Part shown: in pieces, positions 1-64,000 of the stretch
How positions within the stretch are numbered: the stretch's first letter is position 1
How the letters are laid out: each line of letters starts with the position of its first letter
From: Candidatus Latescibacterota bacterium
GTDB lineage: Bacteria > Latescibacterota > UBA2968
DNA length: 64,000 nucleotides
NCBI GenBank assembly: GCA_965116885.1
Contig: OZ220741.1
Span: forward strand, 1,248,001 to 1,312,000
Direction of reading: 5' to 3'
Program-made: the position numbers and the translations under genes
Notes under the pieces: model-generated
What the model was told of the DNA's origin: nothing
The model's database searches: none
What the model saw: only the letters and a program-made list of their open reading frames with translations

Positions 1-592
1 CAGGTCGCTACACGAAATCATCCGCCCCGTGGCGATTGCCATGTGGCAACCCAAATTCAACGTACTAACACTAAAAATTCGCGGTCAGGACATTGATGAA
101 ACGCTTAAATATATCGGTAAAATATGGCGGAAATATATTCCCGAAAAGCCGTTTGAGTATCGTTTTTTAGACGAAAATTTAGCGAGTTTTTATCTGGCTG
201 AACAACGGATAGGAACACTTATAACCGTATTTGCCGGGCTGGCGATTATAATCGCGTGCCTGGGCCTGTTTGGCCTGGCGGCATTTACAGCAGAGCAACG
301 CACCAAAGAAATTGGCATCCGCAAAACCCTGGGCGCATCCGTCCCCAATATTGTGCGCTTGCTCTCGCGAGAAGTTGTAATTCTGGTACTGCTGGCCAAC
401 GTGATCGCATTCCCACTGGCCTATTGGGTCATGAATGAATGGTTGGCGGGATTTGCGTACCGCATAGATCTGGGCGCGCTGGTATTTGTATTGAGCGGAT
501 TACTAACAATGGCAATCGCGATCATGACCGTGAGCACACAGGCGATTCGCGCAGCCCTGACCGATCCAGCGACAGCATTGCGATATGAATAG
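1..592 (+). CDS. ABC transporter permease (MacB/FtsX family), 3' part, truncated by the window start
   Basis: Open frame from position 2; C-terminal motifs ACLGLFGLAAFTAEQRTKEIGIRKTLGAS and ...ALRYE; paralogue of 21009..23477. Confidence 0.9.
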   Translation, partial: RSLHEIIRPVAIAMWQPKFNVLTLKIRGQDIDETLKYIGKIWRKYIPEKPFEYRFLDENLASFYLAEQRIGTLITVFAGLAIIIACLGLFGLAAFTAEQRTKEIGIRKTLGASVPNIVRLLSREVVILVLLANVIAFPLAYWVMNEWLAGFAYRIDLGALVFVLSGLLTMAIAIMTVSTQAIRAALTDPATALRYE

Positions 593-638
593 CCGACACC
601 TGTGCGCCTATGAACTGCTATGATTCGCTGTTCCGTTG

Positions 639-677
639 ATTCGTCTATTCGTCTATTCGTCTATTCGTCTATTCGTC
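639..677. repeat. Tandem 8-bp repeat (ATTCGTCT) x ~4.9
   Basis: Read directly; lies between convergent genes. Confidence 0.9.
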
Positions 678-684
678 CCTTCGC

Positions 685-2403
685 TCACACCCCACGCGAC
701 ATAGACAACCCCTCTTGCTCTCGCCACAAATACAACACATGGCGCGACTTCCGCAAATGGCGTTCATACTCCTTGCTAAAATCCCGACGCTTGCCACTCG
801 GCGTCCTGCCATTGGGTCGCGCATTGCACTTCCCGCGCGCCTGCGTAATGCTTCGGCTGCCATTTTGCACGGCAATCGTCATCACCCGATGCGTCTCATC
901 CTCCGGCGTCGTAACCTGCATCGTCCAGATTGACGATTTCCCGGTCTTGCAATTATTCGCATAAGACCCCACGCAGTGGTGCATCCTGCGTCCCTCGAGG
1001 GACAACTCTTTGGCCGACAGCAACTCCGTAATCGTCCACCGCTCCTTTTCATTCCCATAATTATCCGTCGCCGTCCAATCCAGCTCATTCAGTCCCGAAG
1101 GCGCCCACACCTTTGCGGGCAAGCGATTCTGCCGCGCCAACTGCCGGTGCCAAAACTCAACCTGTCGCAGCAACTTGACCATACTGCGCCCCTTAATCGA
1201 AAAATTCGGCTGCTCGGGCGGCAACTGCACAACCTCGCCACCAACCGTCTCTTCCCGAGGTATGTATTTCTGATTGTGAATATAATCCACAATCGGTCCC
1301 ACCTCATCGGGATCGAGCATTGGATTATTCACAAAAAAATGCACCACCTTATGCCAGAAGTCTTCGCACTCAAAAGACGACCCCAACCGCGTACCATTCA
1401 CCGCGCGCACCAGCGGCTCTTCCCCGCCAAGCCCCAGAATTTGACCCCGCCGAAACGCCTCGTAAATCGTGTAATCGTGCGGCGACTCCAAAAACAAATG
1501 CGCCATCTTCTTCGTCAGCGTCAGCGGAACATCTGCCTTGCGGATATTCCCACCCGTTCCCACATGCACAAACCAGCCCTGCTGCTGCCGCGCCTCGTCT
1601 TCCTCGCCGAGAAACCACGCGATATCCATAAACGCGGGCACATCGTACTTCGCGAGCAAATGTCGCGCAAGCGAACCAAATTGCTTGCGCCCATTGTGCG
1701 AATCTGGCCGCCACTCTCCCGGATCGCGCAACCACCGCTTGTGCCAATGCGCCAGCGCGCCCAAACCCTCGATAAATGTATTGCCATCAGAAGGTCCCAG
1801 GCGCACAATCGCGGGCTTGACGTCAAAAAAATCGCCTCGTTTTTCCACATGAAGCAGCAACTGCAACAGCGCGCGCCGCCCTTTGCGATCTCTTCCCAGT
1901 CCATCAAAAGCCCGCTGGATCTTTTGCAAATGCGGGCGATTCAACTCCGTCTCCGACAGCTTGCCCTCATAAATCGCCCGAATCGTCTCTTGGGGCCGCC
2001 GCGTGTGATTTTTCATCCTCGCCAAAACCGCATCGCTCTCTATCCGCTCGGCCAAATCGCACTCTTTCTTGCGCTGTGCAGCACTCTTATGCGTCCCCGT
2101 ACTCAACCCGTGCGCAGTACACCACGCGGTATAATCCGCAACCGTCTCTAACCCCAACGCGCTGATATGGCGCACAAATTCCTGCTCGGCCAACTCCTCA
2201 TCAATCGCCCGGTCAGCAACCTTGCGCTCCTGCCGCCGCTCCTGCCAGCTCTTATTCAGCGCCCCATTAAATCCATGATCGCGACACCACGCCTGATATT
2301 GCCCCACACTCGTCAACCCCAGCGACCGAATATGCGCCGTCAAATCCGCATTCGCCTTACCAGCAGCCCCTCTGTGCCGTCTCTTTTTTCGCTTCGCTGC
2401 CAT
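685..2403 (-). CDS. PcfJ-like domain protein with two N-terminal repeats
   Basis: C-terminal ELLSAKELSLEGRRMHHCVGSY...SIW...TI...QARGKCNA is the PcfJ pattern. Confidence 0.75.
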   Translation of the reverse strand: MAAKRKKRRHRGAAGKANADLTAHIRSLGLTSVGQYQAWCRDHGFNGALNKSWQERRQERKVADRAIDEELAEQEFVRHISALGLETVADYTAWCTAHGLSTGTHKSAAQRKKECDLAERIESDAVLARMKNHTRRPQETIRAIYEGKLSETELNRPHLQKIQRAFDGLGRDRKGRRALLQLLLHVEKRGDFFDVKPAIVRLGPSDGNTFIEGLGALAHWHKRWLRDPGEWRPDSHNGRKQFGSLARHLLAKYDVPAFMDIAWFLGEEDEARQQQGWFVHVGTGGNIRKADVPLTLTKKMAHLFLESPHDYTIYEAFRRGQILGLGGEEPLVRAVNGTRLGSSFECEDFWHKVVHFFVNNPMLDPDEVGPIVDYIHNQKYIPREETVGGEVVQLPPEQPNFSIKGRSMVKLLRQVEFWHRQLARQNRLPAKVWAPSGLNELDWTATDNYGNEKERWTITELLSAKELSLEGRRMHHCVGSYANNCKTGKSSIWTMQVTTPEDETHRVMTIAVQNGSRSITQARGKCNARPNGRTPSGKRRDFSKEYERHLRKSRHVLYLWREQEGLSMSRGV

Positions 2404-2453
2404 AACATTCTCCCGTGTCCTATCTCTATCTAATACTTATAAGGATGCACTTC

Positions 2454-4013
2454 TCAAGAATACTCCGGCAAAAAAACCTCAATCAGCGTCGGTCCCTCGG
2501 CCTGCAACGCCTCTTCGAGCGCCTCGCCAAACCCCTGTCCGTTGGTCACGCGAACACTCTGCATCCCAAAACTCTGTGCAAACATCACAAAATCGGGATT
2601 CGCCAACGCCACGGCAATATTTCGCCCATCACATTCCCGATCCTGCGCCCGTTTAATCGCGTCATAAGTATTGTCATTGCACAAAACAACCGGCAGTGAT
2701 ATCCCCTGCTGAACCGCGGTTGAAAGCTCTGTCGCCGTGTACATAAACCCGCCATCGCCGCACAGCGACACCACCTGCTTATCTGGACACGCGATCTTGG
2801 CACCCACAGCCGCCGGCATGGAAAACCCCAGCGTTCCATAAACAGTAGGCGACAAAAACGTGCGCGGCTGATAAACCGGAAAATGGCGACGCGCCTGATA
2901 GCTAATCATCGTCATATCGTTCACAACCACCGCATCCCGATCCAGAACATCCCGCAAAATTCCCAGCAACTCGGGAAAAGGTTTCTCCTCCCACTGACCG
3001 GGCACCTGCGACCCAGAATCACCGACATCCCACGCGGACTTCACCCCATCCAACCGCGCGAACAAACCCCTCAACCCCGCACCCGCATCGCCAACCAGCG
3101 CAACATCTGGCTCAAACGACCGCCCGATCACATCCGGATCGATATCCAGATGAATGAGCTTCTCCGGTGTCCCCTTCCACATCTGCTCAAACCGAAAGCC
3201 AAGACGCGTACCCACGGCGATCACCACATCCGCTTCATTCAAACATTTGTTCATCGCCTCACCGCGCATCAGCAAAGGGTGATCCGCCGGAACAGCCCCC
3301 TGCCCATTCGCGGTAACAGCCACCGGCAATCCGAGTTTCTCCGCCAACTTAATCACATCACCGCTCGCATCTTGCGTCCCCCCACCCGCGATCAACACCG
3401 GCTTACGCGCAGACTGAATCATCTCCGCCGCCGCATCGAGCGCGGCCTCCTCAGGTTTATGCGGCGGACGATGCGCTGGCTCGTCAATCTTTACATCTGC
3501 TTCTTCCTTAAAAACATCCAGCGGAACTTCAAAAATAAAGGGACGAGGACGCCCGTATTTCATCGCCTCAAAACCCTCTGATAGCGCATCCGGGATCTCC
3601 TCCACACGCGACACGCGCTGCCCACGCCCCGTCACCGAAAACAACGTCCCAAACTGGTCCCGCATATCGTGCAACACACCTGCATCTGTGCCATTTGTTT
3701 CATCCGTTGGACCACTGCATATCAGCAACACGGGCGACGACTCCGCGTGCGCTTCCCCAATCGACGTCAACGCATTCACCGCTGCCGGACCCGTCGTCGT
3801 CAACGCCACGCCCACGCGCCCCGAAGCCCGCGCATACCCATCCGCCATAAAACCAGCCCCCTGCTCGTGCCGCGTCGTCACATGCCGAATGCGCGGATGA
3901 TCGTACAGCGCATCGTAAAGCGCCAGCGTGTGAACCCCCGGAATGCCAAACACCACATCCACCCCCCATGCATCCAGCGTCTCAACCACAGCCTGACCGC
4001 CAGTCATCAACAT
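2454..4013 (-). CDS. Thiamine-diphosphate-dependent enzyme (acetolactate synthase/decarboxylase family)
   Basis: FGIPG, RHEQGAGFMADGYAR, ThDP motif GDGG...CND. Confidence 0.9.
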   Translation of the reverse strand: MLMTGGQAVVETLDAWGVDVVFGIPGVHTLALYDALYDHPRIRHVTTRHEQGAGFMADGYARASGRVGVALTTTGPAAVNALTSIGEAHAESSPVLLICSGPTDETNGTDAGVLHDMRDQFGTLFSVTGRGQRVSRVEEIPDALSEGFEAMKYGRPRPFIFEVPLDVFKEEADVKIDEPAHRPPHKPEEAALDAAAEMIQSARKPVLIAGGGTQDASGDVIKLAEKLGLPVAVTANGQGAVPADHPLLMRGEAMNKCLNEADVVIAVGTRLGFRFEQMWKGTPEKLIHLDIDPDVIGRSFEPDVALVGDAGAGLRGLFARLDGVKSAWDVGDSGSQVPGQWEEKPFPELLGILRDVLDRDAVVVNDMTMISYQARRHFPVYQPRTFLSPTVYGTLGFSMPAAVGAKIACPDKQVVSLCGDGGFMYTATELSTAVQQGISLPVVLCNDNTYDAIKRAQDRECDGRNIAVALANPDFVMFAQSFGMQSVRVTNGQGFGEALEEALQAEGPTLIEVFLPEYS

Positions 4014-4100
4014 AATCCCATCCTTTCAATCGAATAATTAAAACTCACCTCGCCAATATACAACCAAAACCTCCCACCGTCAGACCAAATTTGAACTGGC

Positions 4101-4129
4101 TTGCAAAACCTTTGTCAACGCGCTATTTT
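4101..4129 (+). promoter_or_regulatory. Putative sigma70 promoter of the large catabolic operon
   Basis: TTGCAA-17 bp-TATTTT. Confidence 0.45.
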
Positions 4130-4247
4130 GAAGCATAAAGTATAACCTTTCTTAATTTGATAGGCTGGATCGCGGCTCAACACGCGATGACAACCTTTTT
4201 TATCTGCGTCCATCTGCGGATACTTTTGTTTTTCTGACAACCATATT

Positions 4248-5333
4248 ATGAATACCATCATTATCGGCGGTGGACAGGCCGGCATAACACTGAGTTATTT
4301 CTTGCAACAACGCGGGGTCGAGCACCTCGTATTGGAGCGCGACCGGGCGTTCTCGGCGTGGCACAACTGCTGGGACAGCTTTCGGTTAAACACGGCCAAT
4401 TGGATGAACACATTGCCCGGCATGCCAAAACCATTCGCACCACACAAAGCCTGGCACGACACTGCCACACGCGAAGAAGCACTCGACTATTTCCAGGCGT
4501 ATCGCCAGATGGTCAATCCCCCATTAAAAGAAGGCGTCACCGTCACGCAAGTCGCCGAAGGAGAAAACACCTGGCACATCCATACAGACACCAAAACCTA
4601 TCAAACGACCAACGTCGCCATCTGCACCGGGCATGCTGCCCAACCCTTTGTCCCAGACACCGCGAAAAAACTACCGCAATCAACCCCCCAGCTACACTCA
4701 TCAAACTATCGAAACCCCGACCAGATCACAACGGCAAATGTCCTCATCGTAGGCAGCGGCAGCAGTGGCGTTCAAATCTGCCTGGACCTGGCGCAATCGG
4801 ACCAATTTGAAACCCTCTCATTCGCACTCAGCGGCAACGGCGTCGTCCCCTGGTCTATACTGGGCATCCCCATCGGCGTATTCTCCCGCATGCTCCCAGT
4901 ATTTGAAATCCAGCGACAAACGCTGATCGGACGGCGTATTATGCACCAATGGCAGGGAGGCGACCCCGCCATGGCACCATCGCCGCGCTGGCTTTCAAAA
5001 CACTACGGCGTACAACGGATCGGCCGCGTAATAGATGCCGACCACCGCGGAATCCTCTGCGCCGACGGCGAAATTGTCAGCACAGAAAACCTGACCGTCT
5101 TATGGTGTACCGGCTTTAGACCCGACCACAAATTTATCCGCGTACACCATCCCGAAACCGCATTTGACAAAAACGGACCCATTCACAAACGCGGCGTCTG
5201 CATCCCGGGCCTGTTCTTCGTCGGCTTGAAATTTCAACACACCGTTGGATCACATCTCCTGCGCGGCGTGGGACGCGACGCGGAATACATCGCACAGAAA
5301 ATCGCAGAAAGGAACCATCGCAATGCCTCGTGA
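4248..5333 (+). CDS. Flavin-containing monooxygenase-like FAD/NAD(P) oxidoreductase (CzcO-like)
   Basis: GGGQAG and GSGSSG Rossmann motifs, HSSNYRNP, WCTGF. Confidence 0.8.
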   Translation: MNTIIIGGGQAGITLSYFLQQRGVEHLVLERDRAFSAWHNCWDSFRLNTANWMNTLPGMPKPFAPHKAWHDTATREEALDYFQAYRQMVNPPLKEGVTVTQVAEGENTWHIHTDTKTYQTTNVAICTGHAAQPFVPDTAKKLPQSTPQLHSSNYRNPDQITTANVLIVGSGSSGVQICLDLAQSDQFETLSFALSGNGVVPWSILGIPIGVFSRMLPVFEIQRQTLIGRRIMHQWQGGDPAMAPSPRWLSKHYGVQRIGRVIDADHRGILCADGEIVSTENLTVLWCTGFRPDHKFIRVHHPETAFDKNGPIHKRGVCIPGLFFVGLKFQHTVGSHLLRGVGRDAEYIAQKIAERNHRNAS

Positions 5334-6372
5334 ACAAAACATTCGCCTGGGCCTGATCGGCTGCGGCGGCATCGTCCAGAAATCCCATCTCCAGGGCCTG
5401 CTCGCCATACCCGACTTGGTAACCATCTCGGCCATTGCCGATCCCATCCCCGAAAATAGAAACCGCGTCGGCACAGCAGCAGACATCATTTCAGAACAAC
5501 GCTACGAAGACCACCGCCACATGCTCGCCCGCGCCGAACTCGACGCCGTCATCATCGCCACCCCCCATCACCTGCACGCCGAACACGTCATCGAAGCCGC
5601 GCAAGCGGGCGTCGCCATCATCTCGGAAAAACCCATGGCAACATCCCTCGAAGAAGCCGACCAACTCCTCGACGCCGTAAAAAAACACAACGTCCCCTAC
5701 GCCATTGTACACAACTTCCTCTACACGCCCGGCACCGCAGAAGCACTCAGACTTCTGCGCGAGGAAAACACGGGCACACCCCAAACGGGCCGCGCCCTAT
5801 CCCTCGGTGGCAAAACAGAAGACCAGGCCGATCCCAACAACGTCTGGCGCGCATCAAAAGCAGCCGGCGGCGGCTGTATCGGCGACACTGCGTACCACGA
5901 AATTTACCTCGTCGAAACCATGATCGGCTCGCCCGTGCGCTACGTGGAAGCCCGCGTACAGACCAAATTCTTCGACTTCGACGTCGATGACGTCGCCTTC
6001 CTCCTCTTTGAACACGAAAACGGCGCAATCTCCACCGTCTCGACATCCTGGGGCATGCCCGGCGGTGACCAGAGTATATGCGAAGTCTATACCCGCACAC
6101 ATGCCATCCGCATTGTCGGCCGCGGGCGCGAACTCCGCTACCTCGACAAAGCCGACCGCAGATGGCGATCCGTTGACCTCGACCACGGCCTCAGCACCGA
6201 CGCCCTGTCCCGCGCCGGTCACGCAAACTATTTTGCCGCCACATTCAAAGCACTCGCAGAAGGCAAACCGTCCCCAATCACCGCCGAACACGCCCGCCAC
6301 AACCTCTCGATCATCCACGCCGCACACCAGGCAACAGCACGGCGCAGGGCCATCGACGTGACCGAACTATAA
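5323..6372 (+). CDS. Gfo/Idh/MocA family oxidoreductase
   Basis: GLIGCGGI, ATPHHLH, EKPM; start moved to ATG 5323 after GAAAGGA. Confidence 0.85.
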   Translation: MPREQNIRLGLIGCGGIVQKSHLQGLLAIPDLVTISAIADPIPENRNRVGTAADIISEQRYEDHRHMLARAELDAVIIATPHHLHAEHVIEAAQAGVAIISEKPMATSLEEADQLLDAVKKHNVPYAIVHNFLYTPGTAEALRLLREENTGTPQTGRALSLGGKTEDQADPNNVWRASKAAGGGCIGDTAYHEIYLVETMIGSPVRYVEARVQTKFFDFDVDDVAFLLFEHENGAISTVSTSWGMPGGDQSICEVYTRTHAIRIVGRGRELRYLDKADRRWRSVDLDHGLSTDALSRAGHANYFAATFKALAEGKPSPITAEHARHNLSIIHAAHQATARRRAIDVTEL

Positions 6373-6383
6373 AAGGAATATCC

Positions 6384-7874
6384 ATGTCCAATCCCAACAT
6401 CATCTACATCTACGGCGACGACCTCGGCCGCGGCATGCTCTCCTGCTACGGCCAGAAACACTTTCAAACCCCCAATATCGACCGCCTCGCCCGCGAAGGC
6501 CTGCAATTCACCCGCGCCTATGGCTGCATCTTTTGCGCCCCGGCGCGCGCCAGCCTCATGACCGGCTATCACGACGCACACGCGGGCCGATGGACCTTCA
6601 CCAGGGGCGGCCTCTACCGCCCCATGGCCGAAGGCGCGATGACCTTTGAACACATTGCCGAACTCATCAACAACACCGGCCTTCAAGAACGCCCCGACGA
6701 AGTCTTCCTCGCACAAATCGCACAACGCGCAGGCTATGTCACGGGACAAATCGGCAAACTCGAATGGGGCTTTGCCACAACGCCAGAACGCATTCGTCGG
6801 CACGGCTGGGATTACCACTACGGCTACTACGATCATCAACTCTGCCACGGCTTCTATCCGCCATCCCTCTTTGAAAATGGCGACATCGTCGAAATACCCG
6901 GCAACACCCATCCCGACTGCGGCAACCACCCCGGTTCAGAATCTCCGGAAAACGCGGCCATCCGCCACGACATGACCGGGAAAGTCACCTACTCCCAGGA
7001 CCTTTTCAACGACAAAATCGTCGATTTCCTCCGCAAACATCGCCACCAACCCTTCTTCCTCTTCCACCCCTCGCAACTGCCCCACGGACCCATCTCCGTC
7101 CCCGAAATTCATCCGGGCGTAAAAGACGCGCCAGAACTCACCGACTTTGAAAAAGAATACGCATCCATGATCCTCCGCCTCGACGACACCGTTGGCATCA
7201 TCCTCGATGAACTCGACGCGCTCGGCATTGCCGACAACACCATCGTCTTCTTTAGCTCTGACAACGGCCACGAAATCTACGCCGCACAACAAGGCCGCAC
7301 CGTCAAAAGACAAAGCCTCGACGGCATCCGCTATGACGACATCACCACCCGACACACAACCGAACAAAGCGGCGACATCTTCAACGGCAACGACGGCATG
7401 GCCGGCCTCAAATGGACGAGCTGGGAAGGCGGCACTCGCCTTCCCTACATCGCGCGCTGGCCCGGTCGCATCTCCCCCGACACAACCGATCACATGATCG
7501 CCAATTACGATTTTATGCCCACACTATCCGATCTCACAGGGCAGGAAACACCCGACTGGAAAGACGGCGAATCCTTCTTACCCACCCTCCTGGGCAATGA
7601 GCAACGCCCCCACGCACCCGTCGTCTTTTCATCGCGCCTGGGTCCCGCCCTCACCACAGCCGACGGCTGGAAATTGCGCCACATCAACAAAACCAACAAC
7701 TTCCAACTCTACAACATCCTGGACGACTACCGGGAAGAAAACGACCTCGCTGCCGAATATCCCGACAAAGTCGATCAACTCGCACGCCAACTCCTCAGAG
7801 CCTGCGACGGCAACTTTGCCCACGGCAACCCCGATATGCATCTGGCTCACGTCTATTTGGAGGAAAACCCATGA
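6384..7874 (+). CDS. Sulfatase (Cys-type, formylglycine-dependent)
   Basis: PNII...DDLG, CAPAR motif, SSDNG. Confidence 0.9.
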   Translation: MSNPNIIYIYGDDLGRGMLSCYGQKHFQTPNIDRLAREGLQFTRAYGCIFCAPARASLMTGYHDAHAGRWTFTRGGLYRPMAEGAMTFEHIAELINNTGLQERPDEVFLAQIAQRAGYVTGQIGKLEWGFATTPERIRRHGWDYHYGYYDHQLCHGFYPPSLFENGDIVEIPGNTHPDCGNHPGSESPENAAIRHDMTGKVTYSQDLFNDKIVDFLRKHRHQPFFLFHPSQLPHGPISVPEIHPGVKDAPELTDFEKEYASMILRLDDTVGIILDELDALGIADNTIVFFSSDNGHEIYAAQQGRTVKRQSLDGIRYDDITTRHTTEQSGDIFNGNDGMAGLKWTSWEGGTRLPYIARWPGRISPDTTDHMIANYDFMPTLSDLTGQETPDWKDGESFLPTLLGNEQRPHAPVVFSSRLGPALTTADGWKLRHINKTNNFQLYNILDDYREENDLAAEYPDKVDQLARQLLRACDGNFAHGNPDMHLAHVYLEENP

Positions 7875-8653
7875 ACCATCTCACGCCCGACGACATCGCC
7901 CAATTCGACGAAGAGGGATACCTCGTATTTGAAGGCCTCTTCGACCACGACCTCAACGAGCGCATCAAAGCCGACGTCGATCAACTCATGATCGACCGCG
8001 AAACGGACAAACGCCGCATGCTCATGGCGTATCCAGAACTCGGCCTGCTCACATCTGAACCCGGTGTTGTAGATCGCGTAGCCGATCTAATGAATGGCAA
8101 AAAATTTGTCCATCACCACATCCACGCCCGGTGGCAACTACCCGGAGAACGCGGAGTGCCGTGGCATCAGGATTATGCACAGATCCCGCAAACAAATCGC
8201 TCGCATCTGATGGTCCATGTATTCATGTACATGGACGGCCTGAACGGCGAAGTGGGCGACCTCCTCGTCATGCCCGGCACCCACAAAAAAGTCATGGCCA
8301 ACGATGCCTTTCGCCAATTTCAATTCGAAGACCTGCCCGGCTCGCGCACCATCGACAGTCTGGCCCCCGGGTCCATCATCATCGTCCACTCCGCCCTGCA
8401 ACACGCCCGCCGCCCCAAACCCGGCGGCGGCATTTACAAACGCTACTTCATCGACACCTCCTACTGCGAGGACGGCATCCTCTGGCCCTCCTATCCCAAC
8501 ATCGCCGAAATCAACCGCGTCGCCCTCGAAACCGGCTGTGATCGAAACGGCAAATACGCATTTCTCTACGACACCACCCAGTTCTTTGAGCGCAGGGATT
8601 ACATGGACACGCTCAACGAGAAAAATCAGGGTAGTATCGCGTTGCAATTGTAG
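7871..8653 (+). CDS. Phytanoyl-CoA dioxygenase (PhyH) family Fe(II)/2-oxoglutarate oxygenase
   Basis: WHQD, PGTH, distal His in SALQH. Confidence 0.85.
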   Translation: MNHLTPDDIAQFDEEGYLVFEGLFDHDLNERIKADVDQLMIDRETDKRRMLMAYPELGLLTSEPGVVDRVADLMNGKKFVHHHIHARWQLPGERGVPWHQDYAQIPQTNRSHLMVHVFMYMDGLNGEVGDLLVMPGTHKKVMANDAFRQFQFEDLPGSRTIDSLAPGSIIIVHSALQHARRPKPGGGIYKRYFIDTSYCEDGILWPSYPNIAEINRVALETGCDRNGKYAFLYDTTQFFERRDYMDTLNEKNQGSIALQL

Positions 8654-8753
8654 CGTGCATTCATAGCAGGATACAAAATGTGCTTGATTAGATAGAGATA
8701 TTATTAAATATTTATATATCCAAGCCATCCATAACACCAGAAAGGAACCCAAC

Positions 8754-10163
8754 ATGGCAGACAAACCCGTCTTATTGACCGACGAGCAAATGCAGCAATT
8801 CATCCGCGATGGATATTTGATCCTCCACCCCGACTTCCCGGAGGGATTTCACGAAAAAGTCTATAAACGCATCGATGAATCCTTTGAAAAAAACAGCGGC
8901 AGAAATCCGGGTAACAACCTCCTCCCCGCCGTACCAGAACTGCAAGACGTATGGGATCACCCCATTGTACACGGCGCGTTTTCCAGCATCCTCGGACCCG
9001 ATTATTATTTGCACCTGCACCGCCACGTTCACGAAAGCCGCCCGGGCAGCGATGCGCGCACCATGCACAAAGACAGCTTGCACAACAGCCGATTTTGCGC
9101 CGACCAAAACCGCCGTCATCACCACTGCCGCTGGATGATGGCCATGTACTATCCCCAGGACACACCCCGCGAAATGGGACCGACCAGCGTAACCCCCAGA
9201 TCGCAATACATCACCGCCCGCGACCAGGAAGGAGAACACCTCTTCACAGCGGGACCGGCTGGCACCGTCGCACTCATCCACTACGACATCCTGCACAAAA
9301 AAGAAGCCAACTACACAGAGATCACGCGCCACATGGTCAAATTCCTGTTCACGCGCATGACCGAGCCTACCGAACCGACATGGGATCACAGCGACGAAAC
9401 ATGGGTCGCATCCGACGACCCACAAGAACCTACCTGGCAGGCCATGTGGGACTGGCACCTGGGCAAAGCACCCGAACATGCGAGCAATGGAGCATCCATC
9501 GAAACCCTGAGCGAGCAACTCGCCAATTCCGACGAAGCCGCCGCCCTCCATGCGTCCTACACCCTCGGATTACAGGGCGAAAAAGCGATTCCCGCCATGA
9601 TCGACGCACTCAAAGACACGGAAAATGAGAACCCGCCGCGAAACGCCGGATACGGGTTCACAAACGTCGGCGAAGTCGCCGTACCCGCACTGCTCGAACT
9701 CACCAAAAATCCGGACCCAAAAATCCGCATGCGCGCAGTCGATGTACTCGGCGACCTGGGCTTGCGAGCAAAATCAGCCACGCCCGACCTCATCGCCCTG
9801 TTGCAGGACACCGACGAAGACACACGCGCACACGCTGCAGAATCCCTGGGCACCATTAGTCAGAACACCACGGAAGCCGTGCGCCCGCTCGCCGACATCC
9901 TATCTACAGATGAAAGCGACTTTGTGCGACGCAATGCCGCCCTCTCCCTCGCGCGATTGGGCATCCATGCCGAAGAAGCCATTCCCGAATTGGCAGGCGC
10001 CATGCGCGATGGCAACCACTACGTTCGCGGATTTGCGGTACACGGCCTCTATCGCATCGGCACGCCCGAAGCGCTCAGAGCCGCCATGCATCGCCTCCAG
10101 GCACTGCGCTGGGACAGCGAACCCAGAGGTCAGACACAAAGAAGACCCAAAAAGGTAGCTTAA
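8754..10163 (+). CDS. PhyH-family dioxygenase fused to C-terminal HEAT repeats
   Basis: MHKD/DILH N-terminal domain, then repeats such as IRMRAVDVLGDLG, RAHAAESLG, VRRNAALSLARLG. Confidence 0.85.
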   Translation: MADKPVLLTDEQMQQFIRDGYLILHPDFPEGFHEKVYKRIDESFEKNSGRNPGNNLLPAVPELQDVWDHPIVHGAFSSILGPDYYLHLHRHVHESRPGSDARTMHKDSLHNSRFCADQNRRHHHCRWMMAMYYPQDTPREMGPTSVTPRSQYITARDQEGEHLFTAGPAGTVALIHYDILHKKEANYTEITRHMVKFLFTRMTEPTEPTWDHSDETWVASDDPQEPTWQAMWDWHLGKAPEHASNGASIETLSEQLANSDEAAALHASYTLGLQGEKAIPAMIDALKDTENENPPRNAGYGFTNVGEVAVPALLELTKNPDPKIRMRAVDVLGDLGLRAKSATPDLIALLQDTDEDTRAHAAESLGTISQNTTEAVRPLADILSTDESDFVRRNAALSLARLGIHAEEAIPELAGAMRDGNHYVRGFAVHGLYRIGTPEALRAAMHRLQALRWDSEPRGQTQRRPKKVA

Positions 10164-10166
10164 GAG

Positions 10167-12401
10167 ATGGCCTATAACCCCGTGACCAAACACATCTCAA
10201 CGCCTTTTGCGGAAAACGTATCGCCAGATAACGCCCTGCCAGAACACCCGCGCCCTCAAATGGTGCGCCAGCACTGGCAAAACCTCAACGGCCTGTGGGA
10301 CTACGCTCTCGAACCCATCGGCAACACCAGCGCACCTGATACCTATCAGGGTCAAATCCTCGTACCCTTTGCCATTGACGCCCCCCTCTCTGGCATCATG
10401 GAAATTCTCCGCCCGAACCAGCGACTCTGGTATCGCCGGAATATTACCCTTCCCGACGCCTGGGCGGACAAACGCGTACTCCTCCATTTTCAGGCATCTG
10501 ACTGGGAAACCAGCGTCTATATCAACGGCGAGCAAGCGGGACAACACCGCGGCGGATACGACCCCTTCACCTTTGACATCACCGACCATTTAACAGACGG
10601 CGCGAACGAACTCACCGTCTCCTGCTGGGACGCCACCGAGCAAAAGCCCCAGGCCCTTGGCAAACAAATCATGCCGGAAAACCGCCAGGGATTTCGGTAT
10701 CAACCCACTGGCGGCATCTGGCAAACCGTCTGGCTCGAAGCCGTAGCAGAGCAATCCATCCGCACCCTTCGTCTCACACCCGATATAGACGCTGCAAAGA
10801 TAGATATTACTGTCTCAGGCGAAAACTTGAATGGCTGCCAAATTCAAACAATCGCCTATGACGGCAACCGGCAAATCTCCGAAGCAACTGGACAAGCCGA
10901 CCACACCATCTCTCTGCCCATTCCAAACGCAAAACTCTGGCATCCAGACCACCCCTTCCTCTACGACCTCAAAGTCAAAGTACAACACAACGGCGAAACC
11001 ATCGACACCATCGACAGCTACTTTGGCATGCGAAAAATAGCCATCGGCGAAGACGAAAACGGCATCAAACGCTTCCGCCTCAACGACAAACCCATCTTTC
11101 AACTCGGTCCCCTGGACCAGGGCTATTGGCCCGACGGCATCCTCACCCCACCATCTGACGAAGCCATCCTCTTCGACCTCCAGTACCTCAAACAAATCGC
11201 ATGCAACATGGTGCGCGTACACGTCAAAACCCATCCCGATCGCTGGTACTATCACTGCGACCGGCTCGGCCTATTGGTCTGGCAAGACATGGTCTGCATG
11301 CCCAAATTCGGACAAAGCGTCACCCCCGAAGCCGCACAACAATGGCAGACCGAATTTGACAACATCATGGACTGGCTGCACAATCACCCCAGTGTTGTCC
11401 AGTGGATCATCTTCAACGAAGGCTGGGGGCAGAACGACACCGAACGTCTCACAGACCACGTCGCACAACGCGACCCCTCTCGCCTCGTCACCAGTGCCAG
11501 CGGCTGGGCCGACATGGGCACGGGCGACATCTGCGACATACACGACTACACCTTCTACCCGGCCACAGCGCAACAACAAAGCGCCAATGACCGCATCGTC
11601 CTCCTCGGCGAAGCGGGCGGATTCAACCTCTGTATCCCCGGTCACACCTGGTACGACCACGAAGAACCATCCGAACACATCGACCACATCAACGACATCA
11701 CCCGCCCCACATATCCAACGCCGCAGGCCCTGGAAGACGACTATCGCTTCTGGGTCGAAAACCTCCGCGCAATGGTCGGCCTCACGCCCCTCAACGGCAT
11801 CGTATATACCCAGATCACCGACGTCGAACACGAACTCAACGGCTGGCTCACCTACGACCGCAAAATCTCTAAAATCTACCCCGACGAACTCGGCAAAATC
11901 CACGCCACACTCTGGGATCCCCCGCAATTTGAAACCATCATCGGTCCCCACACCGAATGGCGATACAGCACGGGCGACGTATCCCCTCTCCCCGCCATAC
12001 ACACCTCGCCCCGCGCCAACCTGCCAAACTGCGGCGGTGACTGGTGTCAAACCCACTTCGACGATTCATCCTGGAACGCGGGCAAAGGCCCATTTGGCAC
12101 AGCAGAAGGAACCTCATCGGACGCTCCCATCTATCTCCGTACCGCCATTGACCTGAACCAACGCCCCGATAAACCCCTATTCTACGTCACCTCATCTGCC
12201 GACTGCCAGATCTTCATCAACGGCCAACTCATCCGCAGCCTCCGCGTCAGACAACACTCCGCACCCATCTCGGAAACCTGCGCCCTGCTCCATCCCGATG
12301 AATACGACCTCCTGACCCCTGGCAAAAACATCATCTGCGCCATCCTCTTACCTTCTCAACGACCGCCTTATCTAAGCGTTCAACTCCTGGACATGAAATG
12401 A
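10167..12401 (+). CDS. Glycoside hydrolase family 2
   Basis: WQNLNGLWDY, HRGGYDPF, LDQGYWPDG, FNEGWGQ, YTQITDVE. Confidence 0.85.
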   Translation: MAYNPVTKHISTPFAENVSPDNALPEHPRPQMVRQHWQNLNGLWDYALEPIGNTSAPDTYQGQILVPFAIDAPLSGIMEILRPNQRLWYRRNITLPDAWADKRVLLHFQASDWETSVYINGEQAGQHRGGYDPFTFDITDHLTDGANELTVSCWDATEQKPQALGKQIMPENRQGFRYQPTGGIWQTVWLEAVAEQSIRTLRLTPDIDAAKIDITVSGENLNGCQIQTIAYDGNRQISEATGQADHTISLPIPNAKLWHPDHPFLYDLKVKVQHNGETIDTIDSYFGMRKIAIGEDENGIKRFRLNDKPIFQLGPLDQGYWPDGILTPPSDEAILFDLQYLKQIACNMVRVHVKTHPDRWYYHCDRLGLLVWQDMVCMPKFGQSVTPEAAQQWQTEFDNIMDWLHNHPSVVQWIIFNEGWGQNDTERLTDHVAQRDPSRLVTSASGWADMGTGDICDIHDYTFYPATAQQQSANDRIVLLGEAGGFNLCIPGHTWYDHEEPSEHIDHINDITRPTYPTPQALEDDYRFWVENLRAMVGLTPLNGIVYTQITDVEHELNGWLTYDRKISKIYPDELGKIHATLWDPPQFETIIGPHTEWRYSTGDVSPLPAIHTSPRANLPNCGGDWCQTHFDDSSWNAGKGPFGTAEGTSSDAPIYLRTAIDLNQRPDKPLFYVTSSADCQIFINGQLIRSLRVRQHSAPISETCALLHPDEYDLLTPGKNIICAILLPSQRPPYLSVQLLDMK

Positions 12402-12409
12402 TCTGTCCC

Positions 12410-12433
12410 TTCGTGTCCTTTGTGTCCTTCGTG
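12410..12433. repeat. Short 9-bp tandem repeat (TTYGTGTCC) x ~2.7
   Basis: ttcgtgtcc tttgtgtcc ttcgtg, intergenic. Confidence 0.6.
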
Positions 12434-12453
12434 GATAAGAAAAAGGAACATCT

Positions 12454-14016
12454 ATGCACCCCAACATCATCATATTCCTCGTCGATGACATGGGCACGGG
12501 CGACACCAGCGCGTACCAGGACTGGACCGGCAATCGCGACGACGAACAACTCCACACCCCCAGCCTGGAACGCCTCGCGCGCCTGGGCGTGCGTTTTACC
12601 GATGCACACACGCCATCAACTGTATGCACCCCCACGCGCTACGCCCTCCTCACCGGACGCTATTGCTGGCGCACGCAACTCAAACACAAAGTCGCCTTTG
12701 GTCCCCACTACCCGCCACTCATCGAAAAAGAACGCCCCACACTCGCCACCATCCTCAAAGAAGCCGGATATCGCACCGGCATCTCGGGAAAATGGCACGT
12801 GGGCTTGACCTACACAAAATCCGACGGCTCACCCGCTGAAGGCTGGGACGACGCAGACGTGCGCCAACCCCTGACCGACTCCCCCGAAGAACACGGCTTT
12901 GACTACCACTTCATCACCAACCGCAGCCATGGAACCTCTGGCAATGCGGGCTGGATCGAAAACCGTCGCTGCATCGGCGCAACCGGCAAAAACCCTCACG
13001 ACATCGCGGGTTACGACCTGTACAAAACCGGATCCATGAACTTCCAGCACGCCGTTGGCTTCCTCGATGATCATCTCGCAGAAGAAGACACAAAACAACA
13101 ACCCTTCTTCCTCTACTACGCCGCCAACGCCAATCACACACCCCACACACCGTGCGATTCCCTCAACGGCGTACCCATCACGGGACAGGCGCACTTCAAA
13201 AACGGCAAGCGCGAACTCTCGCGTCCACACGCAACCACCAACGACCCCAATGGCTGGGAAAGCACCGAATGGGGCAAACAGCGCGACCAGGTCGGCGGCT
13301 GCGAGCACAACACGCCCGAACGCCTCGACTTCATATACGAAAACGACGTCGCAGTCGGCCAATTGCTCAACTACCTCGAAACCCACGACGACCCGCGCAA
13401 CCCCGGCCACAAACTCATCGACAACACCCTCTTCATCTTTTCCAGCGACAACGGCGCGGAAAACGCGGGCAAAGAATCCAGCGGATACTACCGCGGTCGC
13501 AAAGCCCACATCCACGAAGGCGGCCATCGCGTGCCCACAATCGCTTTCTGGAAACAGGGCAACATCGGCGACGGCAACGACGCGACACCCGGGCGCACCA
13601 GCCACATCACGTATGGACTCAACGACCTCATATTGTCCATCGCAGACCTCGTCGGCATCGAAGCATCCCCTCGTGCGGGATTTGCCGAAGACAGCACCAG
13701 CATCGCGTCCTTTCTCACCGGCCTGAAAGACGACGAATTTGAACCCCACCCCCTCGTCCTCCACGACGACTACATCATGGGGCCCATGCTCTCGCTGCGA
13801 GATGGCGATTGGAAATTGATTGTCGGGCAAGAACTCATTACAGAAGACAAATTAAAACACCACGCCCTCTTCAACTTAAAAGACAACCCCACAGAAGACG
13901 AACGCCAGAACCTCATCGCATCGGCACAACACCGCCACCTCGTCGAATCTCTCTCCGAAAAACTACTGGACATTTACCACCAGAGGAACACCCATGCAAA
14001 CGCCCTTCCCAGCTAA
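12454..14016 (+). CDS. Sulfatase (Cys-type)
   Basis: CTPTRYALLTGRY, GKWH, SSDNG. Confidence 0.9.
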   Translation: MHPNIIIFLVDDMGTGDTSAYQDWTGNRDDEQLHTPSLERLARLGVRFTDAHTPSTVCTPTRYALLTGRYCWRTQLKHKVAFGPHYPPLIEKERPTLATILKEAGYRTGISGKWHVGLTYTKSDGSPAEGWDDADVRQPLTDSPEEHGFDYHFITNRSHGTSGNAGWIENRRCIGATGKNPHDIAGYDLYKTGSMNFQHAVGFLDDHLAEEDTKQQPFFLYYAANANHTPHTPCDSLNGVPITGQAHFKNGKRELSRPHATTNDPNGWESTEWGKQRDQVGGCEHNTPERLDFIYENDVAVGQLLNYLETHDDPRNPGHKLIDNTLFIFSSDNGAENAGKESSGYYRGRKAHIHEGGHRVPTIAFWKQGNIGDGNDATPGRTSHITYGLNDLILSIADLVGIEASPRAGFAEDSTSIASFLTGLKDDEFEPHPLVLHDDYIMGPMLSLRDGDWKLIVGQELITEDKLKHHALFNLKDNPTEDERQNLIASAQHRHLVESLSEKLLDIYHQRNTHANALPS

Positions 14017-15193
14017 ACTACCACTTGAAAAACCGGACCGCGAACTCAGCGCCTCGATGGAGCGCATGTACGAGATATGGAACCCTCATGAAGACCGCGG
14101 CAATGAATTCTTCAGCAACTTCAAATACTCACCCCTCGAAGGATTCTCGCGAGAACCCAACGTCTCCCGCCGCGACCCATCCAAAGTCCTCCGCATCGAC
14201 GGCACTTATTACGTCTGGTACACTTGCAGGCGCACAAAAGGCCCGCCCGTCGGTCACGAAAACGCCACCGACGACATCCCCTCTGTCGATTGGGACCTCG
14301 CAGACATCTGGTATGCCACCAGCGAAGACGGCTTTCACTGGGAAGAACAGGGACCAGCCGCCACCCGCCCATCAAAAGGCGAATTTGGCTGGCGCTCAAA
14401 CTGCACCCCCGACATCCTCGTCTGGAAAGACAAATACTACCTCTATCACCAGGCATACAGCGAAGTCATTCAGGGCGGCGACTCGTGCCCCGTCACCATC
14501 GCCATTGCCGACTCTCCCCATGGACCCTGGACGCGACTGGGCAGACCGATCGTAGAACCCGGCGGACCCGACGACTGGGACTGCAACTGCGTACACGACC
14601 CCTTCCCCCTCATCTACAAAGGCAAAATCCACATGTATTACAAAGGCTCGCCCGGTCAAAAACGCGGCGGCGCAAACATCATCCGCGCCCAGGGCGTTGC
14701 CATAGCCGACCATCCGGAAGGACCATACAAAAAATCACCGCTAAACCCCGTCCTCAACTCCGGCCACGAAACCTGCCTCTGGCCCTACAAAGAAGGCATC
14801 GCCGCAATCGTCAGCCTGGACGGACCCGAAAAAAACACCGTGCAATACGCGCCCGATGGCCTCCATTTCGAAATGAAATCCCTGCTCCAGGTACCCCCCG
14901 TCGCGCCCGGACCCTTTGTGCCCGACGCATTTGCCGACAACGGCGACGGCCGCGGCATCACCTGGGGACTCTGCCACATCAACCCGGACGGCGGGGGCAG
15001 CATGAGCGAATCCGTCCTCGCCCGATTCGACTGCGACCTCAGCCGCGACACAGACCGCCCCCTCTTCAAAAACAACAACCTGCGCTTTGACGAACCCACC
15101 TACTTCCAGCGCGTCCTCAAACTGCCCGAATACCTCCAAAAGCAAATCCTCAAAGAACAGAATGATACCGATCAAAACACCATCGGAACATAA
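13994..15193 (+). CDS. Glycoside hydrolase family 117-like (anhydro-galactosidase family) beta-propeller
   Basis: LSASMERMY N-terminus, SRRDPS, DWDLADIWYATS, HDP, NSGHET, DGPEKNTVQY. Confidence 0.8.
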   Translation: MQTPFPAKLPLEKPDRELSASMERMYEIWNPHEDRGNEFFSNFKYSPLEGFSREPNVSRRDPSKVLRIDGTYYVWYTCRRTKGPPVGHENATDDIPSVDWDLADIWYATSEDGFHWEEQGPAATRPSKGEFGWRSNCTPDILVWKDKYYLYHQAYSEVIQGGDSCPVTIAIADSPHGPWTRLGRPIVEPGGPDDWDCNCVHDPFPLIYKGKIHMYYKGSPGQKRGGANIIRAQGVAIADHPEGPYKKSPLNPVLNSGHETCLWPYKEGIAAIVSLDGPEKNTVQYAPDGLHFEMKSLLQVPPVAPGPFVPDAFADNGDGRGITWGLCHINPDGGGSMSESVLARFDCDLSRDTDRPLFKNNNLRFDEPTYFQRVLKLPEYLQKQILKEQNDTDQNTIGT

Positions 15194-15218
15194 CAGACCC
15201 CTGGAGGTATGGTCTGCT

Positions 15219-15292
15219 GGGCGGGCACAGGGGCACCGCCCCTACATAACACAGGATTATTACACGTAGGGACAACCCCCTGTGGTTGTCCT
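15219..15292. repeat. GTAG-type REP doublet, copy 1
   Basis: ...GGCACAGGGGCACCGCCCCTAC-N20-GTAGGGACAACCCCCTGTGGTTGTCCT. Confidence 0.8.
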
Positions 15293-15314
15293 GCGACATT
15301 TTTTAGGAGCCATC

Positions 15315-16391
15315 ATGAAAACGATCTACCGATCAACACTCGTGCAAGGGATATGCTGTTTCCTGCTCATCGGCGGACTGCTCGCCCCACCCGCAGAGGC
15401 CGTTAAATTTCGCACCGAAGCAGGTCAACTCCAGCAATCAAAATTCGTCATCGCCATACCGGAGTCCTGGAATGGGAAACTCCTGCTGCTGGCGCACGGC
15501 CATCGCTCCGAAAATGCGCCCCTGAGCGCCGATTTTCGCACAGAGTCACCCACGTACCAGCATTTGCTTGCCGATGGCTGGATGATCGCATCTACCAGCT
15601 ACCGCCGCAACGGTGCGATCATCGTCGATGCGGTAGCGGACATCGAACTGCTACGCCAGCACATTGTCCAAACTTATGGCACGCCTGAACGTCTGCTTGT
15701 ACAGGGTAGCTCAATGGGCGGTGCGATCGTGGCCCTGATCGCCGAAACCGCTCCCGAAGGTTATGACGGCTTGCTCGCGTTGGGGGCGGCACTGCAAATG
15801 CGAGATGCAGAGCAACCCCACGAATGGAATTACACCCCACGTCTCCCGTTGCTCTTCGTCAGTAACCAGAGTGAAGTGGAGGGACCCCAGGCATACATCC
15901 AGAAAGCGGTAAAGGCACCGAGTGTGCCAGTGTTCTGGTCTGTGGCACGCGACGGACACGTCAATCTCAGAGAGATCGAACGAGAAACCGCGTTGCGTGC
16001 GCTCGACGCCTATCTGGACACCGGCACGATTGAACGAGACAAAGATGCGACCATCGCTCCGAACCATGTGTCGTCTGCGGAATTTGTGGAAGGTGGGGCT
16101 TACACAAAGATAGAGAGCATCTCCTCGACCTACGGCAACATCAACACCGAATTTATCGAGGGCGACCTGCAGCAACTTGGCATCTCTCCCAAAACCCGTT
16201 TTCAGGTCAGCTATGGGGAGCAGACATTCACAGTGTTGCTCGCCACCACCTATGGAGACGTACCGCGCGGAGAGTGGGTTGCATTCCTGACAGTGGAAGG
16301 TCGCTTGAGGATTGCTCGCAACTACGAGAACGCCTCAAAGACACTTGGGTGTAAGGAGGGCGACAAAATCTTCATCGCACCCGCCAAATAA
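15315..16391 (+). CDS. Secreted alpha/beta hydrolase fused to a SAM hydrolase/halogenase-like C-terminal domain
   Basis: Signal peptide ending AEA; GSSMGG nucleophile elbow; C-terminal YGNINTE...TYGDVPRGE...A...GRLRIARN...ASKTLG. Confidence 0.65.
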   Translation: MKTIYRSTLVQGICCFLLIGGLLAPPAEAVKFRTEAGQLQQSKFVIAIPESWNGKLLLLAHGHRSENAPLSADFRTESPTYQHLLADGWMIASTSYRRNGAIIVDAVADIELLRQHIVQTYGTPERLLVQGSSMGGAIVALIAETAPEGYDGLLALGAALQMRDAEQPHEWNYTPRLPLLFVSNQSEVEGPQAYIQKAVKAPSVPVFWSVARDGHVNLREIERETALRALDAYLDTGTIERDKDATIAPNHVSSAEFVEGGAYTKIESISSTYGNINTEFIEGDLQQLGISPKTRFQVSYGEQTFTVLLATTYGDVPRGEWVAFLTVEGRLRIARNYENASKTLGCKEGDKIFIAPAK

Positions 16392-16409
16392 ACCTTATAG
16401 GAGACCCCA

Positions 16410-17813
16410 ATGCCCAATCCCAACATCGTCTATATCTTCTTCGACGACCTCGGTTATGGGGACATCAGCTATCTCAATCCCGAATCCAAAATCCATACAC
16501 CAAATATGGACCGCCTATCCTCAGAAGGCATGTGCTCCACCGATGTCCACTCCTGCTCCGCCGTGTGCTCCCCCTCGCGCTACGGCGTCTTAACCGGACG
16601 CTACTGCTGGCGCACCCGACTGCAAAACGGCGTCCTCAACGGATACTCAGAACCCCTCATCGAACCCGACCGCCTGACCGTCGCGTCCCTGCTCAAACAA
16701 CACGGATATCACACCGCTTGCATCGGCAAATGGCATGTGGGATTAAACTGGACGCGCAAAAAAGGCGTCCAGAACCTCGAAGATTACAGATTGGGATGGA
16801 ACCGCGGCGAAGCCATAGACTTCACCCAGCCATTTACCGGCGGACCGTGCGACCTCGGATTCGACTATTTTTACGGCATCTCCGCATCCCTGGACATGCC
16901 GCCCTATGTCTATCTCGAAAACAACCGCACAATCTGCGAGCCAACAGCCCGTGCTCCCCGAGGCCTCTTTGGCCGCGAAGGACACGCTGCGCCGGGCCTC
17001 AAACCCGAACACGTCATCCCGGACCTCACAAAAAAAGCGGTCTCCTTCATCGAAGAAACCGCAACAGACAAACAGCCCTTTTTCCTCTACTATCCCGTAA
17101 CCGGTCCCCACACACCCATCGCGCCAAACAAAGCATTCACAGGCAAAAGCCAGGCTGGCAAATACGGCGACTTCGTCGTCGAATGCGACTGGGCAGTGGG
17201 GCAAATCATGGACGCTGTTGAAAAAGCTGGCGCCACCGACAACACCCTCTTTATCGTCACCAGCGACAACGGACCCGAACGCTTTATGCACGCGCGAAAA
17301 CAAGAATACAACCACTACAGCGCCTATCACTTCCGCGGCTGCAAACGCGACAACTGGGAAGGTGGGCATCGCATCCCCTTCATCGCCCGCTGGCCCGAAA
17401 AAGTCGCAGCCGGATCCTTCAGCGACGAAATCATCTGTCTCACAGATCTCATCGCAACAGCCGCCGACATTGTCGGCCATACCCTTCCTGAAAATGCCGG
17501 CGAAGACAGTTGCAGCATCTTACCCGTCCTGACGCGCCAAAACGCGATACCCATCCGCGAAGCCACCGTACACCATTCTTCCAAAGGCGAATTTGCCATC
17601 CGCCAGGGCAAATGGAAATTGCTTCTCCATCAAAGCTCCGGCGGCAATGATTATCCCGACGACCCGCCAGATGATGCCCCCGGCCAACTCTACGACATGG
17701 AAACCGGCTACCGAGAACGCGAAAACCTCTACGCGCAACACCCCGAAATCGTATCGCAATTGACCGACCTGCTCAACCAGTACAAAACGAGGGACCGCAG
17801 TGTCCCCACATAA
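16410..17813 (+). CDS. Arylsulfatase (Cys-type)
   Basis: CSPSRYGVLTGRY, GKWH, TSDNG. Confidence 0.9.
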   Translation: MPNPNIVYIFFDDLGYGDISYLNPESKIHTPNMDRLSSEGMCSTDVHSCSAVCSPSRYGVLTGRYCWRTRLQNGVLNGYSEPLIEPDRLTVASLLKQHGYHTACIGKWHVGLNWTRKKGVQNLEDYRLGWNRGEAIDFTQPFTGGPCDLGFDYFYGISASLDMPPYVYLENNRTICEPTARAPRGLFGREGHAAPGLKPEHVIPDLTKKAVSFIEETATDKQPFFLYYPVTGPHTPIAPNKAFTGKSQAGKYGDFVVECDWAVGQIMDAVEKAGATDNTLFIVTSDNGPERFMHARKQEYNHYSAYHFRGCKRDNWEGGHRIPFIARWPEKVAAGSFSDEIICLTDLIATAADIVGHTLPENAGEDSCSILPVLTRQNAIPIREATVHHSSKGEFAIRQGKWKLLLHQSSGGNDYPDDPPDDAPGQLYDMETGYRERENLYAQHPEIVSQLTDLLNQYKTRDRSVPT

Positions 17814-17825
17814 AACGGAGAAAGC

Positions 17826-19481
17826 ATGAACGCTTCGGACCTATTTGTCAAAGCACTGGAAAATGAAGGCGTGGGATATATCTACGGCGTACCCGGAGAA
17901 GAAAACCTCGCCTTTCTGGAAGCCCTTCGCAAATCGAGCATCAAACTCATCTTGACGCGCCACGAACAGGGTGCCGCATTTATGGCTGCGACCTATGGGC
18001 GACTCACGGGCAAAGCCGGCGTCTGCCTCGCCACACTCGGTCCCGGCGCGACCAATTTTGTGACGGGTGCGGCCTATGCCCAACTGGGCGGCATGCCCCT
18101 GCTCATGATCACGGGCCAAAAACCCATCAAAAAGAGCAAACAGGGCCAGTTTCAGATCATCGACGTCGTGAGCATGATGGAACCCCTCACAAAATACACC
18201 CGACAAATCGTCAACGTAGATATGATCCCCTCCATGGTGCGGGAGGCATTTCGCCTCGCACAAGAAGAGCGCCCCGGCGCCGTACATCTGGAATTGCCGG
18301 AAGATGTCGCCGAAGAACCCGTTGACGAACACACCACGCCGGTCTTTAACATCAGCACATGCAGACGCGGCGACGCCAATGAACGCGCCATTGACGACGC
18401 TGTAAAAATGATCAAAGAAGCCACGCGGCCCTTGCTCCTCCTGGGCGCGGGCACCAACCGCAAGCGCATCTGGGAATCCGTGGCGCACTTCCTCGACAAA
18501 ACCGGCATCCCCTTTTTCAATACCCAACTGGGCAAAGGCGTCGTTGGCGGTCTCCACCCCCTGTTCCTGGGCACCGCAGCACTATCCGACGGCGACTATC
18601 TCCACTGCGCGATTGAACGCGCCGATCTGATCATAAACGTCGGACACGATGTCGTGGAAAAACCGCCATTTTTCATGTCACACGACGAAGGCGCAACCCG
18701 GGTCATCCACATCAACTTCCAATCCGCCGTGGTAGATAATGTCTATTTTCCACAACTGGAAGTCGTAGGCGATATTGCAAACACGATCCGGCGCCTCGCC
18801 GACAAAACCTGCAAAACAGCCTCGCACGATTTCGACTATTACCTGCGCATCCGCGACCAGATCCAGGAACACATTCGTCTGGGAGAGAACGACAACAGCT
18901 TCCCCGTAAAACCACAGCGCCTCGTCTGGGACGTCCGCAAAGTCCTGCCCGAAGACGGCATCATTGCCCTGGACAACGGCGTGTACAAAATTTGGTTTGC
19001 GCGCAACTACCCGACCACGCAACCCAACACCGTGTTGCTGGACAACGCCCTTGCCACCATGGGCGCGGGCCTGCCCTCGGCAATGGAAGCCGCGCGGTTT
19101 TATCCCAACCGGCGGGTCATGGCGATTTGTGGCGACGGTGGTTTTATGATGAACAGCCAGGAATTGGAAACAGCCGTAAGACTCAACCTCAATCTCGTCG
19201 TCCTGATCTTGCGAGACAATGCCTACGGCATGATCCGCTGGAAACAATACGGGATGGGGCTTCCCGATTTTGGACTGGAATTTGACAACCCGGATTTTGT
19301 CATGTACGCCAACAGTTATGGCGCACATGGACACCGCGTAAAATCCACAGAAATGACTGTACCCCTGCTGGAAAAATGTTATGCCAAAGGCGGCGTACAC
19401 CTCGTCGAAATACCCGTGGATTACTCTGAAAACCAGAAAGTGCTCGTCGATGAACTGCAAGCAAAGACTTGTTTATTATAA
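17826..19481 (+). CDS. Acetolactate synthase large subunit-like ThDP enzyme
   Basis: GVPGEEN, RHEQGAAFMA, LDNALATMGAG, GDGGFMMNSQE. Confidence 0.9.
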   Translation: MNASDLFVKALENEGVGYIYGVPGEENLAFLEALRKSSIKLILTRHEQGAAFMAATYGRLTGKAGVCLATLGPGATNFVTGAAYAQLGGMPLLMITGQKPIKKSKQGQFQIIDVVSMMEPLTKYTRQIVNVDMIPSMVREAFRLAQEERPGAVHLELPEDVAEEPVDEHTTPVFNISTCRRGDANERAIDDAVKMIKEATRPLLLLGAGTNRKRIWESVAHFLDKTGIPFFNTQLGKGVVGGLHPLFLGTAALSDGDYLHCAIERADLIINVGHDVVEKPPFFMSHDEGATRVIHINFQSAVVDNVYFPQLEVVGDIANTIRRLADKTCKTASHDFDYYLRIRDQIQEHIRLGENDNSFPVKPQRLVWDVRKVLPEDGIIALDNGVYKIWFARNYPTTQPNTVLLDNALATMGAGLPSAMEAARFYPNRRVMAICGDGGFMMNSQELETAVRLNLNLVVLILRDNAYGMIRWKQYGMGLPDFGLEFDNPDFVMYANSYGAHGHRVKSTEMTVPLLEKCYAKGGVHLVEIPVDYSENQKVLVDELQAKTCLL

Positions 19482-19509
19482 TTTTATTACTTCTTTGTTG
19501 TTTCTTCAG

Positions 19510-19574
19510 TAATATTTGTCAACAATATCGTTGACAAATACTTACCAGTAGTGCAAAAAATTTCTTGCACCACT
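19510..19574. terminator. Two adjacent AT-rich palindromes between convergent genes, probably a bidirectional terminator region
   Basis: TATTTGTCAAC-N6-GTTGACAAATA, then AGTAGTGCAAAAAA/TTTCTTGCACCACT. Confidence 0.45.
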
Positions 19575-19582
19575 CGCATGAC

Positions 19583-20899
19583 CTAATCCATCAGCCTCAC
19601 ATTGTATTGTCTCGCAGAGGACTGGTATCCGCGATACAGACTCTCATCCAAAGGGTGCGGGGTATAAATATAGATCGCGGTCTCCCATGGATTGTACAGA
19701 ACCACCTCTTCCCGTTCGTCGCCACACACATCCGCTGGAATGCAGTGATACCAGGCCATGCGTCCAACGGGTTCGGGGGCCGGAAGACCCGGCAGTGAGA
19801 TAGAGACTCCTTCAAGAGGCTCCCAGAGCATTCCACCATTATACAGAAGTGCGGGCGCGTCCGCCCCATTCCAATACACAACCTCCATACCCGTATTGTT
19901 GGGCGAAGGATTGAGGCGGAAATCGTTGAGACAGATCCCCTTTGTATCAATGACCATAACATCCGTATTGTGTCCCAGATATCGAATCACCATCTGGGGA
20001 GCTGGATCATCTGCGCTAAATCGCGCCACCCTCACCTCCTGACCGTGGGGAACCTTCTCCTCACCGAGACGCAGAACCACATTTCCGCAATCATCCATCA
20101 CATGTCCAAAACCAGAGCAAATGGCGCGCATCTGCCCATTATCCCACTCCGCGATAGACACCGAATCCATATTCCATCCAAGTTGCCCTTCCCAGAGCAC
20201 CGTCCCATCGTAATCTAACAGAAAATACCCGCCATTGACCTCATCCCTGCCATCGCCGTCAATATCTCCGACCGAGGGAATGTACGCGGGACATCGGCTG
20301 TACTCGGTCCACTCAGTTTCATAGGTCCAGAGAACCTGAAGATCCTCATCAAAAGCAATAACCTTGCCCCCGAGCTTAATCACAAAATCTCGAGGCGTAT
20401 CGGTCCCCCGAAAATTGGCAATCATAATACGCTGATGCACCCAATTCGCCCCCCGTCCCCGACATGACCGCAACTCAGTGGGACTGGCCTCCTGTTTGAG
20501 ATCGCCATTCGCCCCGTCCCGAATCTGAACGACCACATTTGCCATCGAATCGGGATCGGCCTCAACCTCGGAATCGACAAAAAAGCAAATAACTTCCTCA
20601 GCACCATCGCCATCGATATCGCAAATAGCGACAGGACCGGGTCGGCTGGGCTGGACGCCGCCCTCTCCCACCTGCCACAAAACCTCACCATCCGCGGTAA
20701 AAGCACCGAGAAAACACGGTTTCATACCTCCACCGTCATGCGCATCGTCAACCGACCGGTACACCAGAAAATCCGCCCGACCATTTCCCTCGAGATCGCC
20801 TATCCGAATATCGCCTCCATAGGTACCCTCCTCTGCCGTGACGCAGAACTCAGGCGGAATCTCCACGCGCTTGTATAAAATAGGGCTGCCGTATTGCAT
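19583..20899 (-). CDS. FG-GAP/rhamnogalacturonan lyase (PL11)-like beta-propeller protein
   Basis: Repeated DxDGDGxxE Ca-binding loops; DVCGDEREEVV. Confidence 0.6.
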   Translation of the reverse strand: MQYGSPILYKRVEIPPEFCVTAEEGTYGGDIRIGDLEGNGRADFLVYRSVDDAHDGGGMKPCFLGAFTADGEVLWQVGEGGVQPSRPGPVAICDIDGDGAEEVICFFVDSEVEADPDSMANVVVQIRDGANGDLKQEASPTELRSCRGRGANWVHQRIMIANFRGTDTPRDFVIKLGGKVIAFDEDLQVLWTYETEWTEYSRCPAYIPSVGDIDGDGRDEVNGGYFLLDYDGTVLWEGQLGWNMDSVSIAEWDNGQMRAICSGFGHVMDDCGNVVLRLGEEKVPHGQEVRVARFSADDPAPQMVIRYLGHNTDVMVIDTKGICLNDFRLNPSPNNTGMEVVYWNGADAPALLYNGGMLWEPLEGVSISLPGLPAPEPVGRMAWYHCIPADVCGDEREEVVLYNPWETAIYIYTPHPLDESLYRGYQSSARQYNVRLMD

Positions 20900-21008
20900 C
20901 GGGTCGCTCCCCTCATCCTATGTGGTTTAATGAAAAACTCCTTGAACAAAGATACATCTCTAAGTAAGATAAAAAAGACCAAATAACCACATTGAGACCA
21001 TATATCCC

Positions 21009-23477
21009 ATGAAACAAACGCTCTACCTCGCAAAAAACTACCTCACCATCGCCATCCGCAACCTGCTGAGACATCCGGGCTATTCATTGATCAACCTGTC
21101 GGGATTGGCACTTGGAATGGCGTGTGCGGTATTGCTCGCGATCTACATCGCCTATGAACTGAGCTACGACCGGTTTCGCCCAGAAGTAGCGCGCACCTAC
21201 CGCGTCATGAAACAAACCCGCCATGCAAACGGGCGGATAGCGTGGAACACGGGGCAACAGGGACCACTGGCAACCGTACTGACCGAAGAGTTTCCACAAA
21301 TAGAAAACGCCACGCGCTTTTGGGCGGGTCTCAGATGGATAACCGCTGGGGAAAAATCATTTCAACAGATGTTCTGGCTAAGCGACCCCAACGTATTCGC
21401 ATTCTTCGGCATCCAAGTCCTGACAGGCGATCCCCAAACCGCATTACAAGACCCATTTTCAGTAGTTATAACAGAACCCATCGCCCGGAAATTTTTCGGA
21501 ACCACCGATCCAATCGGCAAAACAATCACAGTAGATCACAACCTGTTTGGCGGCACATATCAAATCACGGGCGTCATTCGGCAAGCACCCGACAACTCGC
21601 GGTTTCAATACGATTTCATCACTGCCACCATGTCACAGGGCGTTCGCCAGCGCAGATCGTGGGACCACTGGTTGCCGCCAGCGTACTCGCGCCCGGCAAA
21701 CACATACCTGCGCCTGAAACCCGGAGCCAACCCCGAAGACATCGCACAAAAATTGCCAGAACTCGTCGAACGCTACGCGGAAATCGCAGAAGACGAAAGC
21801 GAAACCGTGCGCTATTATCTCCATCCCATCTCGCGCATGCACCTGTATTCCAAAATCGATATGCCTGGATTTACCGGCGACGCGGGAAGACCCTACAAAG
21901 ACATACAGCAAATCTATCTGCTGGGACTCGTGGGATTCTTCATCCTCACAATAGCCTGTATCAACTTCATGAACCTCTCCACAGCCCGATCCGCCAGCCG
22001 CGCGAAAGAAGTAGGACTCCGAAAAGTCGTGGGCGCATATCGCTCGCACCTCATAAAGCAATTCTTAGGCGAATCCCTCCTCTTATCCGCCCTATCCGCC
22101 TGTATAGCACTCGGATTGGTATATCTCGCACTACCCCCATTCAGCGCATTTGTGCAAGAAAACCTCACCCTGAACAGCGGATTAATCCTCTGGATCCTGG
22201 GAATCACCCTGTTCGTCGGGCTATTATCCGGAAGCTATCCCGCACTCTACCTCTCTGCATTCGAACCCGCAACCGTATTGAAAGGCGGAGCAATCAAAGC
22301 CGGTTCGACCCCGGCCCGCGTGCGACAAGGACTCGTCGTACTGCAATTTGCCATTTCAATTATATTAATCATCGGAACCATCATTGTAGCCGATCAGATG
22401 CGATTGATCCGGAAAAAAGACCTGGGATTTAACAAAGATGAAGTCGTCGTCGCCTCAATCTTCCGGCAAGACCGATATCAGAGCAATGGCGGACAGTTGC
22501 AAAAGCGGTACCTTCAGGTCAAAGACGCATTCTCACAACACCCGAATATCTCAACCGTATCGGCAACATCGGATCTGCCGGGAAACAGCTGGCCTAACCG
22601 CGAGTGGTTCTTCCCAGAAGGCGACCTAAACCGGGGCGTTGAAGTGCGCGTATTTGGCGCAGACGAGGCATTTATAGGCTGCTACGACATCCCCCTGCTA
22701 TCCGGGCGAAATTACGACCGCACGTATGCAGAACGCGCGTGGGAAAGACGCGGCAAACCCGGCGAATTATTCGTCATAAACGAAACCGCAGTAAAAGTAT
22801 TTGGCTGGACAGACCCCATAGGAAAAGTGTTGAACTCACACGTTCGAAAAGGACATGTAATCGGCGTGGTCAAAGACTTTCACTATCGCCCCCTCTACGA
22901 AACCATCGAACCACTGGTCATCACAGCCGCGTGGTATCGCCTCAGCCACCTCTCCATGCGGATTCGGCCGCAAGAACTCTCGGAGACAATGGCATTTCTA
23001 CAACGCACCTGGTCGCAATTTCTCCCCACCCGCGCGCCCGAAATAGCCTTTGCGTCCGACCAATTAGAACGCTGGTATCGGGACGACCAGCGCACGGGAC
23101 AAATATTCACCGCGGCATTTGTCATCGCGATCTTTGTCGCGTGTCTGGGACTACTGGGACTGGCAGCCTTCACCGCAGAACAGCGCACAAAAGAAATAGG
23201 CATACGCAAAACAATGGGCGCATCCGTCTGGAACCTGGTAATCCTGCTGTGCAGAGACTTTGTCATCCTCGTCGGAATAGCAAATTTGATCGCCTATCCG
23301 ATTATTTATCTGGCAATGGATCGATGGTTGCAGCATTTTGCCTATCGGATAGAACTCAGCGCAACCCCATTCGTCCTGGGAAGCCTCTTGACATTGGGAA
23401 TCGCGCTATTAACCGTAAGCACGCAGGCGTGGAAAGCCGCCCGAATAAATCCCACTGAGACATTGCGATATGAGTAG
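21009..23477 (+). CDS. ABC transporter permease (MacB/FtsX, duplicated)
   Basis: NYLTIAIRNL, ACINFMNLSTARS..RAKEVGLRKVVGA, EQRTKEIGIRK, LRYE. Confidence 0.9.
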   Translation: MKQTLYLAKNYLTIAIRNLLRHPGYSLINLSGLALGMACAVLLAIYIAYELSYDRFRPEVARTYRVMKQTRHANGRIAWNTGQQGPLATVLTEEFPQIENATRFWAGLRWITAGEKSFQQMFWLSDPNVFAFFGIQVLTGDPQTALQDPFSVVITEPIARKFFGTTDPIGKTITVDHNLFGGTYQITGVIRQAPDNSRFQYDFITATMSQGVRQRRSWDHWLPPAYSRPANTYLRLKPGANPEDIAQKLPELVERYAEIAEDESETVRYYLHPISRMHLYSKIDMPGFTGDAGRPYKDIQQIYLLGLVGFFILTIACINFMNLSTARSASRAKEVGLRKVVGAYRSHLIKQFLGESLLLSALSACIALGLVYLALPPFSAFVQENLTLNSGLILWILGITLFVGLLSGSYPALYLSAFEPATVLKGGAIKAGSTPARVRQGLVVLQFAISIILIIGTIIVADQMRLIRKKDLGFNKDEVVVASIFRQDRYQSNGGQLQKRYLQVKDAFSQHPNISTVSATSDLPGNSWPNREWFFPEGDLNRGVEVRVFGADEAFIGCYDIPLLSGRNYDRTYAERAWERRGKPGELFVINETAVKVFGWTDPIGKVLNSHVRKGHVIGVVKDFHYRPLYETIEPLVITAAWYRLSHLSMRIRPQELSETMAFLQRTWSQFLPTRAPEIAFASDQLERWYRDDQRTGQIFTAAFVIAIFVACLGLLGLAAFTAEQRTKEIGIRKTMGASVWNLVILLCRDFVILVGIANLIAYPIIYLAMDRWLQHFAYRIELSATPFVLGSLLTLGIALLTVSTQAWKAARINPTETLRYE

Positions 23478-23504
23478 GTAGGGGCGGCGCCCCTGTGCCT
23501 GCCC
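23478..23504 (+). repeat. Single GTAG-type REP
   Basis: GTAGGGGCGGCGCCCCTGTGCCTGCCC, near reverse complement of the left arm at 15219. Confidence 0.75.
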
Positions 23505-23541
23505 GATCGTAAATTATTGCAAATTTATCAGGAATGATCCC

Positions 23542-26508
23542 ATGCAATACCACCTCGCACAAATAAAAGCATTCTGTGACGCGCATCCAATCGACGCAAA
23601 AGTCCTGATCGTCCCAACCATGACCACAGGGCACGACCTGACACTCGCACTTGCGGCAACGGGATATTCGTGGCTAAACTTACAAATCGAAACCCCGCGC
23701 AGCCTCGCGGAAAAAGATGCGGGAGCCCATCTCATTGAGGAAGGGTATTCGCGCATGGCGCAGGACTCGGACTTATTCTACCTGGACGAAATGATCCCCC
23801 GGGCCGTGCGCGAAATCGATGATGAGTACTTCGCACAACAGGCCACCGCGCTCGCGCGACCATTTCTGCGCACATTGCGCGTCCTGCGTGCAGCGGGATT
23901 GAAACCCGACTCGCTTACTGAGAAAGGCACGCGGCATCAGGTATTACAGCGGCTTTATCAGACGTATTGCGCGACATTTGAAAGAGATAAGATCTACGAC
24001 AACGCCGTATTATATCGACGTGCATTGAAACATCTAACACCTTCACAAAATACACACTACGCCATCCTCGACGAAACCCCATTACCCAAACTGGCATTCG
24101 ACTATCTCAGCGAAAAAACAAAGGGTTATATCTGCCGCATCGGGCGAGATAATATGGGTGTATCACCCCCGCCACACAGTGCAGCAAAACGCTTTGAAAA
24201 AGCGCTCTATCCCACTGCCACAGGCAAAATCGGAGTAGGCGGAAACATATCTAAATCAAGATTAAACCCCAGAGACAAATCTCAAATCCAACTGTGCGAA
24301 ACCCTGGGCACAGAAACAGAAATCAGCACCGTATTGCGCGACATAAGATCGGGATCCATACCCCTGGACACCGTCGAAATCGCATACACCTCAGAAGTGC
24401 CTTATGTGAGCCTGTTGTGCGATGCGGTTCAGCGATATGGGCTACCCGCCACTTATGCCGAAGGCATACCTGTTTCGACAACCCGAACCGGTCGCGCACT
24501 GGTGAATTTCTATCGGTGGGTAGGCGCGGGATACCCCGCTGACGAACTGGTAATGATGTGCCGCGCGGGCCTGATCACCTCCAAAAGCGCACCTGCAATT
24601 GCAACCATCCTCCAACACGCGCATATTGGCGAGGGCGAAGGTCCCCGGCACTATTTTACTGCCCTGAACCAGATAAAAGCCGACCTGCGCCATAGAGACA
24701 CCGAAAACTCGGAAACCGGCCATCGCGGATTGACCCTTGAAGAAATCGAAGCCGTTGAAGAAGAACTCAACCGCTTATTCGCTCTGATCCCCAGAGGACC
24801 TAATGTATCCCTCGACGCATTGGTCTATGCTGGCTTGCAATTTCTCGAACATTTTGGAAACGCCGAAGAAGAGGTCCTCACCGCAATCCGGGATCGCCTG
24901 CACCATGTGGCCCAATCAGTACACCGCAAAGCACCAGCACGCCGACTGGCAAACCGTCTATCTGAATTGATCACCAACCTCTCTTTTAAAGCCGAAGCAG
25001 CCAAACCCGGGCATCTGGCAATAGCCCCGCTTTCGCGCGCGGGATACACCAATCGCGCACATATTTACATCACGGGCATGGACGAAGCCACCTTCCCCGG
25101 TGGCGCAACAGAAGATCCAATATTATTAGATGGCGAGCGCTCGGGCGTATCCGGTGAACTGGAACTGCGCCGCACGCGACCCGCCGAGCAAGTGTGGCAT
25201 CTCATTCGCGTACTGGGCATGGCATATAGCAAAGTGACATTATTGTCCTGCCACCGCAGCCTATCCGATAGCAGGGAACGCTATCCCGCCGCACTCTTTC
25301 AGCAAGCAGCCGAACAGATGAACATCGCCCCTGTAATTGCACGCGCACTGCCCGACCAAGCTGCACAGACGCTGGACGATGCAGAGGCATTGCTGGCACA
25401 TTACCCCTCTGCCGATTACGAATCCGTTGTGAATCGGACATACCCCTATCTGGTCTCTGGACAAAAGGCGCGACGCGCGCGTGAATGGAGCGGATTGACG
25501 ACCTATGATGGATGGATAGGCGCGTCCACGCCAGAGTTGGCGATTACCGCACAGCACGGCATTATTTCACCCTCAAAATTGGAAATGCTCGCCCGATGTC
25601 CATACCGGTATTTTTTAAACCATGTGCTCGAAATTCAGCCCATAGAAAAAACTGAACCCGACCCCACGCGATGGCTTGATCCCCTGTCTTATGGCGCGCT
25701 ATTACACAGCTTATTCCACAAATTCATGCAACTCCTGAAAGCGCGAGGCGAACGCCCCGACCGCGAACGACACGGAACACTGATTCGTGAACTTCTGGAA
25801 CGAGAAATAGAAGCCAAAAAAGAAACCCATCCCGTTGAACACGAAGCGGCGTATCGCGCCGATGTCAAACGCCTATCGCACGCCGCGCAAGTATTTCTAT
25901 CCGTCGAGTCCGAGCAAAAAAACGCCGACCCCATCGGATTTGAAGTGAGCTTCGGATTTGGCGAATCGGGTGGGCTGAATAGCGAAGCACCCGTAACACT
26001 CGAACTCGCAGAAGATGTCGCATTTCGCATCCGCGGGCGCATTGATCGCGTCGATCGCGTTGAAAATAAAATAATAATCTGGGATTACAAAACCGGATCC
26101 ATGGCGCAATACGACGAACAGGACCTGCTCAAACGCGGCACGCATCTGCAATGGGCACTGTACGCTTATGCTCTGAATGTGATCTTGAGACAACAACGCG
26201 AACCTGCTCGCGTACAATTATCCGGTTACGTCTTTCCCGGCGACAGAGAACACGGGCGTCGGCTTGCAGAAACGCCGCCAGCACCCGAAACACTCGCCAA
26301 TGTGTTGCGCCCCCTGCTCGAACTGGTAGAGACCGGTGGCTTTTTTCACATACAAAAATCCCAGGAATGCGACTACTGCATCTACAACCGCGTCTGCAGC
26401 AAAGAACGCCTGGACGCCAACGCCCTCGCCGATGCGCGTGAAAAAATGGATGACGATCCCGACTTTGCGCCATTACTGGACAGCCTCAATCGCTGGATGG
26501 GAATATAG
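23542..26508 (+). CDS. addB: AddB/RexB-like subunit with a C-terminal PD-(D/E)XK nuclease and Fe-S cluster
   Basis: SPSKLE..ARCPYRYF, RGRIDRVD...DYKTG, LQ..LY, CDYCIYNRVC; adjacent to addA. Confidence 0.75.
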   Translation: MQYHLAQIKAFCDAHPIDAKVLIVPTMTTGHDLTLALAATGYSWLNLQIETPRSLAEKDAGAHLIEEGYSRMAQDSDLFYLDEMIPRAVREIDDEYFAQQATALARPFLRTLRVLRAAGLKPDSLTEKGTRHQVLQRLYQTYCATFERDKIYDNAVLYRRALKHLTPSQNTHYAILDETPLPKLAFDYLSEKTKGYICRIGRDNMGVSPPPHSAAKRFEKALYPTATGKIGVGGNISKSRLNPRDKSQIQLCETLGTETEISTVLRDIRSGSIPLDTVEIAYTSEVPYVSLLCDAVQRYGLPATYAEGIPVSTTRTGRALVNFYRWVGAGYPADELVMMCRAGLITSKSAPAIATILQHAHIGEGEGPRHYFTALNQIKADLRHRDTENSETGHRGLTLEEIEAVEEELNRLFALIPRGPNVSLDALVYAGLQFLEHFGNAEEEVLTAIRDRLHHVAQSVHRKAPARRLANRLSELITNLSFKAEAAKPGHLAIAPLSRAGYTNRAHIYITGMDEATFPGGATEDPILLDGERSGVSGELELRRTRPAEQVWHLIRVLGMAYSKVTLLSCHRSLSDSRERYPAALFQQAAEQMNIAPVIARALPDQAAQTLDDAEALLAHYPSADYESVVNRTYPYLVSGQKARRAREWSGLTTYDGWIGASTPELAITAQHGIISPSKLEMLARCPYRYFLNHVLEIQPIEKTEPDPTRWLDPLSYGALLHSLFHKFMQLLKARGERPDRERHGTLIRELLEREIEAKKETHPVEHEAAYRADVKRLSHAAQVFLSVESEQKNADPIGFEVSFGFGESGGLNSEAPVTLELAEDVAFRIRGRIDRVDRVENKIIIWDYKTGSMAQYDEQDLLKRGTHLQWALYAYALNVILRQQREPARVQLSGYVFPGDREHGRRLAETPPAPETLANVLRPLLELVETGGFFHIQKSQECDYCIYNRVCSKERLDANALADAREKMDDDPDFAPLLDSLNRWMGI

Positions 26509-26524
26509 GGGCTGGCTGACCACC

Positions 26525-26596
26525 GGGACGGCACAGGGGCCGTCCCCTACGGCGAATTTTCACATGTGTTGTAGGGGCGACCCCCTGTGGTCGCCC
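26525..26596. repeat. GTAG-type REP doublet, copy 2, between addB and addA
   Basis: GGGACGGCACAGGGGCCGTCCCCTAC-N20-GTAGGGGCGACCCCCTGTGGTCGCCC. Confidence 0.85.
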
Positions 26597-26619
26597 ACTG
26601 ACTACTGACTGCTAATCCT

Positions 26620-29600
26620 ATGAACCTTCGAGATCAACAAGCACGCGATAAAATATCCGAAGCACTGCATCGCAATATGATGGTGCTCGCAGGGGCCGGT
26701 GCGGGAAAAACCCATGCGCTGGTGCAGCGGATGGCGAACGCGGTGGAAAAAGGTGTCGTACCCGTAGATCAACTATCCGCCATCACCTTCACGCGCAAAG
26801 CAGCGGGTGAAATGCGTGGGCGCTTCTTCAGTGAATTAAAATCGCGCGCCCAAAACGCAGACGGTGAGGCATCGAAACGCATTCAAAACGCACTCGAAAA
26901 AGTAGATCAATGCTTTATTGGCACCATACACTCATTCTGCGGCCAGTTATTGCGCGAACGCCCCGTTGAAGCGGGCCTGCCACCCGACTTTTCAGAAGTC
27001 GAAGAGCGCGAAGAAGCCGTCAGGCGCCGCGAAGCGTGGGACGCATTTGTCCAACAAAGTTTTCTATCCGAAGACCCGCGACTCGTCAAATTTGAAGAAC
27101 TGGGTCTGCGCCCGGAAGACCTGTATGGATTCTTTCAAAGACGCTACCAGTTCAGCGATGTACCGCTCGTACCCAACTCAGTACAAAAACCCGATCTATC
27201 GACCGCAGTTTCAGAACTTGAATCCTTTCTGCAACACACAGGAGCCTTTATCCCCGATCCACTCCCCGGCAGACGCGATGCCCTCCAGACAGCATTGGTG
27301 CGCGCGCGATTATTCCTGTCGAACCGGGGGATTCAGTCCGACGCGGATCGCATCGAACTCCTGCAAATACTTTCCGGAAACCTCGGTGTCACCCTCAAAA
27401 GCTGGTCGCCCAACCAGGATTTTGCAAAGCACTTGCGGGACACCTTATTATCCGAATTTCAAACCGAAATACTCGACCCCACCCTCACCAAATGGCGGCA
27501 ATACATCTACCGATTCGCTGCCCCCTTTGTCGATGACGCAGTTGCAGAATACGCCAGAACCCGCCGCGAAACTGGCCGCCTCACATTCCAGGACCTGCTC
27601 GAACTCGCCGCGCGATTACTGCGCGATCATCCCGAAGTGCGCCGCCACTTTCAGGATCGCTATCACTGCCTATTCGTAGATGAATTTCAGGATACCGATC
27701 CCATCCAGGCCGAAATATTGCTGTATTTAACCGGCGAAAACCTGGAAGAGACCGATTGGCGCAAACTCACACCCCGCCCCGGCAGCTTATTTTTAGTAGG
27801 CGACGGCAAACAGTCTATCTATCGCTTTCGCCGTGCAGATGTCGAAACCTTTGACCTCGTCCGCAACCGCATTGACGATACCAATGGCGATATTGTCAGC
27901 CTGAACACGAACTTCCGCTCATTGGGCCACCTCTGTGATTGGATCAACGCGGCATTTGAACCCCTGTTCGCCGCGCATGAAAAACCTTATCAAACCGAAT
28001 TTGCTCCGCTATTCAAATACAGATCCGATGGCGAAAATATGGCAGTACACCGAATCTCAATCGACAAAGTCTATCGCAACAGCCGAAGCCAGATCGCAGA
28101 GGAAGACGCCAAGCGAATTGCAAACTTCATCGCAGCGGCCATAGAAGGCAAAACAGAATTTAATGGAGAAGCCGCCAACGCATCGCCGGGCGACTTTCTC
28201 ATCCTGACGCGCACCTCTGGCTATTTGTCTCATTACGCCCAGGCACTGGAGGAACGCGGCATTCCCTTTGAAATCACGGGTGGTGATCGCCTGGGCGAAG
28301 CAGACGTATTGCATACACTCGTGGATTTTTTAGAAACCGTTTATATGCCCGACAATCCGCTTCCGCTACTCGCCTATCTGCGGGGAGACCTCGTCGGCCT
28401 GGGAGATGATACCCTCTATGCGCTCAAACAAGCAGGCGGTGATTTCAACTGGACACGCGATTTGCCCAGAGGAATGGATCGAGAATTACACCAAACCTTC
28501 GAGCGCGCTTATGATCATCTCAAAAAAGCGTCGGAATGGTTGCAATCCCTATCGCCAGATACTGCCATAGCGCGCTGTGTAGAAAAACTCGGCCTCCTGC
28601 CTTTTGTGCGCACCCTGCCTATGGGAGAAACACATGCCGGCAATCTCATCCGCATCTTATCTCTCGTCCGCGAGTGGAGCGCTCAGGGAATGCACTGGGG
28701 ACAGGTAGTGAACGAACTGCGCGCCCTCATTGACGACAGAGACTACAAAATTGAACAAATGACCCTCCCCTCCGCACAGGAAGACATCGTGCGATTGATG
28801 AACCTGCACCAGGCTAAGGGATTACAGGGCAAAATCGTCTTCCTCGCCGACCCTTATGACACGAGTTACACGCGCTATGGTCCCGAATTTCACGTATCCC
28901 GCACCAGCGACGAACCCTTTTTGGCATTGCCCATTACAAAACCTCGCGGACCATATCAACGCGAGGTCGTCGCCGAGCCTGTGGGTTGGGAAGACGCCGA
29001 AACCGAAGAAACGCGATTTTTGCAAGGCGAAGAACTGCGATTGCTCTACGTAGCGGCAACGCGCGCAGAAAATTTGCTCGTAGTATCCACCTACGAGGAA
29101 AAACCCGACCATGGACCGTGGTCGCCCCTCTATCCCCATCTAAAAAACGTGCCCGAACTGGCGTACGACGACCATTCATCGCATCCCACCTCAGAAACGC
29201 CATCAACCAAAACGCCGTCTGTAGAATTGGAACGAGAGCAACGGAATCAAGTCTGGCAAGCTGTAAAAAAACAATCCTTTGAAGTAACACAGGTGACAGA
29301 TGATCGACCGGACATCACATATACGGACGAAAGGCGAACACCAGCGGGAAAAGGAGCAGCGTATGGCACCGTGATCCACCAGATATTCGACGACGCCATC
29401 AACAGGCGACTGCCCGCTGATCCCACACCTTATGTCGCGCATCTGCTACAGGAAGCGGGAGCAGACGCCGGGTTTCTATCGCACGCACTGGACGCCTTGC
29501 AGCACTTTCGCAACTCAGAAATATGGAAGGAAATACAGACTTCGGAAACCGTCTATACCGAAGTCTCCTTTGCCGTATCGCAAGCAGAGGACAACGCCAG

Positions 29601-29829
29601 CGAAATTATCCGCGGCATCATCGACCTGGTCTATCGCCTGCCCAAAGGATGGAAAATCGTCGATTACAAAACCAATGCAGTGAAAACCGACGAAGATGTA
29701 CGAGCACTGTGTGAACAAACAGCCGACCAGGTGAACACCTATGCGGAACACTGGGAGAAATTCACCGGTGAAACGGTTTGTGCAAAGGGTTTGTGGCTGA
29801 CCGAAAGATGTGTATTTTTAACCATTTAA
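26620..29829 (+). CDS. addA: AddA/RexA UvrD-type helicase-nuclease
   Basis: AGAGAGKT, TFTRKAA, VDEFQDT, VGDGKQSIYRFR, HQAKGL, YVAATRA, GIIDLV...DYKT. Confidence 0.85.
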   Translation: MNLRDQQARDKISEALHRNMMVLAGAGAGKTHALVQRMANAVEKGVVPVDQLSAITFTRKAAGEMRGRFFSELKSRAQNADGEASKRIQNALEKVDQCFIGTIHSFCGQLLRERPVEAGLPPDFSEVEEREEAVRRREAWDAFVQQSFLSEDPRLVKFEELGLRPEDLYGFFQRRYQFSDVPLVPNSVQKPDLSTAVSELESFLQHTGAFIPDPLPGRRDALQTALVRARLFLSNRGIQSDADRIELLQILSGNLGVTLKSWSPNQDFAKHLRDTLLSEFQTEILDPTLTKWRQYIYRFAAPFVDDAVAEYARTRRETGRLTFQDLLELAARLLRDHPEVRRHFQDRYHCLFVDEFQDTDPIQAEILLYLTGENLEETDWRKLTPRPGSLFLVGDGKQSIYRFRRADVETFDLVRNRIDDTNGDIVSLNTNFRSLGHLCDWINAAFEPLFAAHEKPYQTEFAPLFKYRSDGENMAVHRISIDKVYRNSRSQIAEEDAKRIANFIAAAIEGKTEFNGEAANASPGDFLILTRTSGYLSHYAQALEERGIPFEITGGDRLGEADVLHTLVDFLETVYMPDNPLPLLAYLRGDLVGLGDDTLYALKQAGGDFNWTRDLPRGMDRELHQTFERAYDHLKKASEWLQSLSPDTAIARCVEKLGLLPFVRTLPMGETHAGNLIRILSLVREWSAQGMHWGQVVNELRALIDDRDYKIEQMTLPSAQEDIVRLMNLHQAKGLQGKIVFLADPYDTSYTRYGPEFHVSRTSDEPFLALPITKPRGPYQREVVAEPVGWEDAETEETRFLQGEELRLLYVAATRAENLLVVSTYEEKPDHGPWSPLYPHLKNVPELAYDDHSSHPTSETPSTKTPSVELEREQRNQVWQAVKKQSFEVTQVTDDRPDITYTDERRTPAGKGAAYGTVIHQIFDDAINRRLPADPTPYVAHLLQEAGADAGFLSHALDALQHFRNSEIWKEIQTSETVYTEVSFAVSQAEDNASEIIRGIIDLVYRLPKGWKIVDYKTNAVKTDEDVRALCEQTADQVNTYAEHWEKFTGETVCAKGLWLTERCVFLTI

Positions 29830-29891
29830 GTTGTTGTTTTTTTTTCTGATAATTCTTTGGGACACAGAGGGTTTTAAGATAAAAAGTAAGG

Positions 29892-29920
29892 TTGACAAAA
29901 TCGTTAAAATTCAGTAAATT
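29892..29920 (+). promoter_or_regulatory. sigma70 promoter of the dnaN-recF-gyrBA operon
   Basis: TTGACA-17 bp-TAAATT. Confidence 0.6.
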
Positions 29921-30035
29921 ATGGTGTTTGTAATTGGGTAAAAAATCTATCGTTTTTCATCCCCCCAGAACACACTATTCCACGCTACAAAAAATCATTC
30001 ACAAAGAGCTTCACGCGCTTGGGAGAGACGCATTC

Positions 30036-31211
30036 ATGAAAGTATCAATAGAAAAAGATGAACTCCTCAAAGGTATCCAGGCTGTGATTGATATCGTGCC
30101 CTCTAAAACCGCATTGCCAGTATTATCCAACATCCTGATAGATGCAAACAATGGTAGCGATGTGTGTTTGAGTGCCACAGATCTCGATATATCAATAACA
30201 TGCAAACTTTCAGCCACCATCGAAGACGCTGGGGCAACAACGGTGCCAGCGCGCAAATTCTCAGAAATTGTGCGCGAGTTGCCCGAAGAATCCCTATCCC
30301 TCACCGCCGAAGAAGGTCGTGTAACGCTTCAGCGCCAAAGTGGTGCCGAAGGAACTTATGCCTTGATGTCGGTGCCATCTGACGATTTTCCCGAACTACC
30401 TTCAGAGATTGAAGGCCCCGAGATCGCGTTTCTATCCGATGAAGAAGAGGATGCTGAGGACTCTTCGGCTGATAGCAATGTTCTCAGCGAGATGATTTCT
30501 AAAACGGTCTTTGCCGTGTCTCGCGATGAAACGCGTCCGGTGCTCACAGGAGTACTCTGGCAGGTTGGCAATGGACGCATGACCATGGTGGCAACAGATG
30601 GTCACCGCCTGGTCAAATATTCGCGGATTCAGGATGGATTACCCGAAGAGAATAAAGAGGCGATTGTTCCCCCTCGTGCTTTGAATCAGGTAGTTAAACT
30701 CATGGGTGGGGGAGTAGATCTTCAAAAAGTCCAACTCGGGCAAAGCCATGTGCTCTTTTCACTGGGCGACGAAGACGCCATCCAGATTTTCTCTCGACTA
30801 ATTGAAGGTCCTTATGTCGATTACGAACAAGTGATTCCCCAAAACAACGGCAAGCGCCTTCGCGTTTCGAACAGCCAATTGCTACCTGCTGTGCGACGCG
30901 TATCCATTCTGGCAAGTGCCCAAACCCATCAATTGCGGCTCGAACTCCAAAAGAACGAACTCGCATTGTCGGCTACCAGCCAGGAAATAGGAGGCGAAGC
31001 ACGCGAATCTATGGGCGTTGAATACGATGAAGATGAAATGACCATTGGATATAATTCCGGCTATCTACAAGACGTGCTCCGGCGCATCAATTGTGACGAA
31101 ATCCTCTTTGAACTCGACAGCGCTGTTGCCGCGGGAATTATCAGACCTGGAGAACAACTCGAAGGCGAAGACTATCTTTGTCTCCTCATGCCATTGCGGC
31201 TCAATGAATAA
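30036..31211 (+). CDS. dnaN: DNA polymerase III beta clamp
   Basis: LPVLSNILI, ATDLD, ETRPVLTG, ATDGHRL, RLIEG.Y.DY, LLMPLRL; ATG 30036 after GGGAG. Confidence 0.97.
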   Translation: MKVSIEKDELLKGIQAVIDIVPSKTALPVLSNILIDANNGSDVCLSATDLDISITCKLSATIEDAGATTVPARKFSEIVRELPEESLSLTAEEGRVTLQRQSGAEGTYALMSVPSDDFPELPSEIEGPEIAFLSDEEEDAEDSSADSNVLSEMISKTVFAVSRDETRPVLTGVLWQVGNGRMTMVATDGHRLVKYSRIQDGLPEENKEAIVPPRALNQVVKLMGGGVDLQKVQLGQSHVLFSLGDEDAIQIFSRLIEGPYVDYEQVIPQNNGKRLRVSNSQLLPAVRRVSILASAQTHQLRLELQKNELALSATSQEIGGEARESMGVEYDEDEMTIGYNSGYLQDVLRRINCDEILFELDSAVAAGIIRPGEQLEGEDYLCLLMPLRLNE

Positions 31212-32296
31212 TGTATGTCTCCTCACTTAAACTCACCAATTTTCGAAACTTTGAGCATGCTGAATTTACATTTGATCAGGCAAAAACGGCAATTTGGGCA
31301 GATAATGCCCGCGGGAAATCAAATGTTTTGGAAGCGTTGTACTTTTTGGCACTGGCCAAATCGGGCCGAGGTGCCAGAGATCGGGACGTGCTCAAATGGG
31401 GTGCTAACTATTTCGTGATCGACGCCCAGATAGAGCGCGAAGATCGTTCCTTTCCCATTCGCATTGCCTACGATCCCCTCGTCGGCAAGAAACAAGCCTC
31501 TCTTGCAGAGACATCTCTTCCCCGCCTTTCAGACCTTATTGGCGCATTCAACGCTGTTTTATTTTCCCCCGAAGATGTAGATCTCGTATTGCGGGAACCG
31601 GCTCAGCGCCGCCGTATTTTAGATATTCTCGTTTCGCAATCAAACGCATCCTATTTAGCTGATCTGGAAGGGTATCAGCGCGTTTTGGCGCAGCGCAATC
31701 GGTTGTTAAAAGACCGCCGTTCAGCATTATTATCACATCCCGAACAAGTTAAACCGTGGAATGAGCAATTGTCCAATTTGGGTGCTCGCATTATATCTCG
31801 CCGTCTCGAAGCACTGAATGATATACAACATCTTCTATCTGAATATTATCGGGCCATCGCGCCCACACCCGAAAAAATGAAAGCGAGTTATCGCAGTCCC
31901 ATATCCATGGAAACGCGCGATCAGGGCAGGGAAATACTCTTCGAAGCACTGACGACCCGATTGCCACAAGAAGTCGAATTGCGATATACACTTACGGGAC
32001 CACACCGCGACAATTTGATTTTTACACTTGATGACAAGGCTGTACATCAATTCGCGTCCCAGGGCCAACTCAAAACCGTTCTCCTTTCCTGGAAACTGGC
32101 CGAAGCAACATTTTTAGAGCAACAAACCGGGTGGCGCCCTGTTTTGCTGATGGACGATGTGTTTTCAGAACTCGATCCCAATCGGGCAAAAGCTGTATTG
32201 AACCTGATCCCCGATTTTGGGCAGGTGGTCGTAACCTCAGCACGCGATCCGGATTTGGATTTTGAAGCCCAGGGGTTTCGGCTGTTGAAATTGTGA
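31211..32296 (+). CDS. recF: DNA replication/repair protein RecF
   Basis: NFRN, NARGKSN, GPHRD, ASQGQ, LMDDVFSELD. Confidence 0.95.
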   Translation: MYVSSLKLTNFRNFEHAEFTFDQAKTAIWADNARGKSNVLEALYFLALAKSGRGARDRDVLKWGANYFVIDAQIEREDRSFPIRIAYDPLVGKKQASLAETSLPRLSDLIGAFNAVLFSPEDVDLVLREPAQRRRILDILVSQSNASYLADLEGYQRVLAQRNRLLKDRRSALLSHPEQVKPWNEQLSNLGARIISRRLEALNDIQHLLSEYYRAIAPTPEKMKASYRSPISMETRDQGREILFEALTTRLPQEVELRYTLTGPHRDNLIFTLDDKAVHQFASQGQLKTVLLSWKLAEATFLEQQTGWRPVLLMDDVFSELDPNRAKAVLNLIPDFGQVVVTSARDPDLDFEAQGFRLLKL

Positions 32297-32664
32297 ATAA
32301 CGTTATGGATGCCGAGATTGATAGACGCAAGAGTGGTGTTTACAAATATCGGGCTGGTGGGACATCCGAGCCGGTTTCCGCAGGTGATGCCATTCGCCAG
32401 TTGGTGAATAATCTGGGAATTGCGGAAAAATTAAAACAACAACGCGTGTTGTCACTATGGGAAGAGATCGTTGGAAAAGATATTGCTTCTGTAACGCGAG
32501 TCGAGGGGTTTCGAGGGGGGCAATTAACGGTCTCAGCACAAAACGCCACCCAGAGTAATTGGTTGCGCTATCAATGCGATACTATACGTCAAAATTTGAA
32601 CCGCGAGGTTGGCGGTGAGGTTGTAAAAATAATCCGGTTAAAAGTTGATCCGTCTATTCGTTGA
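32293..32664 (+). CDS. dciA: DUF721/DciA family helicase operator
   Basis: WEEIVGKDIA motif; canonical position between recF and gyrB. Confidence 0.75.
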   Translation: MNNVMDAEIDRRKSGVYKYRAGGTSEPVSAGDAIRQLVNNLGIAEKLKQQRVLSLWEEIVGKDIASVTRVEGFRGGQLTVSAQNATQSNWLRYQCDTIRQNLNREVGGEVVKIIRLKVDPSIR

Positions 32665-34687
<2,023 letters not shown>

Positions 34688-34732
34688 AAACTGGCGACTG
34701 GCGACAGATAATACCAAGGAGACGATAAGACA

Positions 34733-37369
34733 ATGATGATAGAACGATCGCGAGTGATCCCTGTTGAAATTGGTGACGAGTTAAAAAAATCCATGCTCGA
34801 TTATTCGATGAGCACACTGGTCAATCGCGCATTGCCGGATGTGCGCGATGGAATGAAGCCATCGCAAAGACGCATTTTAGTGGCAATGAATGACCTCGGC
34901 CTGGGCGCAAACCGGCAGCATCGAAAATGCGCTCATATTGCCGGTCACGCTTCGGGCAATTACCATCCGCACGGTGAAGACATTGTCTATCCAACGCTGG
35001 TGCATCTGGCGCAGGATTTTAAGCTGCGTTATCCACTCGTAGATGGACAGGGTAATTTTGGCTCCATCGACGGATATCCTCCCGCTGCGATGCGCTACAC
35101 AGAAGCGCGTATGGCAGGACCGGGGCAGGAAATGTTGAACGACCTCGAGAAGGAGACCGTTGATTATCGCCCCAACTACGACGAGCGCCTGGAAGAACCC
35201 AAAGTATTGCCTTCTGCATTTCCAAACATGGTTTGCAACGGTGCTGTAGGCATTGCCACGACAATGGCGACGGCAATCCCACCGCACAATTTGCAGGAGG
35301 TCGTCGATGGTCTTGTCGCATTGATCGATAATCCCGAATTGGATATCGCTGAGCTGATGGAATATATCAAAGCACCCGACTTTCCAACCGGCGGCACCAT
35401 TTATGGCATAGGTGGCGTTTTAGACGCCTATCAGACGGGACGCGGGCACCTGCGGATCCGGGCAAAAGCCGATATAGAAGAAGACAAAACCGGTCGAGAA
35501 ACCATTATCATCACAGAAATTCCCTATATGGTGAACAAGACAACGCTATTGGAAAAAATGGCGGATCTGGTGCGCGAAAAACGCATTGAAGGGATTTCAA
35601 ATATTCAGGACGAATCCGACCGCGATGGGCTGCGCATTGTCGTGGAACTCAAACGCGATGTGGTCGGAGATGTAATTTTGAACCAACTCTACAAACACAC
35701 CCAATTGGAATCGACATTTGCGGCCAATATGGTTGCACTGGTCAACGGTCGGCCGCAACAAGTGACCTTGAAGCACATGTTGCAGTGCTATATCGACCAC
35801 CGCCACGATGTCGTAAAGCGACGCACGGAATACGAACTGCGGGTGGCTGAAGATCGCGCACATATCCTGGAAGGATTGATACTCGCGCAGGACAATATCG
35901 ACGAAGTAATCCGCATTATCCGCGGTTCAAAAGATACCAATGAAGCGCGGCGTGCGTTGACACAAATCGAACTGGAACTGGCTGGAGACCAAGACTCTTT
36001 GGCTGTAGAAAAACGCCGATTATCCGAACGCCAGGTACAGGCCATCTTGTCCATGACATTACAGCGATTGACCAACATGGAGCAACAAAAGATAGAAGAC
36101 GAATACTCCGACCTGACGCAAGAAATTGAACGCTTGCGCTCTATTCTGGACAACCGCGAATTGCGTATGAATATTGTCAAAGACGAATTGGGTGCGATGC
36201 GCGAAAAATATGGCGATGAGCGGCGGTCAGAAATCGTGTTCGCGGCCTCTGAGTTCAGTATTGAAGATTTGATCCACGAAGAAGATATGGTCATTACAAT
36301 TTCTCACAACGGGTACATCAAACGCATTCCCGTATCCACCTATCGCGCACAAAACCGGGGGGGGCGTGGGATCACGGGAATGGGAACCAAGGATGAAGAT
36401 TTTGTAGAAAGCTTATTCGTGGCTTCCACGCACAGTTATATCCTCGTATTGACAGACCGCGGGCACTGCGTGTGGTTAAAAGTGCATGAAATTCCGCGGG
36501 GCACGCGTCAAGCGCGCGGTCGCCCCATTGTCAATGTGGTAGATATCCCCTACGGGCATAAGGTAGCCGAAGTCGTGCCAGTACGCGAATTTGATGAAAA
36601 TCGCTATCTGCTGTCTATAACCCGAAAGGGGCTAACGAAAAAGACCGCGCTGTCTGCTTATAGTCGCCCGCGCAAGGGTGGCATTATTGCGATGAATGTG
36701 CTGGAAGACGACCAGTTGATCAAAGCCGCGATTACAGGGGGAGATGACCGGGTGGTCATTGCTACAAAGCGCGGTCAAGCTGTGTACTTTGACGAAAACA
36801 AGGTGCGGGCTATGGGGCGCAACTCACAGGGGGTGCGCGGTGTGTCCTTGCAAGGCGATGATGTGGTAGTGGGCATGGTGGTCGTTAAACCTGAAGAGGT
36901 AGAGCAGTCTCATTTATTGACGGTATGTGCCAATGGATATGGCAAGCGCACGCCGGTCTCGGAGTATCGCCTGACAAACCGGGGTGGCAAAGGCGTGATC
37001 AACATCAAGACCACAGATCGCAATGGTCCTGTGGTATCGATGATGGGCGTGATGGAAGACAGCCGCGACGATATGGTGATTGTAACACAGAATGGCATCT
37101 TGATCCGGCAAAAAGTAGCGGAAGTGAGCGTGATTGGGCGCAATGCACAAGGCGTGCGTTTGATCAATCCGGATGACGGCGATCAGGTAATTGATGTGGC
37201 ACAGGTGATCAATCAGGATGAGGAAGAAACAGAAGGAGAAGAAGGCGAAAGCGCGATAGACCCAACATCTGAAGAAGTAAGTGAAAGTGGGAATGAGAAC
37301 ACTGCTGAGGAGAACGGAACGATGAAGACGTTATGGCGCGAGGTGCAAAAGCGAACGGGATGGAAGTGA
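34733..37369 (+). CDS. gyrA: DNA gyrase subunit A
   Basis: RALPDVRDG, YHPHG, AAMRYTE catalytic Tyr, GyrA-box QNRGGRG, acidic tail. Confidence 0.97.
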   Translation: MMIERSRVIPVEIGDELKKSMLDYSMSTLVNRALPDVRDGMKPSQRRILVAMNDLGLGANRQHRKCAHIAGHASGNYHPHGEDIVYPTLVHLAQDFKLRYPLVDGQGNFGSIDGYPPAAMRYTEARMAGPGQEMLNDLEKETVDYRPNYDERLEEPKVLPSAFPNMVCNGAVGIATTMATAIPPHNLQEVVDGLVALIDNPELDIAELMEYIKAPDFPTGGTIYGIGGVLDAYQTGRGHLRIRAKADIEEDKTGRETIIITEIPYMVNKTTLLEKMADLVREKRIEGISNIQDESDRDGLRIVVELKRDVVGDVILNQLYKHTQLESTFAANMVALVNGRPQQVTLKHMLQCYIDHRHDVVKRRTEYELRVAEDRAHILEGLILAQDNIDEVIRIIRGSKDTNEARRALTQIELELAGDQDSLAVEKRRLSERQVQAILSMTLQRLTNMEQQKIEDEYSDLTQEIERLRSILDNRELRMNIVKDELGAMREKYGDERRSEIVFAASEFSIEDLIHEEDMVITISHNGYIKRIPVSTYRAQNRGGRGITGMGTKDEDFVESLFVASTHSYILVLTDRGHCVWLKVHEIPRGTRQARGRPIVNVVDIPYGHKVAEVVPVREFDENRYLLSITRKGLTKKTALSAYSRPRKGGIIAMNVLEDDQLIKAAITGGDDRVVIATKRGQAVYFDENKVRAMGRNSQGVRGVSLQGDDVVVGMVVVKPEEVEQSHLLTVCANGYGKRTPVSEYRLTNRGGKGVINIKTTDRNGPVVSMMGVMEDSRDDMVIVTQNGILIRQKVAEVSVIGRNAQGVRLINPDDGDQVIDVAQVINQDEEETEGEEGESAIDPTSEEVSESGNENTAEENGTMKTLWREVQKRTGWK

Positions 37370-37398
37370 ACAACACAATCTTTTGAATTGAAATACGC

Positions 37399-37430
37399 AG
37401 CGGCAGAGATTTTTCTCTGCCGCTTTTTTG
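37399..37430 (+). terminator. Intrinsic terminator after gyrA
   Basis: AGCGGCAGAGA-TTTT-TCTCTGCCGCT followed by a T run. Confidence 0.85.
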
Positions 37431-37443
37431 TTTTCTCATCCTC

Positions 37444-38739
37444 TCATGGATGCAAAATCCGAATAATCTGCGGTTTTTCTGTCACAGCGGACAAATTCCC
37501 GATGCGCGTGATGGCGCGTTGCATCGCTGCTTCGGGAGCATCGTGTGTGATCATGATCAGGGGAACCGTGCCACCTTCTGTTTCCGAGCGCCCGTGCTGA
37601 ATGACCGTTTCTATACTGATGCCTTCTCCGGCAAAGAGTGCTGCAACCTGCGCCAGAACGCCGGGTTTGTCGTAAACAGTAAGCCTACAATAGCTGCCAG
37701 TCTGAATATCGCCGATGGGAACGAGGTCGGCTTCGGGCAGCGGAGCAAGCGGTGCTCCCGCAGGGCCAAGACCGGCTTTGCGCCGCTCGGCAATGGCGAC
37801 GAGATCGGCGACCACCGCACTGGCTGTGGGCAATTCGCCGGCGCCTTTGCCGTAAAAGACCTGGGCGTCAACCGCACTGCCGACAATTTCCACAGCGTTA
37901 AATTCATTGCGAATATCGGCCAGGAGTGCATCGTGAGGCACAAAGGCGGGATGTACGCGCGCCTCAATGCGATTGCCCACCACGCGGGCTATGCCGAGCA
38001 ATTTTATGGTATAGCCGAGTTCGCGGGCAAAGTCGATATCTAACGCAGTGATGTGAGAGATCCCCTCTTTGAGAATATCGCCGGACGAGACGCGCTGGCG
38101 AAAGGCGAGGCGACAGAGAAGCGCGAGCTTTTGAGCCGCATCCGTGCCGTCGATATCCATGGTGGGATCGGCTTCGGCAAACCCTTTGTCCTGTGCTTCT
38201 TTGAGCATGGGACCAAAGTCCTCTCCGGCTTCTGTCATGCGGGTGAGAATGTAGTTCGTCGTGCCGTTGAGAATGCCGTAGAGCGATTGAATATTGTTGG
38301 CCACCAGCCCCTGGCTGAGCGTTTGGATAATGGGAATACCACCGCAGACACTGGCTTCAAAGCCGAGTCCTACATTGTTTTTTACCGCAGCCTCAAACAG
38401 GCTGTCCCCGCGTTCGGCAAGAAGGGCTTTGTTCGCCGTAACCACATCTTTGCCATTTTGAAGCGCCGCGAGAACGAGATCATAAGCCGCATCAACACCG
38501 CCCATCACCTCGACCACAATCTGGGTTTCAGGGTCAGCAACCACATCCATGGGATTGGTCGTGAAACGGTCGGAAAGCAAGTCAATTGCGCGAGGTTTGG
38601 ACAGATCCCGCACAGCGATTTTGCGAATGTCGAGGTCAAGGCCCCGAACGTGTTTGAATTCGTGTTCCCGATCACAAAGGATGCGAGCTACGCCGCCACC
38701 GACAACACCCATGCCAATCAAGCCGATACCAATTGCCAC
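37444..38739 (-). CDS. hom: Homoserine dehydrogenase with ACT domain
   Basis: GMGVVG, VVTANK, FEASVCGGIP, NGTTNYIL, GKGAG..PTASAV, DKPGVLA. Confidence 0.95.
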   Translation of the reverse strand: MAIGIGLIGMGVVGGGVARILCDREHEFKHVRGLDLDIRKIAVRDLSKPRAIDLLSDRFTTNPMDVVADPETQIVVEVMGGVDAAYDLVLAALQNGKDVVTANKALLAERGDSLFEAAVKNNVGLGFEASVCGGIPIIQTLSQGLVANNIQSLYGILNGTTNYILTRMTEAGEDFGPMLKEAQDKGFAEADPTMDIDGTDAAQKLALLCRLAFRQRVSSGDILKEGISHITALDIDFARELGYTIKLLGIARVVGNRIEARVHPAFVPHDALLADIRNEFNAVEIVGSAVDAQVFYGKGAGELPTASAVVADLVAIAERRKAGLGPAGAPLAPLPEADLVPIGDIQTGSYCRLTVYDKPGVLAQVAALFAGEGISIETVIQHGRSETEGGTVPLIMITHDAPEAAMQRAITRIGNLSAVTEKPQIIRILHP

Positions 38740-38845
38740 TTTTGCCTCATAAAGTTAGAGATGAAAATTTTTGCGTTTTTCTTTATACTGTCAAACTGTT
38801 AAAGTGTATCCTAACGTCTTTCTCTTGTCAAGAAAAGGATTCGAT

Positions 38846-39928
38846 ATGGGTGATCTGCCAAAAACAATGCCCGTAGTAATGTGCCGCGCGCCCGAAGATT
38901 ATCGCCTGGAAGAATACGCAGTGCCACAGGTAGATGCGGGTGAGGTTCTCATTCGCGTGCAATCAGTCGGTATATGTGCAAGTGACTTGAAGTGCTATCT
39001 GGGAGCACCCATGTTTTGGGGCGACTCCCGCCGCGAGGGCTATTGCCAGGCACCGATTATTCCCGGGCACGAATTTGTCGGAGAGGTCGTTGCTCTTGGT
39101 GACGGAGCGGGTGATAAATACGGGTTGGCGATTGGCGACCTCGCCGTATCGGAGCAAATCGTGCCATGCGGCGCGTGTCGTTATTGCTTGCGTGGGCAAT
39201 ACTGGATGTGCATGGTACACGATATTTACGGCTTTCGCCAGGCCACATTTGGCGCAATGGCCCAATATTGCAAATTGCCCGCCAACGCCTTGAATTATCG
39301 CGTGCCAAAATCTATTCCCGCCGCGCATGCGGCGTATGTAGAACCCCTCGCCTGTGCGATTCACGCTGTCGAACGCGGCAATATTCAGTTAAATGACACC
39401 GTTGTAATTGCCGGTGCGGGACCGCTGGGCCTGGGTATGGTCGCTGCTGCGCGAATGAAGAATCCCGCTTTGCTAATTGCGTTAGACCTAAGTGATAGGC
39501 GGTTGGAAATAGCCAGAGCCTGTGGGGCAGATTTGGGATTGAATCCAAATTCGGTGGATGTGATTGACGAAGTGCATAAATTGACAGAGGGTTATGGTTG
39601 CGATGTGTACATTGAGGCGACCGGACATCCCGCAGCAGTGGAACAGGGACTGCTTATGATTTGCAAACTCGGCACATTTGTCGAGTTCAGCGTGATGCGC
39701 GAGCCCGTGACAACGGATTGGACGATTATTGGAGATACAAAAGAACTCAATATTCACGGCGCGCATCTGAGTCCGCATTGTTATCCCATTGCCATTCGAA
39801 TGCTGGAACAAGGTCTTCTCCCAATGGACCAGATCGTAACCCATCAATTGCCACTTGAGGATTTTCATAAAGGAATTGACCTCGTCGCAGACGGAACGCA
39901 GTCCGTAAAGGTGACATTGAGACCATAG
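38846..39928 (+). CDS. Zn-dependent polyol dehydrogenase (erythritol/L-threitol dehydrogenase-like)
   Basis: GICASD, PGHE, CGACRYC...C, GAGPLG, TTDWTIIGDTKEL. Confidence 0.8.
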   Translation: MGDLPKTMPVVMCRAPEDYRLEEYAVPQVDAGEVLIRVQSVGICASDLKCYLGAPMFWGDSRREGYCQAPIIPGHEFVGEVVALGDGAGDKYGLAIGDLAVSEQIVPCGACRYCLRGQYWMCMVHDIYGFRQATFGAMAQYCKLPANALNYRVPKSIPAAHAAYVEPLACAIHAVERGNIQLNDTVVIAGAGPLGLGMVAAARMKNPALLIALDLSDRRLEIARACGADLGLNPNSVDVIDEVHKLTEGYGCDVYIEATGHPAAVEQGLLMICKLGTFVEFSVMREPVTTDWTIIGDTKELNIHGAHLSPHCYPIAIRMLEQGLLPMDQIVTHQLPLEDFHKGIDLVADGTQSVKVTLRP

Positions 39929-39999
39929 GGACGGCACAGGGGCCGTCCCCTACGATGATATGTTATCCGGTCTGTAGGGGCGACCCCCTGTGGTCGCCC
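39928..39999. repeat. GTAG-type REP doublet, copy 3
   Basis: Arms identical to copy 2; different 20-bp spacer. Confidence 0.85.
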
Positions 40000-40031
40000 T
40001 CTGATTTGATTGCTGACCACTGGAGAAAAAT

Positions 40032-40811
40032 ATGTCAGAAATATATGTAATGGATTTATTTCGATTGGATGGAAAGGTTGCGTTAATTACAGGAGGGTCC
40101 AAAGGGTTGGGCGCATCCATGGCGATGGGATTGGCGCAGGCCGGTGCAAAAACCGTCATTTGTTCGCGGACGCAGGCAGATTGTGACCGCGTGGCCGCAG
40201 AGATCGCAGAAGAAACAGTACAAGAGAGTATTGGTATCGCTGGAGATGTAACCCGTGAAAAAGATGTGGATCGGGTATTTGATACAGTCATCGAGAAATA
40301 CGGCAAGCTGGACGTGTTGATCAACAGCGCGGGGATTAATATTCGGCATCCCGTAGAGGATTTTCCCCTCGACGAGTTTAAGCAAGTGATCGATATCAAT
40401 CTGACTGGCGTATGGTTGTGTTGTCGAGCAGCTGCCCGGGTTATGAAGCCACAGGGATCGGGTTCAGTGGTAAACATCGCGTCGGCATTAAGCGGCGTCG
40501 GATTAAGAGAGCGCTCGGCCTATTGTTCGTCAAAAGCGGGATTAATCGGCATGACAAAAACGATGGCTCTGGAATGGGCAGAGTCCAATGTGCGGTGCAA
40601 TGCGTTGTGTCCCGGACCCTTTTTGACAGAGATCAATGTGCCGCTTCTCAAGACGCCCGAGAAAGTGAAGTCGTTGTTGGAATTGACCGCGTTAAATCGC
40701 TGGGCAGAGTTGCATGAAATTCGTGGCGCAGCGTTGTTTTTGGCGAGCGATGCGTCCAGCTTTATGACGGGAGCATCGCTATATGTAGATGGCGGATGGA
40801 ACGCCCAGTGA
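40032..40811 (+). CDS. Short-chain dehydrogenase/reductase
   Basis: TGGSKGLG, NSAG, YCSSK. Confidence 0.9.
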   Translation: MSEIYVMDLFRLDGKVALITGGSKGLGASMAMGLAQAGAKTVICSRTQADCDRVAAEIAEETVQESIGIAGDVTREKDVDRVFDTVIEKYGKLDVLINSAGINIRHPVEDFPLDEFKQVIDINLTGVWLCCRAAARVMKPQGSGSVVNIASALSGVGLRERSAYCSSKAGLIGMTKTMALEWAESNVRCNALCPGPFLTEINVPLLKTPEKVKSLLELTALNRWAELHEIRGAALFLASDASSFMTGASLYVDGGWNAQ

Positions 40812-40820
40812 ACAACTATT

Positions 40821-41294
40821 TTGAGGAAAATCAAAGTGATAGAAAAAATCAACGAATCGGAAATAGAGGAAATAGCGCGCCAATCGCGCACAGGCAAATA
40901 CGGTTTGTCTCGAAAGGATATTTCCGGAGCATTGGAAACTTCAGGACAACCTTTTGAGGTCGAATGGGTGCGCTTGCCGCCGGGAAAGACAAATTTTCCG
41001 TGCCACGCACACCAGGTACAGTGGGAATTTTATATCGTGCTCCAGGGCCAGGGCACTGTGCGCCGCAACGATCATACATTTGAGGTGGGAGCAGGCGACG
41101 CATTTGTTCAGCCACCCGGCACCGCGCATCAGATTCGCAATACAAGTGAGACAGAAGATCTGATTTATTACGTCATTGCCGACAATCCCGTAAGTGACCC
41201 GGTCTATTATCCGGACTCGGATAAATGGGCGATTCGTCCACCGGGCAAATTGGGCCGCCTGACCGAGACGGAATATTACGATGGGGAAGAATAG
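40821..41294 (+). CDS. Cupin domain protein (start uncertain)
   Basis: PCHAH...EF..VLQG.G, AHQIRN, YYPDSDK. Confidence 0.8.
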   Translation: MRKIKVIEKINESEIEEIARQSRTGKYGLSRKDISGALETSGQPFEVEWVRLPPGKTNFPCHAHQVQWEFYIVLQGQGTVRRNDHTFEVGAGDAFVQPPGTAHQIRNTSETEDLIYYVIADNPVSDPVYYPDSDKWAIRPPGKLGRLTETEYYDGEE

Positions 41295-41308
41295 AGGAAA
41301 GGAGCAAT

Positions 41309-42721
41309 ATGGACAGACCAAATTTTATGTTGATAACAGCGGATGACATGAACTGGGACGCTGTGGGGGCATTTGGTTGCCCAACAGCGGGGACAACGCC
41401 AAATATTGACCGATTGGCCGCGGGGGGATTGCGGTTTAACCACGGACATGTGACAATAGCAGTATGCCAACCGAGCCGCTCGGCATTGATGACCGGGCGA
41501 TATCCGCATCTCAGCGGGGGCGAGGGATTTTACCATTTGCGACACGAAGGCGTCCCCATACTACCCGATATCTTGCGCGGTGAAGGCTATGACGTGGGCA
41601 TTTTGGGCAAAGTGACACACTCGACACCTTATGCGGCATTTCAATGGGACATGGCGCATGATCAGATCGACTTGGGACAGGGACGAAATCCCGACGCGTA
41701 TTATCAACATACCAAAAACTTTGTTCAATCTGCCGTAGATGGTGACCGTCCATTTTTTCTCATGGCGAACTCCCACGATCCCCATCGCCCGTTTTACGGC
41801 AATGACAAGCCCGAATGGTACAGCGAACTCGATCCGCCTGCGGTACCACCCTCGCGCACATTTGACCCAGAAGAAGTGGTCATTCCCGAGTTTTTGCCCG
41901 ATATACCGGATGTGCGTCTGGAAATTGCCGAGTATTACAACTCTGTTCGCCGCTGTGATGATACTGTGGGCCGATTACTCGATGTGTTAGACGAAGCGGG
42001 CGTGGCGGAGAACACACTGATAATGTTCTTATCCGATAATGGCATGGCATTCCCCTTTGCAAAAACAAATTGTTACTTAAACAGCACGCGCACACCCTTT
42101 TTGGCGCGATGGCCCGCGGTCATTCAAGCCGGGCGCGTGGATACCGAGCATTTTATTTCCGGAGTAGATTATTTGCCCACAGTACTGGATGCGATTGGGG
42201 TAGATATCCCGGACGGCGTCAATGGCAAATCGCGTCTGCCCGTATTAAGGGGTGAAAAACAGGATGGATGCGAACAAGTGTTCACGCAATTTCACCAGAC
42301 CTCGGGGCGGCGCAATTACCCAATGCGATGCGTGCAAAATACGCGGTTCGGCTATATCTTCAACCCCTGGTCTGATGGCGAACGAGAATTTCGAAATGAA
42401 TCCCAGAGCGGTCGGTCCTGGCAAGCGATGAAAGAAGCAGAAGCCAACGACCCGGAATTGGCTGCGCGAAACCACTTGTTCAGCTATCGCGTACTCGAAG
42501 AATTTTACGATTTTGAGAACGATCCCAACGCGCTGAACAACCTGATTGATGATCCCAACTACGCCGATGAAATTCAGGACCTGAGAAACGCGCTCGATGA
42601 ATGGATGGTGGAAACAAACGACCCGGCGCTCGACGCATTTCGCGGTCGCTCATCGCGGCAGGCACTCGACGATCTGATGGATCACCTCGCGGATACAATT
42701 GGAAAACGTCCCAATGAGTAG
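41309..42721 (+). CDS. Sulfatase (N-sulfoglucosamine sulfohydrolase-like)
   Basis: CQPSRSALMTG, DPHRPF, SDNGMAFPFAK. Confidence 0.88.
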   Translation: MDRPNFMLITADDMNWDAVGAFGCPTAGTTPNIDRLAAGGLRFNHGHVTIAVCQPSRSALMTGRYPHLSGGEGFYHLRHEGVPILPDILRGEGYDVGILGKVTHSTPYAAFQWDMAHDQIDLGQGRNPDAYYQHTKNFVQSAVDGDRPFFLMANSHDPHRPFYGNDKPEWYSELDPPAVPPSRTFDPEEVVIPEFLPDIPDVRLEIAEYYNSVRRCDDTVGRLLDVLDEAGVAENTLIMFLSDNGMAFPFAKTNCYLNSTRTPFLARWPAVIQAGRVDTEHFISGVDYLPTVLDAIGVDIPDGVNGKSRLPVLRGEKQDGCEQVFTQFHQTSGRRNYPMRCVQNTRFGYIFNPWSDGEREFRNESQSGRSWQAMKEAEANDPELAARNHLFSYRVLEEFYDFENDPNALNNLIDDPNYADEIQDLRNALDEWMVETNDPALDAFRGRSSRQALDDLMDHLADTIGKRPNE

Positions 42722-42813
42722 ATAGATCTGTGCATCCCAGCCTCGAGTTCAGAGGCTACGCTGATGTGTTTTGTCGTGTTACATGGCGGACTTCACAGAG
42801 AGGAATATTAGTC

Positions 42814-43104
42814 ATGCAAAATGATAAACTCGCGGAAACTGTTGCGGAGCAGGATTGGAAATACGGCGACATGCTCCGGGATCTGGGCACTTATTTTTTG
42901 CGGAATCCGAAACGATTCAAATTTGCGTTAAATCGCATGTCCCACAGACTTGATCTTCGTGAACTTGAGCAGTTACAGAAATTGAGTCAAGACCGAACAA
43001 TCGAAAATTCGGGGACATTTGAAGATCGGTTTGAGGAAATCTGCTGGGCAAAAGATCCCGTAGAAAAACGCGAACTGGTACGGCGGATGCTCCGGCACAT
43101 GTAG
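42814..43104 (+). CDS. Small hypothetical protein
   Basis: ATG after GAGAGG; fits the operon; no recognised motif. Confidence 0.55.
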   Translation: MQNDKLAETVAEQDWKYGDMLRDLGTYFLRNPKRFKFALNRMSHRLDLRELEQLQKLSQDRTIENSGTFEDRFEEICWAKDPVEKRELVRRMLRHM

Positions 43105-43125
43105 GTTTTATTACAAGGAGATGAA

Positions 43126-44397
43126 ATGGCACAGTTGCCAAATATTCTGGTAATCCTGGGCGACGATCACGGTTACGGCGATATCTCGGCACATCGGGGA
43201 CCGCATATTCAAACGCCGAATATCGATCGCATTGCTGAAAACGGCATTCGCATGACGCAGTTCTACGCAAATTCATCCGTGTGTTCTCCCAGTCGCGCGG
43301 CATTGATGACCGGGCGGTATCCAGATCGAGTTGGCGTGCCGGGCGTGATTCGCACTTACCCCGAGAGTAATTGGGGCTATTTCAGTCGCGATGCCATAAC
43401 ACTGCCGTCAATGCTGAAACAAAAAGACTATCACACATCCATTATTGGGAAATGGCACCTGGGCCTCGAACCAGAAAACCACCCGTGTAAGCGCGGATTT
43501 GATCATTTCCACGGTTTTCTGGGCGACATGATGGACGACTATTACACGCATTTGCGGCACGACCAGAACTACATGCGGAAGGACCTCGAGGTAATTGATC
43601 CGCGAGGACACGCGACGGATTTGTTTACAGAATGGGCGGTCGAGGTAATTCACGGACACGCCCATTCATCACAGCCGTTCTTCCTGTATCTGGCATATAA
43701 TGCGCCACACACGCCCATTCAACCGCCAGAGGATTGGATAGAAAGGGTGCGCCAGCGCGAGCCTGATGCCTCGCCCGAACGGGTGAAATACATCGCACTG
43801 GTCGAACACATGGATGCGGGCATTGGTCGGGTCCTGGACACGCTTGAGCAAACTGGACAACTCTCCAATACACTTGTGGTTTACACGTCAGACAATGGCG
43901 GCCAGCTAAATGTGGGCGCAACCAACGGCGATCTAAAAGGCGGAAAGGGACAGATGTATGAAGGCGGCATTCGGGTACCCACCTGTGCAATGTGGACAGA
44001 TGGAATCGAAAAGGGCAATGTGTGTGACAACGTTGCGATGCTAATGGACCTGTTCCCCACAGCCTGCGAAATAGCAGGTGCATCGGTCAACCATGAGATT
44101 GAGGGCCAGTCTATTTTGCCAACGCTGAGAGGAGAAAGCCAGGATTTCTCTGATCGCGCAATGTACTGGGTTCGAAAAGACGGGGGTCCCTCCTTTCTCG
44201 GACTAAACCAGCACGCGGTTCGGCGCGGCAACATCAAATTGCTGCACAACAGTCCTTTTGAACCACTGGAACTTTATGACCTGGGCAATGACCCTCAAGA
44301 GACATCCGATCAGGCAAAAACAGGCGCATTTCGGGAGATGGGTGAATTGTTACAAACGGAAATGCAGCAAAATGGCAGTATCCCCTGGCAAGCATAG
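43126..44397 (+). CDS. Sulfatase (Cys-type)
   Basis: CSPSRAALMTGRY, GKWHLG, NAPHTP, TSDNGG. Confidence 0.9.
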   Translation: MAQLPNILVILGDDHGYGDISAHRGPHIQTPNIDRIAENGIRMTQFYANSSVCSPSRAALMTGRYPDRVGVPGVIRTYPESNWGYFSRDAITLPSMLKQKDYHTSIIGKWHLGLEPENHPCKRGFDHFHGFLGDMMDDYYTHLRHDQNYMRKDLEVIDPRGHATDLFTEWAVEVIHGHAHSSQPFFLYLAYNAPHTPIQPPEDWIERVRQREPDASPERVKYIALVEHMDAGIGRVLDTLEQTGQLSNTLVVYTSDNGGQLNVGATNGDLKGGKGQMYEGGIRVPTCAMWTDGIEKGNVCDNVAMLMDLFPTACEIAGASVNHEIEGQSILPTLRGESQDFSDRAMYWVRKDGGPSFLGLNQHAVRRGNIKLLHNSPFEPLELYDLGNDPQETSDQAKTGAFREMGELLQTEMQQNGSIPWQA

Positions 44398-44409
44398 AAG
44401 GAGATCCAA

Positions 44410-45381
44410 ATGGCAATAAAAATGGTATTGCAGCGGGCGTTGGAAGATGAATACATGCAACAGATCCGCGACCTGGGTGTGGAAACAGTCGTGGTGAAGT
44501 CCGAAGAAGACATCTTGTCGGAAATTGGCGATGCAGATGCGTATTTTGGCGGTATGTCCCCGCAAATTTTGAAAGCGGCGAAAAAACTGCGGTGGGTGCA
44601 GGCGACGAGCGCCGGACTGGATGGATATTATTTTCCAGAACTGCGAGAAAGCGATTTGACGGTAACGAATATCCGCGGAATATACAGCGATGTGATTGCC
44701 GATCATGTATTTTCAATGGTCATGGCATTTGCCCGCGGATTGCATCACTATATTCTCAAACAGTCAGAGGGAAAATGGGAAAAAGGCGCACCGGTTATCC
44801 ATCTTGCGGGAACGACATTGGGCGTCGTCGGTTTGGGAGGCATTGGTCTGGCTGTTGCCGAGCGAGGCCCGACATTTGGCATGCGCGTGCTGGGGATGGA
44901 TCCAGCACCAAAGGGAAAACCCGATTTTATCGCGCGTATTTATTCCCCAGATGAACTTTCGGATATGGTCGGAGAGTCGGATTTTGTGGTAATTTGCGTA
45001 CCGCATACAGCACAGACCGAAGGGTTATTCGACACGGATATGTTTCGCGCAATGAAAAATACGGGCATTCTGATCAATATCGGCCGCGGCAAGGTAGTCC
45101 AATTGCACGCACTGACCAGCGCATTGCAATCCGGGCAAATCGGTGGGGCAGGCCTCGATGTCTATGAAGAGGAACCGCTGCCGCAAGATCACGCCCTGTG
45201 GTCCATGGAAAATGTAATTCTGACGCCGCATGTGGCTGGTGTTTCGCCCGAAATTGACAAGCGCAGAAAGGCATTAATCGTGGAAAATGTGCGTCGATTC
45301 TGCGCGGGAGAACCCCTGTTAAATGTAGTAGATAATCAGAAGGGGTATGTCGTAGATGCGACATCGATTTGGAATACCTGA
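44410..45381 (+). CDS. D-2-hydroxyacid dehydrogenase
   Basis: GLGGIG, INIGRG, LDVYEEEPLP, TPHVAG. Confidence 0.9.
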   Translation: MAIKMVLQRALEDEYMQQIRDLGVETVVVKSEEDILSEIGDADAYFGGMSPQILKAAKKLRWVQATSAGLDGYYFPELRESDLTVTNIRGIYSDVIADHVFSMVMAFARGLHHYILKQSEGKWEKGAPVIHLAGTTLGVVGLGGIGLAVAERGPTFGMRVLGMDPAPKGKPDFIARIYSPDELSDMVGESDFVVICVPHTAQTEGLFDTDMFRAMKNTGILINIGRGKVVQLHALTSALQSGQIGGAGLDVYEEEPLPQDHALWSMENVILTPHVAGVSPEIDKRRKALIVENVRRFCAGEPLLNVVDNQKGYVVDATSIWNT

Positions 45382-45396
45382 ATAAAGGAGAAAAAA

Positions 45397-46404
45397 ATGG
45401 CAAATTTTAAAGCTGGTGTTATTGGTTGTGGAGGTCGTGGAAAAGCGCACGCACGCGGATGGACCGCGTCGGACGACGTCGCGATAGTAGCGTGTGCCGA
45501 TCCGTTTGAGGATCCGCGTTCGGCGTACATGGCGGAATTTGGTGTTGAAAATGGCTACGAAGACTATCGCGACATGCTGGAGAAGGAAGACCTGGACTTT
45601 GTAAGTGTGTGTACCTGGACCGGATTGCATCACGACATGATTGTAGATGCGGCGGGCAGTGGGATTCAGGCGATTCACGCAGAAAAGCCCATGGCACCGA
45701 CCTGGGGAGAAGCAAAATCGCTGTATCAGGCCTGCGTGGATAACAACGTGGTCATTACATTTTGTCATCAGAGGCGGTTTGCCGGACAATTTATAAAGGC
45801 AAAGGAGATTGCAAAATCTGGCGCCATTGGCGAACTGCGGCGTTTTGAGGGCAATTGCCCAAACATGTTCGATTGGGGCACGCACTGGTTCGATATGTTT
45901 TTCTTTTACAATGACGATGAACCCGCCGAGTGGGTAATCGGGCAAATTGACGCAGAAGGTGGACGCGAGGTTTTTGGGACCCCGGTGGAAGGCAGCGGGA
46001 TTTCCTGGATTCGGTATCAAAATGGGCGCGAGGGGTTGTTGGTAACAGGTATTACCAGGATGCAGGGCGTTGCGAATCGGTTGGTCGGGAGCGAAGGGTT
46101 CATTGAAATTGGGGGCCGCGATGCTCGCCCACTCCGCGTTGTATCGGGCACCCAGGAGGTAGATGTGGATCTCAGCGGCATGGTGAGTCAGCGCGATGCG
46201 ACAACCGTTGCCGTGCTGGACCTCGTCGATGCCGTGAAAAACGGACGCGAACCCGAACTTTCAGGGCGCAAAGCACTGCAAGCAACAGAATTGATTTTTG
46301 CAACTTATGAATCGAGCCGTCGTCGGGGCAGAGTTGTACTACCTCTAAACGTGGATGATTCGGCACTGTTGAGCATGCTGGAAGATGGTACGGTCAAACT
46401 ATGA
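45397..46404 (+). CDS. Gfo/Idh/MocA family oxidoreductase
   Basis: GVIGCGG, EKPMA, DWGTHWFD. Confidence 0.85.
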   Translation: MANFKAGVIGCGGRGKAHARGWTASDDVAIVACADPFEDPRSAYMAEFGVENGYEDYRDMLEKEDLDFVSVCTWTGLHHDMIVDAAGSGIQAIHAEKPMAPTWGEAKSLYQACVDNNVVITFCHQRRFAGQFIKAKEIAKSGAIGELRRFEGNCPNMFDWGTHWFDMFFFYNDDEPAEWVIGQIDAEGGREVFGTPVEGSGISWIRYQNGREGLLVTGITRMQGVANRLVGSEGFIEIGGRDARPLRVVSGTQEVDVDLSGMVSQRDATTVAVLDLVDAVKNGREPELSGRKALQATELIFATYESSRRRGRVVLPLNVDDSALLSMLEDGTVKL

Positions 46405-47489
46405 AACACGTAACCGTGTACCGAGAAACGGAGCGGTTTGCGGGTTGGCCCGCAAATTACGGGGTGTGGTCCTGGGGTGACGAGATCGCACTGGGATTTA
46501 CGCTGGGATATACAGATCTCCAGGGCGGTTTTCACGCGCGAGACAAAGAGCGTCCATTTGTAAACATGCAGGCCCGGAGCATGGATGGCGGCGAAACCTG
46601 GAAAGTAATACCCATGCCGTGTAAAACCCCGGGAAATCGCGGATTATCAGCCGACGAACACATGAATGAGGGATTGCGCGTAGGTGAAGCTCTGGACGGT
46701 GAACACGGGCCGACGGATTGTCCGGGCAATGTGGATTTTTCGCATCCCGACTTCGCATTGATGTGCGCCAAGACGGGCCTGGGTCCGGGAGTCTGTTCCT
46801 TCTGGTACTATTCACAGGACCGATGCCAGTCGTGGAACGGGCCTTTCTATCTCCCAATGTGGGGACAGACCGGGATTGCTGCGCGAACGGATTATCTGGT
46901 GGATAGCGCGGATCAATGTACGCTGTTTCTAACGGCGAATAAGCGCAATGGACTGGAAGGCCGCGTATTTGCTGCGCGGTCTTATGATGGTGGGCACAAA
47001 TTTGGTTTTCTATCGTGGCTGAGTGAGGAGCCTGCGGGTTTTCAGATCATGCCAGCGAGCTTGCGTCTAAGTGACGGAAGTATTCTCGTCGCTGTGCGCT
47101 GCACGGAGCGCGGAGAATTTACAGCGTCTAAACACTGGATTGATACGTATTTATCCGAAGATGATGGGCTGACCTGGGTACATGTCGGTCGTCCCGTACC
47201 GGCTTCTGGTCAGGGGGGGAACCCGCCGACATTGACGCTTCTGAAGGATGGGCGGATCGTTCTAACTTACGGTTATCGCGCAGCACCTTATGGTATTCGC
47301 GCGAGGATCAGTGATACGACCGGAACCAATTGGAGCGAGGAAATCGTCTTGCGCGACGACGGAGGCAATGCGGATATCGGGTATCCGCGCACCGTTTTAA
47401 GGCCCGATGGATCACTTGTAACAGCCTATTATTATAACGATACGCCAGAAGGCGAACGCTATATCGGCGCGACCATCTGGAAACCCTGA
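46401..47489 (+). CDS. Sialidase-like BNR/Asp-box repeat protein
   Basis: SMDGGETW, SYDGG, SEDDGLTW, DIGYP. Confidence 0.75.
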   Translation: MKHVTVYRETERFAGWPANYGVWSWGDEIALGFTLGYTDLQGGFHARDKERPFVNMQARSMDGGETWKVIPMPCKTPGNRGLSADEHMNEGLRVGEALDGEHGPTDCPGNVDFSHPDFALMCAKTGLGPGVCSFWYYSQDRCQSWNGPFYLPMWGQTGIAARTDYLVDSADQCTLFLTANKRNGLEGRVFAARSYDGGHKFGFLSWLSEEPAGFQIMPASLRLSDGSILVAVRCTERGEFTASKHWIDTYLSEDDGLTWVHVGRPVPASGQGGNPPTLTLLKDGRIVLTYGYRAAPYGIRARISDTTGTNWSEEIVLRDDGGNADIGYPRTVLRPDGSLVTAYYYNDTPEGERYIGATIWKP

Positions 47490-47491
47490 AC

Positions 47492-48862
47492 TTACGCTTC
47501 CCAGACGTTTACACCTTCACTGTCAAACGCCGGGAGCAGGACAAAGTGATCCTCTGTCTCAATCATGCGCTCGCACAGCAAGCGATGATGGTGCGCGACC
47601 TGGTCGCGGTAATTGGGATCATCCACCAGATTATTCATTTCTCCGGGATCGTTTTTCAGGTCAAAAAATTGCCAGGGCCTGCCGCCCATGTTGTTCCCCT
47701 TCACGGTATATTTGTAATCCCGCGTGCGAAATCCCCGCCAGACTTCATCAAAAAATGGTGGCCGTTCTCGCAGCTCCGCAACAAATTCGAGCAAAACACC
47801 CTCGCGATCAAGCGCATTGACATCCCCGTGAATGAGGGGCGTTAAGTTCGTCCCCTGCACCTTGTTTTTGGGAACCAATCCCGCCAGACCCAGTAGCGTT
47901 GGAAACAAATCTTCGGTACACGTCGGATCTTTAATCACCGTTCCCGCGCGTTCTCCTACACGAGGGTCCCACACCATGAGCGGAATCCCCACAGATTCTT
48001 CATAGGGCCACTGCTTCGCACGCAAACCGTGTGCGCCCGCCAATTCGCCGTGATCGGATAAAAAGACCACGACTGTATCATCCAATAATCCCTCTGCTTT
48101 GAGAAAATCCATCATATTTCCGACATTGGCATCCAGATTCTCAACCATGGCATTGTAGCGCTTGCGATTGAGAATAAAATTTTCGCGCTCCGCAGGGTCT
48201 GTCACATTAAAATTTTCGGGTAGTACAATATCTCTCGCTTCCCAGGCGGATTGCACATCTTTGGGAGCTACAAAAGGATCGTGAGGGGGTTCCACGGAAA
48301 TGACCATACAGAAGGGGCGATCATCCGTGCGGTCTTTTATATAGTCCATACTAATTTGAAACAAGCCATCGGTCTGATACCCTTCAATTTTTTTCGGCGT
48401 GGGATTGTCGTCCTCAAAATAACAGGTATCAAAGGGATCATTGCGCAGTTCAAACCCGTACCATTTTTGCCACCGCCCCTGGCGAGAACGCGGCACCCGC
48501 GTGCGGTTGACCTGCACAGCAGATCCCAACCGCCCGTGCCCGCCATCGAGATGCCATTTGCCCACATAAATGGTTTCATACCCCGCTTCATTAAACTCAT
48601 CTGCCAGCGTGCGCTCTTCAGTGGACATTGCGTATTCAATGCCCGGAACTTTGCGGACATGGGCATATTCGCCAGTCATTAGTGTAAATCGAAAAGGCAC
48701 GCAGATCGGATACGTGGAGCACGCATTGTCAAATCGAACCCCCTGTTGTGCAAAGGCATCCAGATGCGGTGTGCGCGCATCCGGATCACCGTGAATTCCG
48801 AGAGCCTGTCGGCGCAACTGGTCACTCAATAAAACGATCAGGTTTGGCATAATCCGCTCCAT
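47492..48862 (-). CDS. Sulfatase (Cys-type)
   Basis: SDQLR, CVPFR, GKWHL, PPHDP, SDHG. Confidence 0.88.
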   Translation of the reverse strand: MERIMPNLIVLLSDQLRRQALGIHGDPDARTPHLDAFAQQGVRFDNACSTYPICVPFRFTLMTGEYAHVRKVPGIEYAMSTEERTLADEFNEAGYETIYVGKWHLDGGHGRLGSAVQVNRTRVPRSRQGRWQKWYGFELRNDPFDTCYFEDDNPTPKKIEGYQTDGLFQISMDYIKDRTDDRPFCMVISVEPPHDPFVAPKDVQSAWEARDIVLPENFNVTDPAERENFILNRKRYNAMVENLDANVGNMMDFLKAEGLLDDTVVVFLSDHGELAGAHGLRAKQWPYEESVGIPLMVWDPRVGERAGTVIKDPTCTEDLFPTLLGLAGLVPKNKVQGTNLTPLIHGDVNALDREGVLLEFVAELRERPPFFDEVWRGFRTRDYKYTVKGNNMGGRPWQFFDLKNDPGEMNNLVDDPNYRDQVAHHHRLLCERMIETEDHFVLLPAFDSEGVNVWEA

Positions 48863-48882
48863 TTATACATGAAAATTTATCC

Positions 48883-49509
48883 CTATAATTCAAGTGCCCG
48901 CCACATGTACCAGCTTCCCACTGAGCGATAAGGTCTCCACCGCTCGCAATAGACCACCATTTCCTTCTCTGCTGGCAACTCGTCCAACCCATAAGTAAGC
49001 ATAAATCCTTTGCGTACCCCCAGATCTTTTGTCGGGAGTACATCTGGCCTACCGAGATGAAACATCAGAAGCATTTGAACAGTCCACTCTCCAATGCCCC
49101 GCACTTGTGTGAGATTTTCTACAATATCGGCATCCGACATTTCCCGAAGGCGTGAACCCGGGGGAATTACCCCATCCATAGTTTTTTGTGCGAGATCATT
49201 TACTGCGGCTACTTTTGCCCGGGACATGCCCGCATTGCGAAGCACCTGGTCATCCATCGCAAGTACTTGATTTGGGTTGATCTTTCCCCCAGAAAACAGG
49301 GCACGCACCCGTTTGTGAATCGCGGCAGCTGCTTTTCCTGAGAGTTGTTGATAGATAATCGACCGCAGAAGCGCATCAAAAGGGTTTACTTGTTCTGGTA
49401 AATCAAGGGTTATTGGCCCTGCCTGCTCAATTAATCGACCGAGTGTGCGATCATTTTTGCCCAATACACGCATTGCTTTTTGAGAATCATAACTCTGCAC
49501 CTCTATCAT
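48883..49509 (-). CDS. DNA-3-methyladenine glycosylase II (AlkA/HhH-GPD family)
   Basis: IIYQQLSGKAA, VRGIGEWT, RPDVLP..DLG, WRPYRS; start moved to ATG 49509. Confidence 0.88.
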   Translation of the reverse strand: MIEVQSYDSQKAMRVLGKNDRTLGRLIEQAGPITLDLPEQVNPFDALLRSIIYQQLSGKAAAAIHKRVRALFSGGKINPNQVLAMDDQVLRNAGMSRAKVAAVNDLAQKTMDGVIPPGSRLREMSDADIVENLTQVRGIGEWTVQMLLMFHLGRPDVLPTKDLGVRKGFMLTYGLDELPAEKEMVVYCERWRPYRSVGSWYMWRALEL

Positions 49510-49624
49510 CTCCTGTAAATAATTGTTGAGATAGCCTACCTGACGACATAGAACAATAATAAACATATTTACAAAAAAATAGAAAATTCTCCGTCAACCT
49601 GATATACCTATCAACAGCAGATTT

Positions 49625-49995
49625 CCCCAATGTGGATAACTCAATTCCCTCACCGTTAAATAAAAAAATTAAAACTCATTGATTTTTAAAGAGAAAGATG
49701 GCCTGTGCACAGATCTGTGCACAAGTTTTGGGATGTGGAAAAGAATCTGGATATATTGTGGATTATTTGTGTAAAAAAGATATCCACATGCTCAAGTGTG
49801 GAAAACCACACTATTTTTCCACACTTTTTGCACACAGAAATACACAATGTCAAATTGGCAGAATTTTTTTATCCCCCTGTTTTCCCGCGGGTTGTTCTTT
49901 TTTTTTCACATTTTCCACAGAATTCACAGTGTTATTATTATTATCGTATATTACAGCCTATATTTTTATTCTATTAAAAATATAAACAGAAATTG
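49625..49995. other. oriC: Chromosomal replication origin (oriC)
   Basis: At least 10 DnaA-box-like 9-mers (TGTGGATAA 49631; TGTGGAAAA 49734 and 49797; TTTTCCACA 49815 and 49911; others), then TTA repeats and an AT-rich tract; directly downstream of dnaA. Confidence 0.88.
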
Positions 49996-50040
49996 TGAGT
50001 AAATCACGACCTGGACATCTAAAACAGGAATATAATGAAT

Positions 50041-50075
50041 AAAAATAAACCCCAGACGCTCATAGAGATCTGGGG
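50041..50075 (-). terminator. Probable dnaA terminator
   Basis: CCCCAGA...TCTGGGG stem with a T-rich tail on the minus strand. Confidence 0.55.
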
Positions 50076-50122
50076 CATATATTTAAATTTATAGGCTTAT
50101 GCCATTACTCGGCTATTACTCC

Positions 50123-51505
50123 TTAACTTACGATATGATCTTGTAGTTCACTGACAAGATGTTCAAATTCTGGATCTGATGATATTTTGTTCTCGACGCT
50201 CCGACAAGCGTGAATAACTGTGCTGTGATCCCGATTTCCAAATTGTACACCAATGGTTTTAAGTGGAGCACCTGTAAGAGATTTGCTCAAATACATGCTC
50301 ACATGCCGGGCTGTTGCCACATCTTGCTTTCGAGTCGCACCAATCAGTTTATCTAAAGGTATTTCAAAAAAGTGAGCCGCAGCTTTTTGAATGCTCTCAA
50401 TAGTAACAGTTGGTTTGGTCTTTTGCGGCGGGCTTAGAAGAGTCTTTCGCGCTGTTTCAATCGTAAGTGGATAGCGTTGTAATTTAGTAAAGGCCACCAG
50501 GCGTTTTAATGCACCTTCAAGCTCGCGGATGTTGGTATGGATCTGTTCAGCTAAGAAACTGGCAATTTCGTGAGACAATGAAATACCCATTTCTTCTGCT
50601 TTCCGCATTAAAATTGCCACGCGCGTGGAAAGGTCCGGTGCTTCAATATTTGTAACCAGACCCCATTGAAATCGAGAAATCAACCGATCTTCAAACCCTT
50701 TGAGATGAGATGGCGGGCGATCGGAACTGATGATGATCTGTTTATCCGCTTGAAATAGGGCATTAAATGTATGGATAAACTCTCTTTGGCAACCTTCGGT
50801 TTTCACATAATACTGGATGTCATCAACCAGCAACACATCCGCCTGACGATAGATTTGATAGAAATTAGAGATTGTTCCGCGATTGACTCCTTCTAAATAG
50901 TCCGTGAGAAACTGTTGTGCAGTAACATAAACCACCCGTTGAGCTGTCCCCATTTCGATACAGTATGCACCAATAGCCTGTAGCAGGTGGGTTTTTCCCA
51001 ATCCAACACCGCTATAAAGGACAAGGGGATTAAAAGCTGTTTGTCCAGGCGACTCTGCTGTGGCTTTTGCAGCGGAAAACGACACTTCATTGCTTTCGCC
51101 AACAACAAAATTGTCAAACCGATACCGTGGGTTGAGTGGAAATACGGGTTGGACAGGTCCAGGCTGAAGAGAAGGTCCAGCAGATACAGGATCAAGAGAT
51201 GTTTCCTCCATGAATTCGGGACCCTGTGTCACGGGAAGTGCCATTTGTTGATGAGTATCACCAACGGCAAAACTTATGCGTGGATTCCAGGTAAAAACTT
51301 CCTGGATGGTCGTTTTGATCAACCCGATATAATTTTGTTCTAACCAATCGGCATAAATTCTCTCGGGCACCACCAGAATAGCTTCTTCGGAGGTAAATTG
51401 CCGCGCCGTAATTGGAGCGAACCAGGTTTCAAAACTTTGAACCTGTATTTTTTCCTGGATGGCGTGGAGACACCGGTTCCATAAGTTAGAAGAGCGTTCA
51501 TCCAT
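50123..51505 (-). CDS. dnaA: Chromosomal replication initiator DnaA
   Basis: LNPRYRFDNFVVG, FNPL, GLGKTHL, VDDIQ, NIRELEGAL, RDHSTVIHA. Confidence 0.97.
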   Translation of the reverse strand: MDERSSNLWNRCLHAIQEKIQVQSFETWFAPITARQFTSEEAILVVPERIYADWLEQNYIGLIKTTIQEVFTWNPRISFAVGDTHQQMALPVTQGPEFMEETSLDPVSAGPSLQPGPVQPVFPLNPRYRFDNFVVGESNEVSFSAAKATAESPGQTAFNPLVLYSGVGLGKTHLLQAIGAYCIEMGTAQRVVYVTAQQFLTDYLEGVNRGTISNFYQIYRQADVLLVDDIQYYVKTEGCQREFIHTFNALFQADKQIIISSDRPPSHLKGFEDRLISRFQWGLVTNIEAPDLSTRVAILMRKAEEMGISLSHEIASFLAEQIHTNIRELEGALKRLVAFTKLQRYPLTIETARKTLLSPPQKTKPTVTIESIQKAAAHFFEIPLDKLIGATRKQDVATARHVSMYLSKSLTGAPLKTIGVQFGNRDHSTVIHACRSVENKISSDPEFEHLVSELQDHIVS

Positions 51506-51774
51506 AGTGCGAATATCCGTCTATGGCTCGCAAACACGCGCCAACTAAGGGAAATACCATGAGAATGGTTAAAGCGTTGGAAACCGTTGTCTGAGGAATC
51601 CGAATATAAGGGAGGTTGATTTCGGTTCAGAACCCGAAGGCTCTCAATTGAGGGGGGAAATTGAAAGTATTCTGAAATTTTGAAATCGAAATATTTCGGT
51701 TATTCTTAACAGCAGACTACGGTGGGGGAATCCACTTCAAAAGTGAATTTCAAAAGATTCTGAAAGCTAATCGA

Positions 51775-51871
51775 AAACTAAGCAATGAAATAAATGGTGT
51801 CAAGAGTGTTTTGATGGAAGACAAATAATAATAAACATTTGAAAAATAGTAAAATAATAGTAAAAAGTCAA
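51775..51871 (-). promoter_or_regulatory. Two candidate dnaA promoters
   Basis: Minus strand TTGACA(51803-51798)-17-TAGTTT and TTGACT(51871-51866)-17-TATTTT. Confidence 0.5.
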
Positions 51872-51910
51872 TATATAGTGTACAAAAAAAGTGTACACTA
51901 TATATAGTAG
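51866..51910. promoter_or_regulatory. Tandem NrdR-box-like sites
   Basis: AGTCAATATATAGTGT (51866) and ACACTATATATAGTAG (51895) compared with consensus acaCwAtATaTwGtgt. Confidence 0.6.
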
Positions 51911-51946
51911 TGTAACCAGAGGACTGTCCTATCAAAATGAAATCCC

Positions 51947-51975
51947 TTGACAAAGCAGATATGCACCTCTATATT
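51947..51975 (+). promoter_or_regulatory. sigma70 promoter of the rpmH operon
   Basis: TTGACA-17 bp-TATATT. Confidence 0.75.
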
Positions 51976-52030
51976 CCAAACTCTCTGTCGATATAGATAA
52001 TTGAAATTTTTGTAGATACGGAGTAGTTTG

Positions 52031-52165
52031 ATGAAACGCACGTTTCAACCACATAATCGCAAGCGCAAAAATAAACACGGTTTTCGCGCTCGCATGAGTT
52101 CTCCCGGTGGTCGCCATGTGCTGAATAGACGGCGCCGAAAGGGTCGCAGGCAGCTATCGCACTGA
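52031..52165 (+). CDS. rpmH: 50S ribosomal protein L34 (missing from the ORF track)
   Basis: Translated by hand: [44 protein letters not shown]. Confidence 0.97.
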
Positions 52166-52179
52166 TATGTAGGTGTGTT

Positions 52180-52509
52180 ATGGGAACACCCAACCTACGC
52201 ATTCGACGCGAAATTGCGAAAATTCGACAGCACGGTCAAATTTTTCGTGGGCGTTGGGTTCATGTTCGGATTGGTACTTCCGAGATGGATCTAACGCTCA
52301 TTTCAATTCGGAAAAAATTTGGAAACGCAGTTCGGCGCAATCGCATCCGCCGACAAGTACGAGCAATATGTTCCGAACTAATACCTTCAGGTCATCCTCA
52401 CTGTCTGATGAGTATCTCTATAGGAGATCACGCTTCCGGTGTCTCTTATGGCCAACTCCGTCTTGAACTACACCTCGCATTTCAAAAACTCGGTCTTATC
52501 GACCCCTGA
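52180..52509 (+). CDS. rnpA: Ribonuclease P protein component
   Basis: RKKFGNAVRRNRIRR (RNR motif); follows rpmH. Confidence 0.9.
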   Translation: MGTPNLRIRREIAKIRQHGQIFRGRWVHVRIGTSEMDLTLISIRKKFGNAVRRNRIRRQVRAICSELIPSGHPHCLMSISIGDHASGVSYGQLRLELHLAFQKLGLIDP

Positions 52510-52562
52510 TTCGTTTTTGCAATCCCTTCCTTTATTATTCTCTGTTTAGAAAGACTGAATTT

Positions 52563-54254
52563 ATGGATAGACGTACGGTATTTGCCTTTGCCTTAATCGG
52601 CCTGATCTTGATACTGATGCCGTATTACATGCAATTCTTTCAAGGTGACACACCTCCTGTAGAAAAATCCGCTCCTCGCCAGATTGAGCCACCGCAGATT
52701 ACTGATACATCTCCCGAACCTCGACCCGCACAACAATCCGAACCTCAACCACCTCCTATCCAGGACAAAAGCCCAGCCTCTACATCGACGTTTCTGGAAC
52801 GTGATATTGTCATAGATGCGGAACTCTACCGCGCTGTCATCTCCACGCGCGGTGGCGTGATTACCAGTTGGCAGCTCAAGAGCTATTTTGATGACAAAGG
52901 CAATTGGCTGGAATTGATCCCACCAAACGGTGCTGGACTTGGTGCTACTGTTGCGAGTGAGTCCCTAAATGGTCTCGAATTTACTCCTGATCGCGATCGC
53001 CTTGACATTTATGGTGATACGCAAGATCTGATCGTGTTTCGTGCTCAATCTCCGCGTGGTCCAGTCGAGAAACGTTTCCGATTTCAGGGAAACCGGTATC
53101 GCATTCACGTTTCCGTCATAGCTGAAAGTCTTGCTCGAGATGATAAATTAGGGATAACATGGGATGGAAGTCTCGCTGACACAGAAAATAAGCGCGGGAC
53201 TTCAGAGAGTTTTTACGAAGGTGTTTACGAACAAATCGTTACCTACATGGGAGGGGAAGTTGAAACATGGGATACAGACCGCCTTCAAGATAAAGAGACG
53301 CCGCCAAGTGGTCAACTGACCTGGATCGGCGTGAGAAATAAATACTTTCTCGCCGCGGTTATCCCCAATGAAGGTCGTTATGACCTTGATCTTTACGGTG
53401 ATAATAAGATTGATCCATTTGGCTTTTCTTATCGCGAATTTGCTTTTGATATGTATGCTGATTCTGGACTTAATACTATCAATTACTCCGCGTATATTGG
53501 TCCAATTTCCTATGACATTTTACGTGCTCAAAATCGCGATCTCGATGGACTTGAACGAGAACTGGACCTCGATGACTTTGTCGATTACGGCCCTTATTTT
53601 GTCCGCTCTATTCTCAAGCCAGTTACGATTTTAATTCTTAAAGCCTTTCTCGCCATGCACGCTCTGGTTCCCAATTACGGCGTGGTCATAATCCTTTTTT
53701 CTATCCTCGTCAAGGTCGTTGTTTTCCCACTTACGCACAAGAGTCTCGAATCCACTGCCAAGATGCAGACGCTCCAGCCCAAAATTACCGAACTTCGCGA
53801 GCGTTATGCCAACGACCAGAAGAAGATGAACGAGGCCATGATGAGACTCTATCGGGAAGAGAAGATCAATCCCATCGGTGGATGCCTACCCATGCTCTTA
53901 CAGATGCCGATACTGTTTTCTCTTTTTTCTCTGTTTCGCGGGACTATTGAACTCCGACAAGCTGGGTTCGCTTTCTGGATTACCGACCTTTCCCAACCAG
54001 ATACCATCCCCATTGGTGGTTTTGACCTGCACCTCTTGCCTCTTTTAATGGGGATATCGATGTTCATTCAGCAAAAGATGATGATGAAAGATCCCAAACA
54101 GGCTATTCTCGTCTATATCATGCCCATCTTTCTCACCTATATTTTCTGGAGTATGTCCTCTGGCCTCGTCTTTTATTATACACTCTACAATGTGCTGACC
54201 CTCGCCCAGCAGATCATCATGGAAAAAACCAAATCGATGTTGGGCACGTCCTGA
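52563..54254 (+). CDS. yidC: Membrane protein insertase YidC
   Basis: NYGVVII, LQPKI, NPIGGCLPMLLQMPI, WITDLSQPD, GLVFYY. Confidence 0.95.
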   Translation: MDRRTVFAFALIGLILILMPYYMQFFQGDTPPVEKSAPRQIEPPQITDTSPEPRPAQQSEPQPPPIQDKSPASTSTFLERDIVIDAELYRAVISTRGGVITSWQLKSYFDDKGNWLELIPPNGAGLGATVASESLNGLEFTPDRDRLDIYGDTQDLIVFRAQSPRGPVEKRFRFQGNRYRIHVSVIAESLARDDKLGITWDGSLADTENKRGTSESFYEGVYEQIVTYMGGEVETWDTDRLQDKETPPSGQLTWIGVRNKYFLAAVIPNEGRYDLDLYGDNKIDPFGFSYREFAFDMYADSGLNTINYSAYIGPISYDILRAQNRDLDGLERELDLDDFVDYGPYFVRSILKPVTILILKAFLAMHALVPNYGVVIILFSILVKVVVFPLTHKSLESTAKMQTLQPKITELRERYANDQKKMNEAMMRLYREEKINPIGGCLPMLLQMPILFSLFSLFRGTIELRQAGFAFWITDLSQPDTIPIGGFDLHLLPLLMGISMFIQQKMMMKDPKQAILVYIMPIFLTYIFWSMSSGLVFYYTLYNVLTLAQQIIMEKTKSMLGTS

Positions 54255-54266
54255 CAGGTTATTTCT

Positions 54267-55613
54267 ATGTCCGACAACGATACCATCGCGGCAATTGCCA
54301 CAGCTCCTGGTGAAGGTGCGATTGGCATCATCAGACTCAGCGGACCAGATGCCATCTCAATTGGAGAACGTCTCTTCAGAGGTCAAACCCCCCTCCACAA
54401 CCTTCCTTCTCGCCAACTATCTTTTGGACATCTCTATATTCAGGGCCGGAATTTTGACAAAGTTCTGGTCTCGGTCATGCGTGCGCCTAATTCTTTTACC
54501 GGTGACGATACAGTTGAATTTAACTGCCATGGGGGACCTTTTCTACTCAGACGGATTATGGAAGCAGTATTTCAAGAAGGTGGTCGGCCGGCTGGTCCAG
54601 GAGAATTCACCAGGCGAGCTTTTCTCAACGGCAAGATAGGTCTCTCGCAGGCAGAAGCAGTTTCTGATATGATCACTGCGAAATCTGATCTGAGCCTCCA
54701 ATCTGCTTTTTTTCAACTCCGAGGTGGATTTCATCGCCGTTTCGAAAAAATGGCAGAATCTATTCGTCAGGCGGCCACGCTTCTCGAAGCTAATTTAGAT
54801 TTTTCTGAGGATGTAGAGATAGATGTCGAGATGATTAAGCCACCACTCTCTCAGGCTTTAAAGCATATTGAAGAGCTCATTCTTTCCTATGAACGCGGAA
54901 AAATTATTCGCGAAGGTGCCGTCGTCACCCTCGCTGGTCAACCCAATGTGGGAAAATCCAGTCTTCTCAACCGACTTCTCGAAGAAGACCGTGCGATTGT
55001 TACAGATATTCCCGGTACAACGCGAGACACAATTGAAGAGCAAATAGATCTCAATGGAATTGCTGTTACACTGGTTGACACAGCTGGTATTCGCGATACC
55101 GACGATCCGGTGGAAAGAGAGGGTACGCGTCGGTCTCAGCAATTCATAGACCGCGCAGCTATTGTTCTCTATATTGTAGATGGATCGCATCCACCACATT
55201 CCCAGGATCTGGACAACATCAGTCGTTATAATCAGGCGTTTCTTGTTCTCAATAAGAGCGATCTGGGTATTTACACTGGGTGGCAAAGCGTTCAGCCTTG
55301 CCATCCCCAAATCATTCTTTCAGCCAAAACGGGCGATGGCATCGCCACTTTGCGTGGTCGCCTTCGTGAGACTCTCCTGGGAAAGAGCGACTTGCCTGAC
55401 GAAATCGTCACCAAAGAACGGCATGTTCTCGCACTTCAGCAAGCTGCAACGGGACTCTCCCAGGCTCTGAAGAGCCTTGAATTCGGCAATCCGGGGGAAA
55501 TTATTGCCCTTGACCTCCGCGTTGCCCTGGACGCGCTTGCCGCAATCATTGGGAAGACTACCCCGGATGATGTTCTCGATCGAATCTTCCAAACCTTTTG
55601 CATCGGCAAATAA
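54267..55613 (+). CDS. mnmE: tRNA modification GTPase MnmE
   Basis: DTIAAIAT, GQPNVGKSS, PGTTRD, DTAG, FCIGK. Confidence 0.97.
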   Translation: MSDNDTIAAIATAPGEGAIGIIRLSGPDAISIGERLFRGQTPLHNLPSRQLSFGHLYIQGRNFDKVLVSVMRAPNSFTGDDTVEFNCHGGPFLLRRIMEAVFQEGGRPAGPGEFTRRAFLNGKIGLSQAEAVSDMITAKSDLSLQSAFFQLRGGFHRRFEKMAESIRQAATLLEANLDFSEDVEIDVEMIKPPLSQALKHIEELILSYERGKIIREGAVVTLAGQPNVGKSSLLNRLLEEDRAIVTDIPGTTRDTIEEQIDLNGIAVTLVDTAGIRDTDDPVEREGTRRSQQFIDRAAIVLYIVDGSHPPHSQDLDNISRYNQAFLVLNKSDLGIYTGWQSVQPCHPQIILSAKTGDGIATLRGRLRETLLGKSDLPDEIVTKERHVLALQQAATGLSQALKSLEFGNPGEIIALDLRVALDALAAIIGKTTPDDVLDRIFQTFCIGK

Positions 55614-55636
55614 TGTTGAACTGGGATACGACCAGT
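55613..55636 (+). repeat. 24-bp inverted repeat, left copy
   Basis: ATGTTGAACTGGGATACGACCAGT, the exact reverse complement of 56513-56536. Confidence 0.95.
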
Positions 55637-55643
55637 GGTAAAA

Positions 55644-55659
55644 TGTTCCACGTGAAACA
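55644..55659. promoter_or_regulatory. parS: parS site
   Basis: TGTTCCACGTGAAACA matches the consensus TGTTNCACGTGAAACA. Confidence 0.9.
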
Positions 55660-55754
55660 TCGGTGAGACGTGAAACGTAAGAGGGGTTGGGCGGTCGTCT
55701 CACCTTTTACGTCTTACGTCTTACTTCTTACCGCCTTTTCTAAAGGTATATTCA

Positions 55755-56393
55755 ATGGAACCAGATGAAGCCATTGAGCTTGCGGAGAGATCCTTTGGCC
55801 TTTCTTTTTCCAATAAACAGGTCGTGTTGCTCAAGCAATATGTCGATTTGCTTACCGATTGGTCGGGTCGCGTTCGATTGATCTCCCGCAATGATCGCAA
55901 TTTTATATGGGAACGTCATATTCTCGATTGTCTCTCGCTGGTACCGCACCTTCCAGGAAATGGACCTCTCCTGGATTTGGGATCAGGTGCTGGTCTGCCG
56001 GGTATTGTGATCAAGATTATGAGGTCCGATCTCGAAGTTTATCTCCTTGAACCCACCCGCATGAAAAACCTCTTTCTCCAGGAAGCTATTACCGCGCTCG
56101 GCCTTCAAAGTGCTTTCGCTATCAGATATCGCGCTGAGCACCTTGTTGAAGATTCCTCGTTCGCTGGTAAATTTCTGATTGGTACAGCCCGTGCAGTTGC
56201 ACGACTGCCCCAACTTTGGAATTGGACAGAACCTTTTCTCGCCTCTCAGGGAGTACTTATTTCAATGAAAGGCCCAGATTCTCTCTGCGAGTTCACAGGC
56301 GGTGTTCCACGCGATATCTATGCTACTGAAACCTCTTTGACCTTACCCATTACACGACGAAGACGGTCTTTTGTCTTTCTTAAAAGACGTTGA
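55755..56393 (+). CDS. rsmG: 16S rRNA m7G527 methyltransferase RsmG (GidB)
   Basis: RHILDCL, DLGSGAGLPG, RAE, ARAV, MKG. Confidence 0.93.
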   Translation: MEPDEAIELAERSFGLSFSNKQVVLLKQYVDLLTDWSGRVRLISRNDRNFIWERHILDCLSLVPHLPGNGPLLDLGSGAGLPGIVIKIMRSDLEVYLLEPTRMKNLFLQEAITALGLQSAFAIRYRAEHLVEDSSFAGKFLIGTARAVARLPQLWNWTEPFLASQGVLISMKGPDSLCEFTGGVPRDIYATETSLTLPITRRRRSFVFLKRR

Positions 56394-56536
56394 ACTGGTC
56401 CCGTGTAGAACCATCATGGGATGACAGGGCCAGCTATACATCGTTCCACGTGAAACGGTGTATGAAGGCGAGTGAGCGGTGTACAACTGCGCCAGCAGTT
56501 CAATCGAGCATGACTGGTCGTATCCCAGTTCAACAT
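56390..56536. repeat. Cluster of TGAACTG-family repeat modules, including the right 24-bp IR copy (56513-56536)
   Basis: Modules shared with 32665, 55613 and 59798-59880. Confidence 0.8.
56442..56457. promoter_or_regulatory. parS: parS site
   Basis: CGTTCCACGTGAAACG. Confidence 0.82.
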
Positions 56537-56585
56537 AAGTTAGTAAAAAGAAGATTAGATTAACGAATTATTTATCACATAACCA

Positions 56586-56628
56586 GAGAGAAAGCCCGCT
56601 TCTCGCGTTGAGAAGCGGGCTTTCTCTC
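56586..56628. terminator. Strong hairpin, likely bidirectional terminator
   Basis: Perfect 19-bp stem GAGAGAAAGCCCGCTTCTC-GCGTT-GAGAAGCGGGCTTTCTCTC between convergent rsmG and XRE genes. Confidence 0.8.
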
Positions 56629-56653
56629 ATTATTAATGCGATTTATTACCAGA

Positions 56654-57157
56654 TCAGGTTATGCCAGCAAAAGCTTTTGCTGTACTGAGCAATGTTTGCC
56701 ATTGTTGGGGGGGGATCTGGGTGATGATCTTAATGAGTTCGGGAATATCCCGGTCTGTAGTAGAAGCGCTCGCGTTCAGGGCTTCGCACCACTGCTTGTT
56801 CTTGAGTACCTTGCGAATATCAGGGCTCTGGAGTGCTTTGACAATGCCTGCATTGAGGATTTTGGGGTTGGAAATAATCTGGCTGATGACGGGATCTGTT
56901 ATCAGCTTTTCCATCTGGGTAAAAAGTTTGCGGCCTTCGGGTGTTTTCTGTGCGCGTTCTTTGTAAGCTAAAAAAAGAAGCCTTTGAGGGTCGAGATCGA
57001 GTGTTTTTGCAAGATTCGTACACACGTCGTCAGATGGTATGCGTTCGCCTTTTTCTATTTGATAAATATAAGTACCCCACACCCCAATACTTTCCCCCAA
57101 AGCCTGCTGGCTAAATCTTCCATTTCGAGCTTGTTTTATTATTTCACCAAACCTCAT
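56654..57157 (-). CDS. XRE-family HTH transcriptional regulator
   Basis: FGEIIKQAR...SQQALGESIGV...YIYQIEKGERIPS...LAKTL; GGAGG RBS. Confidence 0.85.
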   Translation of the reverse strand: MRFGEIIKQARNGRFSQQALGESIGVWGTYIYQIEKGERIPSDDVCTNLAKTLDLDPQRLLFLAYKERAQKTPEGRKLFTQMEKLITDPVISQIISNPKILNAGIVKALQSPDIRKVLKNKQWCEALNASASTTDRDIPELIKIITQIPPQQWQTLLSTAKAFAGIT

Positions 57158-57276
57158 ACACCCCTCCCAAAAGATCGGTCGCGTTTAAAAATCTGATAAC
57201 ATAATATGAATTGAAAAGAGCAGCGAGGCAAGCTAAATCCTTAAGAAACAGACAGGTTAAATGAAAATATTTACTC

Positions 57277-57305
57277 TTGACAACACAAACTTGACAGTGT
57301 ATATT
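57277..57305 (+). promoter_or_regulatory. sigma70 promoter divergent from the XRE gene
   Basis: TTGACA-17 bp-TATATT, with the same hexamers as the rpmH promoter. Confidence 0.75.
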
Positions 57306-57310
57306 TGGGT

Positions 57311-57547
57311 AGTTGCATTCTGGCACTCCCCATACAGAAAGCAACACACACACACTTGTTTGTGTGTGTGTAGGGCTTAAAGTCCTGGAAAATAAAGAGA
57401 AACGCAATTCAGTTAAATTCTAATTCCCCTGAATTTAAGTCTCTCTTTATTGGGTGGGGAGGGTAAACCGATCTTGCTCTGATTCCCCTTTCTCCCCAGA
57501 TCGTCAGGCTTATCCTCCCCATTTCCCCTTTTTCTCCCCTTTTTTTT
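57311..57547 (+). ncRNA. Putative novel structured RNA (sRNA or attenuating leader)
   Basis: Five consecutive hairpins from the predicted TSS, UCCCC motifs, pyrimidine/U-tract end. Confidence 0.55.
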
Positions 57548-57603
57548 ACATTCAAGTGCGGGTATTCTTTCGTACTCCATCTGTCTTTTTTAGGAATTCG
57601 CCC

Positions 57604-57954
57604 ATGGCCCTTGATGCTGGCGAACTCGATCTCATTCGAGAAACCGTTCACAATGCCATTGAGTCTTCGCAAGAAAACTTTGCTCAAATGGTCGCCAGGC
57701 AGTTTGTGGAAGTTCGATCTGATATCCAAAATGTGCAGGACGCAATTCGCAAAATAAGCACACGTCAGGCTCAGGTCGAGGCCGATATATCAGAAGTCGG
57801 CCACATATGCGAACAGCTAAAGCGCAGGCTTTCGATCATACACGATGGCATGGGTACTGCTGATCGGCTGTTGCACGAGCGTGAAGTTTCACTCAGATTG
57901 GATCATCTCGAACGCGAGTTGGCAGAATTGCGGAGCCGTTTGCCCTCTGTTTGA
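57604..57954 (+). CDS. Small coiled-coil hypothetical protein
   Basis: ATG after TAGGA; heptad pattern (LRLDHLERELAELRSRL). Confidence 0.65.
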   Translation: MALDAGELDLIRETVHNAIESSQENFAQMVARQFVEVRSDIQNVQDAIRKISTRQAQVEADISEVGHICEQLKRRLSIIHDGMGTADRLLHEREVSLRLDHLERELAELRSRLPSV

Positions 57955-58015
57955 TTTCCCTCCCCCAATATCCAGGTCCCTATAAGCGTAGTGTCCCCTG
58001 TAATTTTGGGATAGC

Positions 58016-58876
58016 TCAATCTGAAACAACCGGATTTTCGAGTCGCCCCAGTCCATCAATTTCACATATTACATGGTCGCCGTGTTTGAGCCAGAGTTGT
58101 GGCTCACGTCCCATACCCACACCGGGAGGTGTGCCGGTAAAAATCAAATCTCCGGGGGCAAGTGTGAATACATGTGTGAGATAAGCAATGAGTTTGGGGA
58201 CGCCGAAGATCAGTTGAGATGTATTGGAATCCTGTACTGTTTCGCCATTGAGAATACAGCGAATGCCCAGGTTATGAGGATCGGGCACATCGTCTGTTGT
58301 GACCAGGTCAGGTCCTATTGGAGCAAATGTGTCAAAAGTTTTGCCCATCATCCATTGTGCACCCGGTTTTTCAAGCTGGTAATCACGAGCACTCACGTCG
58401 TGTCCAACCATGTAGCCTGCAACGTGGTTGAGGGCATCTTCTTCAGAGATATTGCGACCGCGTTTGCCAATAACGACAACAAGCTCGACTTCGTAGTCAA
58501 CCTGGGAACTCGCGCTGGGAGCCACGATATTCTCATCTGGGCCGATGATGGATGACGCATATTTGGAAAAGACAATGGGTTCGTCGGGAATGGGCATACC
58601 GCTCTCGGCGGCATGGTCGGCGTAGTTGAGACCTATGCAAATAATTTTTTCTGGATTGTCGATGGGAGCATGAATGCTGACACCTGTTTCAGAAATGGCA
58701 TGGTCTCCTCTATCAATCACTGTCCTGGCTCTGGAAATGGCGTTATCACCTGCTTCGAGAAATTCTCTCATGGTGGAGGGAATCGAAGGATCGGCAGCAC
58801 TGAAGTCAATGATCGAATCGCCTGATCGGGCACCGAGCCGACGCAGTCCCCGGTGCGAAAATGTCACAAGTCGCAT
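58016..58876 (-). CDS. Fumarylacetoacetate hydrolase family protein
   Basis: KIICIGLNY..H, DYEVEL, DVSARD, GKTFDTF, TGTPPGVG. Confidence 0.92.
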   Translation of the reverse strand: MRLVTFSHRGLRRLGARSGDSIIDFSAADPSIPSTMREFLEAGDNAISRARTVIDRGDHAISETGVSIHAPIDNPEKIICIGLNYADHAAESGMPIPDEPIVFSKYASSIIGPDENIVAPSASSQVDYEVELVVVIGKRGRNISEEDALNHVAGYMVGHDVSARDYQLEKPGAQWMMGKTFDTFAPIGPDLVTTDDVPDPHNLGIRCILNGETVQDSNTSQLIFGVPKLIAYLTHVFTLAPGDLIFTGTPPGVGMGREPQLWLKHGDHVICEIDGLGRLENPVVSD

Positions 58877-59085
58877 AATGATGTTGTCCTTGGGAATGTG
58901 GAGGTTTGTGTTGTTCCGCGAACAATAAAACGTCGAGAAGAACCACTGTCAAGGAAGATTTGGGGGTGTTTTTTTTCTCTTAAAATGTGCAAATGGATTG
59001 TTGTCTATGATGAGCGTCTGGGCTTATATTTAGAAACAGTACATAATATACCAGGCGGTGTTGTTTTGGTTAAGGAGAACTGTCT

Positions 59086-59769
59086 ATGAAACGATTTGTT
59101 TTTTTGGGGCTATGCCTTTTGATAGCGGCCTGTGGAGGTAGCGGAATGGAAGATTTAAAACAAGCCAATGAGAAGTTGAACAATGAGAATCGGTCGTTGA
59201 AAAGCTCTTTGAACAAGGCGCAAAACCAGATTAAGCGGGCTGGCGAGGTCGGAGGCCGAATGCTATTTCTGGTAAAGCAGATTCGGGATGTGAGCGCGCG
59301 TATCGCGACGAATATGGGGGATATTGAATTGAAGTTCCATCCCGAAAAGGCACCTGTTCATTGTTTTGCCTTTATCGCGCGGGCAGAAAGCGGGTTTTAT
59401 AACAATACCAAGTTTCATCGCGTAATTAAAAATTTTATGATTCAGGGCGGCGATCCAAATTCAAAGGACGATGATCCATCTGATGATGGAACGGGGGGAC
59501 CCCTCGTGCATATCCCTCATGAATTTAATGATATAAAACACGTACCGGGCATTCTTTCTATGGCACGCATTTCAGATGTGTCGGCTGGTGCCGGGTCACA
59601 ATTTTTTATTATGCATGGGTCTTCGCCCAATTTGGACAACCAATATACTGCTTTTGGAGAAGTGACAAAGGGAATGGATGTGGTTAACAGTATTGCAATG
59701 GTCGAAACCGCACCAGGGGATCGACCTCTAAAACCCGTGGTGATCAAGCGCATAGATGTGTTTCGATAG
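59086..59769 (+). CDS. Lipoprotein cyclophilin-type peptidyl-prolyl isomerase
   Basis: Lipobox IAAC; FHRVIKNFMIQGGDP; SMAR; GSQFFI. Confidence 0.9.
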   Translation: MKRFVFLGLCLLIAACGGSGMEDLKQANEKLNNENRSLKSSLNKAQNQIKRAGEVGGRMLFLVKQIRDVSARIATNMGDIELKFHPEKAPVHCFAFIARAESGFYNNTKFHRVIKNFMIQGGDPNSKDDDPSDDGTGGPLVHIPHEFNDIKHVPGILSMARISDVSAGAGSQFFIMHGSSPNLDNQYTAFGEVTKGMDVVNSIAMVETAPGDRPLKPVVIKRIDVFR

Positions 59770-59797
59770 ACAGGTGTGAAGAGATGAGATGGGCAAG

Positions 59798-59930
59798 CGG
59801 TGTACGAAGGCGAGTAATGAACTGCTGATGAACCGCCGCAGTTGTACGCCGCTCCGAGCATGACAGTGTCGCAGTTCAATACAGAACGTTGTGCTGCGTG
59901 TGCGTGGCATGACTGCGACAGCAGATCATC
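59798..59930. repeat. Second cluster of TGAACTG-family modules
   Basis: Same flanks as 56456-56514 with the central cassette reversed, plus two further GCATGAC...GCAG units. Confidence 0.8.
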
Positions 59931-59952
59931 AAAGGAGACGTGTCGCATTGAA

Positions 59953-60057
59953 TGTGGAAAAGTGGATAATATTATCAACAATTTAAGTAGTTGATTTTAT
60001 TTAAGAACGGAATAACTTGGTGTGGGGATATGAAAGTTATCCACACATTTTTCCACA
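59953..60057. promoter_or_regulatory. Second DnaA-box cluster
   Basis: TGTGGAAAA 59953, AGTGGATAA 59961, TTATCAACA 59972, TTATCCACA 60037, TTTTCCACA 60049. Confidence 0.75.
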
Positions 60058-60223
60058 CTTTGTCTCAGATTTTTCAACGCTGAAATACAGGCATTTTGGG
60101 TTGTTTTTCGGCCTGTGCGGAAGGGATATTTCGCTTGCTACACCTACAGAATTGGCCTATATTTGGATTTGTTATAGCATTAGAAAATTCAAATAAAAAC
60201 TTCACTATCTGTGGGGTTTAACA

Positions 60224-60817
60224 GTGATTGAAAAAGTTAAAGATGATGTTGCCGAGATTTTGGCACCTTCTACAGAATATCTCGTCGAAAAACGCTTTAC
60301 TCCCGATTTGTTGACGATGATCGGGTTTATTTTCAATATAGGTGCCGCCGTGCTCTTCGGCTTTGGATTGTATATGTGGGCCGGGTTGACGGTGCTTGTT
60401 GCGGGTATTTTTGATTTTCTCGACGGGCAGGTGGCGCGCAAGGGTAAAACAGAATCCAAATTTGGTGCGCTTCTTGATTCTACTGTTGATCGATATTCCG
60501 AAATTTTCATCTGGTTTGGCATCGCGATCAGTTTTATACGGGCTGATGATCTCTGGACAAGCTCGGCGGTCTTTTTTGCACTGGCAGGATCTCTGATGGT
60601 GAGTTATGTGCGCGCGCGCATTGAGGGTCTTGGGGCGGAGTGCAAAGTTGGGTTTATGCAGCGCCCCGAGCGCGTTGTTGCCATTGGTGCTGGTGGGGTG
60701 ATCGTACCTTTGATTGGGGATATTGGTTTGATCGTTGTGGTCTGGGCAATTGCTCTGTTGGGAAATTTTACTGCGATGGAGCGGGTAATTCACTTTCGAA
60801 AACTGACAAAATCATAA
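60224..60817 (+). CDS. CDP-alcohol phosphatidyltransferase
   Basis: DFLDGQVAR......FGALLDSTVDR signature; SYVRARIE. Confidence 0.9.
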   Translation: MIEKVKDDVAEILAPSTEYLVEKRFTPDLLTMIGFIFNIGAAVLFGFGLYMWAGLTVLVAGIFDFLDGQVARKGKTESKFGALLDSTVDRYSEIFIWFGIAISFIRADDLWTSSAVFFALAGSLMVSYVRARIEGLGAECKVGFMQRPERVVAIGAGGVIVPLIGDIGLIVVVWAIALLGNFTAMERVIHFRKLTKS

Positions 60818-60845
60818 GGCCTGGTTGTCGAATACAGGATGACAA

Positions 60846-60875
60846 AACCCGGGGGTACCGCCGGGTTCTTTTTTT
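60846..60875 (+). terminator. Probable intrinsic terminator
   Basis: AACCCGG...CCGGGTT followed by CTTTTTT. Confidence 0.55.
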
Positions 60876-60899
60876 CCTTACAGAAAAACGTGGGAACAA

Positions 60900-61970
60900 A
60901 TGTCCGGTATTTTCATATCATTTGAAGGTATTGATCAAAGCGGGAAAAGCACCCAGGCCAAGTTGCTATTTGATCATTTGCAGGAGCGTGGGCACGAGGT
61001 TGTATTTACTTATGAGCCGGGCGATACAGAACTCGGTCAAGAAATTCGGCGTCTCGTACTCGAAAGGAAATCGCAAGGCGAGATTGATGCAACCGCCGAA
61101 ATGTTCTTATTTTCAGCGGATCGCGTACAGCATGTCAACGAATTGATTCGGCCATCGCTGGATGCGGGCAAAGTGGTAATTTCAGATCGTTACGTCGATT
61201 CTACATTGGCCTATCAGGGCTATGGTCGCGGGTTGAATCTCGATGACCTGAGAATGGTTCAAAACGTGGCCACGGGTGGTTTAAAACCAGATATTACAAT
61301 CTGGATAGATGTTGATTTGCAGACGGTTCAAAAACGGGAATTGCCACTTTTTTCAGACCGCATTGAATCAGAAGATAGAGGAGGAGAGAAAACATTTTTT
61401 CAAAGGGTTCGGCAGGGTTTTAAAGAAGCGTGTCAATCTGAACCCAACCGCATTTTCAGGGTGGATGGAACGCGAGCCATCGGTACTGTATTTAAGGATG
61501 TTAAAAAGACCGTTGTTAATCAGATCTCGGTCAGGGATTTATATAAGATTAACTTGAAAGACTGGGTATTTAGTACCATTGAGAAGGTAGAAAACGGGAC
61601 TGCTTGGAACTATGCGTGGCAAGAGACATATTTCGAGTTGGGAGGCAAGAGCAAAGAAAGCGGACGTAAATTCTCACCTATGAACGGCACAGAGATCCTG
61701 TATCGACTGGGAAGAATAAAAGGCAGTAGAAAGCCTTTTCGAAATCCAGAATTGAAAGAGATATGGAACGGTTCAACGAATGGAGCCTATGCAATTCTGG
61801 CGTTGGAATACATTTTAGAAAAGTCCGATATTTCTCGGTCCGAGTTGTGGTCCAGAATACAAGAGCGTATTCGTTCTGAATTGGGTGAGGAACCCGCAAG
61901 GTTCAATCAAGGTGCTCCCACAGTTGCATATAAGCTGTGGCATCTCGGACTGATCATGCACGACAAATGA
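60900..61970 (+). CDS. tmk: Thymidylate kinase fused to a ~140-aa uncharacterised C-terminal domain
   Basis: FEGIDQSGKST, EPG, SDRYVDSTLAYQG, DRIE; 356 aa against ~210 typical. Confidence 0.88.
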   Translation: MSGIFISFEGIDQSGKSTQAKLLFDHLQERGHEVVFTYEPGDTELGQEIRRLVLERKSQGEIDATAEMFLFSADRVQHVNELIRPSLDAGKVVISDRYVDSTLAYQGYGRGLNLDDLRMVQNVATGGLKPDITIWIDVDLQTVQKRELPLFSDRIESEDRGGEKTFFQRVRQGFKEACQSEPNRIFRVDGTRAIGTVFKDVKKTVVNQISVRDLYKINLKDWVFSTIEKVENGTAWNYAWQETYFELGGKSKESGRKFSPMNGTEILYRLGRIKGSRKPFRNPELKEIWNGSTNGAYAILALEYILEKSDISRSELWSRIQERIRSELGEEPARFNQGAPTVAYKLWHLGLIMHDK

Positions 61971-62011
61971 GTTTGCTGTAAGAACCCGTTACCACAAACT
62001 GGAGGCGCCCC

Positions 62012-63922
62012 ATGTTTCTCCGAAGAAGATTCGCCATTTTTATAACTTTAATTGGTGTTTTAGGTGTTTATCTGGTGCTCGATTCCCGGTTGGTGACCGG
62101 CGAAGATACTTATGAGCAATTGGGGCGCGGTTTTGATGAGATTAACGAAGCCTACCGCCTGCTCTTCAACCAGTATGTCGATGAGCTGAAGCCAGGGGAT
62201 TTGAGCAAGGCTGCCATTTCCGGAATGTTGTGGGATCTGGATCCTTATACGACCCTTTTTGATAGCAGTGACCTCAAGCAACTTCAGATCGAAACACAGG
62301 GCAAATTTGGTGGGCTGGGCATTATGATCAGCAAGCGAGGAAAGGATGATGGGCCTCCGGTTGTGATGAGTGTTATTGAAGGCACGCCTGCCGACTCCAC
62401 CAGGCTCGTTGTGGGAGATCGCATCGTCGCGATTGACGGGGATCCGACTTTTGACAAGGATCTGCGCGAAATTGTCGATGTTTTGCGGGGTGATCCTGGC
62501 GCTGGCGTGACCATTAAAATTGAGCGACCAGGGATGGTGGAACCCTTTGATCAGCCAATTATTCGAGCGCGCATTGACATTTCAAGTGTACAAATTCCGG
62601 GCGAAGTCGATCCCGATATCGGTTATATCTCCATGTCCTGGCTCAGTGCTTCTCGATTTACTGAACGCACAGGAGGAGAGTTGCAACAGGCATTGATAAG
62701 ATCGCTCAATAATGGTGCTACGGGGATTATCCTGGATTTGCGCGGCAATCCGGGAGGCTTACTCAACGCGGCGGTTGATGTGGTCGATAAATTTTTGCCA
62801 TCTGATCGCCTGGTCGTGTCAACCAGAGGTCGCCTTTCGGATCAGAGTCGCAGTCACAAAACGCGCGACGACTCTATATTGCCCGCCGAAATTCCACTCG
62901 TGATCCTGGTTGACGAGCGCAGTGCCAGTGCATCAGAAATTGTCGCAGGGGCAATTCAGGATTGGGACCGGGGGGTTATAGTGGGCACGCAAACATTTGG
63001 AAAAGGCTCTGTACAAACCGTGCGCCAACTGGGACATCAGGGCGATAAGGCTTTGAAGTTGACAACAGCAGCCTATTATACGCCGAGTGGGCGCAGCATT
63101 CACAATGCTGAGAAGCGCCGATATCGCGGTGGGCCCATTGAGATTACTGTGGGAAATTCAACACAGGTCTCGGCGTATGAACTCTTTGGTATTATTGGTC
63201 AGGCTGAACGGCGCGAAGATGTTATTACGGAACTCGAGGAGAGATTTGATCTGGACAAGGACCTGGCTGAAGAAGTACTTGGCATGCGGTTGGAAGGGTT
63301 GTTGGGTTTGGCTACCAAAGAGCATAATGGGCCTGAAGATATCGATCCCGAAAAGGTATTTACAACGCGCGTGAATAAGCGCAAAGTTTATGGCGGCGGT
63401 GGGATTAAGCCCGATGTGGTGGTTGAACAAGAACGCAGGCCACGGCTGGTGATAGCATTATTGCGCGAGGGGTTGATTTTTGATTTTGCGGTTGATTTTG
63501 CAACAAGGCAATCATTTCCCAATCGGTTTGAAGACTACACCTTGCCCGAAGATATTGTTGCTCAATTCTGGACTTTCATGGCAGATTCAGCCAATGCCGA
63601 GGGTTTTGACTATAAAACGGATACAGAAATTCAAGTGCAAGAGGTCAAGAAATCACTAAAAGAGAAGGATGTATTGACAGACGAGACCATAGCCGCACTC
63701 AATCAATTGTCACAGGCTGCCGAGCGCGAGCGCGAAGCCGATTACAATAAGGCCGAGCCGTATATCCGTCTGGAGATTGAACGGGCATTAGCCAATCGCG
63801 TGTGGGGCACCAAGGGCAAAATTTTAGCGACGCTGAAGGGTGATAAGCAGTTTCAGGAGGCTGTTCGTCTGTTAAAGGATCGGGCTGTTTACGCTCAAAA
63901 ATTGGCGTTGGTGGAAGAGTAA
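62012..63922 (+). CDS. ctpA: Carboxyl-terminal processing protease (S41A) with PDZ domain
   Basis: [58 protein letters not shown]. Confidence 0.9.
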
Positions 63923-63929
63923 ATATCTT

Positions 63930-64000
63930 ATGATGTCATTGCCCAATATTATTTTTATTCTTTGTGATGATATCGGCTATGGCGATCTGGGTTGTTATGG
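63930..64000 (+). CDS. Sulfatase, 5' fragment truncated by the window end
   Basis: [23 protein letters not shown]. Confidence 0.8.

Follow-up and report, generated by a model that had tools for sequence, protein, structure and literature searches.

A conserved five-hairpin small RNA with C-rich loops, encoded beside a divergent XRE-family gene in sponge-associated Candidatus Latescibacterota

RESULTS

A small RNA gene lies between a divergent XRE-family gene and a coiled-coil open reading frame

We analyzed a stretch of 64 kb (the window, i.e., the whole of the DNA under study) from a genome of Candidatus Latescibacterota, which here are uncultured bacteria common in marine sponges. Genes and features in the region of interest run in the order yidC, mnmE, rsmG, a terminator, a gene for an XRE-family helix-turn-helix (HTH) protein on the minus strand, the RNA described here, an open reading frame (ORF) encoding 116 aa, and a gene for an FAH-family hydrolase on the minus strand, and this order around the RNA is maintained even in a second family. 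The first-pass annotation of this DNA placed the RNA near oriC, a fair description: cumulative GC skew reaches its minimum at window position 32128, and the minus strand carries dnaA at approximately 50651-51136. The individual features, with window coordinates, are:

56654-57157, minus strand: divergent gene for an XRE-family HTH protein of 167 aa (Pfam HTH_3, E = 5e-09)
57277-57305, plus strand: sigma-70-type promoter, TTGACA / 17-nt spacer / TATATT (consensus scan, 11 of 12 matches)
57311-57345, plus strand: predicted 5′ end (~57311, placed from the promoter) and hairpin 1 (fold)
57346-57371, plus strand: hairpin 2, with (AC)n / (GU)n arms and a UUGUUU loop (fold)
57372-57386, plus strand: hairpin 3, with a short stem and a UAAAG-type loop (fold)
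57391-57451, plus strand: hairpin 4, with the lower stem AUAAAGAGA / UCUCUUUAU (fold)
57455-57521, plus strand: hairpin 5, terminator-like, with a G-rich 5′ arm UGGGGAGG and a C-rich 3′ arm CCUCCCCA (fold)
57522-57548, plus strand: pyrimidine-rich tail ending in eight U (sequence)
57604-57954, plus strand: coiled-coil ORF of 116 aa (no Pfam or NCBIfam match over cut-off)

Our analyses strongly support the segment from 57311 to approximately 57525-57548 on the plus strand being a small RNA gene of ~215-240 nt that folds into five consecutive hairpins and has a strong, conserved sigma-70-type promoter to itself. The support is as strong for vertical inheritance of this gene, one copy per genome, among sponge-associated Candidatus Latescibacterota. 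A genome search found one copy of the element in 5.56 Mb. The earlier suggestion of a structured RNA at this position is thus borne out by covariation, a conserved promoter, presence in RNA libraries and the lack of any match in Rfam.

The near-consensus promoter was likewise confirmed, with TTGACA at 57277-57282 and TATATT at 57300-57305 separated by a 17-nt spacer, and the next ATG (57604) is 293 nt past the predicted start, in agreement with the ~290 nt estimated previously. At the other end of the gene, the tail at 57522-57548 is the probable 3′ end region of the RNA. In every locus, hairpin 5 gives way to a tail rich in pyrimidines and U, with the U-runs of relatives directly following this hairpin. 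The lower stem of hairpin 5 is strong and made of G-C pairs; C interrupts the U-tract in this genus, and the tract is cleaner in genome G024 and in genus g9. Hairpin 5 was missed by our terminator scan because its loop exceeds the size set by the rule, and termination here is probably leaky. Two small ORFs overlapping the RNA (57313-57423 and 57454-57954) were rejected as coding regions, since their frames are not conserved and the tails of close relatives differ by single-base indels.

The RNA folds stably and displays C-rich motifs in conserved loops

Folding of 57311-57550 on the plus strand gives precisely the five stems that the first-pass annotation had drawn, at the same coordinates. 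The minimum free energy (MFE) of this segment is -81.1 kcal/mol, compared with a shuffle mean of -49.9 (sd 4.3; z = -7.2), and none of 200 dinucleotide shuffles match it. The reverse strand of the region folds nearly equally well (z = -6.7), showing that the strand cannot be set by folding alone.

Seven copies of the motif UCCCC occur in 238 nt (at 57327, 57425, 57484, 57493, 57516, 57524, and 57535), whereas composition predicts 0.34; none of 5000 shuffles reach seven, the shuffle maximum being three, and no other 238-nt stretch of the 64-kb window holds as many. The description of these motifs as lying mostly in loops or the tail needed amendment on two points. Seven copies are indeed present and C-rich motifs are indeed displayed in loops, but the copy at 57516 is base-paired within the stem of hairpin 5, on its 3′ side, and conservation across the order extends to just four of the seven. 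In the 28 sequences that we aligned, the conserved copies are the one in loop 1, two in loop 5, and the paired copy in the 3′ arm of hairpin 5; the copy in loop 4 varies even inside the genus, and both tail copies are retained only by part of the genus.

Constraint on sequence is concentrated in three places, i.e., loop 1, loop 5, and both arms of hairpin 5, with covariation found in the stems. The 12-nt loop of hairpin 1 contains the heptamer CUCCCCA (57326-57332), which is invariant in 28 of 28 sequences; loop 5 is a conserved 25-nt loop, UUCCCCUUUCUCCCC (57473-57498), with two C4 motifs; and the arms UGGGGAGG and CCUCCCCA of hairpin 5 are invariant or nearly so in the aligned sequences. The lower stem of hairpin 4 (AUAAAGAGA / UCUCUUUAU) is also nearly invariant, while its upper stem and loop are variable, and the absence of the upper helix in genome G152 shows this helix to be dispensable.

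Compensatory changes support the structure across the aligned sequences

Using an alignment of 23 sequences made with MAFFT, we tested the structure obtained by folding a single sequence, so that the result is an independent figure. Pairing holds for 92.7% of 1464 cells in this alignment, and compensatory changes are seen in 23 of 64 pairs; none of 500 shuffles score equally high, and sliding the 3′ partners by 1-3 columns reduces pairing to 31-49%. A covariance model built from the 23-sequence alignment was then used to align 28 sequences, giving 91.4% of 1777 cells paired and compensatory changes in 27 of 64 pairs (0 of 500 shuffles equally high), figures which lean towards the structure because the alignment is fitted to the model. 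Within this larger alignment, 93.9% of the cells of helix 1 are paired and each of its ten pairs varies on both sides, as do three of the six pairs of hairpin 3. In hairpin 4, the paired fraction is 94.6% for helix 4 and 92.6% for helix 5; in hairpin 5, it is 97.9% for helix 6 and 93.6% for helix 7, and compensatory pairs number 4 of 14 in helix 6 and 3 of 5 in helix 7. In helix 2, three of ten pairs are compensatory and the inner pairs never vary.

Our survey of related genomes demonstrated a narrow distribution. BLAST with the intergenic region detected the RNA in all 20 other genomes of the genus (75-98% identity) and in two genera beyond it, one from the same family and one from a second family. 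The covariance model identified single copies in 26 of 151 genomes sampled across the phylum, and no match in 102 genomes from 12 other families of the phylum, these large searches being strictly filtered such that weak copies could escape. Within the order, 28 of 53 genomes, in 5 of 11 genera, contain one copy each: 21 of 21 genomes in g1 (the genome of the window included), 3 of 3 in g9, 1 of 1 in g5, 2 of 2 in g8, and 1 of 1 in g47. It was not found in g6 (15 genomes), g2 (2), g3 (3), g4 (1), g7 (2), or g48 (2). A diverged copy in g6 was considered and rejected, since with filters off the model returned only hairpin-sized fragments (E = 0.003-0.8) near an XRE-like gene. An exact-pattern scan of JGI metagenomes gave 12 matches, comprising five full-length members and seven chance matches to the pattern.

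Three observations indicate that the RNA is made from the plus strand. A regular expression for the promoter matches ahead of the RNA in 28 of 28 genome loci and in 4 of 5 metagenome members, the pyrimidine/U-rich tail is present in all loci, and the helices hold 100 G-U cells compared with 51 A-C cells. Conservation is local to the promoter and the RNA: mean pairwise identity within the genus is 0.89 for the promoter, where the spacer sequence is likewise conserved, and 0.87 for the RNA core, with values of 0.74 for the DNA upstream of the promoter and 0.66 for the tail and the spacer to the next gene, the tail itself differing between genomes (0.66).

The RNA is present in sponge and marine metatranscriptomes

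A total of 17 rows from RNA libraries (sponge, marine, and coral metatranscriptomes, mostly sponge) contain part of the stretch, and contigs cover the RNA in each of four runs examined, from four sponge or marine metatranscriptome studies, runs with small shares being set aside. Long contigs are 98-99.6% identical to the window (for example, record 5 of X1, 1498 nt with six differences), showing that the organism or a close relative was present in the RNA samples. Word depth is 455.7 (X10, 57331-57507) and 810-1496 (X7) for short contigs that lie wholly within the RNA, with 4.7-47 for contigs on the XRE gene and 10.6-129 on the downstream ORF; as these data are assembled contigs, which show neither strand nor ends and in which depth is a poor measure, they give only weak hints of high abundance and of partial read-through. 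With this proviso, the RNA seems to rank with the more abundant transcripts from its neighborhood in sponge metatranscriptomes. Summed contig depth drops past ~57520 in two RNA studies, a weak hint of the 3′ end, and contigs bridge the 3′ part of the RNA and the ORF at 57390-57948 (X5) and 57478-58722 (X10). The promoter bin (57198-57304) is uncovered in three of the four runs, an absence of cover that proves nothing.

The RNA is new to Rfam and resembles C-rich small RNAs of Firmicutes in its layout

Across the window, no match to an Rfam family attains the gathering score, as the first-pass annotation had anticipated, and the RNA is therefore new to Rfam. Permissive scans gave the same picture: matches to 57100-57700 at E ≤ 10 are at chance level and do not include RsaE, and a scan of five diverse members at E ≤ 1 returned 17 matches, none overlapping the RNA and none to RsaE. 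LhrC (RF00616) is both the nearest bacterial match and the sole bacterial C-rich small RNA (sRNA) family to appear over the RNA in the permissive scan, at a chance-level 17.6 bits (57389-57529, E = 6) against a gathering score of 110.

RsaE and RoxS are much shorter than the RNA described here (~100 nt, compared with ~215-240 nt and five hairpins). In RoxS and RsaE (PMC4409812), C-rich regions, four in number and found in hairpin loops, in single strands, and in the terminator, pair with Shine-Dalgarno (SD) sequences rich in G, blocking initiation, with Hfq unneeded. The layout here is alike, with three conserved unpaired C4 motifs, one further motif in the terminator arm, and no Hfq found. 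Our searches showed neither Hfq nor CsrA (PF02599) in the genome (98.4% complete), with control genomes positive. The RNA differs from RsaE and RoxS in having no sequence or structure homology to them by Rfam, in belonging to another phylum, and in adjoining an XRE gene and a coiled-coil ORF. Similarly, LhrC carries three redundant UCCC sites (in a loop, a single strand, and the terminator loop), through which it binds a G-rich site ahead of a start codon, with Hfq dispensable (PMC4132741). The seeds of RoxS/RsaE and LhrC are strong G-C ones. LhrC is 111-114 nt and multicopy, whereas our RNA is single-copy.

Two further families were considered and rejected. The RNA shares with CsrB/RsmZ a short motif repeated from one hairpin loop to the next and an apparent abundance, but the motif is UCCCC where CsrB/RsmZ have GGA, the genome search for CsrA found none, and conservation is limited to few of the copies. 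Loops with GGGGA would occur on the opposite strand only, a strand that the promoter, the tail, and the G-U counts speak against. Membership of the 6S RNA family was rejected because the structure consists of five separate hairpins with no closing stem, unlike the long closed rod with a central bubble of 6S RNA, and the distribution is narrow; RF00013 finds nothing in the whole genome. A housekeeping RNA is further made unlikely by the restriction to 5 of 11 genera of a single order.

The flanking genes are linked to the RNA

Detailed examination of the XRE-family protein showed that its HTH part is modeled with a pLDDT of ~90, and that its all-helical C-terminal part, which belongs to no named family, is modeled at 53-66. 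The XRE gene adjoins the RNA in 27 of 28 loci and is ~1.9 kb off in the remaining genome (G016). A full-length XRE orthologue was not found in five genomes without the RNA, and in two g6 genomes the HTH part heads a frame of 633-664 aa beside the hydrolase gene. The XRE and RNA promoters lie back to back, ~120 bp apart, and the XRE protein is probably a regulator of the RNA promoter. OxyR-OxyS, GcvA-GcvB, and SgrR-SgrS are examples of a regulator gene divergent from an sRNA gene. The locus described here shares with them a transcription-factor gene divergent from a small RNA gene, and differs in that the regulator is an XRE-family HTH protein with an uncharacterized helical C-terminal part, and in that its control of the RNA is inferred.

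The 116-aa ORF, whose Atlas neighbors are unnamed coiled-coil clusters, follows the RNA in 26 of 28 loci, and a search of five RNA-less genomes did not reveal it. There is no obvious separate promoter for this ORF, and in genome G010 only ~49 nt separate hairpin 5 from the ATG of the ORF. This short spacer, together with the contigs bridging RNA and ORF, makes read-through the likeliest route of expression, and the ORF is probably expressed by read-through from the promoter of the RNA.

The downstream position of the ORF, the lack of an obvious promoter, the short spacer, and the bridging contigs would also suit a cis-acting leader or attenuator of the 116-aa gene, in which the hairpins sense a signal or factor and set passage past hairpin 5, the short RNA being a by-product. 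The CUCCCCA copies could even compete for the single UGGGGAG terminator arm and so generate alternative folds. Two genomes argue against this explanation as it stands. In G018, a single contig that is 98% complete, the ORF and the FAH-family gene have been lost by deletion, with no copy of the ORF elsewhere, and in G024 (89% complete) the ORF was not found, yet the covarying structure is intact in both, which shows that the RNA is not merely a leader of the ORF. In addition, the hairpins are arranged as beads on a string with conserved loops, without the multi-helix junction and conserved core typical of riboswitches, and no cis-regulatory family of Rfam matches. We therefore consider a leader function as the whole explanation to be possible but unlikely, the pure form being contradicted by G018 and G024, and a dual role as sRNA and leader to be likely.

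A proposed mechanism and predicted targets

Based on the conserved loops, the flanking genes, and the parallels with RoxS/RsaE and LhrC, we propose a mechanism with the following elements. The invariant unpaired loop 1 (CUCCCCA) and loop 5 (UUCCCCUUUCUCCCC) would pair with G-rich SD regions, such that a limited set of mRNAs is bound at the SD and their translation initiation is blocked. Hfq would play no part in the pairing, in the manner of the Firmicutes RNAs RoxS, RsaE, and LhrC, and a further conserved C-rich copy would be held in the terminator stem, as in the same RNAs. The divergently encoded XRE-family protein would control the RNA promoter, and a minority of transcripts would pass hairpin 5 to allow production of the 116-aa coiled-coil protein, the RNA thereby doubling as a leader. 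For a mode of action like that of RoxS/RsaE and LhrC, an argument by analogy, we see about even odds, and the proposal as a whole, from pairing at SD regions to XRE control and read-through into the ORF, might equally well prove right or wrong.

We analyzed potential targets using RNAduplex, with loop 1, loop 5, and the tail as seeds against positions -35 to +12 of 4441 crudely called starts. The first-pass annotation had looked to target prediction for support, and this was not forthcoming, as duplex energies are no better than those of reversed seeds or of internal coding windows. For loop 5, duplexes at or below -20 kcal/mol numbered 240 at starts, 157 with reversed seeds, and 242 in internal coding windows. 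Since the energies at start regions match the controls, the ranked lists of targets carry no statistical weight. Perfect complements of the loop-1 heptamer (UGGGGAG) were present in nine start regions and four control windows. No long complementary site exists in the whole genome, the search returning only the RNA's own antisense strand.

The top-ranked candidate for loop 5 is the start region of the citrate synthase gene (rank 1, -32.6 kcal/mol). The matching sequence GAGAAAGGGG is retained only in the main clade of the genus; in distant genomes that carry the RNA, this gene has mostly an ordinary SD, GAAAGGAG, and in the RNA-less genus g6 the corresponding sequence is GAAAGGAA. These comparisons are not decisive either way for citrate synthase as a putative conserved target of loop 5.

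The first-pass annotation had also suggested an XRE-sRNA feedback loop, from complementarity between the UCCCC motifs and a G-rich ribosome binding site of the XRE gene. That site is indeed G-rich in 27 of 27 loci, but the loop is unsupported in the form in which it was put forward, with the XRE start region ranking only ~200-250 of 4441 for predicted pairing with the RNA. Across the 27 loci, energies at the XRE start fall in roughly the best 5-20%, with no covariation with the invariant seeds, and such a loop is neither supported nor excluded. Any SD sequence is partly complementary to UCCCC motifs.

Loop 5 resembles the ribosome's own anti-SD tail. The 3′ end of the organism's 16S rRNA reads GGAUCACCUCCUUUCUA, and the core of loop 5 (UCCCCUUUCU) shares 8 of 10 positions with the 16S tail (CCUCCUUUCU); the commonest hexamers ahead of start codons are AAGGAG, AAAGGA, and AGGAGA. 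Moreover, the whole 25-nt loop is conserved, including the part that is not C-rich, and a protein or tertiary contact fits this pattern as well as a seed does.

The target scans without signal above controls, and the conservation of loop 5 beyond a plausible seed, also suit an RNA that acts as a sponge, in which repeated C/U-rich motifs titrate an RNA-binding protein (of the KH or S1 type, or Rho) or the 30S subunit. This would be the logic of CsrB/RsmZ with another motif and another partner. The motif is repeated four to seven times on the loops and the tail, an architecture like that of a sponge, and the apparent abundance of the RNA in libraries is a weak hint in the same direction. The C-rich, G-poor tail resembles Rho loading sites. 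Against this explanation, there is no candidate partner, neither CsrA nor Hfq having been found in the genome, and across the order just three unpaired motifs are conserved, a number that is low for a sponge and typical of pairing RNAs like RoxS and LhrC. We consider a sponge doubtful, and place it below the leader explanation. More speculative again is a variant in which loop 5, as a copy of the 16S rRNA tail, is a decoy anti-SD in competition with ribosomes, or a trap for a C-rich-binding protein, and resets translation globally in sponge symbionts, the XRE gene, the RNA, and the coiled-coil ORF forming one conserved module near the origin with the RNA as its hub, and hairpin 2 doubling as an XRE operator that couples regulator and RNA; this we regard as improbable.

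That the inverted repeats are instead DNA operators near the origin for XRE or other DNA-binding proteins, with a functionless transcript, is very improbable, because compensatory changes (10 of 10 pairs in helix 1, 27 of 64 in total) and the excess of G-U over A-C cells are the behavior of RNA helices and not of operators, because the RNA is found in the libraries of four studies, and because the conserved loops are non-palindromic, so that at most hairpin 2 is explained. Hairpin 2 as DNA is a perfect palindrome unique in the genome, and ACACAMACTTG occurs four times on the plus strand of the genome, two of them at this locus (one in the spacer of the promoter, the other in hairpin 2). The RNA-less genome G025 has a similar palindrome 60-85 bp upstream of an XRE-like gene, and G027, likewise without the RNA, has another. 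Such palindromes near XRE-like genes in RNA-less genomes make hairpin 2 a candidate XRE operator, a role that may explain why the inner pairs of helix 2 do not vary.

DISCUSSION

We conclude that the RNA described here represents a new family, a regulatory sRNA with C-rich loops encoded beside a divergent regulator gene. Our search of the literature (titles and the starts of abstracts) identified no description of a regulatory RNA of Candidatus Latescibacterota, and no RNA of this kind is apparent from the titles of the matches listed for the sponge-metatranscriptome literature. The family introduces no new principle unless the decoy or the sponge explanation proves right.

The covariation support is strong enough for founding a new Rfam family, and the covariance model is usable at once, both for annotating the RNA in metagenomes and for following its expression in existing sponge RNA data. 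If the proposed pairing mechanism is true, Hfq-independent translational control by C-rich loops, in the style of Firmicutes, would have arisen independently in a distant phylum, and the XRE gene together with the RNA promoter would provide a handle on a regulatory circuit in organisms that have not yet been grown.

Repeated motif at the RNA locus

The 11-mer ACACAMACTTG occurs four times on the + strand of the whole 5.56-Mb genome, and two of these four copies lie at the locus of the five-hairpin RNA, 65 bp apart:

Window 57283-57293, +, ACACAMACTTG copy in the promoter spacer
Window 57348-57358, +, ACACAMACTTG copy in hairpin 2

These two copies may be paired sites bound by the protein of the divergent XRE gene.

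A palindrome of the form ACACAC...GTGTGT, resembling hairpin 2, is retained near an XRE-like gene in genomes of g6, a genus of the same order, that are without the RNA:

L050 1412-1437, hairpin-2-like palindrome, genus g6, no RNA
L051 757-780, hairpin-2-like palindrome, genus g6, no RNA

The HTH part of the XRE-like gene at both loci is the head of a 633-664-aa open frame, which adjoins an FAH-family gene. The palindrome of L051 is neighboured by a G-rich/C-rich, hairpin-like stretch, which may be a remnant or else a different RNA.

Structure of the locus and its surroundings

The XRE gene and the RNA promoter are ~1.9 kb apart in G016, the only genome with such spacing:

G016 chromosome 4702917-4704818, enlarged XRE-RNA interval (L020, L038, L067)

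Fragments of the usual intergenic sequence flank this interval on both sides, and therefore something has been inserted between the XRE gene and the promoter in this genome.

The coiled-coil ORF has an in-frame, GTG-started extension, which passes through hairpin 5 and the tail of the RNA:

Window 57454-57954, extended frame, 166 aa

This extension was ruled out as coding sequence, since close relatives differ by single-base indels.

Window 1-30000 shows raised G+C over a long stretch (0.53-0.58), where GC skew falls as low as -0.32, a strongly negative value, and AT skew is positive, reaching 0.24. This high-G+C stretch stops near the cumulative-skew minimum of the genome (window 32128). The position of dnaA is:

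Window ~50651-51136, minus strand, dnaA

Genome-wide searches

Genome-wide searches of the window's own genome (G000; a single contig, 98.4% complete) detected neither Hfq (PF17209) nor CsrA (PF02599). 6S RNA (RF00013) was likewise not detected genome-wide, in a search of limited reach, since just 5 of the 14 reference genomes used as its control gave a positive result.

Citrate synthase leader

A UUCUCCUCCAAA element is conserved in the citrate synthase leader (L079-L094, 5′ regions of the window's genus, g1), ~25 nt upstream of the GAGAAAGGGG ribosome-binding site of this gene:

G000 genome 612019-612090, citrate synthase 5′ region

UUCUCCUCCAAA could fold back onto the citrate synthase SD.
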